From a virus (Duplodnaviria; Heunggongvirae; Uroviricota; Caudoviricetes): a stretch of DNA of 50,985 bases. Positions 1 to 50,985 of this stretch are shown here, one piece after another (within the stretch, counting starts at the first letter, position 1; the number at the start of each line of letters is the position of its first letter). Made by a program: the position numbers and the translations under genes. The DNA lies in the IMG/VR virus record IMGVR_UViG_2721755720_000003, one strand, 5' to 3'. The notes under the pieces were generated by a model. The model made no database searches. It was not told the origin of the DNA and saw nothing but the letters and a program-made list of their open reading frames with translations.

Positions 1-234
1 ATGAAATCAAAAGACACCCTAAAGTGGTTCCCTGCGCAGCTTCCTGAAGTAAGAATTATCCTAGGGGATGCTGTAGTGGAAGTAGCAAAACAGGGAAGAC
101 CTATCAATACCAGAACATTGCTTGATTACATTGAAGGAAACATAAAGAAAAAATCATGGCTGGATAACAAAGAATTATTACAAACAGCGATATCAGTTCT
201 TAAAGACAACCAAAATTTAAATGGTAAAATGTAA
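1..234 (+). CDS. ynaE: YnaE/YdfK-family small prophage protein (77 aa); ATG is at window position 1
   Basis: 77-aa ORF matching my recollection of the Rac YnaE / Qin YdfK cold-shock-associated protein; sits next to pinR as in Rac. Confidence 0.65.
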   Translation: MKSKDTLKWFPAQLPEVRIILGDAVVEVAKQGRPINTRTLLDYIEGNIKKKSWLDNKELLQTAISVLKDNQNLNGKM

Positions 235-550
235 TATAATAAACTTACTTTTTTATCATTTTTCCACTTTAACAACATTTTGCTCCACTTTTCCACGACC
301 AAACAACTTGAAATCTGGTTAAAATAACACGCAACACTATTCTTCTTCCTTGAGTCCGCCCGGAACTCGAAAAACAAACCGAGTTAAAGCCATTTTTCAC
401 AAAATCGATTTTGGGTCTCACCAAAATTACGGGGTTGCATACGCATTCGTTTATTTTCGAACGTGTACATACAAATATGCACAAAAATAATCATAATTAT
501 TTTCTGAGATGCATTATGATATGAACACCAATTTCGTATAGAGTCTCACT

Positions 551-1141
551 ATGTCTCAAATTTTTGCTTACTGTCGGATATCAACGCTGGATCAGACCAC
601 CGAAAATCAACGCCGGGAAATCGAAAGTGCAGGTTTTAAAATCAAACCTCAGCAAATAATCGAAGAACACATTAGTGGCTCAGCAGCAACCAGTGAGCGT
701 CCTGGTTTTAACCGGTTGCTTGCTCGCCTGAAATGTGGTGATCAATTGATTGTGACAAAACTGGATCGCCTTGGTTGTAATGCAATGGATATCAGGAAAA
801 CAGTGGAACAACTGACCGAAACAGGTATCAGAGTGCATTGCTTAGCATTGGGGGGCATTGACCTGACCAGTCCAACAGGAAAAATGATGATGCAAGTAAT
901 TTCAGCAGTCGCTGAATTTGAACGAGACCTTTTACTTGAACGCACTCATTCCGGGATAGTAAGAGCCCGCGGCGCAGGGAAACGTTTTGGTCGACCACCT
1001 GTGTTAAATGAAGAACAGAAACAGGTGGTATTCGAACGAATTAAGTCAGGTGTAAGTATAAGTGCCATTGCCCGGGAATTCAAAACCTCGCGGCAAACCA
1101 TTTTAAGAGCCAAAGCAAAACTTCAGACACCTGACATATAA
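551..1141 (+). CDS. pinR: Serine recombinase (resolvase/invertase family), PinR-like
   Basis: 196 aa; N-terminal catalytic region with the Ser in [10 protein letters not shown]-terminal HTH; position beside tfa/stf. Confidence 0.85.
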
Positions 1142-1238
1142 AAAATAATCTCGGTGTGAGATGCTTTACGTCTTCCAAGCCCCCTTCCTTGCCGTAAATG
1201 GAAAGATACATCTAATTATAGAATTTATATGTTTTACC

Positions 1239-1814
1239 CTACGGCAGTGCTGGCCATTCAATATCCTGTGAAGTTGACGTATCAACACGGTTCAGCAATA
1301 CCCGATACTTTTTCCATGCTTCCAGCAACGAGATTTCTTCCTCCGTTGCAATTTCCAGATCTGCAGCATCCTGAAGCGGCGCAATATGCTCACTGGCTAC
1401 CTGCATCAGGTTGTTTTTTGTTTCTTCCGCCTCCCGGATCCGGAACAGTTTTTCTGCTTCCGTATCCTTCACCCAGGCTGTGCCGTTCCACTTCTGAAAC
1501 TCCCCTTCCGGCGATAACCAGGTAACATTTTCCGGTAACGGACCGAGTTCAGAAATAAATAACGCGTCGCCGGAAGCCACGTCATAAACCGTTTTACCCC
1601 GATGATCTTCAACGAGATGCCACGATGCCTCATCACTGTTGAAAACAGCCACGAAGCCTGCCGGAATATCTGGCGGTGCAATATCGGTACTGTTTGCTGG
1701 CAGACCTGTATGAGGCGGAATATATGCATCACCTTCACCAATAAATTCATTAGTTCCGGCCAGCAGATTATAAATTGTTATGGTCCGTGGTTGTTCACTC
1801 ATTCTGAATACCAT
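1239..1814 (-). CDS. tfaR: Tail fiber assembly protein Tfa
   Basis: 191 aa, near-identical to lambda Tfa as recalled ([12 protein letters not shown]...); ATG overlaps the stf stop (TAATG). Confidence 0.9.
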
Positions 1815-4800
1815 TATGCAAGCCTCACAATATAGTTAAATGCGATGTTTTTGACGGTGTTTTCCGCGTTACCAGCAGCGTTAACGGTGATGGTGTGTCC
1901 ATGTGAACCAATCGCAACGGAGTGCGTATGAGCACCAATACCGACAGTATGCGCGTGTGCACCTGCAGATGCTGCTGTGCCGGACAGTGAGTGGCTATGA
2001 TTACCATCTGTACTGGTATTAGCTAACCACCCCGTAGACATACCTACTGAGCCTTGTACACCCCAGGTATTTTGACCTGAGCTTGTATAACCATATTGAT
2101 AAGTATCTTTAAAAACACTGGGGTTAAATCGACGGCCATCTCTATGGCTGTGATTACCAGCTGCATTCGTGCTGCCACTTAAACTATGGGTATGCGCACC
2201 AGTGTTATTCGTGGATTTAGTGCCGTAATCAAACGACGATGTGGTTTTCGTCCCCAAATCCGTACTGGATGCGCTGGCGCTGTGGGTATGCGATTTAATG
2301 CCGTCCTGTTCCTGAGACAATACGGCCCGACCACTGGCAGGTTTGCCCTTAATCGTCCAGCCACGCATATCAGGGATCACGCCTGACGGATAAGCCGCTG
2401 CAAGTTTCGGGTATGCAGATTTGTCAAAAGTCTGCCCCTGCATCAGGGCATAGCCAGACGGAACGGTATCTGATGGCCACGGGATTGGTGCACCGACTGG
2501 ATAAAACTCTGCAGGAGGATGAGCCGAGGTGTAAAGCTGCGCCCACGGCGACCAGTTTGCGTCGGTCGTATCCCGTCGTGAACGAATAAATGCCGGAGCA
2601 TGAGCACCGCTTGTACCACTCCAGCCGATGAGTAACTCACCTTCGCCAACGGCTGTCATCCCTTTCAGGTGAATGATATTTCCATACGCTGTTGGATATC
2701 CGTTGTTATACACCTCGTATAACTCAAGACCTGTTGCCCCCTGCGTATTGTCTGTCAGCGCGGTTACCCGACCTTTTGAAGACAGATTAACTGATGATAC
2801 TGCTGTTCCACCTGACGGTAATGCCCCGATCTCTGATGCCGTTGGCTTATTTCTGGAGTTATAGTCCCTTCGCCAGCCAGGTGAATAATCTGTTCCGTGA
2901 TTAATATAGGTAAACTGGGCGTTAGTTGTTCCGCCACCAGTGGAGGTAGTCGGTGTGGTAATGCGGATCGTCATCGCTGACTTTATCCCCATTACTTCAA
3001 TGACAGCTCCTGCGAGATGAATATTACCGCAGCCAGTATCAGTAATGATTTTATTATTGCCATAAGACCAGGAACCCTTGCACATCCAGTATGGATGGTT
3101 AAATGCTCCCTGAGAATCCAGCCACTCGATAAACTGTGCAGTCGTCCAGTCTCCTGTTGTTGTGCTTACTGACCCACCGAAGGCACGGCTGGCACCAATA
3201 TTTTTCGTAAAGGTGTCTTTGCCAGGGATATCCGCACCGTTCTTATCTTTCTGCAGACGTTTCTCAGCATTGTCATTGGCTGCTTTTACTGCCTTTGGCG
3301 TTGCTGCCAGCGTTTCAGACGTGCTGTTGGTCGCGCTGCTTAGCTGGACTATCCCTTTCTGTGCTGTCGTTGCATCCTGTGCGGTGTATTTCCCGTCAGC
3401 CAGGTCATACGCGGCCTTAACTGCTTTTGGCGTTGCCGCCAGTGACTCGGAAGTGCTGTTGGTCGCACTGCTGAGCTGTACTATCCCCTTTTTCGTCGTG
3501 CTCGCATCCTCAAGCGCCACGGCGGATGCAATATCCTCTGCCCGTTTTGCCGCTGTCTCAGCGCGCGTTGCCGCGGATTCCGCCGTACTTTTGCTCTGTG
3601 CTGCCGCCGTCGCACTGCCAGCTGCCTCTGTCGCCTTCGTGGATGCTGTCGTGGCGCTGCCCTTCGCTGCTGACGCTTGTCTGGTCGCCTCATCTTTTGA
3701 AGCAGACGCAGATGATGCCGATGACGCCGCCGAACTGGCGGACGATGCGGCAGCCGTTTTTGAGGATTCTGCGCTGGTTTCCGACGCTTTCGCGTTCGTT
3801 TCGGATGTCTTCGCTGCGGAAGCAGACCTCGCTGCTGCTCTGGCCTGTTCAGTGGCTTCGCCAGCCTTCGTTGTGGCTGTTGAAGCAGACGATGCGGCGC
3901 TTTCTGCCGATTTTCCGGCGGCGGTGGCACTGGCTGAGGCCTGCCCGGCACTTGTTGACGCGGCACTGGCAGACGACGCAGCCGCTGTTTTTGAGCCTGC
4001 CGCAGCCGAGGCGCTCTGTCCCGCTGCCGTTTCAGAAGACCTGGCGTTCGTCTCTGACGTTTTTGCCGCCTTCGCGGAATTTCCTGCCGCTGTTGCCGAG
4101 GAAGCTGCGCTACTGGCGCTCGAGGATGCGTTCGTTTCTGATGATTTTGCCGCCTCTTTTGAAGCCGCCGCATCCCGGGCTGAGCTGGCAGCTTCTGACG
4201 CTTTCGTGGTCGCGGTGGATGCAGAAGTGGCTGCTGATTGTTGTGACGCTGCCGCATTCGTTTCTGACGTTTTCGCGGCACTGGCACTGGTAGCTGCCGC
4301 GCTTTTTGAGGACTCTGCAGCGGCAGCACTTTTTGATGCTTCAGTGGCCTTTGTTGATGCCGTTCCTGCGCTGGAAGACGCTGACTGAGCCGACGAAGCG
4401 GCCTGTCCGGCTGACGTGCTGGCTGCGCGTGCTGAGCCTGTAGCATCAGTCGCATGGGTTGCCGCCTCACGGGCAGATGTGCCGGCATCGCCGGCTGACT
4501 TCTTCGCGACTGCCGTGTTCTGTGCCACCACGGACGCGTTACGCGCCACCTCTTCCACCATCAGTTCAAAACGGCGCAGTGCCTCCGGACGGGCATCATC
4601 CTCCGTCATGGCACCGAGAAAATCATTCAGCGTACCGGGTCGGGAATCTTCATACACGGTGATGGTCCCGGCATGTGACGGCGGGAATCCCTCCACCAAC
4701 AGAATAACGCTGTACTGCCCGTACTCAACGTCCATGCTGTAACGCCCGGCTTCATCCGGATTTTCTGAGGCCAGCGTGTTCACCACCACCGTGGTACTGT

Positions 4801-4885
4801 TACGTTTTGCTTTCAGCTGGATTGTGCAGTTCTGTACCGGTTTTCCTGTGCCGTCTTTCAGTACACCTGAAATCTTTACTGCCAT
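1814..4885 (-). CDS. stfR: Side tail fiber protein Stf, with a long Ala/Ser/Thr-rich repetitive central region
   Basis: N-terminus [26 protein letters not shown] matches lambda Stf; C-terminal His-rich GAHxH repeats; ATG at 4885 preferred over the GTG at 4891 in the ORF track. Confidence 0.9.
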
Positions 4886-4949
4886 ATTCACCCCACAAAA
4901 AAGCCCGCCTGAACCGGCGGGCTGTCATAACACTGTGTTACCTGGCTAA

Positions 4950-5549
4950 TCAGAATTTATAACCGACACCCACGATGAAACCGTCAGTGCGCCAGTCGCC
5001 ACTGCCGGAACCTTCATAAGCGACATCAATGGCCACGGACTCGGTCGGGTTAAACTGCACGCCAGCCCCCCACGCCAGAGACGTGTTGCTGTGGCGACCG
5101 TCATCACTTCCGGTCAGCACATCGTGCGTTTTCCCCTTATTGTCAGTTACGCGGAGATAATCCCCGGAGAAAGTCGACACACGGCTGTAAGCCACACCCG
5201 CCATCGCATACGCGCTGAACCATTCATTCACGCGTACAGACGGCCCCGCCATCACGCTGAACCAGCGGTTACGCACGGAATCTTCATACCAGCGGGTATC
5301 GCTGTAACGGGTCAGCTGGCGATTCTTGTCTCCTGCATAGCTGAACGACGTCACCATCCCCAGTGTGTCCGTAAACTCATAACGGTATTTCACGTTAATC
5401 CCGTTAAGATCATCGCTGCCGGGAACGTTCGTCGAGGCATGAAGATACCCCGCGCTCAGCGTGGACTGATGTTCAGATGCCCATGCAGGCGCACCGGATA
5501 CGGCCAGACAAATGGCTGCGGAAAAAATGGCGGCATAAAGTTTACGCAT
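4950..5549 (-). CDS. lom: Lom outer-membrane protein (Ail/Lom family beta-barrel)
   Basis: 199 aa with signal peptide and C-terminal GYKF; lambda lom position between J and stf; intact here. Confidence 0.9.
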   Translation of the reverse strand: MRKLYAAIFSAAICLAVSGAPAWASEHQSTLSAGYLHASTNVPGSDDLNGINVKYRYEFTDTLGMVTSFSYAGDKNRQLTRYSDTRWYEDSVRNRWFSVMAGPSVRVNEWFSAYAMAGVAYSRVSTFSGDYLRVTDNKGKTHDVLTGSDDGRHSNTSLAWGAGVQFNPTESVAIDVAYEGSGSGDWRTDGFIVGVGYKF

Positions 5550-5618
5550 AATTACCTCTCGCTTTTCTGCAATAAAAAAGGCACCATTTCTGGTGCCCTT
5601 ATATGGGTTATAACAATT

Positions 5619-8600
5619 TCAACGAATACTGATGCCGGAAGCGGCTTTTTTGGTCACAATCACCGTACAGTCGGTGATATTGCCTGCCCCCTGATTGCCT
5701 TTCTGGAAAATCTTAAACTCCAGAGTGACGCTACCACCACCACTAGGCATATCAATAACTGCACTGTAACTACCGGGAATGGCCCCTTTAGTTTCTCTGG
5801 ATGCGATTAATACGCCGTTTTTGCGAACTTCAAAACCATAACCCGTGTATCGCGTGCCTCCTGGGTTATTTCCGCTCCCCGGATCGTCATACGCTATACC
5901 GTTAAAAATAATGGGCGGAATAATAATCTGGCGGTCAAAGTTATGATCATCGCTGATGGTGACTGTAACCGTACCGTTTGGTGTTTCCGTGTTACCCCAC
6001 GTACCGACTTTTTTCGGGAAGGCTTTTGATACAGCTTTAACGAAATCCCCTCTGACCTGGGTCGCCTCCAGCATGCCCTTAATCGTACAGTTCTGGTTAA
6101 TCGTGACATTGTTGAGCGTTCCTGAGTTCGCATTCACACTACCACTGATATCCGCATTTTTAGCGGTCAGCTTTCCGTCTGATGTCAGGGAAAATACCGG
6201 AGGACTGCCACCGCTGGTAATGGTGGGGGCTGTCAGGCGCTTCAGGAACACGTCGTTCATGAATATCTGGTTGCCCTGCGCCACAAACATCGGCGTTTCA
6301 TTCCCGTTTGCCGGGTCAATAAACGCGATACGGTTAGCGGCAACCAGAAACTGGCTCAGCTTGCCTTCCTCCGTGTCCTCCATGCTGAGGCCAATACCCG
6401 CGACATAATGTTTGCCGTCTTTGGTCTGCTCAATTTTGACGCCCCACATGGCATTCCATTTATCGTTAGCGTCCTTCCACTCTTTCGAAAACTCATCCAG
6501 TCTGCTGGCGTTATCCTCCGTCAGATCAACTTTTTCCAGCAACTCCTTGCCGAGATGAGATTCGGTTATCTTGCCTTTGAAAAAATCCAGGTAACCTTCC
6601 GCATCATCGCTCGCCCGACCGACAGCCTCCACGAATGCCGATTTGCCAACGGTGTTCACACTGCGAACGTAAAAATAATAATCATGGCCCGGCCTGATAT
6701 TGATACTGGCAGCTATCCAGTACAGCGCCGTGCCAAGATAGCGGGCTGTGGTTTCAACCTGCCTGATATCAGCAATCCGTTTTTCCGAGAACCAGAACTC
6801 AAACTGTACCGTCGGGTCATAAACCGCAAGATGCGGCGTGGCGGTTATCTGAAAATAGCCCGGTGTCAGCTCAATCCGAGACGGCGCTGCCGGTGCGGCA
6901 ATCCGGAACGATACCGATGCCGGATCGCCCTGCTGTCCCCACGCATTTACCACCCGGACTGTCAGCCTGTAGTTCCCCAGCGCCAGTTGCGTGAAGCGGT
7001 ATGTGGTTTCCGTCGTCCGGGCCGTGCTGACCAGCCGCTCACTGCCGTCATCCGCGGCCACGGTCAGGCGAAGCATAAAGCTCACCCCCTTCACCACCTT
7101 CGGCGTATCCCAGCGCGCCAGCACCTGGTATTCCCCACTGTCTGCGGTGACTTCTGCGGTCAGGTGCTGCACCGCTGGCGGCGTGACACCATTCACCGTG
7201 CCGCTCTGGTCGCCGTCAAAGTGCGCCCCGTTATCCACGATAGCTTCTTTTTCCGGTACATGCTGCACGGCGGTGATGGCATACGTGCCGTCGTCGTTCT
7301 CACGGATACTCACGCAGCGGAACAGGCGCTGGCGCAGCGTCGGCAGCTTCAGCCCCCACACGCTGTATTCAGCAACGCCGTCAGGAACACGGCTCACTTT
7401 CACCTTCACGCCGTCGGTGACGGACTGAACCTCCACGCTGACCGGATTGCCACTTCCGTCAACCAGGCTTATCAGCGTGGTACCGGAGGATGGCAGCGTG
7501 ATTTCACGGTCGAGCGTCAGCGTCCGGGTCTGGCTGTTCACAGCCAGCACGCGCCCGCCGATGCTGATCCCCGCATAGTCATCATCGCAGATTTCAATAA
7601 CATCACCCGGCACATGGCGAAGCCCTTCTGCGCCCACGCTGAAGTCCACGGTCTGCGTTTCCAGCAGCTCCGTTTTAATCAGCCACAGCCCGGCGCGGTG
7701 TGCCTGCCCCCGGCTGGTACAGCCAAAGGCGTCCATCTTCGTGACGTTACGACCGTAACGGAGAATGGCCGGCGTGTCCTCCACAAGCTCTGTCGCCGTC
7801 TCCCAGCCGTTATCCGGGTCAATCCAGTTCACCTCAACGGCATTATGGCGGTCCTTCAGGGCGCTGAAGCTGTAGCGGAACGGCGCGCCATCATCCGGCA
7901 TCACCACATTACTGCGGTTATAGGTCCACACCTTATCCGACGGTCGGTCCTGCACAAACGTCAGCGTCTGCCCGTTCCATACCGGCATACAGCGCATCGC
8001 CGAGCAGAAATCACTGAGCACATCCCACGCCTTACGCTGTGTGGTCAGGTACGCATTACAGGTGATGCGCGGCTCCGTGCCGCCAAAGCCGTCCGGCACT
8101 GACTGGTCGCAGTACTGGCCGATGACATACAGCGCCCATTTATCCACATCCGCCGCACCAAGACGTTTCCCCATGCCGTAGCGCGGATGGGTCAGCATAT
8201 CCCACAGACACCAGGCCATGTTGTTGCTGTATGCCGGTTTAAACGTTCCGTCCCAGATACCGCTGTATTGCCGCGTCTGCGGGTTATAGTTCGACGGCAC
8301 CTGCAGAATACGCCCGCGCAGATGATAATTACGGCTCACCTGCTGGCTGCCGAACTGCTCCGAATCCACCTGCACGCCGACCAGTGCCGTGTTCGGGTAG
8401 CACTGTTTCACATCGATGATTTCGGTGTATGACGACCAGAGCGTTTTGTTCTGCAGCTGGTCTGTGGTGCTGTCCGGCGTCATCCTGCGCATCCGGATAT
8501 TGAACGGGCGCGGCGGCAGGTTACCCACCACCACCGATGCCAGATACTGTGAGGTGGTTTTGCCTTTAATGGTGATGTCTTTTTCCGTCACCCAGCCACC

Positions 8601-9032
8601 GTTACGCTGTATCTGAACCAGCAGGCGGACTTCCGACGGATTCCGGTCCCCCTTTGAGGTGGTTTCCACCAGTGCCTGCACACCGAAGGTAAAGCGCAGA
8701 CGGTCGATGTTTGCCGACGTGATGGTCCGGGTAATCGGCGTGTCGTACTTCACTTCCGTACCCAGCACCGTCTCGGAGCCGGAGGATTCAAATCCCTCCG
8801 GCGGTGTCTGCTCCTGCTCACCTGCCCGGAAAACCACCGTGACACCGGAGATATTGGTATTCCCCTCACTGTCCAGCACCGGCGTACTGTTCAGCAGCAC
8901 ACTTTTTAATCCGTCCACCGGACCTTCAACCGGCCCTTCACTGATGGCGTCTATCACGCTCAGCATCTGGGATGATTTCAGGTTGTCCTTCGCTTCGCGC
9001 GGGGTATGCCCCTTACTGCTGCCTTTACCCAT
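5619..9032 (-). CDS. J: Tail tip / host specificity protein J (central tail fiber)
   Basis: 1137 aa; N-terminal ~980 aa near-identical to lambda J as recalled; C-terminal ~150 aa diverged. Confidence 0.9.
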
Positions 9033-9092
9033 TCCTCACGCTCCATAAACGACAAAACCGCCCGGAGGCGGTTTCACATAAAACGTTTTTCA

Positions 9093-9740
9093 TCAGCGAC
9101 CAATCACCACAACCTGACCACCATCCCCTTCGTCTGCCGTGCTGATCTCCTGAGAGACCACCCGCGACCCCACGCGCATTTCACCGTACAGAACGGGCAG
9201 AACATTGCCCTGGGCAACCATGTTATCCAGTGACGAGAAATACGTGTTCTGTTTGCCGTTATCTGTACTGGCTGCCGTGGGCGTCCTGGCTTTCGGTGCC
9301 AACATCTGCGCCACACCGCCCAGGATCATACTGGCCCCTGCCGCATACATACCCGATACAGCCGTGGCCCCCAGCCAGCCCACAGGGTTCCACCATGCAA
9401 CCGCAATCAGCGCCGCCCCCAGCACTGCCTGAAAAATACCGCCACTTTTAGCACCCGCCGGACGCGGTACGATGTGGATCACGGCACCATTTTCCAGCGG
9501 CTCATTAAGACGGGCAGACAATTCAGTTTCACCTGCATCACGCCCGGCAATGCGTACCTGGTACCAGCCGTCGCTCAGTTTCTGACGAAATGCCGGGATC
9601 TGCATGGCCAGCGCCCGGATGGCTTCGGACCCCGTTTTCACTCGAAGGTCGATGCGGCGGCCAAATCGTTGTAAATCCCCGTAAAGGCAGATGCGTGCCA
9701 TGCCCGGTGACGCCAGAGGGAGTGTGTGCGTCGCTGCCAT
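9093..9740 (-). CDS. I: Tail assembly protein I
   Basis: 215 aa; N-terminal MAATHTLPLASPGMARICLYGDLQRFGRR matches lambda gpI; overlaps the 3' end of K. Confidence 0.85.
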   Translation of the reverse strand: MAATHTLPLASPGMARICLYGDLQRFGRRIDLRVKTGSEAIRALAMQIPAFRQKLSDGWYQVRIAGRDAGETELSARLNEPLENGAVIHIVPRPAGAKSGGIFQAVLGAALIAVAWWNPVGWLGATAVSGMYAAGASMILGGVAQMLAPKARTPTAASTDNGKQNTYFSSLDNMVAQGNVLPVLYGEMRVGSRVVSQEISTADEGDGGQVVVIGR

Positions 9741-10381
9741 TTGTCGGTGTACCTCTCTCGTTTGCTCAGTTGTTCAGGAATATGGTGCAGCAGCTCGCTG
9801 TCACCACAGTAAATGGCGGCATGATTCGGCACCGATGAACCAAAACAGCACAGCAGCACATCGCCCGGCTGCGCCGCTGACAACGGCACCTGATACAGCC
9901 CTGTGGCCTCCAGATTATCCAGATAGAGATTCTGACCGTGACGCCACCAGTTATCCCCGCGATGAAAATCCGGCATCTCAATTCCCGCCAGATGGTAAGC
10001 GTCCCGGAACAGCGTGTAACAGTCCGTCACCCCGTGCTCAAAGCGCCGCCCGGTGAGATGCGGCACACAGCGGAATTTATGAATCGCCCCCCGGCAGACC
10101 AGCCACCACGGCAAATCACTCTGTACCTGCAGCCGCCGGTCGGCCTCACTCAGCCAGGGCAGACCACCGGGGTGGCTGTGGACCAGCGCCACAATCTCTC
10201 CCTGCATTTCTGCACTCAGCCAGTCCTCCGGCGACATCCGGAAATACGCCTCCGGCTCACCGGAGATATTCACGCAGGGAAAATATCTTTCCTCCTCCGG
10301 CGTTCTCACCACGAAGCCGCACGACTCCGCTGGCGCACATCGCCGGGCGTGCGCCAGAATCGCTGATTCTGTCTCTGTCAT
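9638..10381 (-). CDS. K: Tail assembly protein K (JAB/MPN plus NlpC/P60-like domains)
   Basis: HSHPGGLPWLSEAD JAMM-like motif; Cys/His NlpC-P60-like C-terminus; start directly after the L stop. Confidence 0.8.
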   Translation of the reverse strand: MTETESAILAHARRCAPAESCGFVVRTPEEERYFPCVNISGEPEAYFRMSPEDWLSAEMQGEIVALVHSHPGGLPWLSEADRRLQVQSDLPWWLVCRGAIHKFRCVPHLTGRRFEHGVTDCYTLFRDAYHLAGIEMPDFHRGDNWWRHGQNLYLDNLEATGLYQVPLSAAQPGDVLLCCFGSSVPNHAAIYCGDSELLHHIPEQLSKRERYTDKWQRRTHSLWRHRAWHASAFTGIYNDLAAASTFE

Positions 10382-10386
10382 GGGAT

Positions 10387-11085
10387 TTACTGCGAAAGTT
10401 TGTTAATGGAAAGGAAGCTGCCAAAGTTGCCGACATTATTGCGAAACTTACAGCCACTCAGGCATTTGCTGCATTTATCCTTCGTGATATCGGACGTCGG
10501 CTGGTCATATTCATCCGCGACCGCCGGACCGCTATAACCGCACTCATCGCCGCGATAGGTCCAGGTGCAGGTGTTGGCCAGCATGATACGTCCCGGAAAA
10601 ACAGCGCCATCCGTTTCAGTCGGCGTGGACAGTACAAAAGAGGCACTGACCGCGCTCAGTTCGCTGCACTGCTCGATGCGCCAGCGGCTGATCACCTCCT
10701 GCTCCGGATCGGCTTCGCTGTTTCCGTTGACGAAGTTCACCGCATCCAGAAAGCGGGCGTAAACCTTACGCCGGACCACCGTTCCGCCGACCAGACTCTG
10801 CAGATCTTCCGCCATCCCGGTGATCATGCCGTGCAGGTTAGAGACCGTCAGTGTCGGACGGGCAGCACTGCCCTTGCCGTTCATCTCAAATCCACTCCCC
10901 TGAATGGGATAGGCCTGATACTGCCGACTCTGCCAGGTGACAGACTCACCTTTTTCGTTCTGCTCATTACAGAAAAAGTAGCGATCCCCGCCTACCTCGG
11001 TCAGGTCGATTTCCCAGAGCACCACGCTGGCCGACTGCTCCGCACGAATGCATTCATTCAGCGTTTCCTGTTGTATGTCCTGCAT
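10387..11085 (-). CDS. L: Minor tail protein L
   Basis: 232 aa with C-terminal Cys cluster; position between M and K. Confidence 0.85.
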   Translation of the reverse strand: MQDIQQETLNECIRAEQSASVVLWEIDLTEVGGDRYFFCNEQNEKGESVTWQSRQYQAYPIQGSGFEMNGKGSAARPTLTVSNLHGMITGMAEDLQSLVGGTVVRRKVYARFLDAVNFVNGNSEADPEQEVISRWRIEQCSELSAVSASFVLSTPTETDGAVFPGRIMLANTCTWTYRGDECGYSGPAVADEYDQPTSDITKDKCSKCLSGCKFRNNVGNFGSFLSINKLSQ

Positions 11086-11423
11086 CAGATCACCACTTCG
11101 TCAAACTGACACGAAAAATCGGTATAGGTGATATGTTCTGTCGCTGACCACGTTCGACACACCACTCTGATTTTTCTGTTAATACCAGGCGGGCGCCAAA
11201 AAAAAGATTTATAGCCTTCATGCCGGGCTAAAAATTTTTCAAATGAATCACGTTCATTCGCCTCAACTTTGAAATCACAGGTGAAAACGCGCAGAGAATG
11301 ATTAAGTCCATTTGGACTTCGTTGCTCATAACCATCGCCAAATCTTACAGTTTTTATCGATGGTTTATTTTCTGTTTTCATTCCATCCTCTGGTAACCAG
11401 TGAAATTCTTCCGTATTAGCCAC
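11085..11423 (-). CDS. M: Minor tail protein M
   Basis: 112 aa; [10 protein letters not shown] motif; position between the tape measure gene and L. Confidence 0.75.
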
Positions 11424-14400
11424 TTAACATTCCCCCATCACGTCGCATATTTAACAGATTGCCCTGCACCCGCTGATCAACCATCCCCATAAGTGCTTTT
11501 ATTGCCTGAGGGCCAATCTCTCCATTCTGGCCGTCATTTTGAATAGTGATTTGGTATACAGGGGCATAGGTAATATCTCCGCCTCCATTACCACTTTTAC
11601 TATTAATAGCTCTGACACCAAGAGAACCATCGGAAGTTCGTGTTAATGGCATAATGGCTTCCGGACCAGCCTCACCAAAAACACCAGCCCCTTTTGCAAA
11701 AGCAAAAAATTGCGGGGAATCATAAATACCGTTCGAATACGTGTTCAATGACGGAGACTCATAAACACCGCCCTTTGCATTCGGAATAAATTTACTAATA
11801 GCACTCCCGATAGTTCCTAAAATCCCCCCCGAAGAACTGTTACTAATGCTGTCGAAAATCCCAGTAATTGAAGCCTTTAATGCTATTCGACTAAGATCCG
11901 AAATCACGGAAGTAGCGAAAGAACGAAAATTTGCCTTGCCTGTCGTGACAAAATCACCCAGCGCATCGGTCATTCCATCAAACATCTGAGTCGTGGTTGA
12001 TTTTATCTGCTCACTGATATCCTTAGTGTCATCCAGCCAGTTATTGAATCCCTGGGAGGCACCACTAACCCAGTCTCCTGCCTGAATATCGAGCTGCTCG
12101 TTTTTCTGTCTGACAATTTCTTTTTCTCGTTCCAGAGCATCATTCAGAGCCTGCATTTTCTCCTGAAAAACATGATTTGACATCCCACGGGATTTATCTG
12201 CATAGTCACGTTCAAGTTGCAGACGCTGATTGTTATATTCACGTTCAATCCGCAGTAATTCCTGCTGGCGTTGCTGATTTTTATCGCCAACCCCATAACC
12301 AGCAATCTGAATATCATACCCCTGTTGACGATTATCAATCGAAGCCTGCAATGAATCACGCCATGCAGCTATTTCGGCGGATTCCTTGATTAGCCTGTTA
12401 TTTTTTTCAATCGCAACATTTTTCTCCATCAACGCGGTTATTTCTTCCCGGTGTAAGAGAAGCGATTTCTGATCCTTGGTTAATTTCGATGACGGTCGTG
12501 ACTCCAGGTCGGCAATCTGCTGACGCCACTTAACCAGTTCCTGTTCAGAGGAACTTAATTTAACGGTTAATTCAGTTTGTGAACTTAGCAACGCATTCTG
12601 TTGATTCAGATGATCAATCATTCGTTGGGCAGCATCATCCGAATAACCTTTCGCCTTTGGTTGCTTTGGATCTTTATAACGCTCATTTATTTGAGCGATA
12701 AGATTATTATATTCTTCCTTTGAATACTGACTCTTTAGTTTTTCCAGTTTTGCAAGTTCACTAGCTCTCTGCTGCTCCCGGGTCTGATATTGTTTTGAAA
12801 AGGCATCTGCTCTCTGTCTGAGTTCAATTCCTTCCTGTTGTCGCTTGTTGTAATCGTTTATTGATGAATTTAGTACGTCCTGAGCAATTTTTTCTGCTTG
12901 AAGTACGCCCAATTGCTGCTTTAATCGTGCCAGCCTTTTATTTTGAGCTCCGCCATCTCCAATGCCACCTAACCCGAAAACTCCGGGTCGGGTATTTTTT
13001 TCTATTTCATCAATTTGACGGAGAACATCTGAGATTTTTTGATCAAGGGAGGCCTCACGGCCAATATCCAGCATGGAATCCCATGCCCATTTTGCGGAGT
13101 CTGCGACAGCTTTCCATGCAGTCTCAAGATAACCAAGATTTTCTTTAATCTGGTTGGTGCGCTGGATCATTGAGGATGAGTATGCTTCTGTCGCAATGCG
13201 GGCGGCCTCCTGCTGGTTCCCTTCATCCTGTAGCGCCTTAATCTGGTTATAAGTCGCAATTGTCAGAAAATGGTACTGATCATTAAGTTTTGATATGGCA
13301 CTGACAGGATCCTTTGCAATTTCATTGAAGTCATTAACCAGTTGTTCGGTTGATATTCCTGTTACTTCGCTCGTTTTTACTATCGCTGTCGTCACTTGCT
13401 CCAGCGAACTGCTCGCTACCTTTCCCGAACGCACAAGCTGGTTTAATACTGCCGCCGCAGCGCCAGTTGTCGAATCAGCCGCATTCCCGGCACGTTGAGC
13501 TATATCGGCCAATTGCCCGCTGGTTGTCCCCAACTGATTTCCGGTAAGAATAAGAGATTTATTAAATTCGTCCTGCTCCTGAGAGCCTTTATAGTAAGCC
13601 AGCCCTAAGACGCCAACGGCTGCTGCGGCCAGGGTAAAAGGATTAATTAATCCCAGCACATAAGAACCAACACCTTTGATCGCCGGGCCAATCCCACCGA
13701 ACATATCTTTTAGCTGGCCGCCCTGCTGCATTAACACCATAAAAGGCGACTGACCAGTGGACAACCCAACAACAATATCCGTCATTTGTGCAGGCAACAT
13801 GCGCATAGCAAAAGCCGTTTGTTTTGCCGACATTCCGGTTTTGCTTAATTGAGATTGAGTAACCTCAAGCTCACTCCGCATAGCACGAAGTTTTCCAGAA
13901 AGTTCCTCATACATTTCAGGAGAGAGCATCCCCTTAGCTTTTGCTTCATTGAGCTGTTTCTGTTGTTCTACCAGACGATTAAAAGCAGTTCCGACAGGGT
14001 CAAGTTGAGCAATCAGACGTTGCAAAGCAGCAACCTGTTCATCATGCGCTTTTGCTGCTTCTCGCTCTGCCTGAGCCTCTCCGGTAAGCTCTCGCCGTGT
14101 TTCCTGTATTTTTCGGCTATAATTCTCAAACTGAGAACCATTTATTTTCCCGGATGCAAACGCAGCATTAAGTTCATCCTGCTGTTGTTCAAGATTTCTT
14201 AGCGCCGCAGCCAGAGGGTCGATCTTGTCCAGCATTCTTTGAAAGGCCTGAGCCTGCGCTTCCTGCTGGGCGGCAGCAAGTTTTCCGGCCTTCTCGGCTT
14301 CTCTCTGCGCTTGCGCAACCCCGCTCAATTCCTCTGTGGTTTCATTAAGTTTACGGACAAGAAATTCATATTCTTCTTTATCAATAAGCCCTTTATCGAA

Positions 14401-14649
14401 AAATTTCTTTAATTCAGAATAGCGTCGACCGACAGTATCAATTGCGGCACCAACTGGATCAATAGCTGCTTTTAATTTTGCGAGCGCGTTCTTCTCATCT
14501 TCTGTTGCCTTAGTCACTTTCCCTGCGCTATTTGCAGCAGTTTCCCCGGCCTGCGTCATTTTGACTAATGAGGAGGTCAGATTGTCAGCATTATTTTTTG
14601 CTCCAGTGCTATCAATAATTATTGCGAGACGCGAGGTTTGCTCTGCCAT
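11416..14649 (-). CDS. H: Tail length tape measure protein
   Basis: 1077 aa, coiled-coil-rich with a C-terminal Gly-rich region; position downstream of G/GT. Confidence 0.9.
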
Positions 14650-14812
14650 TTATTAAAACTCCAGACAACAAAAAGCCCACCGAAGTGGGTTTCAGGCGAC
14701 ATAATAGTAGATATAGCGATTACGAGGCCACGCAATGCTTTTCTCCAGGAGCATCATCGATTTAATTAAAGACACCATCACATCTCTGTAACAGAGTGTA
14801 CGTAATTAACAA

Positions 14813-15133
14813 CTACACACACTGATTCTGAAAATACTGGTCATCCAGTGCAAAGATCACTGCTTCAAACTCATCGCGCTCAATCAATACCGGATGAGTG
14901 GCTAAATATTCATTTATCTCTGTCAGAGATAAAGGCAAAGGCACCCCGGTCATTCCAGCATAACGTCGGGCACGGGATATTACCGAATAGGCGTACAACA
15001 ATTCCTTAAGCACCGGGTCTATTTCTGGTTCCGGTATCGGTGGCAACCTGAGTTTTTCTCGCTTCCATCTTGCCTTTTCCCCCCTTTCTCCCCCGAACTC
15101 CGATAACCACCGCTGGGCGGCTATGGCTTTTTT
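14813..15133 (-). CDS. T-frame extension of the G-T tail chaperone fusion, entered by -1 frameshift from G
   Basis: The -1 frame is open from the A_AAA_AAG heptamer at 15127-15133 down to the stop at 14813; the ORF track shows only the part from an internal TTG (15046). Confidence 0.65.
   Translation of the reverse strand, partial: KKAIAAQRWLSEFGGERGEKARWKREKLRLPPIPEPEIDPVLKELLYAYSVISRARRYAGMTGVPLPLSLTEINEYLATHPVLIERDEFEAVIFALDDQYFQNQCV
15127..15133 (-). other. Programmed -1 ribosomal frameshift slippery heptamer A_AAA_AAG (G to GT)
   Basis: Heptamer sits 6 nt before the G stop (…D T I K K P *); the -1 frame stays open for ~105 codons. Confidence 0.65.
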
Positions 15134-15358
15134 ATCGTATCCTGCTTCTGCTGCTCTTTACCCTGGGCGATGCTGGCTGCTTCTGCAAGGATCTGCCAGT
15201 ACAACTCTGGATTCTGCTTAAGCAGCGCGATCCCTCGTTCTGGCGTATATTCCAGTGCAACCTCAACACCATTAACCAGTTCACCAACCCCTTTCCAGTC
15301 TTTCAGCAGATAACGAGCGGCATTATCAATGAGTAAATCATCAACAGAATCCACCTCG

Positions 15359-15363
15359 GAAAC
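15359..15363. repeat. IS2 target site duplication GAAAC (left copy)
   Basis: Identical 5-bp direct repeat immediately flanks both IS2 ends. Confidence 0.85.
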
Positions 15364-15454
15364 TAGACTGGCCCCCTGGATCTCCAGACAACCAGTATCA
15401 CTTAAATAAGTGATAGTCTTAATACTAGTTTTTAGACTAGTCATTGGAGAACAG

Positions 15455-15820
15455 ATGATTGATGTCTTAGGGCCGGAGAAACGCAGACGGCGTACGACAC
15501 AGGAAAAGATCGCAATTGTTCAGCAGAGCTTTGAACCGGGGATGACGGTCTCCCTCGTTGCCCGGCAACATGGTGTAGCAGCCAGCCAGTTATTTCTCTG
15601 GCGTAAGCAATACCAGGAAGGAAGTCTTACTGCTGTCGCCGCCGGAGAACAGGTTGTTCCTGCCTCTGAACTTGCTGCCGCCATGAAGCAGATTAAAGAA
15701 CTCCAGCGCCTGCTCGGCAAAAAAACGATGGAAAATGAACTCCTCAAAGAAGCCGTTGAATATGGACGGGCAAAAAAGTGGATAGCGCACGCGCCCTTAT
15801 TGCCCGGGGATGGGGAGTAA
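15455..15820 (+). CDS. insC: IS2 OrfA / InsC (HTH transposase N-terminal part)
   Basis: 121 aa [24 protein letters not shown]…; A6G frameshift window at 15772-15778. Confidence 0.95.
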
Positions 15821-16683
15821 GCTTAGTCAGCCGTTGTCTCCGGGTGTCGCGTGCGCAGTTGCACGTCATTCTCAGACGAACCGATGACTGGATGGATGGC
15901 CGCCGCAGTCGTCACACTGATGATACGGATGTGCTTCTCCGTATACACCATGTTATCGGAGAGCTGCCCACGTATGGTTATCGTCGGGTATGGGCGCTGC
16001 TTCGCAGACAGGCAGAACTTGATGGTATGCCTGCGATCAATGCCAAACGTGTTTACCGGATCATGCGCCAGAATGCGCTGTTGCTTGAGCGAAAACCTGC
16101 TGTACCGCCATCGAAACGGGCACATACAGGCAGAGTGGCCGTGAAAGAAAGCAATCAGCGATGGTGCTCTGACGGGTTCGAGTTCTGCTGTGATAACGGA
16201 GAGAGACTGCGTGTCACGTTCGCGCTGGACTGCTGTGATCGTGAGGCACTGCACTGGGCGGTGACTACCGGCGGCTTCAACAGTGAAACAGTACAGGACG
16301 TCATGCTGGGAGCGGTGGAACGCCGCTTCGGCAACGATCTTCCGTCGTCTCCAGTGGAGTGGCTGACGGATAATGGTTCATGCTACCGGGCTAATGAAAC
16401 ACGCCAGTTCGCCCGGATGTTGGGACTTGAACCGAAGAACACGGCGGTGCGGAGTCCGGAGAGTAACGGAATAGCAGAGAGCTTCGTGAAAACGATAAAG
16501 CGTGACTACATCAGTATCATGCCCAAACCAGACGGGTTAACGGCAGCAAAGAACCTTGCAGAGGCGTTCGAGCATTATAACGAATGGCATCCGCATAGTG
16601 CGCTGGGTTATCGCTCGCCACGGGAATATCTGCGGCAGCGGGCTTGTAATGGGTTAAGTGATAACAGATGTCTGGAAATATAG
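15778..16683 (+). CDS. insD: IS2 OrfB / InsD (DDE transposase catalytic part)
   Basis: 301-aa ORF overlapping insC in the -1 frame; recognised as IS2 InsD. Confidence 0.95.
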
Positions 16684-16694
16684 GGGCAAATCCA

Positions 16695-16699
16695 GAAAC
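16695..16699. repeat. IS2 target site duplication GAAAC (right copy)
   Basis: Matches 15359-15363. Confidence 0.85.
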
Positions 16700-16918
16700 C
16701 TTTGAAATATCAAACTCCTTCGTTCCGACGTGCAAACTGGCATCCATTTTCTCAATGTGGCGACGGATTAATGCATTACGGGAGCGATACTGATCGTTAT
16801 CGCTGCTTGCCACCAACAGTTTTAACCCGTCTACAGGTTTTAAGTCCTTCATTGGCGTAAACCAGCGTTCTCCACCAATGATAATTTTCTGATTAAGAAT
16901 AAACATCCATAACCTCAT
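16695..16918 (-). pseudogene. G: Tail assembly chaperone G, 5' fragment (gene split by IS2)
   Basis: Starts 49 nt after the V stop with a GGGGGA RBS; the frame runs into the IS2 right end; reconstructed junction reads …DISKV-SEVDSVDD…. Confidence 0.75.
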
Positions 16919-16966
16919 TCAATGCGTCCCCCTGTAGGGCAGTACCACAGGAGGAATAACGGAAAA

Positions 16967-17929
16967 TCAACTAATCGCCTCAGCACTGGCTTTTGCGATC
17001 ACGGCAGCCGGGGAATTTTTTTTTCTGGTTATCGTAGGTGCTTCATCTGCTGCGGTAATGCTCAATTGAACCTGGATAATGTCGCTATTACCCCCATCAG
17101 GCCATTCACCTGACACCTGAACCTTCGGGAAACTGAAAGTGTATGCCCCCTCTCCATTCGAAAGCGTGAAGCTGAACGGAACTGTTTCTCCAGTCAGTGT
17201 TTTACTCCAGATTTCCCACGCGGCTTTAGACCATGAAAGCGTCACCGTACCGGACGGTGTAAAAGTAGTCGGAATATTTGCTCCTGCATAAGGCGAGCCA
17301 GTCCCGATACAACGCTGTGTCTGGAGTTTGTTATCGAACTGAATATCAAAACTGTCGATACAAAAACCGTTACCTCCGGCAACACCATTCAGGCTTACTG
17401 CTGAAACCTCCTTAAACGAATAACGTAGCTTTCCTGCACTATCCACAGGTTCGCCTTTGATAAAATTCGTATCATCGGCCTTTGATTCCCAGTCCAGTCC
17501 GGCAAAGGTTACGGTCGCTGTAATATCGCCGTCGTTAGGGATCTGCATTTTCCATGAGCCAACCTGCGCTCCTCTGACGACAGAGGCAATTCCGACATCG
17601 GACGCATAGGTCGCCAGAGAAAATGTTATTCGCTCATTCCCCATTGTCAGAGAATCGCCTGACCATTCCGCGCCGAAACAGGATGCAAGAAAATCATCAT
17701 GTTGACCCCAGCGAAATTTGGTACCAACATCACCGCCGACATCCACAGTGCCAGGCGTCGCCCCCTGAGCCATCCGGGAGCCACCAATCTCATTATTTTC
17801 GCCTTTATTCTGGGTGGGTTTTACTCCCCAGCTTGTGCGTTTTAATAAACTCCAGTCACCACTTGCTGGCGTAGTGCCTGCAACCGTCTCCCGGATAAAT
17901 GCCGAGATAACCTTTGCACCTGAACTCAC
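16967..17929 (-). CDS. Major tail (tube) protein, non-lambda family
   Basis: 320 aa; position between the tail terminator-like gene and G. Confidence 0.6.
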   Translation of the reverse strand: MSSGAKVISAFIRETVAGTTPASGDWSLLKRTSWGVKPTQNKGENNEIGGSRMAQGATPGTVDVGGDVGTKFRWGQHDDFLASCFGAEWSGDSLTMGNERITFSLATYASDVGIASVVRGAQVGSWKMQIPNDGDITATVTFAGLDWESKADDTNFIKGEPVDSAGKLRYSFKEVSAVSLNGVAGGNGFCIDSFDIQFDNKLQTQRCIGTGSPYAGANIPTTFTPSGTVTLSWSKAAWEIWSKTLTGETVPFSFTLSNGEGAYTFSFPKVQVSGEWPDGGNSDIIQVQLSITAADEAPTITRKKNSPAAVIAKASAEAIS

Positions 17930-17955
17930 AGGAGCCTCCTATGTCATTAATTGCG

Positions 17956-18348
17956 CTAGAGCGCGCGATATGGAATTTGAAGATTAAGCTGGAACCAGCC
18001 ATTCTTTTCGCCAACGGCTATTGAGGAAACAGCCTGGTAACTGAGACGATCGTCATCCTGAAACTCAAACAGTTCCCGCAATTTATCGGCTGTCTCAGTA
18101 ATGAGTTTTGAACCAGAACCTGCGGGGACAAATAACTGAATAATGATTATCCCCGTGCGATAAACAATCGGCCCCGCGCCAATTTCATTAACTCCAGCCT
18201 GCCCGGGAATATTACTTAACCGCGCCCAGATTAACTTACCGGAAGGATCGAACGTTGGCGCGTTCGGATACAATACGTCTTTTCCATCAATAATCGTCTG
18301 TGCCGTCATTCTGGAAATAACCGTATTTCTGATTTCAGTAAACTTCAT
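17956..18348 (-). CDS. Tail terminator / tail completion protein (U-like by position)
   Basis: 130 aa, immediately upstream of the major tail gene. Confidence 0.5.
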   Translation of the reverse strand: MKFTEIRNTVISRMTAQTIIDGKDVLYPNAPTFDPSGKLIWARLSNIPGQAGVNEIGAGPIVYRTGIIIIQLFVPAGSGSKLITETADKLRELFEFQDDDRLSYQAVSSIAVGEKNGWFQLNLQIPYRAL

Positions 18349-18725
18349 TTGTAAGCCTGTAAAACACCATGAAAAGCGTTGGCATACACACCAGTTGGCG
18401 CTTGTTGTGAATGACCGTTTTCAAGAGCCTCTGCATAAGGAAGGTTATTCTGGATATAAATAACCCCGTAATTTGCAGCTTTCGAAATAACCCCGATCCC
18501 ACGCTGAACAGCAATCGTACCGTTCGGATCCACGTTATCAGATATACCAAAATCGGGATGCTGTAACGACACCAGGTTGTTATTTCTGAAACGTCCGGTA
18601 TCAACCGGAGCAGCAATATCAATAGCAGTAAGAATCTGAATAGCGATGTAGCGAATCTTCAGCCCTACATCTTCCTCAATCATCCCGGCAAATATTGACG
18701 GTTCTATATCCCATGCCTTTGCCAT
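18345..18725 (-). CDS. Head-tail joining / neck protein (HK97 gp10-like by position)
   Basis: 126 aa; ATGA start-stop overlap with the downstream gene. Confidence 0.45.
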   Translation of the reverse strand: MAKAWDIEPSIFAGMIEEDVGLKIRYIAIQILTAIDIAAPVDTGRFRNNNLVSLQHPDFGISDNVDPNGTIAVQRGIGVISKAANYGVIYIQNNLPYAEALENGHSQQAPTGVYANAFHGVLQAYK

Positions 18726-19109
18726 TTACGCTCTCCTTAACTGGATAGAGTAAACTGATGCGGAAGGATCTACACTTGCTGTAATTACCTCGTATCGTTG
18801 TAACTGCCTTGATACAGGATCATAAATCTCAATAATATGGTCGACAGCTGGTTTATCCGTAACCTCGCATACCAGAGCGGTTAATTTAAGGTCACCATGC
18901 AAAATATTAATCCCATCAATTCTGCCCAGCTTATAACGTGTCAACACGCCTCGCCCGGTATAGATTGCGGTGGATTCGCCGCCAGTTTCCGTCACAGGAT
19001 CCCAGTGCCGGTGCGTAACGTAAGAACCAGAAAAATCACTCACGGCGTCCGCTAAATCCTCATCAAAAGCAGCGGCAACCTCTGACTGAATCTCTTCACG
19101 AAGCCCCAT
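18726..19109 (-). CDS. Head closure / head-tail connector protein
   Basis: 127 aa; operon position in the neck cluster. Confidence 0.45.
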   Translation of the reverse strand: MGLREEIQSEVAAAFDEDLADAVSDFSGSYVTHRHWDPVTETGGESTAIYTGRGVLTRYKLGRIDGINILHGDLKLTALVCEVTDKPAVDHIIEIYDPVSRQLQRYEVITASVDPSASVYSIQLRRA

Positions 19110-19504
19110 TATCCCCCCCTCACAACCCTGACTTGTGAGCGACTAAGTCCGTACGGTTTCAGCAGTGCTATCGCAAGCTGTAAATCGGGTTCAAGCAATG
19201 CAGTGCTGTTTGCTGGCAACTCAGAAAATGATTTCGATACACTGACCCCGTCAGCCGACACGGCTTTACTGATAACAACGCCAGAATCATTTTTCTGCTG
19301 AAACAACTTACCGAATGAGGCAATTCTGGCTGCATATGCTCCCGCAAGTTTTACCTCTTCCGGAATACGGGATGGGTTAATTTTCAGGTTGAAGCCATTA
19401 AGCCAGGCATTAGCCATTAAAACAGCTTTATTTTTAGCGTTCTCACTCGTCCAGGCGTTCCCAAACGCATTATCAACGTCATCACAGGTCACGTAAGTGA
19501 TCAT
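19109..19504 (-). CDS. Head-tail adaptor (gp6-like) protein
   Basis: 131 aa; first gene of the neck cluster after the capsid gene. Confidence 0.45.
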   Translation of the reverse strand: MITYVTCDDVDNAFGNAWTSENAKNKAVLMANAWLNGFNLKINPSRIPEEVKLAGAYAARIASFGKLFQQKNDSGVVISKAVSADGVSVSKSFSELPANSTALLEPDLQLAIALLKPYGLSRSQVRVVRGG

Positions 19505-19507
19505 GTG

Positions 19508-19684
19508 TTACTCCTGAGTTTTCCAGCCCATAGCCTTCCAGTTGTCAACTTCATCAGGATGAACATTAGCGATAGTTGGTGCGCCGGGAAACATCTGATA
19601 ATCGGTCACCATAACCACTAACTCAATTTGCGTTTTTTGTGCGGCTTCACGCTGTGCTCTTTGCTCTTTAGTTAATCCGGCCAT
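19508..19684 (-). CDS. Small hypothetical protein (58 aa) between the major capsid and adaptor genes
   Basis: ATG at 19684 preceded by a G-rich stretch; below the ORF-track length cutoff; translation MAGLTKEQRAQREAAQK…. Confidence 0.3.
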   Translation of the reverse strand: MAGLTKEQRAQREAAQKTQIELVVMVTDYQMFPGAPTIANVHPDEVDNWKAMGWKTQE

Positions 19685-19726
19685 ATGCCCCCCATTAAAA
19701 ATGGGGCCGAAGCCCCGTTTGAATGT

Positions 19727-20866
19727 TTAACCAAGAATCAGACAACCATGTGCCGGCTTCACTGATGAAACACCCCATGCCAGTCCAACTTCATAGCGCA
19801 CCTGGCGATACTGACGATACAGTGCAATCTGGAACGTAATCCCTGAAATCGGGTCCGTAACATTCATTACATCATCAGCATTATCGCCACCTTCCGGCAT
19901 TGCCGGAGTACGGGATGCCAGCAGAAACGCGTTGCGATCAAACGCCATATTTGCCGTAAAGGCCCCAACAACTGTGATGGCAGTATCATCGGCCAGATCC
20001 TGACGCAGTCCGGGCGCTGCAAGAGTAATCAGATTGCTGGTCGCTGCTGCCACAACATACTGATTCGGATCACCAGCGAACGTAACAATCTGACCTGCAG
20101 AAATACTCCCCGAACCAGTATCAATGGAAATAAGAACATCGCCTTCTTTTTTCTCTCCATTCACGAGATAACCAGTTGCAGCAACCTTTGGCGCTCGTTT
20201 CACACCTGCCGAACTGTGAATATTGAATCCCTCCAGACGCCCCAACACGCCCTCACGCAGTAGCTGTTCAGTGCCGGATTCATTCACTTTAAACAATACA
20301 GACTGTTTTCCGCGCAAATTAGCAATGGCAGTGGAGCCAAGCACCATCTGCAGATCGGTTGTCGGTGCGCCGTTATCCTCCAGAACCTGACGAGCCAGAG
20401 CAGCATCAGAAAGATCATCTTTAACACCAAACGGCGTTGTCCCTGCGGTTCCCACGGCGCGGGAAGCACCGAAATACAACGCACCAAGATCAGCCTCAAC
20501 CTCGTTTGCAAGGGCGCGAAAAGCCTGCTTGAACTGATCAGCCAGAATGGTGTTGTAAGTCCCTGAAGGGCCAAGAGCCAGTTGTTCTTCACCATTCCAT
20601 TTAACCGGTGCCATTTTGGATTTAGTAATTTTCACATCAACAGTGCCAATATTTTGATCACCGGTATTCGGAGCTGACGGCCCCGGTACGATATCTTCGG
20701 TTTTCGCCTCAGGCGCAACTGGCGCGGTTACCGTCTGATCTTTTGCTGCGGCGTCAGCTTTTGCGTTTTTTGCTACCGCAGGGATAAAACCTACCTGCTC
20801 ACGGGATACAATATCCAGGGCGGTATAAATAGTCGGGATCAACCCGGTCAGGGTATTTCCAGCCAT
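19727..20866 (-). CDS. Major capsid protein
   Basis: 379 aa from the ATG at 20866 (AGGAATA RBS); the ORF track extends upstream through 31 extra codons; position after the scaffold gene. Confidence 0.75.
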   Translation of the reverse strand: MAGNTLTGLIPTIYTALDIVSREQVGFIPAVAKNAKADAAAKDQTVTAPVAPEAKTEDIVPGPSAPNTGDQNIGTVDVKITKSKMAPVKWNGEEQLALGPSGTYNTILADQFKQAFRALANEVEADLGALYFGASRAVGTAGTTPFGVKDDLSDAALARQVLEDNGAPTTDLQMVLGSTAIANLRGKQSVLFKVNESGTEQLLREGVLGRLEGFNIHSSAGVKRAPKVAATGYLVNGEKKEGDVLISIDTGSGSISAGQIVTFAGDPNQYVVAAATSNLITLAAPGLRQDLADDTAITVVGAFTANMAFDRNAFLLASRTPAMPEGGDNADDVMNVTDPISGITFQIALYRQYRQVRYEVGLAWGVSSVKPAHGCLILG

Positions 20867-20964
20867 AATTAAATATTCCTTAAAAATTTGCGTAATTGTG
20901 AATAGATGGAGTAATGAGCTATCCAGCCCTGACACCAGCTCCCATCCGGAAGCTGACAAATGTG

Positions 20965-21729
20965 TTAATCAACAATTGTGATACCGTCTTTCAATGCGTT
21001 TTGCTTACCTGCAACATCCAGTGCATCAAAAGCAGAGCGTTTCATCGTTTTCTGACCAACATCATGCTGTGTCGGACGGGAGCCGCCGCCATTGTTGCCA
21101 CTGGCTTTCAGGATGTAGTCTTTCTGAGGGTAATTTTCGACGAGGAACTCCAGCGCCTCATCAAACTGCGCCAGTTCGCCAGGCTTCGCGCGGGAATAAA
21201 TTTTGTTGCCGGAAGCGTCATAAGCAACGATCTTCCCTTCTTCCACTTTGAATGCCTGCCCGAAGCGGGCTTGTAATAAATCTGCCGGGATCGCAATTTT
21301 ATCGGCAATATATTTTGAACCCGCAAAACTACCGCCAATCATAGAATCGTAAAGCTGCGTCTCCAGCATCTGAGAGCGTTGCTTTTCTTCATCTAATTGC
21401 TGCTGAAAATTTTTCGTAATTTCTGCCTTAACCTGGTCAACCTGTCCCGCATCGAGCAGCTTTTTCTGGTCGATTTTTGACAGCATTTCCAGTGCCTCGA
21501 TCGCCTTCTTCGGGTCTTCGATAGCGGCAAACTTAGCCAGTTTTTCCTCTGCAGCTTCTTTAGCCAGGCGATGATTTTTTGCCTCGCCATTAAGCTCTGT
21601 AATTTTTTTTGTCGCCAGCGGTGCATCGAAGCCAATTTCTTTACCATCGTCGTGCACATAAACTGGCAGGCCAGCAGTATCAATTTCTGCGTATTGTTTT
21701 CCGTTAATCTCGACCGTTTTCAGTTTCAT
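20965..21729 (-). CDS. Capsid scaffolding protein
   Basis: Charged, helix-rich ~254 aa between the head-morphogenesis and capsid genes; start taken at MKLKTVEINGKQ. Confidence 0.6.
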   Translation of the reverse strand: MKLKTVEINGKQYAEIDTAGLPVYVHDDGKEIGFDAPLATKKITELNGEAKNHRLAKEAAEEKLAKFAAIEDPKKAIEALEMLSKIDQKKLLDAGQVDQVKAEITKNFQQQLDEEKQRSQMLETQLYDSMIGGSFAGSKYIADKIAIPADLLQARFGQAFKVEEGKIVAYDASGNKIYSRAKPGELAQFDEALEFLVENYPQKDYILKASGNNGGGSRPTQHDVGQKTMKRSAFDALDVAGKQNALKDGITIVD

Positions 21730-21833
21730 ATTAGTACCTGGTTTAAGTCTTCCGACAGTTACGCTGCTCACCATCCGGATCGCAGCAATAAAAAAGGCCA
21801 CCCGAAGGTAGCCTGTTGTAATAAATGATTTAT

Positions 21834-22949
21834 TTAAATCCCTGCTTTTCTGAATACCTGTGCATCACGCTCACGGAGCTGCTTCAGCGTCAGCCATTCG
21901 CCTTTATCGGTGTAAAATTCATCTGGCGACATACCACCATCCCGAATCAGCTTTGCTCGGGTTTCCCCCACAATCTGTTTTTGTCTGGTGTAAGGCTGAC
22001 GCAAAAACCATTCCCTGTAGGTTGTATCTCCGGCCACCACGCCATCCATGCTGGCCCGCTCAGCCGGGGAAATATCGCGAACATCAATACCCAGTTCCTT
22101 CGCTGATTTCAGAATGAACGTTTCCGTTGAGCGGCAGCAGAAATGAATTTTTCCCGGCCCCTGCAAATAAGGCACGCTGTGACCTACAGGTTTATTATTC
22201 AGCGTATATTTGAGGCGATCCCTGATTCGACATTGTGGCGTAGTACGATTATCAAGCGTTGATAACCATTGCTTACCCTTAATCAAATCATTATTCGCGC
22301 TGGCAAAACTCTCACGGGCAGTAGCAGCAAGATGTCCAACCGCTGTTTTTGCAATGCTGGCCGCATTAGCCCGGCTCATCTGCAATGCACCATCCTGAAA
22401 TCCCTTACTGACATGTCCCCGAATTTTTCTTGCGATCTGCTCATTGGTATCCCCCAGCAAAAAACCCTGACGCACTGTATTTGTTATGCGTCTGAGCCGA
22501 TCCGCCTCAAGATCTGAGGCCCACTCACTGAGCAGTCGTCCCTGGAATGGTCGCGCCATTGCAGCGGCATAAAGTGCATCAGGAGAGATACCAACCAGAG
22601 GGTGAACATCAGCAACAAAATCAGGTAGCATAGAATCAAACAGACTTAACTGATAACCAGCCTCATAAATTGCCAGCTCGTTCAGCTCTCCGGAGAGACT
22701 GGTAAACATGCTGTTAATAGCAGTGCGGTTAACCTTTCTGACGCTCGCCAGAAGTGACTCCAGGCGCTTAACGGTAAAATTACCTGGATCGAGGCTGTCC
22801 AGTGCTATCAGCAGGCGAGCAGTAAGTTCCGCATCGCTGTCATTCAGTATTTTCACCATTCTGGCAGCCACGCCAGTGCTATAGCGGGATATCCAGACTG
22901 CATGAGCAATTGATTCATCACGCAGCCGTTCATTCACGGTTTGCATCAT
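21834..22949 (-). CDS. Head morphogenesis protein (SPP1 gp7 / Mu F family minor capsid protein)
   Basis: 371 aa immediately downstream of the portal gene. Confidence 0.75.
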   Translation of the reverse strand: MMQTVNERLRDESIAHAVWISRYSTGVAARMVKILNDSDAELTARLLIALDSLDPGNFTVKRLESLLASVRKVNRTAINSMFTSLSGELNELAIYEAGYQLSLFDSMLPDFVADVHPLVGISPDALYAAAMARPFQGRLLSEWASDLEADRLRRITNTVRQGFLLGDTNEQIARKIRGHVSKGFQDGALQMSRANAASIAKTAVGHLAATARESFASANNDLIKGKQWLSTLDNRTTPQCRIRDRLKYTLNNKPVGHSVPYLQGPGKIHFCCRSTETFILKSAKELGIDVRDISPAERASMDGVVAGDTTYREWFLRQPYTRQKQIVGETRAKLIRDGGMSPDEFYTDKGEWLTLKQLRERDAQVFRKAGI

Positions 22950-24336
22950 TGATTTCCATCAGCATTACACTCTGATTTTTTAATTCATCGATCACTTCCT
23001 CTGGACGGGAATCCTGATCGATAAATTTCAACGCCTGCAACACCCGAACCGCATCAATCTGACGTATATCACCGCCCTGACGCAATGACTGAACAGCCAG
23101 CGCGGAGGATGAGTCAAACACCTGGGCAGATACATCCAGTTCAGTGCGCACATCCACATTGCCACCGCAACTCTCTCCGATCCATTCCGCCATTATCTGG
23201 AGAATATTATCGAGGGCATCTTCGAGGGAGTTCGCCATTGTATAAAGCGGCGAGTTTTCCTGCATTCGCTCTTCATTAGTCTGATCAACAGATTTGGTGG
23301 ATGTATTTTCAGCACGCAGAAGTTTAGCGCCGGCATGACGCATCTGATTTTCCAGCTTCTCAAGTGATGTTTCGCCAGATTCTATCGCTGCGCCACTATG
23401 TTCAACATATTCGAGGCCATTTTTTGTTCTGTCCTCAAAAATCGTAGCGGTGGATGCACCAACCGTCAGTTCTTCATTCCTGTCCAGCCCGTAGGCCACC
23501 AGTAATGGAACGCTGGCAACATGAAGAATATTGTCCTGCTCGCTCTGGCTTTGCCAGTGCTTGATATTCAGCAAGCCAAGATTAAGCAATGGCGGTGTAC
23601 CACGCATAAATCCTGTTTTCTTCGTGTACAGTGTTACCAGAGGAATATCATCACGGCTGGTATTCCATGACTCATGAAGCGTCCAGACAGATTCGCCATT
23701 AGTGCCTTCGCTACGTCGATAAATTTCAACTCGACGGGGCATAATATGGCGGATCTGCTCCACCTTCTTCTGCCCGAAATCATCACCATCAATAATGATG
23801 ACCTCTTTTATACGCAAATCAGTGAGAACAACTTTCCCTTTTTCAACTTTCGATTTCCATCCAATAACCTGGCGTGGATTCAGCATCGTAACGTACGGAC
23901 GACCACCGGTCGCGTTTTCATCGGCTTTTGTCCGAATCTCTTTCATATCCGTTCGTGGATAGTCCACCAGCGCATGTGCCACACCATACTGAAATGCGAG
24001 GCTGAAAAATTGCTGCGCCCACACATCCAGTCGGCTCCCCTCCATGTCGATATTTTCTGCATATTCCCTGATTTTTGCCGGCGTTTCCTCACTCAATACT
24101 GTCGGCTCTGCAAATATGCGCCCAATATTTTGCTTGATGCTTTCTTCATACACAGGAAGTAGCGTAGCCACAGACAGGCGTTTTTTATAAGCGTCTTCAT
24201 CTTCGTTAGGCCATTTTGGGAGATAATTTTCCCCCTGCCTGCGCATTTCAAGCGTACCGCCCATCAGTGCGTCGTTAATATCCCACGCCTCCAGCATATC
24301 GTTATAGTCGAGGTTGGGTGTTGATATATCAGCCAT
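22930..24336 (-). CDS. Portal protein
   Basis: 468 aa; position between terL and the MuF-like gene. Confidence 0.8.
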   Translation of the reverse strand: MADISTPNLDYNDMLEAWDINDALMGGTLEMRRQGENYLPKWPNEDEDAYKKRLSVATLLPVYEESIKQNIGRIFAEPTVLSEETPAKIREYAENIDMEGSRLDVWAQQFFSLAFQYGVAHALVDYPRTDMKEIRTKADENATGGRPYVTMLNPRQVIGWKSKVEKGKVVLTDLRIKEVIIIDGDDFGQKKVEQIRHIMPRRVEIYRRSEGTNGESVWTLHESWNTSRDDIPLVTLYTKKTGFMRGTPPLLNLGLLNIKHWQSQSEQDNILHVASVPLLVAYGLDRNEELTVGASTATIFEDRTKNGLEYVEHSGAAIESGETSLEKLENQMRHAGAKLLRAENTSTKSVDQTNEERMQENSPLYTMANSLEDALDNILQIMAEWIGESCGGNVDVRTELDVSAQVFDSSSALAVQSLRQGGDIRQIDAVRVLQALKFIDQDSRPEEVIDELKNQSVMLMEINDANRE

Positions 24337-24338
24337 AA

Positions 24339-25649
24339 TTAAATCCGAAGTGATGTGACTCTTCCGGTCGGTTTGACAATAGGGAATTGCTTAACGATGA
24401 AATAACCTCCGGCATCATTCGGGTGATCATTGCCAGATTTTTTATCAGGCTCCCCCTTCTCATCCCAGACCTGTTGCTCCAGAGATTCGGCATATAACGG
24501 GCAACGCTTCACATTAACTTTATAGCGACGCTCACCATTGGCATTGCAGAACATTGCATTCATTGAGTTAACGCGATCTTTTACTGGCGGGTTCGAGCTG
24601 TTCACCACAACGTTAAAACCAGCCTGCTTAAGCTGGGCTATATCCGTCGTACTTGCGTTACTTGATTTTCTGGAATCCCCGGAAGCATCTGGATAAATAT
24701 AAATTTCCCTCACTTTCCGGTAATCATTCCCATCATACAGCCAGAAGCGTTCTTTAATGATGCGGATCATATCCGGCGTATCGTAGGCATTGATGATTTC
24801 AGTTACCGCACATGGAAGCCCCAAACGCAGCACATGGACGATTCCCGCCATCTTTCCAACGTTAAAATCCATCCCAATATAAATCGGCTCCCCTGGCTGC
24901 TCCACTTCTTCGCAATTATTCAGTTTCCGGTCAAACTGATGGTAAACAGTACCACTTGTCAGGTTAGTAAACTGTCCTCGAAGATAGGCTTTAATCAGCT
25001 CTGGAGGGTATGATTCAAGAAGCGAAGGAATGTAATCTGCTGGCAGGTTCTTTTCATTATCGAAAGTAGATGCCTGCACCAGACCATACAGTGAGGCCAG
25101 CTCTGTTTTTTCACGCACGGCTTTAACAAACTGCTCGTAGACAAATTTGAATCCTTCCGGCGTGGTTGTAACGTCAATACCGTTGCGAAGTCCATCAATC
25201 TTATAACGCATACGTGCAATTATCTTGCGCCACGCCGTTCTGGCTTTTTCCTTCGGCAAAATGTCCAGTTCATCCACCAACGCATTACCAATTTTGAAAC
25301 CGACGATCGTTTGTGGCTTCTCCATCGATCTGCAGATAGTGGTTCCCCGATACTGGCGTCCGTAATAAAAGTGAACCTCTTTATTTCCCTCATTAATTTT
25401 TACGTTCAATCCCCAGTCAGCAGCAACTTCTTCCACTGTAGGGTAAAAAATATCGCGAATTTGGGGATACGTTGGCGCAAAATATCCCTGATTTATACCT
25501 GGATGCTCCCAAATCCCCTTGCATATGCCGCCACACCCAACCCATGTTTTGCCCGAGCCAAAACCAGCAATATAGGCTTTAAATTTATGGGGCATTGAAA
25601 GAAATCGCGCCTGAGGCACATTAAGCGTCGGAGAGATCATCTTCATCAC
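24339..25649 (-). CDS. terL: Terminase large subunit
   Basis: Walker A GFGSGKT near the N-terminus; C-terminal nuclease-like acidic residues; 436 aa. Confidence 0.9.
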   Translation of the reverse strand: MMKMISPTLNVPQARFLSMPHKFKAYIAGFGSGKTWVGCGGICKGIWEHPGINQGYFAPTYPQIRDIFYPTVEEVAADWGLNVKINEGNKEVHFYYGRQYRGTTICRSMEKPQTIVGFKIGNALVDELDILPKEKARTAWRKIIARMRYKIDGLRNGIDVTTTPEGFKFVYEQFVKAVREKTELASLYGLVQASTFDNEKNLPADYIPSLLESYPPELIKAYLRGQFTNLTSGTVYHQFDRKLNNCEEVEQPGEPIYIGMDFNVGKMAGIVHVLRLGLPCAVTEIINAYDTPDMIRIIKERFWLYDGNDYRKVREIYIYPDASGDSRKSSNASTTDIAQLKQAGFNVVVNSSNPPVKDRVNSMNAMFCNANGERRYKVNVKRCPLYAESLEQQVWDEKGEPDKKSGNDHPNDAGGYFIVKQFPIVKPTGRVTSLRI

Positions 25650-26715
25650 TCCTTACTCTGGCATCAACCACATTAATATTGATCGCCACAGGCTGGGGAT
25701 GTTCATTATCTTCCACCGTTTCGATCTCTTTGCGCAGCTTCTGGTTTTCCATTCTGCGCCGTTCAATTTCCAGTTCCTGTAGCCGTTTATCTGCACATAA
25801 AGCCCCGCCAGCAGAAAACAAACGCAACAATTCACGCCGGGCGGCAGCCTTATCCTCCAGCAGGATCTCAACGCCGAATTTTCCGAATTTTGCCCCTGCA
25901 TATAATTGCCGCGCATCCCCATCAAGCAGAGTGGTATCAGCCATATAAAGCTGTCCCGTTCCCTCACCGCAGCACTTCGGGCAGTCCGGATTGGGTATGG
26001 CGTTATCAACAAAGCCGAGGCCTCCATATTCCGGTTCGGGTTTGCCATCTCTGGAAGCCTGCGCCGCTGCCTTGTCGAATTCTGCTATATCGCGCCACTG
26101 GTAGAGATGATTCTCGCCCCAGCAATAACGGCAGTTAACACGGCGAAATTGTGCAAGCTGATTGGGGTCGGCCAGGACAATAGCCATCAACTGACTCACT
26201 AGTAAATCCAGGTCTGCGGTATAGCGTTTCTGGTACTGATTGCGGAAGTAGCTGATAGCGCGAAAAACCCTGGCATTTCTAAGCATACGACTGGCGTTGC
26301 TGTTAGCTGTCGCACCTTGCCCCTCATAACCGGCTAGTCGGTACGCCTCTGTCGGCTTTTTACCCTGAGCAACAAGCATCGCAAACTTAGCCTGCTGGTC
26401 AGAAATGCCGAATTCATCGGGACAGAACGAAAATTCCTCCGCGTCGCCCTCATTCAGGCCCGCATCGAATACTGGCTTTTTTTCCTGAGATTTTTCGTTC
26501 CGCTTTTGTGCAGTCTGCGCAGATTTTTTCTGCGCACTTTTTTGCGCAGTTTTGCACATTTCTGTCTGCGCATTTTTCGGAGTTTTTTTGATGTAACGAC
26601 GGGCTGTTGCGTAATTCAGTCCCCTTGCTTCACACCATGCCACCGGAGATATACCGGAGCGGGTGTATTCAGCAATATACTCCTGCTGCAACGCCCCCCA
26701 GTCCGGTCTGCTCAT
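25621..26715 (-). CDS. terS: Terminase small subunit (long, PacA-like), N-terminal HTH
   Basis: Directly upstream of terL; N-terminal HTH-like segment; Lys/Gln-rich region encoded by TGCGCA repeats. Confidence 0.6.
   Translation of the reverse strand: MSRPDWGALQQEYIAEYTRSGISPVAWCEARGLNYATARRYIKKTPKNAQTEMCKTAQKSAQKKSAQTAQKRNEKSQEKKPVFDAGLNEGDAEEFSFCPDEFGISDQQAKFAMLVAQGKKPTEAYRLAGYEGQGATANSNASRMLRNARVFRAISYFRNQYQKRYTADLDLLVSQLMAIVLADPNQLAQFRRVNCRYCWGENHLYQWRDIAEFDKAAAQASRDGKPEPEYGGLGFVDNAIPNPDCPKCCGEGTGQLYMADTTLLDGDARQLYAGAKFGKFGVEILLEDKAAARRELLRLFSAGGALCADKRLQELEIERRRMENQKLRKEIETVEDNEHPQPVAININVVDARVRSDEDDLSDA
26506..26575. repeat. Cluster of TGCGCA hexamers each followed by a T-run, inside terS; candidate pac site
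   Basis: TGCGCA at ~26514, 26531, 26543 and 26569, plus TGCACA variants, all within ~70 bp. Confidence 0.4.
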
Positions 26716-26718
26716 CAG

Positions 26719-26970
26719 TTAGTCCTGATTTTTATCCACCCTGAGTAGTTCGCGCAGAGCAAAGGCATCCCCTTTTCTGGCAAGCTTAAACAATGCCGCT
26801 CGTAACTCGGCTTCACCTTTCGCTCTGCCCTTACGGATGGCCGCATAAAAATCTGTCATTGCTTCCCGATTTTCTTTCAGTCGGTTCAGATCAACATCCA
26901 GAACGTCAGCGATTTGTTGTGCAGTCATCCGGCACGCTGCCAGAGACTCGACTTTCGAATACGGAATCAT
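26719..26970 (-). CDS. Small hypothetical protein upstream of terS
   Basis: 83 aa with a GGGGGTGA RBS; stop overlaps the terS start region. Confidence 0.5.
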   Translation of the reverse strand: MIPYSKVESLAACRMTAQQIADVLDVDLNRLKENREAMTDFYAAIRKGRAKGEAELRAALFKLARKGDAFALRELLRVDKNQD

Positions 26971-27838
26971 TTGTCACCCCCATTGATATGCAGGGTGTCT
27001 TCTTCCTGTATTTTTCGTGAAGGATTTTTACTGCAGCGTTGTTCCAGGTGACCTGATGGTGAATGCGTTTATGGCTGGCACCCATCAGTGAGATTTTTAC
27101 GCACGACGGCGCATACATGACGGAGTAAAAACTTTTAACGTAGGTTCCGGAATCCAGATACAGCTCGGTCATTCCGCCGCTGTTTTTCTGCGTCTGTTTC
27201 TGCCCTAACTGGACAGCACCGATCGTCATAAACAATTCACCACAGCGACCGAGATTCGTGTACGTATTCACATCCTCGTTAATGCGCCCCATGAATGAGA
27301 ACGGTCGATCAACCGAACAGATAAAGCTGTTCATTGCCTTGCGTTTCACCCACGAAGCATGGCCGCCATTGTCACCAAGAAAATCCCCGCCCTGCGACAT
27401 AGCGATGGAAAGAGCAGGTATTGATTCGTAGTACGCCAGCATTTCAGAAAGGATCGCATCCAGTTTCCTTATCGGAAAATAGGCCTGGTCATAGTTGCGA
27501 TCCACCCGAAACTGGAACTCGTGATAATCATCATCGAGCTGAATGAAGTATTTACACCCGACCAGTTTTGCCAGGTCGAAACAGGCATTACGGGCGTAAA
27601 AAATTGAGCGGCGGTCACAGAAATTATCGGCTTCGTCAAAACGACTGGCGATATCGGCTTTGGAAAACACCAGCACCTGTTCACCAAATTCAGCCATGTA
27701 CTGATTCCGTGTCTTATCTTCATCATCAACAACGATAAAAATTTTCCCGGTATAGCCAGCACGACGCAACGTCCGGTAAGTCAGAACTTTGTCCGGTCGC
27801 CCGTGAGTCAGAATAAAGGCGCAAAAATCATCACGCAT
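26906..27838 (-). CDS. Putative GT-A-like nucleotide-sugar transferase (DxD motif), function unknown
   Basis: 310 aa; N-terminal beta-strand FILTHGRP…IFIVVDDED and QLDDDY motif; ATG overlaps the ParB-like stop (ATGCGTGA). Confidence 0.45.
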   Translation of the reverse strand: MRDDFCAFILTHGRPDKVLTYRTLRRAGYTGKIFIVVDDEDKTRNQYMAEFGEQVLVFSKADIASRFDEADNFCDRRSIFYARNACFDLAKLVGCKYFIQLDDDYHEFQFRVDRNYDQAYFPIRKLDAILSEMLAYYESIPALSIAMSQGGDFLGDNGGHASWVKRKAMNSFICSVDRPFSFMGRINEDVNTYTNLGRCGELFMTIGAVQLGQKQTQKNSGGMTELYLDSGTYVKSFYSVMYAPSCVKISLMGASHKRIHHQVTWNNAAVKILHEKYRKKTPCISMGVTNDSVFESRVSGSVPDDCTTNR

Positions 27839-28622
27839 ATTCCTCCTCCTCACCACCATGCATGATCTCCACCATGCGCTGCGTCATCCGGACAAATCCA
27901 TTTTCAATAGCCTGCTGATAATCAATGATCACCAGCGCCGACTCCTCGAAAAAACACTGAATTTCAGAGGGGGCGTGAGCGTAATAGTCCGCAATTCTGC
28001 TGAAATTAAACACCGTGTGACGTTCTGCCGCACACAGGAGGAATTTCTCAATATCAGGCTCAAGGGACGCCGAACGTATCCGGCTGATCAGCTCCTGAGT
28101 TTTCGTATCGTCGTACAGTTCACTGATATCCGGTTTACCGCCCGACGGCTCATAAACAGGCGTATCAATTTTCGTCGTATACGGCTCCTCCTCATTTCCT
28201 GTACCGGGCAAAACATCCGTCAACAGTTCATCAATTTCTGTCGGGATGAAGCCTGTCAGGGAGACATCAAAATCAGCATTGATTAGGTCCGACAGCTCCA
28301 TCCGCAACAGATCTTCATCCCAGCCAGCATTCATCGGCAGGCGATTATCTGCCAGGCGGTACGCCTTTTTCTGCTCATCCGTCAGGCCAGACAGAACAAT
28401 GACCGGAACAGAATCCATTTTGAGCATTTCAGCCGCCATAACACGACCGTGACCCGCAATAATTTCGCCCTTTTCGTCAATCAGCACCGGATTAGTCCAG
28501 CCGAATTGCTTAATACTTTCTACCAGTTGTGCCACCTGCTCAGGGCTGTGCGTCCTGGCGTTGTGCGCATACGGTGACAATTCTTGTAATGGGCGATAGA
28601 CTATCTTTAATTTCTCGCTCAT
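27831..28622 (-). CDS. ParB-like nuclease domain protein (ParB/Srx N-terminal domain)
   Basis: 263 aa; N-terminal KIVYRPLQELSPYAHNARTH…IIAGHGRVMAA; I recall K-12 Rac ynaK as a short relative. Confidence 0.8.
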   Translation of the reverse strand: MSEKLKIVYRPLQELSPYAHNARTHSPEQVAQLVESIKQFGWTNPVLIDEKGEIIAGHGRVMAAEMLKMDSVPVIVLSGLTDEQKKAYRLADNRLPMNAGWDEDLLRMELSDLINADFDVSLTGFIPTEIDELLTDVLPGTGNEEEPYTTKIDTPVYEPSGGKPDISELYDDTKTQELISRIRSASLEPDIEKFLLCAAERHTVFNFSRIADYYAHAPSEIQCFFEESALVIIDYQQAIENGFVRMTQRMVEIMHGGEEEEYA

Positions 28623-28759
28623 ACAGCCTTGCTTTATGAATAAAACGCACCCCAGCAGCCAGTGCTACTGGGGACGGAGGGGTTGCTGGTAAAGTTAGGT
28701 ATTGGATCAATGAGTGAGTCAACATAATATTAAACTCACAATTATAAATCAGCCATATA

Positions 28760-30217
28760 TTAGGAGCGCCAAAAAAAACCTGAAAACAATATAATAACAG
28801 GATAAATTTCAAGGCGACCAAGAATCATAGCTATGCACATTAAACATTTTGCAATGTCATTAAGCACTCCGAATGACGATGCAGTAGCCCCAAAACCTAA
28901 TCCCATATTATTAATACATGCAGCCACTGTTGCAAATGATGTAAGAAAATCATATCCCATACCATTTAACACCAGTATAAAAAACACCGTGAAGAGAGTA
29001 TAAAGAAAAAAGAAACTCCATACAGACCTCATTACACGATCTGTAACTATCTTCCCTCCTACATTTACACTCAACAACGCTCTGGGATGAGAAAGCTGAT
29101 TTATCTCGTGTTTGCTTTGTTTGAAAAGTATAAGAAATCGAAGTGACTTAATTCCACCACAAGTTGAACCTATACATCCCCCAAAGAAACTTGACAACAG
29201 CAAAAACACTATCGTATGCGTGGGCCAACTTGCATAATCCTGCGTAGCTAAACCATTATCAGTGAGCATGGAGCTGGCAAGAAAAAACGAATGAATAAAA
29301 CTTCCATGCAAGTCATACATACCTATATGCCAGACCTGGAAAGAGGTAACAATGATCACCCCTAAGGCTATTAACAGAAAGAAACGAAGTTCAATATCTC
29401 TGATTAAAGGTTTTATCGTTTTCCTGCTAATAACAATATACCAAAGAGTGAAGTTGAAAGCCGATAGCAGGGAAAAAGAACCAGCCACCAGCTCAACCAA
29501 ATAGTTATTAAAATATCCGATACTCTCGCTATGAGTTGAGAAACCACCAAGCGAAACTGTGGAAATCCCGTGACAAATAGCATCAAACAAAGGCATTCCT
29601 GCAAGTCTATAACAGACAATACAAGCAATACCTAATAAAGAATAAGTTATCCACAGTGTCCGTGACGTATCGGCCAGGCGGGGAGTGAGTTTGTCATCCT
29701 TAAATGGCCCCGGCATTTCTGACTGATAAAGCTTTGCACCACCAATACCCAATAATGGCAATACAGCAACCGCCAGAACAATAACTCCTAAACCACCTAT
29801 AAAATTTAACTGTGACCGATAGTACAAATATGCCCGAGGTAATGAACTAACATCATCAATTACAGTTGCTCCTGTTGTTGTTATTCCAGAAACCCCTTCA
29901 AACAGAGCATCAATGAACGTTAAATTAAGTTCTGAGTCAATCCATAAAGGGAATGCACTAATAACAGAAAACAAAATCCAAAACATTACAATTATAATAA
30001 ACCCATCACGGGTACGTAATTGAATGCCAGATTTCTTAGTTGTATACCACGCTCCGCCACCAATGCAAAAAAATATAACGAAAGTTATAAAGAAAACGAA
30101 CAGGCTTTTTTCTTTATAAAACAATGCTACAACCATTGGTGGCAACATTGAAAGACTATAGAGCCAAACCAGGAACCCACACATATGAGTAACAACTCTT
30201 ACATGAGATGTATTCAT
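28760..30217 (-). CDS. trkG: TrkH/TrkG-family K+ uptake membrane protein
   Basis: 485 aa polytopic membrane protein recognised as Rac TrkG; AT-rich codon usage relative to neighbours. Confidence 0.9.
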   Translation of the reverse strand: MNTSHVRVVTHMCGFLVWLYSLSMLPPMVVALFYKEKSLFVFFITFVIFFCIGGGAWYTTKKSGIQLRTRDGFIIIVMFWILFSVISAFPLWIDSELNLTFIDALFEGVSGITTTGATVIDDVSSLPRAYLYYRSQLNFIGGLGVIVLAVAVLPLLGIGGAKLYQSEMPGPFKDDKLTPRLADTSRTLWITYSLLGIACIVCYRLAGMPLFDAICHGISTVSLGGFSTHSESIGYFNNYLVELVAGSFSLLSAFNFTLWYIVISRKTIKPLIRDIELRFFLLIALGVIIVTSFQVWHIGMYDLHGSFIHSFFLASSMLTDNGLATQDYASWPTHTIVFLLLSSFFGGCIGSTCGGIKSLRFLILFKQSKHEINQLSHPRALLSVNVGGKIVTDRVMRSVWSFFFLYTLFTVFFILVLNGMGYDFLTSFATVAACINNMGLGFGATASSFGVLNDIAKCLMCIAMILGRLEIYPVIILFSGFFWRS

Positions 30218-30354
30218 ATCTAAATATTCTTTCAATTATAACCACCTTGCTGCAATATTATGATTATACTGTATAAAATTTAACTCCTCTTAGATCTTAC
30301 TTCACTGTTCCTTATGAAACAATCATCAAAATGAATCATATTGTAGTTAAGATT

Positions 30355-30819
30355 TTACTTTAAACACTGCTCGGTTATGTATTGCTGAGCACCTTCAAGT
30401 TGGGCCTGCATCATTACCAGTCGTTCCCGGAGGGTGAAATAATCCCGTTCAGCGGTGTCTGCCAGTCGGGGGGAGGCTGCATTATCCACGCCGGAGGCGG
30501 TGGTGGCTTCACGCACTGACTGACAGACTGCTTTGATGTGCAACCGACGACGACCAGCGGCAACATCATCACGCAGAACATCATTTTCAGCTTTCGCATC
30601 AGCTAACTCCTTCGTGTATTTTGCATCGAGCGCAGCAACATCACGCTGACGCATCTGCATGTCAGTAATTGCCGCGTTCGCCAGCTTCAGTTCTCTGGCA
30701 TTTTTGTCGCGCTGTTCTTTGTAGGCGATGGCGTTATCACGGTAATGATTAACACCCCATGACAGGCAGACGACGATGCAGATAACCAGAGCGGAGATAA
30801 TCGCGGTTACTCTGTTCAT
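30355..30819 (-). CDS. rzpR: Rz i-spanin (inner-membrane spanin subunit)
   Basis: N-terminal TM segment and coiled-coil periplasmic domain; ATG overlaps the endolysin stop; Rz1 embedded. Confidence 0.85.
30414..30599 (-). CDS. rzoR: Rz1 o-spanin lipoprotein, embedded in the +1 frame of Rz
   Basis: 61 aa; lipobox VVVGC; Pro-rich PPPPP mature part. Confidence 0.8.
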
Positions 30820-31313
30820 TGCTGACCCCACAAACAGATTTCACGCTCAATCTCACGACGAGTCATGAGACCTTTCCATTGCTTACCGCCAGCATATGTC
30901 CAGCGACGTAGCTGATCACATGCGCCTTTGATATCGCCCTGGTTTATTTTGCGAAGAAGCGTCGATGTTCTGAAATTGCCAGCACCCACGTTGTAAACGA
31001 ATGAGTAAAGAGCGCCGCGCGTTGTTTCCGGTATATCGACTTTGATGTACGGGTTAATTTGTCTGGCGACCGTGGCAAGGTCTTTATTCAAGAGTGTTTT
31101 GCATTCTGCTTTGGTATACGTTTTACCGAGCATGATGTCTTTTCCTGTATGCCCGTGACATACAGTCCATACACCAACAATATCTTTGTATGGTATGTAG
31201 CTGACACCTTCCAGACCATCGTTACCACTTGGGCCAGTGATTAACACTGATGCTATAGCAATTGCTCCGCCACCAATAGCAGCAGCAACGACTTTTCGTA
31301 ATGATGGAGGCAT
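30816..31313 (-). CDS. R: SAR endolysin (phage-21-type lysozyme with N-terminal signal-anchor-release domain)
   Basis: 165 aa; Gly/Ala-rich N-terminal hydrophobic segment [19 protein letters not shown]4-lysozyme-like catalytic region. Confidence 0.9.
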
Positions 31314-31528
31314 TATTCACCTCTCGCAGCCTTGCGCTTATCTTCTTTAATCTTGAAATAAAGGTTTGTCAGGTACGTCAGCAGGCCAAATACCAGACTA
31401 CCCAGCACACCGATTGCAGCCCACTGTGACGGAGTTACTCTATCGAGCAACTGTAAAAACCAGTAGCCAGCACTGCCTGCGGAGGTGCCGTAGGCAATGC
31501 CTGTTGAAATTTTGTCCATGGATTTCAT
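31313..31528 (-). CDS. S: Pinholin (S21-like class II holin) with dual-start motif MKSMDK
   Basis: 71 aa from the ATG at 31528 (GGAGGTGA RBS); two TM segments; stop overlaps the R start. Confidence 0.85.
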
Positions 31529-31636
31529 AGCCTCACCTCCGCACGGAACGGATGGCATAGTTATTATGTGTAGGCTTTCAGACACATCAATCAGAGCCTT
31601 AATTGATATATATGCTGGAGACGATGCAATATAAAA

Positions 31637-31654
31637 AGCTCGCCGTAGCGAGCT
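31637..31654 (-). terminator. Candidate intrinsic terminator hairpin between lipoprotein gene B and the holin
   Basis: AGCTCGC-CGTA-GCGAGCT stem-loop flanked by A/T runs. Confidence 0.4.
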
Positions 31655-31779
31655 AATAAAATGTATTTCTCTGATATTATGTTTATTTGTATTAGCTCAG
31701 ACTTGACATCACAGGTTTCGTATATAGAACATCATCAAATCTGTCAGTTTGCTATGAATGAGATATAGTAATTGAAGAG

Positions 31780-32175
31780 CTAACCTCGCATGTCAAAGCC
31801 AGATTTCTGAAAATCTCTGTAGACTTCCGGATTGTTGAAGGCCGGAAATTTGGCTTTATGAGCTGCGGACTTTATCGCTTCGCAATAGGCTTTATCACCG
31901 TTACTGGTAGATATTTTTAACGCCGTGCCATCCTGAGAGAATTCCATATGCAACCTGCATTTTTTCCCTTTCCAGTTATGCGGCTCATCAAGTTTGGCAT
32001 TAATTGCAGCTCTGATTCCCCGCGCTTGCGCCCCCCATTCATCCTGATCATCCCAGCGTCCTGAACTGCAACTACCTGTAGCAGTAGTTTTGTGGCAATC
32101 TGAAGGGTGTAAAGGTGTGCATCCCGCAACAAAACCGACCCAAAAAGTCAACATAACGATTTTCTTTAATCCCAC
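31780..32175 (-). CDS. Outer-membrane lipoprotein with a TolA-domain-III-like C-terminal domain (paralog B)
   Basis: Signal peptide with lipobox VAGC; C-terminal …KKCRLHMEFSQDG…YCEAI…FPAFNNPEVYRDFQ… aligns with paralog A and with the TolA C-terminus. Confidence 0.6.
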   Translation of the reverse strand: MGLKKIVMLTFWVGFVAGCTPLHPSDCHKTTATGSCSSGRWDDQDEWGAQARGIRAAINAKLDEPHNWKGKKCRLHMEFSQDGTALKISTSNGDKAYCEAIKSAAHKAKFPAFNNPEVYRDFQKSGFDMRG

Positions 32176-32325
32176 TTCTTGCTCCTCAATCCATTAAAAT
32201 CTCAGCAATAGTAGTTGTTACGTCCGCCACTGGCTCAGAGCTGACTATCCGCTAAATTTAGCTCAGTGCCGTAGCTGTGTCAGAACAAACCTAAGCCGAA
32301 ACCGTTTATTACAAAACAATAAATA

Positions 32326-32754
32326 TCAGGGTTTAAAATCCAGCACCCCATTTTGAAATACTTTATATACTTCCGGCGAAGGGGGGGCAGGTATATCAGC
32401 ATTCTTTATCGCATTCATCGCTTCACGACATAAATCGAGGTCTCCACTTTCTCTTTTAACCTCCAGTAGAAGGCCATTCGGGGCCATATGCATTCTCAGT
32501 GTACACTCTTTTCCTGAATACTTACTCGCATCCCCGAACTGTTTTTCGATGGCGCTCTTGATTTGATGGGCATACAGACGGATATCCTCACTAACATCAG
32601 AAGTACGTTCAGATGAACTCACATACTGTGTCTCTATTGCTTTATCGGAGTAATATGATGTACGGTCATGATAATTTGTCGATACAGCATCAGTGCACCC
32701 GATAATAATCCCACTAATAATCAACGTAAGAATTGATGCGCTACGAAAACCCAT
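32326..32754 (-). CDS. Outer-membrane lipoprotein with a TolA-domain-III-like C-terminal domain (paralog A)
   Basis: Lipobox IIGC; C-terminal YAHQIKSAIEKQFGDASKYSGKECTLRMHMAPNGLLLEVK…PEVYKVFQNGVLDFKP closely resembles the E. coli TolA C-terminus as recalled. Confidence 0.75.
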   Translation of the reverse strand: MGFRSASILTLIISGIIIGCTDAVSTNYHDRTSYYSDKAIETQYVSSSERTSDVSEDIRLYAHQIKSAIEKQFGDASKYSGKECTLRMHMAPNGLLLEVKRESGDLDLCREAMNAIKNADIPAPPSPEVYKVFQNGVLDFKP

Positions 32755-33340
32755 TTTTCCTCACATATGTCATATAGTAAAGGATTATATATACCGTTGT
32801 TTTGGACGCTCAAACAGCGAATCAGATCAAATAAAACGCACATTTGTTAACATTTACACAAAGTCTGCGTGGGATATTCTGAAAGAATATCCATAATGTG
32901 GAGAGAATCTATTGAAGTGCATGGTGCCGGGTGCCTCTCGGTGAACAAAATGTTCGTGATACCTGTCGGCGACAGAAAAGGTTAATGGTATCACCCCACC
33001 GCACAGGGGGATTCACCATGCAGGAGTTTTCTTAGCAAACTCACTGCGCGCCCGGCAACTCCCAACCACATAAAATGCGGAGTTTGTGGCATTTATGCAT
33101 ATAACTCGCAGGAATTATCTTAAAAAACTGATGTCGATCCGGATTAAAAAGAAGCAGGTCATCATCAGATGACTGGAAAAAAGGAAAACAAAAAATACTC
33201 ATCATACAGTTTTGATTGCAGGGATGAGCCTGCTATGCACAATATGCAGAATATAAGCAAGATAAAAATATGCAGGCATATTATTTCGGATTTTGTTATT
33301 AACACAACCTTTTTAATAATCATTTGGCATACAATAAACC

Positions 33341-33371
33341 AGCCCAAAAAGAACCGCCTAAACAGGCGGTT
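33341..33371 (-). terminator. Intrinsic terminator (candidate tR'-type) on the - strand
   Basis: CCGCCT-GTTT-AGGCGG hairpin followed by TTCTTTTTGGG on the - strand. Confidence 0.5.
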
Positions 33372-33690
33372 GGTCAATACAAAGGATGCTTCGTCTTTAT
33401 TATAGTAATCTGAGGCGTCGGGTGTCTTGTATCAGACAACATATTGTCCCGCTAAACAGCGAATTACAAACCACCCTGCAATGATCTCTCATCTCATTTT
33501 ATATGAGTTGACGACATCAGGATAACGCATCATCAGCCCCTGCCAAGAAATATCAAAACTCCCGCCAGCAATGTGTTATCACAATATTGTAAAAAAACAC
33601 AGCACCGAAACTATAACTGGTCTCTGTTATAATTTGGAGCAGAAAGACCAGTTGCCCAACTAGCAGCATTCTCCCCTGCTTTCCTGACGT

Positions 33691-33720
33691 AAAAAAAACC
33701 GCATTAAGCGGTTTTTTTAC
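33691..33720. terminator. Bidirectional intrinsic terminator-like hairpin ~100 nt downstream of Q
   Basis: A8-CCGC-ATTAA-GCGG-T7. Confidence 0.5.
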
Positions 33721-33798
33721 GATGTCCATGTCTGCAATCCGCCTCGCGATACAGCTTTGCGAAGCATAGCAAAATTGAAGCAGTTTATACGTAAGAAA

Positions 33799-34341
33799 TC
33801 AAGCCATTTTCTCAGCAAATGATTCACGCATGGGAATATATAGGGCATACTCAGCAACAGCTAACCAATTAGCAATCCGTTTTTCGCATGTGCTAAAACA
33901 CCACTCTGGGTGTGCATCATTTAGCAATTCAGCCATTTTGCGCTTAGTCATCCCCCGCCCTTCATAGCGTTGCCGGAGAATGCAAATCAATCCTGGATGC
34001 TCTGCCAGTACCTCACTTATGACTCGATCAATACATAACGCCTCTGCATCAGTACAATGCGCCAGCCAGCTCTTTTGCTTGCCGTTGATCATCTCTCGCA
34101 AAAACGCTTCCAGCTCAGCTTTCTCTATTCCCGCTTTTTTCATTCTGCGCAGGGCTTCATTAATGGCTGTTTTCGTCAGTTTTTTGGATGCCAACAACTG
34201 ATTGAACATATTCCCTGACCTGCCACCGCCAATATACGACCAGCGCCCCCACATACGTAGTTTTCCCTGAATCCAGACACTTTCCAGCGTGGTGAGGCGA
34301 AGGTGTTCTCCGCTTTTTCCTGTATTCGTTGGGTAAATCAT
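33799..34341 (-). CDS. Late-gene antiterminator Q-like protein
   Basis: 180 aa; WGxW-type motif (LRMWGRWSY); sits immediately upstream of the terminator-rich leader and lysis genes. Confidence 0.6.
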   Translation of the reverse strand: MIYPTNTGKSGEHLRLTTLESVWIQGKLRMWGRWSYIGGGRSGNMFNQLLASKKLTKTAINEALRRMKKAGIEKAELEAFLREMINGKQKSWLAHCTDAEALCIDRVISEVLAEHPGLICILRQRYEGRGMTKRKMAELLNDAHPEWCFSTCEKRIANWLAVAEYALYIPMRESFAEKMA

Positions 34342-34628
34342 AAATGACCTTTCTTTCTCCAGATTTCTTGTGTGCGAAAAACCCCTTCAGCATGCATCAG
34401 GCGCAATTCTTCTTTGGTGTAATCGCTGGTTTTTACCCGCCCGTCGATTAGATCGTGGCATGAGCTACAGGCTATCGCCGCCTGCATATCGTGTGGTTTT
34501 GTCGCTGTTCCGCACGTCCCCGCCAGCCTGTAATGCGCCAGCACAGAGGTTTCGGGATTGTGATTGCAGTAGCCAGGGATTCTGATCTGGCACATCTGGC
34601 CTTTAGCCGCTTTACGTAAATTCACCAT
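34338..34628 (-). CDS. YbcO-like small Cys-rich nin-region protein (DUF1364-like)
   Basis: 96 aa; conserved Cys pattern CQIRIPGYCN…CSSCHD; ATGA overlap with the upstream gene. Confidence 0.55.
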   Translation of the reverse strand: MVNLRKAAKGQMCQIRIPGYCNHNPETSVLAHYRLAGTCGTATKPHDMQAAIACSSCHDLIDGRVKTSDYTKEELRLMHAEGVFRTQEIWRKKGHL

Positions 34629-35227
34629 TACGCAAACTCCAGTAGTTGTGCGGCCACATTTTCAACTTCCTCCTGAGAGGAGAATTTACGGAACAGAATC
34701 CAGTTCCACAGCACATTCAGTACAGATTTATAAACCTGCTGAAACTCGACTTCGTCCATATTCGCAAAAGCGATGGATTTTGCCCGACGCCCACGGCTAC
34801 CGTCCGGATAAATATGCTCGGTGTAAAATCCGGCCTGAATGGTTACCCACTCGCGGAAAGCCTCAAACGACTTTAGCAACGCCGTATCCCGGGTTCTACG
34901 AGTCGCAACGGTGTTAAGGTATTGCTCTGCGGCATCACTCAGGGCTGGCGTGTGTTCCCGACCAACTGATTCGCACAGGTAATCAACGAAACCAGACAGC
35001 AGTTCTCGTTCGCGAGGCGTGATCGCCCCACCGACCGGAGTCCAGTAATCGAATCCCAGTTGCAGGAGTTTGAAAAAACGCTTGTGGAATGCGTAGTTAC
35101 GCACACGCTTAAAGTCTGCGTGTATCCACTCACCTATTTTGATTTGATGCAGAAAATCGCAACTCTCCGGCGTCGCCGGGAGAAGTAAACCAGAAGAGGT
35201 TTGTTTGACCAGTTGTATATGCGCCAT
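34628..35227 (-). CDS. Hypothetical nin-region protein
   Basis: 199-aa ORF in an operon with the YbcO-like gene and Q. Confidence 0.45.
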   Translation of the reverse strand: MAHIQLVKQTSSGLLLPATPESCDFLHQIKIGEWIHADFKRVRNYAFHKRFFKLLQLGFDYWTPVGGAITPRERELLSGFVDYLCESVGREHTPALSDAAEQYLNTVATRRTRDTALLKSFEAFREWVTIQAGFYTEHIYPDGSRGRRAKSIAFANMDEVEFQQVYKSVLNVLWNWILFRKFSSQEEVENVAAQLLEFA

Positions 35228-35502
35228 TTCTCAATCTCTCGATGGCGCAGTGCAGCAGATGCCAGTTGTTCAGGCTGACGTATAAAGTATAAATAAACTG
35301 GTTCCAGTGTAAAGCCCCCACATTGATGGAATAAAAATCAAACAATAGATTGCTGGGATAAAAATACAACGCTTATTATTAAAAGCGGTTAGACAAATTA
35401 AATTTTAATGTTATGCAAATCTGCCAGATTAGCATAATATCTCATTTGAAAACCGCTGAAATAACAATCTTATCAGGATTAATCATATTAAGGTGAGTAA
35501 AT

Positions 35503-35589
35503 ATGGAAAACAACAAATCTGCACATTACGCTCCTTTTTTATCTATAATACTTTTTGTATTTTGTTGTGTATGGGCGGTATTTTTATAA
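35503..35589 (+). CDS. Candidate small hydrophobic peptide (28 aa, single predicted TM), opposite strand to flanking genes
   Basis: AAGGTGAG RBS 7 nt upstream of the ATG; MENNKSAHYAPFLSIILFVFCCVWAVFL; followed by a strong hairpin at 35610-35629. Confidence 0.3.
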   Translation: MENNKSAHYAPFLSIILFVFCCVWAVFL

Positions 35590-35609
35590 AACACACCCAC
35601 AAATAAATC

Positions 35610-35629
35610 AAACCCGCTACAGCGGGTTT
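35610..35629. terminator. Bidirectional intrinsic terminator between the S8 peptidase gene and the small + strand ORF
   Basis: AAACCCGC-TACA-GCGGGTTT, 8-bp stem with T-rich flanks on both strands. Confidence 0.55.
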
Positions 35630-35643
35630 GATTTATATAGTTG

Positions 35644-37908
35644 TTATACGGAAACTGGCACACGAGCAGGCAATGGATAGTGAGCCCAGTTATTAGCATT
35701 TAAAGCTCTTACGCCATCAGCATAAACTTGTGTGTTTCCATCTAATGATTTTAAAGTTACTACAATAGTTACAGGTAAAGGCTCCATTAAGGCCGGTTCA
35801 TTCGCTCTCAACGTTGTTTTAGCCTGAAGAGCCCAGTTACCCGAAGTAATTCCTTTATTAAATGCCTTGCGATGAATTTTTACTGGTGACCACTTTCCAC
35901 CATGCTCAATTTGAGCTCTCTCATATCCAGATTGACCGTTTTCTCCTTCCATAGGCACTTTTCCTTTTATAGTATTATTCTCAATTAAGCCAAAACTTAG
36001 CTCTACGTTCGCGCGAACATATTCACTGCCGGCATTAGGATTCAGTGGTGGTGCATATGCAGCAGTAATTACAATCTCACCTTTAAATTTTCCATTTTGA
36101 ATAAGTGCCGATGGTATGGGATAGTTTTCCTTTCTCCACCTCATCCCAGGAACCAAGAATGTTTGGAAAATCAGAGTAAACCTATCATCACTATCATATA
36201 AGGTCTCAATAACTTCATTAGGAATTCCCGCTCCCAAATAGCGTCTTTCACTTGGCGAGTAATCAGGAGAAGATAATTGAGCGGAATGAATTAATAATGC
36301 TTTAATCAATGATGGTGAAACATTAAAGTCTGAATTAGTGGCTATTCTCTGCCATGTATGCGCAGCTAAACTTGCCACAATTGGAGCAGCAAAACTAGTA
36401 CCAAAATTAGAGCAAAGCCTATTATCTGGCCCTACGACCTTTAAACTGCTTGCTCCTACATTCCAAGGTCTATGAACCCCACCGCCAGCATGGATTATAT
36501 CTGGCTTTGGAGTAAATACAGGCCCAGGGCCACGACGAGTATATGGTGTCGGTGTTCCAATTTCACTTAAAGCATCATTAGCTTCCATATGAGAAACTGA
36601 ACCAACTGTTAGTGCTCGGACTGACTCTCCAGGAGAGGAAATTAAATCAGCACCTCCAAGCGGTTCAGGATTTGGCCATGTACGTATAGGTTCATCTACA
36701 TAATTACCTGCAGCAACTACAAACAAAATACCAAATTTATCGCTGAGCCGATCTAACTCCATCGCAAAATCACTAAACGTCTGCTCATTACATGGTCCGC
36801 CTCCCAAAGACAAATTCCAGACTTTTATATCTGGTCTTTTATTTACAGCATCTGCTAGCCTCAGAATTAAATCTGATATATAAGATCCATTTTCATCTAA
36901 GGCACAAACATCATGGATTTTAGATTTTGTATCAGGAATCCATGGATGATTGTCATTTAAAAAATGAGCGCCTGATATCAATGAAGACACCATAGTCCCA
37001 TGTTCATAACTCGTATCAGGAGGAATTACGTATGTTTCCCTACTCACTACCCAAGGAGTAATTGTTGCCGCGATGGGGCTTACCCCAGTGTCAAATACAG
37101 CAACAATGGGTAATTCTTCTGATGGTACGGGAAAGCTATTTGTTTCAATGCCAACAGAATCACTTACACTAACCGGGAATGCTGAATATTTTGGTTCTGG
37201 AATTAACGTTCTTATACCCGGGTAATTAATGAGAATGTCTAATATATATCTATCATTTGGGGATAAATCCATTATCCTTAATAAGGGAAGACCACATTTT
37301 TGTCTAATCTCATCATATTTAACTCCGTGTTGTTCTAATATAGAAATAACGTTTTCATAGTTGTTGTAAGTTGCATCTTCACCTGTGTACTCAAATAGTC
37401 GTACAAGGATGTTTGATGATTCAAACAAACCATCAGTGCCTCCTGGAACCTTCCTATTCTCATCCCAAGGTTCAATGCGCTCAATCGCGCTTAGATTAGC
37501 CAAAATCGCTTTAATATTCCGATGTAAAATAACTGACTCTAATACGTCAAAACAGCCGGCATGAGCAGCAACCAACATTTCATCTATTTTGGCATGACCG
37601 GCATTTTGCAATCCAGCCTCTTGAGCAATTTTGTTCGGCCTATGCGTTTTGGCTATTCCCTGGTCTCTTAATTTGAAAACCAAAGTACCCAAGCTTCCAG
37701 GGTACTCTGAAAGTTTGGATTCTAAATAATGTTTACTGGTTGTTAAATTTCTTACTAGCCCTTGTCTATATTCGGCTGTTACATCAACCAATACCTTTGC
37801 CCCACCGCCAGCGTTTACTATTGCACCCAAGTCACTACTGGAAAAAGGGATTCTTAACATTGGGTTTGTAACTTTTGCGTTACTAAACTGTGTACCCCTT
37901 CTGCTCAT
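35644..37908 (-). CDS. Subtilisin-like S8 serine peptidase (IetS-like)
   Basis: 754 aa; catalytic triad motifs VAVFDTGV (Asp), HGTMVSS (His), GTSFAAPIVAS (Ser); overlaps the upstream ATPase gene. Confidence 0.85.
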   Translation of the reverse strand: MSRRGTQFSNAKVTNPMLRIPFSSSDLGAIVNAGGGAKVLVDVTAEYRQGLVRNLTTSKHYLESKLSEYPGSLGTLVFKLRDQGIAKTHRPNKIAQEAGLQNAGHAKIDEMLVAAHAGCFDVLESVILHRNIKAILANLSAIERIEPWDENRKVPGGTDGLFESSNILVRLFEYTGEDATYNNYENVISILEQHGVKYDEIRQKCGLPLLRIMDLSPNDRYILDILINYPGIRTLIPEPKYSAFPVSVSDSVGIETNSFPVPSEELPIVAVFDTGVSPIAATITPWVVSRETYVIPPDTSYEHGTMVSSLISGAHFLNDNHPWIPDTKSKIHDVCALDENGSYISDLILRLADAVNKRPDIKVWNLSLGGGPCNEQTFSDFAMELDRLSDKFGILFVVAAGNYVDEPIRTWPNPEPLGGADLISSPGESVRALTVGSVSHMEANDALSEIGTPTPYTRRGPGPVFTPKPDIIHAGGGVHRPWNVGASSLKVVGPDNRLCSNFGTSFAAPIVASLAAHTWQRIATNSDFNVSPSLIKALLIHSAQLSSPDYSPSERRYLGAGIPNEVIETLYDSDDRFTLIFQTFLVPGMRWRKENYPIPSALIQNGKFKGEIVITAAYAPPLNPNAGSEYVRANVELSFGLIENNTIKGKVPMEGENGQSGYERAQIEHGGKWSPVKIHRKAFNKGITSGNWALQAKTTLRANEPALMEPLPVTIVVTLKSLDGNTQVYADGVRALNANNWAHYPLPARVPVSV

Positions 37909-39037
37909 ATGCTCCTGACTCCTTCAGAATGTTTGAAATTACTCTTGATGTAAGTTTGTACAAATTAGCAAGAACTCTGATAGAAAATAATTTTTTATCT
38001 TTAGAACGTAACCAACGAATTTCATCTTCGTAAGTGCTTAAATTTACACCTTCCATAAGCGATTGAGCAAGATACAAACGCCTATACAATTTATGGTGAT
38101 TTATCACACTTGCACCTTCAATAACTGCATCCCTACGTGCATCCAAGCTCACCTGTTCAATTATTGCTCCGGATAATCCTTCCGATTTTCTTGATAAATC
38201 ACTTAAATCTAGATCGCTACATATCATATTCTTTAAACGATTTTTCCAAATTAACTCTCTCTGATGTATGTCAGGCAGAGGCATTGGAATTCTGAAGCTA
38301 AATCGCCTCCAGATTGCAGGATCCAGAAGTTGCTCATGGTTAGTTGAGGCAATAATTACCGTATCCTCTGATGCCGCATCCATATTCTGCAATAGTGAAA
38401 TGACAACTCGCTGAAGCTCACCTATATCTCTCTCATTACCTCTTGCTCCAGCTAAAGCATCAAATTCGTCTAAAAAAAGCACTGATGGCCTCTGCATTAC
38501 ATAATCGAAAACCTGTCTAAGATTTTTGCTGGTTTGTCCCAATAAACTACTAATCAAAGTATCGCAACGCACTGTAAGAAGTGGAAAATCTAAGCGGGTA
38601 GCGATGTACTTAGATAACATAGTCTTACCTGTTCCTGGCTTTCCATACACGAGCATACGACTCGGCAATGCTGCATCAGCTTTAACAAACTCATCATAAC
38701 GTTGAACATTAGTGATAAACTCTTCAACACGGGTACTGATTGCTGCAGGCAGAAAAATCTCTGAACTGTCTAATTTAGGATAACTGACATCAACAGTGTT
38801 GAGTCGACTATCAATATCTACCGGTAATGAGCCCAGAGATATCCCACCTCCAGCCCTTTGAGCTCCTGCCAACGCCTGGGGAGCTCTAAGCAACCTTTCT
38901 CTTATCATTCTGGCTTGCTTGACCTCCCCTTTTTGTTCGAGCTTATCTGCCAGCAACCCAGCATAATTACTAGCCATCGAAGCATTTGCCTTTGTTGCAC
39001 CTTCAATGATTTTTAACACTTCTGATAAATAATCCAT
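37883..39037 (-). CDS. AAA+ ATPase (classic clade; IetA-like)
   Basis: 384 aa; Walker A GKPGTGKT, Walker B VLFLDEFD, sensor-1 ASTNH, Arg finger region PAIWRRF; GGGAG RBS. Confidence 0.85.
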   Translation of the reverse strand: MDYLSEVLKIIEGATKANASMASNYAGLLADKLEQKGEVKQARMIRERLLRAPQALAGAQRAGGGISLGSLPVDIDSRLNTVDVSYPKLDSSEIFLPAAISTRVEEFITNVQRYDEFVKADAALPSRMLVYGKPGTGKTMLSKYIATRLDFPLLTVRCDTLISSLLGQTSKNLRQVFDYVMQRPSVLFLDEFDALAGARGNERDIGELQRVVISLLQNMDAASEDTVIIASTNHEQLLDPAIWRRFSFRIPMPLPDIHQRELIWKNRLKNMICSDLDLSDLSRKSEGLSGAIIEQVSLDARRDAVIEGASVINHHKLYRRLYLAQSLMEGVNLSTYEDEIRWLRSKDKKLFSIRVLANLYKLTSRVISNILKESGAYEQKGYTV

Positions 39038-39230
39038 TCAACACTCCCACAACAAAAAGCCACAGCAATCAAAAAATGAGCACGCAGAATCAAAATGCTC
39101 TCTAATCGTAACGCATTTTGAGATTTTTGATACGTTTTTTTGGGATTATGTAACGCCAAATGGTCATTTTGTGTCAGAAAAATAAATCTTAGTACCGAGA
39201 ATATGTAGCTTCCATCCTTCATCGTTCTAT

Positions 39231-39677
39231 TCATCCCTGATCTCCAAGCCTCTCTCGAAAACCATTCTGATAAAACGCCAGCACACGCTGCATAACTTCA
39301 CTCTTCCGGCACTCGCGACAGATTATGTTCAGACGCCTGTCGTAACGGCGTATTTCTCCGTCTGGTAATGACCAGATAAGGTCAGGATCAACCACAACCG
39401 GTTTCTTCACCTTTGTCCTTGATAGTTTTTTGCGGGCGTTTTGCCAGTCTTTACGCGCCTGCTCAGACGGGAATAATCCGTAGCCTGAATTGTAAACATC
39501 ACCACTGGCGACTAGTTCTCTGGCGAGAGTGCTTATGTAATACCTTGATGCACCGGTTTTAGCCTCCAGAGCCCGTAACGTCTCGCGACCGCTCAGAGGT
39601 ACAAGTTCAACAACCTGTCCTTTAATTTTTTCTCGCTCTTCTGGTGTAAATACTTTTGCCATAGGTGCCTCCGGCAA
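39231..39677 (-). CDS. Hypothetical protein, possible HTH
   Basis: 148-aa ORF between the replication genes and the defense cassette. Confidence 0.45.
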   Translation of the reverse strand: MPEAPMAKVFTPEEREKIKGQVVELVPLSGRETLRALEAKTGASRYYISTLARELVASGDVYNSGYGLFPSEQARKDWQNARKKLSRTKVKKPVVVDPDLIWSLPDGEIRRYDRRLNIICRECRKSEVMQRVLAFYQNGFRERLGDQG

Positions 39678-40439
39678 TCACTTTTCCGATGCAACATGGC
39701 GGGAAGAATCAGTAATCTGTCGTACAATATCCCTGTGCTTGTTCAACTCACGCAGCGCGGCGCAGACACGCTCCCACTTCTGGAGATGATTTTTCGCCCG
39801 ACGCAGTTCGCGGTTTGCCATATGCAGTGATGGTAAAACCAGGTCATCCGCTCGCGTTTCAGTAAACGATGGCAGCGACTGCACAATGTCCGCCACAGTT
39901 TCTGTTTTAATATCTTCCTGTGTTGCAGCCTCCTGTACTGGTAACGCAACACCTGCGGTCTGAGGAAAGGCCTTACCATCAGTTTCCGCTACCGATGCTG
40001 CTTTCGGCTCTGCTGGTAAATTATCGCCCGGTATGCAGTAACGAAATTTACCGCCCTGATTTACGCGAATCAGACGACCTTTGCTGATTGCCATTGCCAG
40101 CGTTGAAGCCACTTTGCGTGATGTGGTACCAAACAATGTAGCCAGCTCATCAGCCGTTTGTGGTCCTCGTTGTTCAATCGTCGCGGTTAAATCGCACTCT
40201 GAGATTTTCGCTACTGTTGCTGTGGTGATTTCTTCCGGCAGTTCTGCCTGCGCTGGCTGTTCCTGCTGAATATTGTTATCAGCCACACGCCAGGTGTACG
40301 CGCTTTTATCAACAAAACCAGCCTTTTTCAGTTCCCATAGTTCGTTCAGCACTTCTTCACGACTGATATCAAGTCGCGCAGCAAGTTCTATGGATGTGGC
40401 TTTTCCCATTGCTTTCAGTGCGTCAAAAACAGTCTCCAT
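39678..40439 (-). CDS. Hypothetical protein with N-terminal winged-helix-like domain
   Basis: Start chosen at [13 protein letters not shown]… (GGGAGA RBS) rather than the upstream ORF-track start. Confidence 0.45.
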
Positions 40440-40461
40440 TAAATTTTTCTCCCGGTAAAAA

Positions 40462-41208
40462 TTACTTCGCAATTCCTGGCTGGACGACATTCGGACGCCA
40501 GCTCTCCCAGTTAAAATTCACCCATCGCCCGCCGTTCATGGTCATGCGATCCATAATCCGCTCGCCGAGCAATGTTTTCATGGCCTCATAGTTCAGGTTT
40601 GTCAGCATCCCCACGCTGCGCATCGACGCTGTCCGGCGATCAACAATCTGGTGCAGTACCACCTGCTCGTTTTTCGTCTCGCGCTGAATGCCAATTTCAT
40701 CAAGAACCAGCAGATCCACTTCGCATAGTTCCCGCAAAAATTTTTCGCCTGACTGCCCATCGTCATAGCTGGCGTGCAGGGCACTCATAACATCAGCCAC
40801 GGTAACCACAATCACTGTCTGACCGTCTTTCAGCAGGCGATTCCCGATAGCTGCCGCTAAGTGGTTCTTCCCGGTACCAGGTTTTCCGCTGAACGCAAAA
40901 TTTGTACACCCGGTCATCAGTTCATCAGCGATGGATTTCGCCTGACTCAACGCGTATCGCTGCCCTTCGTTCTGCACCTGGTAATTCGAAAACGAGCATT
41001 TGCGGTGCAATGGCTGGATGCCAGAGCGATTCAGAATTTTTTCCACCCGCAACTGACGATTCTGACGGTTGATCTCCTCACAACGTTTCTGGCCTTCGGA
41101 AAGTTGCCACTCGCGCCACTCCGCTACCGTTTTGAATGGGGCGGTTACATGTGGCGGGGCCAGTCTGCGGATACGTTCAAGAATGCCGCCTGCCGCAATA
41201 TTTTTCAT
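40462..41208 (-). CDS. ydaV: DnaC/IstB-family helicase loader ATPase (YdaV-like replication protein)
   Basis: 248 aa; Walker [16 protein letters not shown]; Walker B LLVLDEIG. Confidence 0.85.
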
Positions 41209-41214
41209 GGTCAG

Positions 41215-42003
41215 TTACCCCCTGAAGCCTGGCGGGATCGCACTATCCGGTAACGAGACGGTGTTAACCTGTCGGAGTAACGTCTCAGGTCGAACACCTT
41301 TTGGCGCGAACAAGCCCTGGTATTCATTGGCGATGCTGTGTCGAATCACCTGCTCAGGTGAAAAACCCTGCTGGCGGAATTTTTCCAGCTCCCGTATCGC
41401 CCCGTTAGCGCCCTGCTCCGTTCGAATCGGTTTTCGCAATGCCTGCCTGAACTGAACCCACTCATGCCAGAGTGTTTCCGGCAACCAGTCAGGCAGCTCG
41501 ATAGCCTCCGGTTCGAATTTTTTAGACGCTCGTTTTTGGCGAGGGGGATTTAGGGGGAGATAAGTATTTATATCTTCCTCTTTCTCTTCCTCTGGTAACG
41601 CTTTTTGATCCGTTTTTGTAACGCTGGCAGCGTTACCTTTTCGTTTCAGTTCTCGTATTTTTGTTACTCTCTCGTTTGTAACCGCCCGTTTTTTAGAGCT
41701 TTTCCCGTTATGGCGCTCAAAGTTAGGAAGCGACAACACACCATTAGTTTCGACCAGCCATCCAACCTGAATTAACGCATCAGCAAAACCAGCCATAAAA
41801 GTGATGCGATCTATTGCACTTTTTGTAACGCCGCGAGCGTTACACTCTGCGTTACCGTCTATCATTTGTTGATCCGCCCATGCCCAGAAGCGAATGACTT
41901 TCCCTAATGCGGCATCTGGATCAATATTCAGAATCTCAGCAAGCCTGAATATTTCCGGCTTATCCGGCGTAATAACTTCGAGCTTTATCCAGTTTGAAGC
42001 CAT
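41215..42003 (-). CDS. ydaU: Replication initiation protein (YdaU-like, O-analog)
   Basis: 262 aa immediately upstream of the DnaC-like gene; contains palindromic repeats in its DNA. Confidence 0.65.
   Translation of the reverse strand: MASNWIKLEVITPDKPEIFRLAEILNIDPDAALGKVIRFWAWADQQMIDGNAECNARGVTKSAIDRITFMAGFADALIQVGWLVETNGVLSLPNFERHNGKSSKKRAVTNERVTKIRELKRKGNAASVTKTDQKALPEEEKEEDINTYLPLNPPRQKRASKKFEPEAIELPDWLPETLWHEWVQFRQALRKPIRTEQGANGAIRELEKFRQQGFSPEQVIRHSIANEYQGLFAPKGVRPETLLRQVNTVSLPDSAIPPGFRG
41618..41637. repeat. Palindrome TGTAACGC-N5-GCGTTAC (copy 1, inside ydaU)
   Basis: Perfect 7-bp arms; one of three copies spaced ~200 bp apart. Confidence 0.6.
41824..41844. repeat. Palindrome TGTAACGC-N5-GCGTTACA (copy 2, inside ydaU)
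   Basis: Perfect 7-bp arms; extra GCGTTACC half-site 5 bp downstream. Confidence 0.6.
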
Positions 42004-42015
42004 TTGTTTTCACCT

Positions 42016-42036
42016 TGTAACGCTCGCAGCGTTACA
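42016..42036. repeat. Palindrome TGTAACGC-N5-GCGTTACA (copy 3, just upstream of the ydaU start)
   Basis: Perfect 7-bp arms in the ydaT-ydaU intergenic region. Confidence 0.6.
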
Positions 42037-42080
42037 TTTAACTGATACCGAACAAAACAGTTCGGTACGATTAATTTCAA

Positions 42081-42503
42081 TCAATGCACTACGACAGAAT
42101 CGCTAGGAGAACCGCCGCCGCTGAAATGTGCTTTACGGTAAACGGCCTGGACTGCATCATCATGCGCATCAATTGCCGTACTCAGTGCATCCTGTGCCGC
42201 CAGTAATGCACGGCGTTCCAGGGTATCGAAGATGCAGAGTCGGTGACGCAGCTCGCGAGGAAGAATTGCCAGAACCGCAGGGATCAGTTTCTGAATTTTT
42301 TCCCTTTGCGCATTCGTTTCACCTTTCAACCAACGATGATAGATATTCTGCTGATTGTTCCAGTCCTTGCCTGGTACCAGGGGCAATTCGCCGCCCCCCT
42401 GGCGCAGATATTCTTCAGTAATTGCGTTAGCGACCCACGCCTGCCCTTTTTCGGCTGCCAGGGCTAACAACACTGATTCGATGTGCTCATGCTTGATTTT
42501 CAT
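42081..42503 (-). CDS. ydaT: YdaT-like protein (reported toxic product of the Rac immunity region)
   Basis: 140 aa; directly downstream of the Cro-like gene, same operon. Confidence 0.65.
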   Translation of the reverse strand: MKIKHEHIESVLLALAAEKGQAWVANAITEEYLRQGGGELPLVPGKDWNNQQNIYHRWLKGETNAQREKIQKLIPAVLAILPRELRHRLCIFDTLERRALLAAQDALSTAIDAHDDAVQAVYRKAHFSGGGSPSDSVVVH

Positions 42504-42754
42504 GAATCAACTCCCATCAGCTTTTTCGTAGTAGTTTTATTTCTGCCAATAGTTAAAATTGCATCGGCAGAAAATAATCCGTTTGATGCATGAGCGATTT
42601 TTTCAGCGTAATTTGTTTCGCCGGTATATTCTGTGCGAGGCAATTTTCCGTTATCCATCCATTTGTAGATTGCTCTTTGGCTGACACCACAAACGTCGGC
42701 CACAACAGAAACGCGAACAGTTTTGATTACATCTTCAAGTGTTTTCTGGTTCAT
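42500..42754 (-). CDS. ydaS: Cro-like HTH regulator (YdaS-like)
   Basis: 84 aa from the ATG at 42754 (GAGGGTG RBS); HTH VADVCGVSQRAIYKW; divergent from the repressor gene. Confidence 0.7.
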   Translation of the reverse strand: MNQKTLEDVIKTVRVSVVADVCGVSQRAIYKWMDNGKLPRTEYTGETNYAEKIAHASNGLFSADAILTIGRNKTTTKKLMGVDS

Positions 42755-42833
42755 ATCACCCTCACAATGTGAACTTTGAGTACATGCTATAACAGAACTG
42801 ACAGTACATTCAAGAGCGAATATCATTGAACTT
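42755..42833. promoter_or_regulatory. Divergent promoter/operator region between racR and ydaS (OR-like)
   Basis: 79-bp gap between divergent starts; two AGTACAT repeats at 42779-42785 and 42803-42809. Confidence 0.5.
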
Positions 42834-43253
42834 ATGGTTCATGAAGATAAAGCGCGTAAAGAGTTCGCCAGTAGGCTTGCGCTAGCCTGTGAAAACGCTG
42901 GTTATGAACAACATGGAAGGCAGGCAGAAATTGCCCGTCGAATGAAATTAACACCAAAAGCGGTTAGCAAATGGTTTAATGGTGAAACAATTCCTCGCCG
43001 AGAGAAATTAAGGGAATTAGCAACACTCATTGGAACAACACCAACCTATCTTTTGGGAGAGGATACAGAAGAAAGTGGACAGATACGTTTCTATCAGGAG
43101 TTAAATCCAAGACAAAAAATCATCATTGACCTTCTGGACGAGCTCCCTGACAGTGAGACAGATGAACTTTTAAAAACTCTTGAGGAGAAAAAACAGAAGT
43201 ACAATGCAATTTACGAAGAGTTAGCACGAAAGAAAAAACAAAAAGCCTCTTAA
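42834..43253 (+). CDS. racR: XRE-family HTH repressor (cI-analog, RacR-like)
   Basis: 139 aa; HTH in AEIARRMKLTPKAVSKWFNGE; divergent to the cro-like gene. Confidence 0.6.
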   Translation: MVHEDKARKEFASRLALACENAGYEQHGRQAEIARRMKLTPKAVSKWFNGETIPRREKLRELATLIGTTPTYLLGEDTEESGQIRFYQELNPRQKIIIDLLDELPDSETDELLKTLEEKKQKYNAIYEELARKKKQKAS

Positions 43254-43320
43254 ACCAGCATAAATCCGGTAGCGTCCCCCTCCGGGTTTGTGCTTCACTT
43301 TATCCCGTCTCATTTTTTTA

Positions 43321-43372
43321 TACATAAAATGTACTTAAAGTACTTTACAATGATGAACACAAAGTACATTAT
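43321..43372. promoter_or_regulatory. Operator-like palindrome and half-sites downstream of racR (OL-like, ahead of ydaG)
   Basis: GTACTT-A-AAGTAC perfect palindrome plus ATGTACT and AGTACAT copies and A/T-rich -10-like elements. Confidence 0.4.
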
Positions 43373-43539
43373 ATACCTACCAACCCACCCCGCCCCACAG
43401 AACGCCGGGCAATACTTCGAGTTACCAGGCAGTGGTCAGGGGTTAAGTAGCCAGCCCGAGGCGTATGAACATGACGGCGGGATTCAAATTTTGCAGTGCA
43501 GCAGTTAGTTCCGCCACCCGGCGTTAAGGGGATAGATAA

Positions 43540-43674
43540 GATGGTGCATTACGAAGTAGTTCAGTATTTGATGGATTGTTGCGGTATCACTTACAACCAG
43601 GCTGTGCAGGCTTTACGCAGCAACGACTGGGATCTCTGGCAGGCAGAAGTCGCTATACGTAGCAACAAGATGTG
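43540..43674 (+). CDS. ydaG: YdaG-like small protein (44 aa)
   Basis: AAGGGG RBS; MVHYEVVQYLMDCCGITYNQ…; below the ORF-track cutoff. Confidence 0.55.
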
Positions 43675-43685
43675 AGATTCGCAAA

Positions 43686-43841
43686 ATGCAAAAAATCGAC
43701 CTCGGCAACAACGAATCCCTGGTGTGCGGCGTGTTCCCCAACCAGGATGGAACGTTCACTGCCATGACGTATACCAAAAGCAAAACATTTAAAACCGAAA
43801 CTGGTGCGCGCCGATGGTTGGAGAAGCACACAGTAAGCTAA
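43686..43841 (+). CDS. ydaF: YdaF-like small protein (51 aa)
   Basis: ORF MQKIDLGNNESLVCGVFPNQDG… directly after ydaG. Confidence 0.55.
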   Translation: MQKIDLGNNESLVCGVFPNQDGTFTAMTYTKSKTFKTETGARRWLEKHTVS

Positions 43842-44326
43842 CGATTAAAACGTCTACTCCTGCTGTTCCAGAATAACTTCATAAAATGGGAGTATTTTTC
43901 GGTGACGAGATAATAAGAACAGTTTGCGCTATCACTCTGATGTTGAATGATGCCCTTCCGTTCTAATTTTTTCATAACCGGGTTACGGCAAGGAGAAGTG
44001 ATAATAAGATTTCCTGTTTTAAGGAAATCTTTAAATACAGCGATTTCTTTCTCAGATAAACGAAGCAATACTCGTTGCTCTGGCAGTAATGAATAATGCT
44101 TTTGAATATGTGCTCGCAATCTTGAGAAGGAAATGGCGACCACGAAAGAAAAGGCAAAAACGATAATCTGAAAGAGCCAAGGTATTTCAGTATAAGCATT
44201 GAATGCGACAGTAAACTCTTTCGGTATCAGCCAGAGAGTGAGACCAAAAATGATAATCGTATACATAAGTCTTTCGAGTGGCTCGTTAGCAAAAAGTTTC
44301 AACAATGGAGTAAATACATCCAACAT
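43838..44326 (-). CDS. sieB: Superinfection exclusion protein SieB
   Basis: 162 aa from MLDVFTPLLKLFANEPLERL…; membrane segments. Confidence 0.85.
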   Translation of the reverse strand: MLDVFTPLLKLFANEPLERLMYTIIIFGLTLWLIPKEFTVAFNAYTEIPWLFQIIVFAFSFVVAISFSRLRAHIQKHYSLLPEQRVLLRLSEKEIAVFKDFLKTGNLIITSPCRNPVMKKLERKGIIQHQSDSANCSYYLVTEKYSHFMKLFWNSRSRRFNR

Positions 44327-44767
44327 ATCAATAACTCTCAACTGTAAGGGTATTGAAATGTTAACACAAGCTCTCGCTGTAGGGGTATAGCCGAGACCAC
44401 CGAAGCCCGGAGGTGGTGAAATAAAACCGGGCACAACACGAAGGCGCATTTCCGATATCCATAAAGAGTCGGTCTTGTCTGTTAAATTTAAATGGTGGGA
44501 GTGCGCCTCCGGTTGTAAATAACGACATTGCTGTGTGTAGTCCTGGCGGCATCAGTTTTTTTCTTGAAGTTCGGCTGATGTCCGCCCTTTTTAAAGTGAA
44601 TTTTGTGATGCGGTGAATGCGGCTAAGCGCACGTGGCACAGTTAAAAGTCATGTTAGTCCTTATTGGTTTGGGTGGGAAAGCCGACTGTAATTGTTAACT
44701 GGTTGCAGTCACCTGGAGGCACCAGGCACCGCATCAACAAAGTTCATTTGTAAAAATGGAGATAATT

Positions 44768-44989
44768 ATGATTGCACATCACTTCGGAACTGATGAAATA
44801 CCACGTCAGTGTGTGACTCCTGGCGATTATGTTCTTCATGAAGGCCGGACATATATTGCCTCGGCAAACAATATTAAAAAGCGAAAACTATATATTCGTA
44901 ACCTGACCACAAAAACATGCATTACTGACCGCATGATTAAAGTCTTCCTCGGTCGTAATGGTTTACCTGTAAAGGCGGAGTCATGGTGA
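44768..44989 (+). CDS. kilR: KilR, FtsZ-targeting cell division inhibitor
   Basis: 73 aa [26 protein letters not shown]…. Confidence 0.85.
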
Positions 44990-45159
44990 TGACTAAGAAA
45001 ATAAAATGTGCTTACCACCTTTGCAAAAAAGACGTTGAAGAAAGCAAAGCTATTGAAAGAATGCTTCACTTCATGCACGGGATTTTATCAAAAGACGAAC
45101 CGAGAAAATATTGCAGTGAAGCTTGTGCCGAAAAAGACCAGATGGCACATGAACTTTAA
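44989..45159 (+). CDS. ydaE: YdaE-like small Cys-rich protein
   Basis: 56 aa [14 protein letters not shown]…CSEAC…; start overlaps the kilR stop. Confidence 0.55.
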   Translation: MTKKIKCAYHLCKKDVEESKAIERMLHFMHGILSKDEPRKYCSEACAEKDQMAHEL

Positions 45160-45233
45160 TTAATTGACTATTCGAAACTGAATTTATGCCAGAAATGGCA
45201 GGTATTCGCTCAACCTTAATTAAGGAGAAAAAC

Positions 45234-45509
45234 ATGATTACCAATTATGAAGCCACTGTTGTAACTACCGATGACATTGTTCACGAGGTGAATCTGGAAG
45301 GAAAGCGCATTGGCTACGTAATTAAAACAGAAAATAAAGAAACCCCATTCACTGTGGTTGATATCGATGGTCCATCAGGCAACGTAAAAACACTTGATGA
45401 AGGTGTCAAAAAAATGAGCCTGGTGCATATCGGAAAGAATCTGCCCGCAGAAAAAAAAGCCGAATTTCTGGCAACTCTAATTGCAATGAAATTAAAAGGT
45501 GAAATCTGA
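45234..45509 (+). CDS. racC: RacC-like protein
   Basis: 91 aa from MITNYEATVV… with an AAGGAG RBS; immediately upstream of recE. Confidence 0.55.
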   Translation: MITNYEATVVTTDDIVHEVNLEGKRIGYVIKTENKETPFTVVDIDGPSGNVKTLDEGVKKMSLVHIGKNLPAEKKAEFLATLIAMKLKGEI

Positions 45510-45610
45510 AAGAAATAGCCTGCGTATGGCGCAGGCTATGAACAGTGTGTATCCGGCAAGATCATTCACTGAACAAAACGAATTTTAATCTGAGTTGAGG
45601 TTAAAAAACA

Positions 45611-48211
45611 ATGAGCACAAAACCACTCTTCCTGTTACGGAAAGCGAAAAAATCATCCGGTGAACCTGACGTCGTCCTGTGGGCAAGCAACGATTTTGAA
45701 TCGACCTGTGCCACTCTGGACTACCTGATCGTTAAGTCAGGTAAAAAACTGAGCAGCTATTTTAAAGCTGTTGCCACGAATTTTCCTGTCGTTAATGACC
45801 TGCCCGCTGAAGGTGAGATCGATTTTACCTGGAGTGAACGCTATCAACTCAGCAAAGACTCCATGACATGGGAACTAAAACCGGGAGCAGCACCAGACAA
45901 CGCTCACTATCAAGGCAATACCAACGTCAACGGCGAAGACATGACTGAGATTGAGGAGAATATGCTACTCCCAATTTCTGGCCAGGAACTGCCCATTCGT
46001 TGGCTTGCTCAACACGGCAGCGAAAAACCGGTAACGCACGTTTCACGCGACGGACTCCAGGCATTACACATTGCTCGGGCTGAAGAACTACCGGCTGTTA
46101 CTGCCCTGGCTGTTTCCCACAAAACCAGCCTGCTCGACCCGCTGGAAATTCGCGAACTCCACAAACTGGTTCGTGACACTGACAAAGTTTTCCCTAATCC
46201 TGGTAATTCAAACCTGGGACTGATAACTGCTTTTTTCGAAGCATACCTGAACGCTGACTACACCGATCGAGGACTGCTGACAAAAGAGTGGATGAAGGGT
46301 AATCGTGTTTCACACATCACTCGCACGGCTTCCGGTGCTAATGCTGGCGGCGGAAACCTCACCGATCGCGGCGAAGGTTTCGTACACGATCTGACGTCAC
46401 TGGCGCGCGACGTAGCCACTGGCGTACTGGCCCGTTCAATGGATCTGGACATCTATAACCTTCATCCGGCACACGCTAAACGCATTGAGGAAATTATCGC
46501 TGAAAATAAACCGCCCTTTTCTGTTTTCCGCGACAAATTCATCACCATGCCTGGCGGGCTGGATTATTCCCGCGCCATCGTGGTTGCGTCCGTAAAAGAA
46601 GCACCAATTGGGATCGAGGTCATCCCCGCGCACGTCACTGAATATCTGAACAAAGTACTGACTGAAACCGATCATGCCAACCCTGATCCGGAAATCGTGG
46701 ATATTGCCTGCGGTCGCTCCTCTGCCCCGATGCCGCAGCGAGTAACAGAAGAAGGAAAACAGGATGATGAAGAAAAACCGCAACCATCTGGAACAACGGC
46801 AGTTGAACAGGGAGAGGCTGAAACAATGGAACCGGACGCAACTGAACATCATCAGGACACGCAGCCGCTGGATGCTCAGTCACAGGTAAATTCTGTTGAT
46901 GCGAAATATCAGGAACTGCGGGCAGAACTCCATGAAGCCCGGAAAAACATTCCATCAAAAAATCCTGTCGATGCCGATAAATTGCTTGCTGCATCACGTG
47001 GTGAATTTGTTGACGGAATTAGCGACCCGAACGATCCGAAATGGGTAAAGGGGATCCAGACTCGCGATTGTGTGTACCAGAACCAGCCAGAAACGGAAAA
47101 AACCAGCCCAGATATGAATCAACCTGAGCCAGTAGTGCAACAGGAACCGGAAATAGCCTGCAATGCCTGCGGCCAGACTGGCGGGGATAACTGCCCTGAC
47201 TGTGGTGCGGTGATGGGCGACGCAACATACCAGGAAACATTCGCTGAAGAGAGTCAGGTTGAAGCTAAGGAAAATGATCCGGAGGAAATGGAAGGCGCTG
47301 AACATCCGCACAATGAGAATGCTGGCAGCGATCCGCATCGCGATTGCAGTGATGAAACTGGCGAAGTCGCAGATCCCGTAATCGTAGAAGACATAGAGCC
47401 AGGTATTTATTACGGAATTTCGAATGAGAATTACCACGCGGGTCCCGGTATCAGTAAGTCTCAGCTCGATGACATTGCTGATACTCCGGCACTATATTTG
47501 TGGCGTAAAAATGCCCCCGTGGACACCACAAAGACAAAAACGCTCGATTTAGGAACTGCTTTCCACTGCCGGGTACTTGAACCGGAAGAATTCAGTAACC
47601 GCTTTATCGTAGCACCTGAATTTAACCGCCGTACAAACGCCGGAAAAGAAGAAGAGAAAGCGTTTCTGATGGAATGCGCAAGCACAGGAAAAACGGTTAT
47701 CACTGCGGAAGAAGGCCGGAAAATTGAACTCATGTATCAAAGCGTTATGGCTTTGCCGCTGGGGCAATGGCTTGTTGAAAGCGCCGGACACGCTGAATCA
47801 TCAATTTACTGGGAAGATCCTGAAACAGGAATTTTGTGTCGGTGCCGTCCGGACAAAATTATCCCTGAATTTCACTGGATCATGGACGTGAAAACTACGG
47901 CGGATATTCAACGATTCAAAACCGATTATTACGACTACCGCTATCACGTTCAGGATGCATTCTACAGTGACGGTTATGAAGCACAGTTTGGAGTGCAGCC
48001 AACTTTCGTTTTTCTGGTTGCCAGCACAACTATTGAATGCGGACGTTATCCGGTTGAAATTTTCATGATGGGCGAAGAAGCAAAACTGGCAGGTCAACAG
48101 GAATATCACCGCAATCTGCGAACCCTGTCTGACTGCCTGAATACCGATGAATGGCCAGCTATTAAGACATTATCACTGCCCCGCTGGGCTAAGGAATATG
48201 CAAATGACTAA
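45611..48211 (+). CDS. recE: Exodeoxyribonuclease VIII (RecE)
   Basis: 866 aa; essentially identical over its length to E. coli RecE as recalled. Confidence 0.95.
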
Positions 48212-49013
48212 GCAACCACCAATCGCAAAAGCCGATCTGCAAAAAACTCAGGGAAATCGTGCACCAGCAGCAGTTAAAAATAGCGACGTGATTAGTTTTA
48301 TTAACCAGCCATCAATGAAAGAGCAACTGGCAGCAGCTCTTCCACGCCATATGACGGCTGAACGTATGATCCGTATCGCCACCACAGAAATTCGTAAAGT
48401 TCCGGCGTTAGGAAACTGTGACACTATGAGTTTTGTCAGTGCGATCGTACAGTGTTCACAGCTCGGACTTGAGCCAGGTAGCGCCCTCGGTCATGCATAT
48501 TTACTGCCTTTTGGTAATAAAAACGAAAAGAGCGGTAAAAAGAACGTTCAGCTAATCATTGGCTATCGCGGCATGATTGATCTGGCTCGCCGTTCTGGTC
48601 AAATCGCCAGCCTGTCAGCCCGTGTTGTCCGTGAAGGTGACGAGTTTAGCTTCGAATTTGGCCTTGATGAAAAGTTAATACACCGCCCGGGAGAAAACGA
48701 AGATGCCCCGGTTACCCACGTCTATGCTGTCGCAAGACTGAAAGACGGAGGTACTCAGTTTGAAGTTATGACGCGCAAACAGATTGAGCTGGTGCGCAGC
48801 CTGAGTAAAGCTGGTAATAACGGGCCGTGGGTAACTCACTGGGAAGAAATGGCAAAGAAAACGGCTATTCGTCGCCTGTTCAAATATTTGCCCGTATCAA
48901 TTGAGATCCAGCGTGCAGTATCAATGGATGAAAAGGAACCACTGACAATCGATCCTGCAGATTCCTCTGTATTAACCGGGGAATACAGTGTAATCGATAA
49001 TTCAGAGGAATAA
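48204..49013 (+). CDS. recT: RecT single-strand annealing recombinase
   Basis: 269 aa from [12 protein letters not shown]…; ATG overlaps the recE stop (ATGACTAA). Confidence 0.95.
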
Positions 49014-49072
49014 TTCAGCCTGGCGGTGTAATGCACCGCCAACTTGAAATATTTTTTATGAGAAAAATTATG

Positions 49073-49264
49073 AGATATGACAATGTTAAACCATGTCCAT
49101 TTTGTGGTTGTCCATCAGTAACGGTGAAAGCCATTTCAGGATATTACCGAGCGAAGTGTAACGGATGCGAATCCCGAACCGGTTATGGTGGAAGTGAAAA
49201 AGAAGCACTCGAAAGATGGAATAAACGAACCACTGGAAATAATAATGGAGGTGTTCATGTATAA
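49073..49264 (+). CDS. ralR: RalR / Lar restriction-alleviation protein (type I TA toxin, DNase)
   Basis: 64 aa MRYDNVKPCPFCGCPSVTV… with Cys4 cluster. Confidence 0.85.
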   Translation, partial: RYDNVKPCPFCGCPSVTVKAISGYYRAKCNGCESRTGYGGSEKEALERWNKRTTGNNNGGVHV

Positions 49265-49454
49265 AATTACCGCCACTATTGAAAAGGAAGGTGGCACTCC
49301 TACTAACTGGACAAGATATTCAAAATCTAAACTAACGAAATCAGAATGCGAAAAAATGCTCTCAGGTAAAATTTCCAGAGAGCAGAAAGTAAAACTGATA
49401 AATTTTAATTGCGAGAAACTTCAGTCCTCGAGAATTGCATTGTATTCAAATTAA
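49257..49454 (+). CDS. ydaC: YdaC-like small protein
   Basis: 65 aa from MYKITATIEKEGG…; overlaps the ralR stop. Confidence 0.55.
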   Translation: MYKITATIEKEGGTPTNWTRYSKSKLTKSECEKMLSGKISREQKVKLINFNCEKLQSSRIALYSN

Positions 49455-49532
49455 AACTTCATAGCTGATTATTAATAATCAACATCGGGCGTCAATTTCA
49501 GTCTAACATTGGCGCCTGCCAGAGGTGATGCG

Positions 49533-49748
49533 ATGGCACAAGTAATCTTTAATGAAGAGTGGATGGTTGAATACGGCCTGATGCTTCGCACTGGTCTGGG
49601 GGCCAGACAAATTGAAGCATACCGCCAGAACTGTTGGGTGGAGGGCTTCCACTTCAAACGAGTATCTCCTTTAGGTAAGCCAGACAGCAAACGAGGGATT
49701 ATCTGGTACAACTATCCAAAGATAAATCAGTTTATCAAAGACTCATGA
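49533..49748 (+). CDS. xisR: Excisionase-like protein (XisR / YdaQ)
   Basis: 71 aa from [15 protein letters not shown]…; immediately upstream of int. Confidence 0.7.
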
Positions 49749-49749
49749 T

Positions 49750-50985
49750 ATGTCTAAATTACCAACAGGTGTCGAGATTAGAGGTAGATACATTCGCATC
49801 TGGTTCATGTTTCGAGGAAAACGATGTCGGGAAACATTAAAAGGCTGGGAGATTACAAACAGTAATATTAAAAAGGCCGGAAATTTAAGAGCGCTGATAG
49901 TTCATGAAATAAACTCCGGTGAATTTGAGTATTTAAGACGTTTTCCCCAGTCCAGCACTGGGGCAAAAATGGTGACAACGAGAGTCATAAAAACGTTCGG
50001 AGAGCTTTGTGATATCTGGACAAAAATTAAAGAGACAGAGTTAACAACAAACACAATGAAGAAAACGAAATCACAATTAAAAACACTCAGAATAATAATT
50101 TGTGAAAGTACCCCGATATCACATATTCGTTATAGCGATATCTTAAACTACCGGAATGAACTGCTGCATGGAGAAACGCTTTACCTGGATAATCCAAGAT
50201 CCAACAAAAAAGGAAGAACCGTGCGCACAGTTGATAACTATATCGCCCTGCTCTGTTCGCTGTTGCGTTTTGCGTATCAGTCGGGATTTATATCAACCAA
50301 ACCATTTGAAGGAGTAAAAAAATTACAGCGAAACAGAATAAAGCCTGATCCGTTATCTAAAACAGAATTCAATGCATTAATGGAAAGTGAAAAAGGACAG
50401 AGCCAGAACTTGTGGAAATTTGCCGTTTACTCAGGACTTCGTCACGGGGAACTGGCAGCTCTGGCGTGGGAGGATGTGGATCTCGAAAAGGGAATAGTGA
50501 ATGTCAGAAGAAACCTGACGATACTTGATATGTTCGGTCCCCCAAAAACAAATGCCGGGATCCGAACAGTAACACTACTGCAGCCTGCTCTTGAAGCACT
50601 GAAGGAGCAATACAAACTGACCGGGCATCATCGCAAAAGCGAAATCACCTTTTATCATCGGGAGTACGGCAGAACCGAAAAGCAAAAACTGCATTTTGTT
50701 TTCATGCCCAGGGTGTGTAACGGAAAACAAAAACCTTATTACTCGGTAAGCAGTTTGGGGGCAAGGTGGAATGCAGCAGTAAAACGTGCTGGTATTCGCC
50801 GCCGTAATCCGTACCATACGCGGCATACTTTTGCCTGCTGGCTGTTGACGGCAGGAGCGAACCCGGCATTTATAGCCAGCCAAATGGGGCATGAAACTGC
50901 GCAGATGGTGTATGAAATTTACGGTATGTGGATTGATGACATGAACGACGAACAGATAGCCATGTTGAATGCGCGGTTATCGTAG
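49750..50985 (+). CDS. intR: Tyrosine integrase IntR
   Basis: 411 aa, complete to the stop at the window end; C-terminal catalytic region with …HTRHTFA…Y. Confidence 0.9.
   Translation: MSKLPTGVEIRGRYIRIWFMFRGKRCRETLKGWEITNSNIKKAGNLRALIVHEINSGEFEYLRRFPQSSTGAKMVTTRVIKTFGELCDIWTKIKETELTTNTMKKTKSQLKTLRIIICESTPISHIRYSDILNYRNELLHGETLYLDNPRSNKKGRTVRTVDNYIALLCSLLRFAYQSGFISTKPFEGVKKLQRNRIKPDPLSKTEFNALMESEKGQSQNLWKFAVYSGLRHGELAALAWEDVDLEKGIVNVRRNLTILDMFGPPKTNAGIRTVTLLQPALEALKEQYKLTGHHRKSEITFYHREYGRTEKQKLHFVFMPRVCNGKQKPYYSVSSLGARWNAAVKRAGIRRRNPYHTRHTFACWLLTAGANPAFIASQMGHETAQMVYEIYGMWIDDMNDEQIAMLNARLS

Follow-up and report, generated by a model that had tools for sequence, protein, structure and literature searches.

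Conserved palindromes in a prophage replication initiator gene as probable initiator-binding sites and a candidate origin

Introduction

The window analysed here, a whole stretch of 50,985 bp of DNA, carries a replication initiator gene in and beside which GTAACGC is repeated as inverted pairs. Which protein recognizes these palindromes, and do they mark a replication origin or an array of regulatory sites? The first-pass annotation had offered both, either an origin of the lambdoid kind embedded in the initiator gene or a set of sites for a CII-type activator, with YdaT as the candidate. The comparative evidence described below favours an origin made up of initiator sites and speaks against the CII/YdaT half of that proposal.

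Results

The palindromes are confined to the initiator gene

When the whole window (50,985 bp) was scanned for GTAACGC-N5-GCGTTAC with up to two mismatches allowed, exactly three matches were recovered, each without a mismatch, and none lay outside the ydaU-like gene and its upstream edge. Shuffled sequences gave a mean of 0.09 matches, and three or more copies in 0 of 100 shuffles, which bears out the initial impression that the repeats are too regular for chance. The sites and the genes around them are as follows.

40462–41208, minus strand: ydaV-like gene for a DnaC/IstB-type helicase loader (PF01695, E 9e-20; PF00308, E 9e-9)
41215–42003, minus strand: initiator gene, ydaU-like, 262 aa (PHROG 2509; sequence comparison with K-12 YdaU)
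41595–41601, GCGTTAC on the gene strand and GTAACGC on the plus strand: extra half-site, encoding an 'A-L-P' peptide, the last before a polypurine tract
41618–41636: site 2, GTAACGC-TGGCA-GCGTTAC, a perfect palindrome where the initiator gene encodes the linker
41825–41843: site 1, perfect palindrome GTAACGC-CGCGA-GCGTTAC, within the N-terminal domain coding region
41849–41855, minus (gene) strand: extra GTAACGC half-site, 12 nt upstream of site 1
42017–42035: site 0, GTAACGC-TCGCA-GCGTTAC, a perfect palindrome between ydaT and ydaU (77-bp spacer)
42081–42503, minus strand: ydaT, directly upstream of the initiator gene

The coordinates that the first-pass annotation gave for the three palindromes were correct to within 1 nt, and the two extra half-sites that it placed near 41596 and 41850 are present. 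Two of the palindromes lie inside the 262-aa coding sequence and the third upstream of it, with centre-to-centre distances of 207 and 192 bp. In those at 41825 and 42017 the symmetry reaches 21 bp (TGTAACGC...GCGTTACA), and none of the three 5-nt spacers is itself palindromic. Site 2 encodes amino acids 123–128 (GNAASVT). Site 1 encodes amino acids 54–60 (CNARGVT), which are predicted, with low confidence, to form a loop (mean pLDDT 57 over residues 51–60), and the half-site next to it arises from a four-codon insertion (ECNA). Site 0 is situated 14–32 nt upstream of the initiator ATG and ends 1 nt 5' of the Shine–Dalgarno sequence AAGGTGA.

Domain organization of the initiator

Structure prediction and sequence comparison divide the initiator into an N-terminal winged-helix-like domain (residues 1 to about 120), a linker and a C-terminal half. 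The protein falls in PHROG 2509 ('replication initiation protein', E 5e-88), and its sole O-type match is PHROG 678 ('O-like'), which covers residues 76–236. No Pfam match, with the lambda O families included, was obtained for the N-terminal domain or for 22 N-terminal homologues. DUF1376 (PF07120), for which K-12 YdaU scores 92 bits, was absent from the window protein and its homologues even at E ≤ 1, and searches of Pfam, NCBIfam and PDB sequences with the N-terminal domain returned neither a family nor a solved relative. Some RefSeq records call the window-type initiator 'YdaU family', a label that we infer reflects the shared C-terminal half. The C-terminal halves of its relatives resemble DnaT, and the YdaV-like loader encoded directly downstream is presumed to be the partner of the C-terminal domain. 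A ydaS/cro-like gene is also found on the minus strand, and a racR-like repressor gene is divergent.

The N-terminal domain and its sites are exchanged together

Comparison with the Rac prophage of Escherichia coli K-12 delimited a replaced segment.

41589–42082: specificity cassette of 494 bp without DNA homology to K-12 Rac, bounded by homology breakpoints

This cassette contains the three palindromes, both extra half-sites and the coding region for the N-terminal domain, and it ends at the ydaT stop codon on one side and 6 bp past the last half-site on the other. The flanking DNA is 92.5% identical to K-12 on the ydaT side (42509–42083) and 95.3% identical across the C-terminal half of ydaU and ydaV (41588–40400). 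At the protein level, window YdaU can be aligned with its K-12 counterpart only from residue 139 onward (81% identity). The preceding 138 residues show no relationship, the N-terminus of K-12 YdaU being DUF1376 and that of the window protein having no Pfam family. No GTAACGC palindrome was detected in K-12 Rac (locus L001) even at three mismatches, and at the equivalent linker position its ydaU has repeats of its own, AGATGTTCAAAC, in about five copies. The cassette is carried by 686 of 5,426 complete E. coli genomes (13%). As judged from these alignments, the N-terminal domain and its sites are an exchangeable unit, in the lambdoid pattern, and the mosaic break-points in ydaU are accounted for as the edges of an origin-specificity cassette.

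YdaT recognizes a different box

The comparison with K-12 also bears on the idea that the palindromes are operators for YdaT, as a CII analogue, or for YdaS or RacR. The location of ydaT directly upstream in the window fits this idea, as do the known features of YdaT/CII-type operators, which are likewise inverted repeats in coding DNA of the same operon and are bound by a tetrameric regulator able to link dyads separated by about 200 bp (PMC11879457, PMC9986795). However, the footprinted box is a different motif. In the footprints of Wons et al. (2025), Rac YdaT occupied ATGATT-N6-AATCAA across the start codon of ydaT as well as operators in the racR–ydaS spacer, and CP-933P YdaT binds TTGATT-N6-AATCAA (PMC11879457). 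The window carries a perfect YdaT box, TTGATTTTCATGAATCAA, at 42493–42510. Moreover, the YdaT of K-12 Rac is 94% identical to that of the window in a prophage that has no GTAACGC palindrome, and the palindromes are retained without ydaT in TL-2011b, CP2 and most of the distant loci. YdaT was thus rejected as the binder, and comparison of Rac-like prophages, in which the first-pass annotation had proposed to look for co-variation, revealed that the GTAACGC sites do not co-vary with ydaT. We consider it highly improbable that any of these three regulators accounts for the palindromes.

The motif accompanies the N-terminal domain across phyla

At E ≤ 1e-3, the N-terminal domain was found in 6,390 representative clusters (clustering at 50% identity). 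We sampled 74 genomic loci at 34–96% amino acid identity from Enterobacterales, Pseudomonas, Burkholderiales, Planctomycetota and Verrucomicrobiota. In most of these loci the motif is present at +157, +160 or +169 from the start codon and again at +343 to +400, and the spacers vary freely. Site 1 is near-universal in the family. Of 164 distinct homologous genes, most have site 2 at the equivalent place (+346 to +408), where it is read in one of two frames. In order to obtain an unbiased viral sample, contigs were scanned for the exact motif alone, which yielded 120 stretches. The domain is encoded in 100 of them, and 165 of the 187 viral motif copies fall at −35 to −23, +148 to +174 or +346 to +450. 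By comparison, approximately 450 kb of flanking genomic DNA outside the gene contained just two matches, both with two mismatches. Among the 40 loci with full flanks, the initiator is the only gene common to all, the next most frequent being a generic HTH repressor (22 of 40). Since the motif is shared only with the initiator in all 40 loci, the most economical explanation is that the N-terminal domain binds the sites in its own gene.

Complete elements exhibit the same association. The isolated phage vB_EcoS-673R7 encodes an N-terminal domain 100% identical to that of the window and carries the three sites, spaced as in the window, with no further motif copies in its 37.8-kb genome; TL-2011b and Xanthomonas CP2 are also among the named phages with the module. 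In a 41-kb circular phage-like element of Pusillimonas, it is the sole replication module. Only two records in the plasmid collection carry it, one an uninformative mosaic and the other a circular phage genome. Not all of the most distant relatives have the motif: the corresponding gene of Salmonella phage epsilon15 (32% identity) contains no palindrome, and several Verrucomicrobiota relatives lack it too.

The even spacing highlighted by the first-pass annotation holds in the window but is not a rule of the family. The distance between sites 1 and 2 ranges from 184 to 259 bp (modes 207, 209, 216 and 219) without helical phasing, and the upstream copy, site 0, is confined to Enterobacterales. 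It is located at −23 to −35 in E. coli, Pantoea, Serratia and Winslowiella, where the flanks cannot be aligned and the upstream genes differ.

Selection acts on the DNA of the sites

At site 1 the reading frame is GGT AAC GCN NNN NGC GTT ACN, specifying G-N-A-x-S-V-T. Codon usage at this site was analysed in 70 non-redundant genes, with the following frequencies.

GGT: 77% at site 1, background 20%
AAC: 100% at site 1, background 61%
AGC: 100% at site 1, background 22%
GTT: 96% at site 1, background 28%

The bias has p-values of 1e-11 to 7e-25, which overstate independence as the genes are related, and it persists in genes with GC3 > 0.7. Synonymous sites should be saturated at the distances that separate these genes. 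Could the motif nonetheless be a by-product of the repeated peptide G-N-A-x-S-V-T, or a target of a conserved host factor? The peptide is indeed nearly invariant at amino acids 50–60, but its synonymous positions are fixed far above background codon usage. Furthermore, site 2 is read as x-N-A-x-S-V-T in 95 genes and is kept in a second frame, encoding V-T-x-x-A-L, in 28, and site 0 is non-coding. A host factor, for its part, would have to be common to Proteobacteria, Planctomycetota and Verrucomicrobiota and would have to switch specificity together with the clade that carries GTCACG. Neither the peptide nor a host factor appears a credible cause of the motif. Taken together, the synonymous codons, the two reading frames and the non-coding site 0 indicate that selection is on the DNA and not on the peptide.

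The way in which the arms vary is also informative. The TAACG/CGTTA core is nearly invariant across the family. The sole compensatory change converts A·T to C·G at arm positions 3 and 17 (GTCACGC/GCGTGAC), replacing Asn-AAC by His-CAC with a matching synonymous change from GTT to GTG; accordingly, the codon pairs at site 1 are AAC/GTT in 52 genes and CAC/GTG in six, with AAC/GTC in two exceptions. The variant arms GTCACGC/GCGTGAC, CTAACGC/GCGTTAG and GTTACGC/GCGTAAC are found, within one locus, at site 1 and site 2 alike, and other arm variation generates GG, CC or CA mismatches, which are non-wobble. This pattern points to a symmetric DNA-binding protein. Columns of the protein alignment that discriminate the A-to-C switch in the half-site exist as candidate specificity residues; they are confounded by clade structure, and several are translations of the sites themselves.

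These observations weigh on a further explanation, in which the palindromes function as hairpins in RNA or single-stranded DNA, whether in mRNA stability, translation control, antisense termination or primosome assembly. Each palindrome can form a stem of 7–9 bp, RNA of the ydaT–ydaU spacer folds better than shuffled sequences (z = −3.3), and site 2 with a neighbouring hairpin gives terminator-like scores, on the antisense (plus) strand only. The resemblance of the relatives' C-terminal halves to DnaT would suit a primosome signal. Nevertheless, it is the arm sequence itself, not pairing alone, that is invariant across phyla, and mismatches of non-wobble type are tolerated with a single type of compensatory change. 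In addition, many half-sites are direct repeats 11–13 nt apart, which are unable to form hairpins. The invariant arms, the mismatches and the direct repeats all argue against an RNA-stem function, and a role as hairpins is very unlikely.

A half-site array adjoins a polypurine tract

Across the family, the site 2 region is usually an array of three to six half-sites spaced 11–13 nt start to start, which begins with one to four copies of GTAACG and continues with one to three of CGTTAC. At least three exact half-site hexamers are present between +300 and +480 in 35 of 63 genes, compared with 0.18 expected by chance. The window has a minimal array of only three half-sites, the palindrome and the copy at 41595–41601, which span amino acids 123–136 of 262 in the middle of the gene. 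The A-L-P peptide encoded at the last half-site is well conserved in GTAACG-type loci (Leu in 39 of 42, Pro in 35 of 42). In the GTCACG-type clade this half-site encodes V-T instead (GC GTG AC), because GCG TGA C in the A-L-P frame would give a stop codon. In 30 loci, 4–8 nt separate the last half-site from a polypurine tract, which in the window is as follows.

41560–41593, minus (gene) strand: A+T-rich tract, polypurine on the gene strand, candidate DNA unwinding element

Positions 41574–41593 of the tract are 20 nt of pure pyrimidine on the plus strand, and 41560–41573 are ATAAGTATTTATAT. Among 45 loci, the region +20 to +60 nt after site 2 is 63–64% A+T (background 44%) and 79–85% purine, and no A+T-rich polypurine tract follows site 1 in the same loci. 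A purine run of at least 18 nt occurs in 30 of 63 genes and exact AGAGAAGAGAAG in 30, a typical conserved tract being AGAGAAGAGAAGAGAAG. Cumulative GC skew, computed for three complete phage genomes, gave no origin signal and is uninformative here, because transcription direction dominates it. The origin half of the first-pass proposal gains strong comparative support from the array beside the tract, in combination with DNA-level selection and the passage of the motif with the N-terminal domain across phyla.

Possible regulatory targets of the initiator

The initiator might bind these sites solely to control expression, by autorepression at site 0 and intragenic roadblocks, with the origin elsewhere. 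Site 0 ends 1 nt before the Shine–Dalgarno sequence, and the dimers of iteron-plasmid Rep proteins repress from inverted repeats (PMC4857107). Additionally, phages CP2 and Usme have two further conserved clusters far from the initiator gene, each a palindrome followed by two direct half-sites, one of them over the start codon of ORF30 and the other intergenic. From these clusters, the initiator probably also has regulatory or secondary-origin targets, and they, like the position of site 0, fit regulation at least as well as replication. On the other hand, the best-conserved and most elaborate cluster is found in the linker-coding region beside the A+T-rich polypurine tract, which is the classical layout of an origin, and in K-12 Rac that part of the linker is occupied by a different set of repeats. 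In a promoter scan, no sigma-70-like site was found around site 0, and no sigma-70-like promoter overlapped any of the sites. We therefore regard control of expression alone as unlikely; regulation and origin function are not mutually exclusive.

Discussion

The genomic comparisons show that the sites described here are non-random, that they are inherited along with the N-terminal domain and that selection at the DNA level acts on their symmetric sequence. On the same comparative grounds, the palindromes are likely to be binding sites of the prophage's own replication initiator that mark its origin. We envisage that the N-terminal winged-helix-like domain recognizes the 6–7 bp half-site (G)TAACG(C), and that two opposed half-sites 12–13 bp apart (start to start) constitute one palindrome that would be bound by a two-fold-symmetric dimer. 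Judging from the anatomy of the locus, the origin core would comprise site 2 (41618–41636), the half-site at 41595–41601 and the tract at 41560–41593, and site 2 would be the point where its opposed half-sites meet. Bound initiator could open the tract, and its C-terminal domain could recruit the DnaC-like YdaV and the host helicase. More speculatively, sites 1 and 0 might load extra dimers that loop to or pair with the origin, that throttle expression of the initiator, or both, site 0 being a candidate autoregulatory operator or third origin site. By analogy with iteron-plasmid Rep proteins, sites 1 and 0 may serve in looping or handcuffing and in autoregulation.

We tentatively raise a broader possibility, which we consider doubtful at present: that the N-terminal domain defines a large undescribed initiator family of some 6,400 clusters with a 'self-encoding' origin. 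In such an origin the site would be interlocked with the initiator codons that specify the DNA-binding domain and the linker, (G)TAACG(C) would have been frozen from E. coli to Planctomycetota, and the whole would act as a looped or bipartite autoregulated origin and not as a lambda-style tandem O-some. The layout behind this idea combines a convergent half-site array and a GA tract with a lone dyad some 200 bp away and, in some phages, with distal clusters as well. If it is correct, GTAACG arrays would provide a sequence-only predictor of origins in thousands of phages and prophages.

We found no description of these sites in the literature on the motif, YdaU, DUF1376 and oriJ. An origin embedded in the initiator gene is of a known kind; the family, the motif, its conservation across phyla, the coding interlock and the dispersed layout appear to be undescribed in the literature searched. 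For Rac-like prophages of this class, which are common (present in 13% of complete E. coli genomes), the analysis offers a testable proposal for where the replication origin lies and for the sequence logic behind it, and it does so equally for related phages of many phyla in which the initiator domain belongs to no annotated family. The sites are easily taken for YdaT targets, an assignment that is corrected here. Moreover, the locus is an unusually clear case of a protein-binding site kept inside the coding sequence of its probable binder, with evidence from fixed synonymous codons, from the use of two frames and from a compensatory substitution in the arms that imposes His in place of Asn.

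Phage lambda is among the known systems that come closest. The repeats of the lambda origin each have internal dyad symmetry. The gene order of the window (cro-like, cII-like, initiator, loader) is that of the lambdoid phages, and, as in the lambda O/P module, the N-terminal part and its sites are exchangeable, whereas the C-terminal part is presumed to partner the helicase loader encoded downstream. In lambda, the iterons of the origin and its AT-rich tract are placed midway through gene O (PMC7466680), and putative initiator-binding repeats with an adjoining AT-rich tract are found mid-gene here as well. Unlike lambda O, the window N-terminal domain has no match to O-family Pfam domains, and its putative recognition unit is a 6–7 bp half-site at approximately 12-nt phasing, whereas lambda has four 19-bp iterons. 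The proposed window-type origin also has isolated dyads about 200 bp upstream, in the region coding for the folded domain, a spacing that has no counterpart in the lambda origin; enteric members have another dyad upstream of the gene. Finally, the site sequence is conserved across phyla and is not fast-diverging.

Initiators of iteron plasmids (pPS10 RepA, F RepE and R6K pi) are a second point of comparison. Their Rep monomers bind direct repeats at the origin, and their dimers bind an inverted repeat near their own gene, resulting in autorepression or handcuffing (PMC4857107). These are winged-helix initiators that use one sequence in two arrangements, and the window family has direct half-site arrays at site 2, in relatives of the window protein, as well as lone inverted repeats at sites 0 and 1.

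Rac itself carries an origin, oriJ (PMC3945230), and we found no report that maps it to the K-12 AGATGTTCAAAC repeats. K-12 Rac YdaU shares with the window the same locus, a C-terminal half of 81% amino acid identity, the same downstream ydaV and the possession of linker repeats, but its DUF1376 N-terminal domain and its repeats are both unrelated to those described here.

An inverted repeat and a hairpin near ydaT

Close to ydaT, at or just inside one edge of the swapped cassette (the segment without DNA homology to K-12 Rac), lie an inverted repeat and a hairpin:

42067-42084, minus strand: inverted repeat TTGATTGAAATTAATCGT, resembling the YdaT box (the published footprint motif ATGATT/TTGATT-N6-AATCAA) with one mismatch
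42046-42067, between ydaT and the palindrome site 0: hairpin TACCGAAC-N6-GTTCGGTA with an 8-bp stem

The TTGATTGAAATTAATCGT repeat overlaps the stop codon of ydaT at the cassette edge, lies 426 bp from the perfect YdaT box at 42493-42510, and has no counterpart in K-12 Rac. It could provide a second site for the YdaT tetramer, for looping. The hairpin scores as terminator-like on the plus (antisense) strand, where it is followed by CGATTAATTT, and its region gives an RNA-folding z of -3.3. It might be the terminator of an oop-like antisense RNA or, alternatively, an RNA element on the sense strand.

The half-site at other positions and in other genomes

Outside the cassette, GTAACGC heptamers are not in significant excess in the window (9 vs about 5 expected). 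Downstream of the initiator gene, at a distance of 1.6-2.5 kb, three of them fall within some 830 bp of the ydaW-like region:

39108-39114, plus strand: GTAACGC
39150-39156, plus strand: GTAACGC
39941-39947, plus strand: GTAACGC

Phages CP2 and Usme share two conserved clusters, 6-8 kb from the initiator gene:

CP2 (L199) 5976-6017: distal cluster
CP2 (L199) 34142-34184: distal cluster
Usme (L202) 42584-42625: distal cluster
Usme (L202) 26978-27020: distal cluster

In each, GTAACGC-N5-GCGTTAC comes first and a pair of directly repeated CGTTAC units, spaced by about 12 nt, comes after it. Of the two clusters, one sits between genes and the other lies across the point where a leftward early gene has its start codon. 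They might act as secondary origins, or they might be targets of regulation. In six Verrucomicrobiota loci (L033, L035, L036, L037, L039 and L053) the non-palindromic CAAACGATTTAAACGTTAC takes the place of the site-1 palindrome and GTAACGCTTCAAATGTTTC precedes the start by about 47 nt, which is the same half-site in a different arrangement.

The initiator family and related replicons

In RefSeq the 41215-42003 product goes either by ‘hypothetical protein’, in many records as two separate pieces, or by ‘YdaU family replication initiator’, even though the domain at its N-terminus is not DUF1376. This domain's family numbers some 6,400 clusters (50% identity) and is not modelled in Pfam. Its members carry differing C-terminal partners, namely a DnaT-like domain, DUF1627 or the C-terminal half of YdaU. 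One record, NC_015459.1 from Pusillimonas sp. T7-7 (41,205 bp), is catalogued as a plasmid but carries integrase, terminase, capsid and tail genes and amounts to the complete genome of a lambdoid siphophage. For replication it encodes nothing beyond an initiator of the window's type and a DnaC-like ATPase. Either the record represents a phage-plasmid, or an excised prophage was caught in the assembly.

In K-12 Rac, repeats occur within ydaU itself:

locus L001 (from NC_000913.3) 4472-4590 (K-12 ~1421471-1421589): about five AGATGTTCAAAC-like repeats in the linker-coding segment

They are spaced by 33, 33 and 12 nt, include one inverted copy, and are followed by an A-rich tract. We found no sequence-level map of oriJ, the classical Rac origin, in the literature searched; the ydaU repeats together with the A-rich tract are a candidate for its core.

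Follow-up and report, generated by a model that had tools for sequence, protein, structure and literature searches.

Within the window, the full 50,985-nucleotide stretch of viral DNA analyzed here, the region between ydaT and ydaG very probably holds an immunity switch of the HK022/933W type, belonging to a lambdoid Rac-like prophage. Five palindromic repressor-binding sites are predicted in this region, three at OR and two at OL, and this operator reading is supported by homology and conservation. The resulting map of five sites and three promoters describes an immunity type present in about one-fifth of complete E. coli genomes; the feature is ordinary for its kind and leaves the lambdoid-switch concept unchanged. 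The single unusual point of the switch is its 139-aa repressor, which lacks a LexA-like cleavage domain.

In the proposed mechanism, repressor dimers would bind five TGWAC-N5-GTWCA repeats through a cI-type helix-turn-helix, as homology suggests. Repressor on OR1 and OR2 would block PR, the predicted promoter of the minus-strand genes (cro-like, ydaT, and those for replication), and repressor on OL1 and OL2 would block PL, keeping the plus-strand early operon (ydaG, ydaF, and onward to kilR and recE) off; within each pair the sites are 24 bp apart. OR3 overlaps the start of the predicted leaderless repressor transcript, and its occupancy would cause negative autoregulation. The HK022-Cro-like protein would occupy these sites as well, stopping synthesis of the repressor during lytic growth.

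Inverted repeats and promoters around the repressor gene

The original prediction was built on the 7-mer AGTACAT. Two plus-strand copies (42779-42785 and 42803-42809) lie where it had placed them, in the 79-bp divergent gap between the start of the cro-like gene (42754, minus strand) and the repressor ATG (42834), and the RefSeq CDS pair in an identical genome agrees with this gap. The copies said to flank a downstream palindrome were found near PL, at 43329-43335 as the reverse complement ATGTACT and at 43363-43369 on the plus strand. The palindrome itself, GTACTT-A-AAGTAC, exists but occupies 43331-43343, 3 bp to the left of the 43334-43346 first given. Across the window, the total of 6 AGTACAT copies is not unusual (3.97 expected; at least 6 in 23 of 100 shuffles), and since this count is not significant, clustering and the full palindrome were tested instead. 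Four of the six copies in the ~51-kb window fall within 620 bp, an arrangement matched in none of 1,000 dinucleotide-preserving shuffles, and the remaining two (27696 and 38604) are compatible with chance. The window-wide scan, which had been named as one check of the prediction, found that the motif is not equally frequent elsewhere.

AGTACAT had been taken as the recognition unit, but it is a single arm, a half-site plus flanking bases, of a longer inverted repeat. Each copy has an inverted GWACT arm 3 bp away, and the actual unit is TGWAC-N5-GTWCA, 15 bp long, or 17 bp as (A)TGWAC-N5-GTWCA(T). The consensus used for scanning was taken from the operators annotated in phage HK022 (GenBank X16093.1; Oberto et al. 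1989), namely, TGAACTTATGGTTCA, GGAACTGATAGTACA, TGAACTTATGGTTCA, TGTACTATTGGTACT, and TGAACTTTAAGTACA, and is independent of the window. Perfect matches to TGWACNNNNNGTWCA number 3 in the window against 0.07 expected, and all three are in the immunity region; allowing one mismatch, there are 12 matches against 4.33 expected, 5 of them in the immunity region. The divergent region accordingly contains three sites rather than the two originally counted. The third, centered on the repressor start codon, was overlooked because it reads GTTCA and not GTACA, a variant that several homologous sites share.

Table 1. Positions of predicted and annotated features of the immunity region in the window
Feature	Position	Strand	Description
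cro-like gene	42500..42754	-	84 aa; RefSeq CDS in identical genome
Immunity cassette	42510..43377		868 bp; cro-like gene, OR, repressor gene, terminator-like hairpin, OL/PL
OR1 (predicted)	42770..42784		TGAACTTTGAGTACA; perfect consensus match; same position as annotated HK022 oR1
PR (putative)	42786..42813	-	-35 TTGAAT 42813..42808, 16-bp spacer, -10 TATAGC 42791..42786
OR2 (predicted)	42794..42808		AGAACTGACAGTACA; one mismatch to consensus; aligns with HK022 oR2 GGAACTGATAGTACA
PRM-like promoter (putative)	42798..42826	+	CTGACA-17-TATCAT; promoter scan, 10/12 consensus
OR3 (predicted)	42827..42841		TGAACTTATGGTTCA; perfect match; same sequence as HK022 oR3
Repressor gene	42834..43253	+	139 aa; Pfam HTH_3; RefSeq CDS in identical genome
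Stem-loop	43257..43294	+	3' of repressor stop; MFE -19.4 kcal/mol, z = -4.7, 0/200 shuffles as good
OL2 (predicted)	43330..43344		TGTACTTAAAGTACT; one mismatch; aligns with HK022 promoter-distal oL (OL2) TGTACTATTGGTACT
PL	43344..43372	+	TTTACA-17-CATTAT; promoter-scan match; equivalent to HK022 pL TTTACA-17-CATCAT
OL1 (predicted)	43354..43368		TGAACACAAAGTACA; perfect match; aligns with HK022 promoter-proximal oL (OL1) TGAACTTTAAGTACA
ydaG-like gene	43541..43675	+	RefSeq CDS in identical genome; first gene after PL

The predicted sites are centered at 42777, 42801, and 42834 in OR and at 43337 and 43361 in OL, giving spacings of 24 bp (OR1 to OR2), 33 bp (OR2 to OR3), and 24 bp (OL2 to OL1). 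OR1 lies just downstream of the PR -10 and spans the expected PR start; OR2 sits between the -35 and -10 of PR and contains the -35 hexamer of the PRM-like promoter. The central ATG of OR3 is the repressor start codon, just as HK022 oR3 lies on the cI ATG. At the other end, OL2 holds the palindrome of the original prediction and abuts or overlaps the PL -35, and OL1 falls between the PL -35 and -10. At the positions equivalent to those in HK022, no match with up to 2 mismatches was found for a third OL site (53 bp upstream of OL2) or for an OFR site beyond cro.

PR was placed only by register with the annotated HK022 pR (TTGACT-16-CATAAT), and its match to the promoter consensus is weak, under the promoter-scan threshold. 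The -10 of the PRM-like promoter ends 7 nt before the repressor ATG, with no Shine-Dalgarno sequence evident, which would suggest a leaderless repressor mRNA. The TAnnnT hexamer in this register is conserved in HK022, the Klebsiella and Citrobacter phages, and phi24B. The center of OR2 is at about -33 relative to the repressor ATG, compared with -42 for the activating OR2 of lambda; this OR2/PRM geometry is unlike that of lambda, which means that the promoter lies elsewhere or that regulation follows a different logic. The downstream motifs overlap PL, in line with the earlier claim that they precede a plus-strand early operon, and the -35 hexamer of PL is invariant in 6 phages. A leader of about 160 nt separates PL from ydaG, and an Rfam search of this leader returned no match. 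Judged from its folding, the stem-loop behind the repressor gene is the probable terminator of the repressor transcript. A strict terminator scan of positions 42400-43900 called none, because the loop exceeds the 3-8-nt limit and no T-run follows directly.

Conservation of the switch and exchange of the immunity cassette

The same operator arrangement was found in phages HK75 and Tritos, Klebsiella phage 2b, Citrobacter phage Omnitron, Salmonella phage S9-5, and two Salmonella prophages. HK022, HK75, Tritos, Omnitron, S9-5, and the loci L010 and L011 have exactly the spacings of the window; the OL pair of Klebsiella phage 2b was not located. In all 50 half-sites (25 distinct sites), positions -6 to -3 (G, W, A, C) are invariant and the central bases vary, and the operators of Tritos differ from those of the window only within the central five bases. 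Operator sequence and spacing are conserved across nine diverged loci. The repressors of the two Salmonella prophages are 62-65% identical to that of the window. At the Salmonella loci the repressor gene is followed by an inserted higBA pair, and the OL pair, shifted by 1.3 kb along with it, still lies at a PL-like promoter. Tritos, an active phage of the Crohn's-associated strain LF82, encodes a 99% identical repressor; it formed plaques on MG1655, which carries K-12 Rac, and in the LF82 lysogen transcription of its repressor gene is 24-fold higher than background (PMC9928086). Of 5,426 complete E. coli genomes, 1,037 carry at least 80% of the region. Every comparative test run backs the original suggestion that the motifs are the OR and OL of a cI-like repressor.

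When the window was compared with K-12 Rac by blastn, identity was 92.5% up to position 42509 and 99.7% from 43378, with no match between. As judged from this alignment, the cassette replaces the K-12 Rac immunity region as one block, with its edges just after the PL -10 (43377/43378) and at the cro/ydaT junction. Its DNA is 70-80% identical to the HK022 immunity region and 96% identical to Tritos. The cro-like gene is the first of the rightward, minus-strand operon, with ydaT next, and its product shares 62% identity with HK022 Cro across 73 aa (E 1e-34), whereas the comparison with YdaS gave an E value of 0.028.

The name racR, which had been given to the repressor gene, fits its genomic position but not its sequence: the identity to K-12 RacR (158 aa) is limited to 12 of 33 residues in the helix-turn-helix (36%; pairwise E, 1e-4). 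We therefore rejected an assignment as a racR orthologue, since the homology lies with HK022 CI and 933W cI; naming the gene racR because it occupies that slot is an annotation trap, which is hereby corrected. RacR operators in K-12 Rac are palindromes of the form (T/A)TAGGC-n3-GCCTA(T/A) (PMC9638921). K-12 Rac yielded five such matches, located at the corresponding OR and OL positions, and the cassette of the window yielded none at up to 2 mismatches; conversely, K-12 Rac has no TGWAC-N5-GTWCA operators at equivalent positions. The K-12 RacR/YdaS/YdaT system occupies the same slot between ydaT and ydaG, with flanking genes 92-99% identical, and shares much of the layout (PMC5700373, PMC9638921, PMC11879457). 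In both, the repressor and cro-like genes are divergent, and of their three palindromes the third spans the repressor ATG; two further palindromes lie 3' of the repressor gene, before ydaG; and the repressor is without an S24 domain. In contrast, the repressor and Cro sequences are unrelated and the operators are of another type. With repressor, Cro, and operator all different, K-12 Rac and the prophage in the window are predicted to be heteroimmune. Rac prophages occur as no fewer than three versions predicted to be heteroimmune to one another (RacR-type, PaaR2-type, and HK022-type), and findings on the essentiality and operators of K-12 RacR are therefore not transferable to strains carrying this one.

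Known switches and alternative explanations

HK022 is the closest model: it shares the operator consensus, the 24- and 33-bp OR and 24-bp OL spacings, the OR3 sequence, a PL of the form TTTACA-17-CATyAT, and a near-identical recognition helix. It differs in that its CI has an S24 autocleavage/oligomerization domain, where the repressor of the window has a short helical tail, and in having OL3 and OFR (OL1-3 and OR1-3), neither of which the window has. The genes around the cassette are also different, being of Rac type here (ydaT, ydaU, and ydaV on one side and ydaG, ydaF, sieB, kilR, and recE on the other) and nun/cII/O/P in HK022. HK022 CI is described, in the part of PMC8053113 that cites Carlson and Little (1993), as binding cooperatively to adjacent operators with OL-OR looping. 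The 933W/phi24B switch has three OR and two OL sites and no OL3, as in the window (PMC3317979), so OL3 is a feature of HK022 and not of the wider family. Its annotated OR spacing is 24 and 32 bp, against 24 and 33 bp here, with OR3 over the cI start. Operator mutagenesis defined its half-site as nG(A/T)AC(T/C), in which positions 2-5, G-(A/T)-A-C, are critical, and its repressor binds the 3 + 2 sites noncooperatively (PMC3317979). The outer operator bases are CGTAC in 933W and TGWAC in the window, and the 933W repressor, unlike that of the window, has an S24 domain and autocleaves.

A further Rac-like prophage with a lambda-like switch, CP-933P of E. coli O157:H7 (PaaR2/YdaS/YdaT), resembles the predicted switch of the window: its repressor gene is leaderless and encodes a protein without S24, and its operators lie both at OR and beside a PL-like promoter (PMC8630535). 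Extra toxin-antitoxin genes separate its repressor gene from OL, as they do in the Salmonella loci described above. Its GTTTAGTAA-type operator repeat, four palindromes at OR, and different repressor family set it apart (PMC8630535), and the PaaR2 operator type was rejected for the window, where these sequences are absent. Lambda itself has the same layout, with divergent PR and PRM, three OR sites, OR1 and OR2 24 bp apart, OL at PL beyond the repressor gene, and a leaderless cI mRNA, as predicted for the window. It differs in operator sequence, in its three OL sites, and in having a RecA-cleavable domain; the 33-bp OR2-OR3 gap and the position of OR2 over the predicted PRM -35 in the window also set the two apart.

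The sites could be real operators in a switch that is now a relic, the 139-aa protein being a truncated, nonfunctional remnant of an HK022-type CI and the genes silent or otherwise controlled. The lack of the S24 domain and of the Ala-Gly site of the 235-240-aa relatives fits such a history, as does the resemblance of the host element to the cryptic Rac prophage. We nevertheless consider it unlikely, since the short form is a conserved architecture and not a one-off truncation, recurring in Salmonella; its E. coli cluster and the 1,037 genomes speak against decay, and so do the transcribed, nearly identical gene of the plaque-forming Tritos and the well-folded C-terminal domain predicted by the model. 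It is very unlikely that the palindromes serve chiefly some other factor (the Cro-like protein alone, YdaT as a cII analogue, or a host protein) and that the repressor acts at other sequences. Computation cannot assign a site to a protein, and YdaT of K-12 Rac protects part of the racR-ydaS intergenic region (PMC11879457). However, a perfect YdaT box, TTGATT-N6-AATCAA (PMC9986795), lies at 42493-42510, outside the operators; the invariant G-W-A-C matches the base preferences measured for the 933W repressor (PMC3317979); and the operator type changes with the repressor/cro cassette, whereas ydaT stays 92.5% identical to K-12.

It is scarcely credible that direct AGTACAT repeats form the recognition element of a K-12-type RacR. 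Four copies do cluster around the gene in the K-12 racR slot, but its product is not a RacR orthologue, the operators of that type are absent, and the pairing of each copy with an inverted arm, together with the GTTCA of OR3 and homologous sites, points to the longer palindrome. That an A+T-rich word clustered by chance within promoter DNA of similar composition would agree with the near-expected overall count of the 7-mer, and the same density, 4 copies inside 620 bp, is attained by 61 further 7-mers at some point along the window. The shuffles and the excess of perfect 15-mers are at odds with it, and it is contradicted by the conservation data, with spacing and sequence kept across the nine loci, making this explanation extremely improbable. 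An immunity switch of the HK022/933W type remains the best account of the region.

The short-form repressor

The repressor in this switch combines a cI-type helix-turn-helix N-terminal domain with a short, all-helical C-terminal domain. It is 46.5% identical to HK022 CI (aa 4-102) and 50.7% identical to phi24B/933W-type cI (aa 1-73). The recognition helix, TPKAVSKWFNGE, hardly varies among 11 relatives, and K42 and K46, both conserved, correspond to residues of the 933W repressor modeled as base contacts. In 933W, a K46A substitution abolishes specific binding (PMC3317979). No S24 peptidase (LexA-like) domain was found in a Pfam search (no PF00717 hit), and alignment with the 235-240-aa forms indicates that the Ala-Gly cleavage site and the entire S24 domain are replaced by a helical tail of ~55 aa. 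The AlphaFold model (pLDDT 84) predicts this C-terminal domain to be well folded. Salmonella encodes such short forms too, proteins of 138-151 aa that carry the same helical tail and are 62-65% identical to the one in the window, and the E. coli cluster of the repressor has 411 member sequences.

The C-terminal S24 domain of lambda-type repressors is generally held to mediate dimerization and cooperativity. As the repressor here is without it, cooperativity and looping may not carry over. One possibility, which we put forward only tentatively, is that the 139-aa protein belongs to a distinct short-form HK022/933W branch, in which a compact helical dimerization tail has replaced S24, the five-operator layout and 24-bp pairs are kept, and the repressor is unable to autocleave. 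Lysogeny would then be maintained by a repressor inactivated in some other way, for example, by an antirepressor, proteolysis, or dilution. Because the recognition helix and operators are so close to those of HK022, such a common E. coli prophage might also give cross-immunity to HK022-type phages. A homologue of the ImmA/IrrE-like protease of Tritos, a candidate inducer, was not found in the window. Foldseek, run on the model, and a sequence search of the PDB recovered nothing beyond generic XRE/cI helix-turn-helix domains, with weak similarities to SinR and to short phage repressors, and neither search identified the C-terminal tail.

Predicted operators on both sides of the repressor gene

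The original prediction held that AGTACAT repeats flanking a gene called racR are the OR and OL operators of a cI-like repressor. The 7-mer was read in the sequence at 42779-42785 and 42803-42809, as described, within a divergent gap of 79 bp from the start of the cro-like gene (42754, minus strand) to the repressor ATG (42834); the same coding sequences are annotated in RefSeq on an identical genome. Beyond the repressor gene, the complement ATGTACT occupies 43329-43335 and a further AGTACAT occupies 43363-43369, and the palindrome GTACTT-A-AAGTAC is present, at 43331-43343, 3 bp to the left of where it had been placed. A motif scan of the whole window counted 6 copies of AGTACAT against 3.97 expected, showing no overall over-representation, and 4 of the 6 fall inside about 600 bp, a clustering matched by 0 of 1,000 shuffles.

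Each AGTACAT pairs, as right arm, with an inverted left arm, GWACT, 3 bp upstream; the proposed motif thus forms one arm of the sites, while the recognition unit is TGWAC-N5-GTWCA. Five 15-bp sites of this form were found in the immunity region, including a third site in the divergent region (OR3) that had been missed, with the arm GTTCA and the repressor ATG as its central triplet. Perfect matches in the 51-kb window numbered 3 against 0.07 expected, and matches with at most one mismatch numbered 12 against 4.33 expected, 5 of them in the immunity region. Centre to centre, the three cro-side sites are 24 and 33 bp apart, and the two far-side sites 24 bp apart. Outside the immunity region, a single 17-mer comes near the consensus (AGGAACACGTCGTTCAT, 6244-6260, one mismatch); it falls among the tail genes of the prophage and most likely occurs by chance.

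Predicted regulatory sites and other features, in window positions
Feature	Position	Sequence	Remark
OR1	42770-42784	TGAACTTTGAGTACA	TGWAC-N5-GTWCA form
OR2	42794-42808	AGAACTGACAGTACA	TGWAC-N5-GTWCA form
OR3	42827-42841	TGAACTTATGGTTCA	TGWAC-N5-GTWCA form
OL2	43330-43344	TGTACTTAAAGTACT	TGWAC-N5-GTWCA form
OL1	43354-43368	TGAACACAAAGTACA	TGWAC-N5-GTWCA form
PL	43344-43372	TTTACA-17-CATTAT	register with HK022 pL; promoter scan match
PR (inferred)	42813..42786, minus	TTGAAT-16-TATAGC	register with HK022 annotation
Candidate repressor promoter	42798-42826	CTGACA-17-TATCAT	promoter scan, 10/12
Hairpin	43257-43294		-19.4 kcal/mol, z = -4.7
PL-ydaG leader	43378-43540	starts ACCCACCCCGCCCC	about 160 nt
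YdaT box	42493-42510	TTGATT-TTCATG-AATCAA	perfect
19-bp palindromes	41618-41636, 41825-41843, 42017-42035	GTAACGC-N5-GCGTTAC	3 perfect, 0.09 expected
DicF (Rfam, sub-threshold)	44532-44587		39.1 bits, gathering score 48
STnc100 (Rfam, sub-threshold)	44589-44775		35.5, gathering score 47

As an independent test, the annotated oR and oL repressor-binding sites and pR and pL hexamers of phage HK022 (GenBank X16093.1) served as reference. The HK022 operators share the consensus of the window sites and their spacings (oR1-24-oR2-33-oR3; oL sites 24 bp apart), and HK022 oR3, also with the cI start codon at its centre, is identical in sequence to OR3. At PL, OL2 borders the -35 and OL1 falls between the -35 and -10; at PR, OR2 falls between the two hexamers and OR1 covers the expected start.

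In the related phage 933W, operator mutagenesis has shown half-site positions 2-5, G-(A/T)-A-C, to be critical; modelling assigns the base contacts to recognition-helix residues K42 and K46, and the K46A change removes specificity (PMC3317979). The window repressor retains K42, S45, K46, W47, and F48, and its recognition helix, TPKAVSKWFNGE, is almost invariant across the family. The 933W repressor binds 3 + 2 sites, the same number as in the window, and does so non-cooperatively (PMC3317979); PMC8053113, citing Carlson and Little 1993, describes HK022 CI as cooperative on adjacent operators, with OL-OR looping in vivo.

The five-site layout was also found in HK75, Tritos (a prophage of E. coli LF82), Citrobacter phage Omnitron, Salmonella phage S9-5, and two Salmonella prophages with short-form repressors 62-65% identical to that of the window; in Klebsiella phage 2b it was seen for OR only. 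Across 25 distinct sites (50 half-sites), half-site positions -6 to -3 (G, W, A, C) are invariant, with almost no constraint on the five bases at the centre. Tritos and window operators differ in central bases only, their cassettes being 96% identical (window 42480-43532, Tritos 30573-31631). Together with the HK022 annotation, this footprint supports the prediction of operators of a cI-like repressor, once it is corrected in three respects: which gene encodes the repressor's relative, what the recognition unit is, and how many OR sites there are.

In the Salmonella loci, a HigB toxin/HTH antitoxin pair (higBA; L010 3053-3720, L011 3088-3755) separates the short-form repressor gene from OL/PL, paralleling paaA2-parE2 of CP-933P (PMC8630535) and rexAB of lambda. 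The OL pair is shifted 1.3 kb along and is still on a TTTACA promoter; a functional OL would be expected to stay with the promoter in this way despite the insertion. The called 151-aa repressor reading frame of L011 (2501-2956) begins 45 nt upstream of the ATG centred in OR3 (2539-2553), the start that all relatives use and more likely the true one.

An exchanged immunity cassette

By gene content, the window is a Rac-like prophage (ydaV, ydaU-like, ydaT, cro-like, repressor, ydaG, ydaF, sieB, kilR, ydaE, racC-like, recE), and many non-K-12 E. coli chromosomes carry sequence 100% identical to it. Identity with K-12 Rac is 92.5% up to 42509, through ydaT, and 99.7% from 43378, ydaG through recE; the 868 bp between these flanks have no similarity to K-12 Rac. 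The gene called racR does not encode RacR, with which its product has 12 of 33 residues in common; its N-terminal part is HK022/933W-like instead, the first ~100 residues being 46.5% identical to HK022 CI and the N-terminal part 50.7% identical to the 933W-type cI of phi24B. The cro-like protein has no relationship to YdaS; its identity with HK022 Cro is 62%, and the cassette has 70-80% DNA identity with the HK022 immunity region. Judged from sequence, the region is very probably a lambdoid switch of the well-known HK022/933W type, its only unusual aspect being a repressor without a cleavage domain.

Published RacR palindromes have the form (T/A)TAGGC-n3-GCCTA(T/A) (PMC9638921). K-12 Rac contains three in the racR-ydaS gap and two downstream of racR, just ahead of the conserved ydaG leader, and no HK022-type sites; the window cassette contains none of these palindromes and HK022-type sites instead. 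CP-933P has a third, GTTTAGTAA-type repeat (PMC8630535). One architecture is thus occupied by three mutually exclusive sets of operators and repressor, predicted to be heteroimmune, in a classic case of imm-cassette exchange among lambdoid phages. On the right, the cassette stops directly after the PL -10, as it should if OL/PL is part of the specificity unit. The early genes beside the Tritos cassette are Qin-like (dicB, DicF), not Rac-like; the cassette is thus a mosaic module that moves between lambdoid backbones. Tritos, a carrier of the same cassette type, plaqued on MG1655, which has K-12 Rac, and the lysogen LF82 transcribes the Tritos repressor gene (PMC9928086).

Repressor transcript and short-form tail

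The best-scoring promoter candidate of the region ends 7 nt before the repressor ATG, and a TAnnnT hexamer occurs in the same register among the relatives compared (HK022, Klebsiella and Citrobacter phages, phi24B). No Shine-Dalgarno sequence was found ahead of the ATG. Together, these features predict that the repressor mRNA is leaderless, which has been demonstrated for lambda cI and CP-933P paaR2 (PMC8630535). OR3 would then overlap the transcript start and mediate autorepression of the repressor gene. Unusually, in the stretch 42798-42808 the candidate -35, CTGACA, lies inside OR2, whose centre is at about -33 from the ATG, unlike the activating OR2 of lambda at -42. The hairpin after the repressor stop codon probably ends the transcript before OL.

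Long relatives (235-240 aa) have an S24 peptidase domain and an Ala-Gly cleavage site, both of which are replaced in the 139-aa repressor (42834-43253) by ~55 residues. This tail is predicted as three helices, the last of 33 residues (pLDDT 84); structure and sequence searches of the repressor identified the HTH domain only, not the tail. No counterpart of the ImmA-like protease of Tritos was found in the window. Both E. coli and Salmonella conserve the short form, and active phages carry it, suggesting that it is a functional variant and not a degraded remnant.

Other features of the window

The PL-ydaG leader has 99.7% identity with K-12 Rac, and its position is that of nutL/putL in lambda and HK022; an Rfam search of it gave no match. 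The YdaT box coincides with the left edge of the exchanged cassette, and its spacer includes the ydaT start codon, which reads CAT on the plus strand. The box fits the published site of YdaT, a cII analogue (TTGATT-N6-AATCAA; PMC9986795, PMC11879457), and is the single perfect match in the window, with 3 matches at one mismatch or fewer against 0.38 expected. The three 19-bp palindromes, which lie in the ydaU-like gene of the replication region and a short way upstream of it, may serve as iterons of an origin or be recognised by a replication initiator or regulator; GCGTTAC occurs 17 times against 5 expected, with 8 copies in 41595-42035. The weak DicF and STnc100 matches lie between sieB and kilR, where the equivalent K-12 region is annotated with the small RNA KilS.
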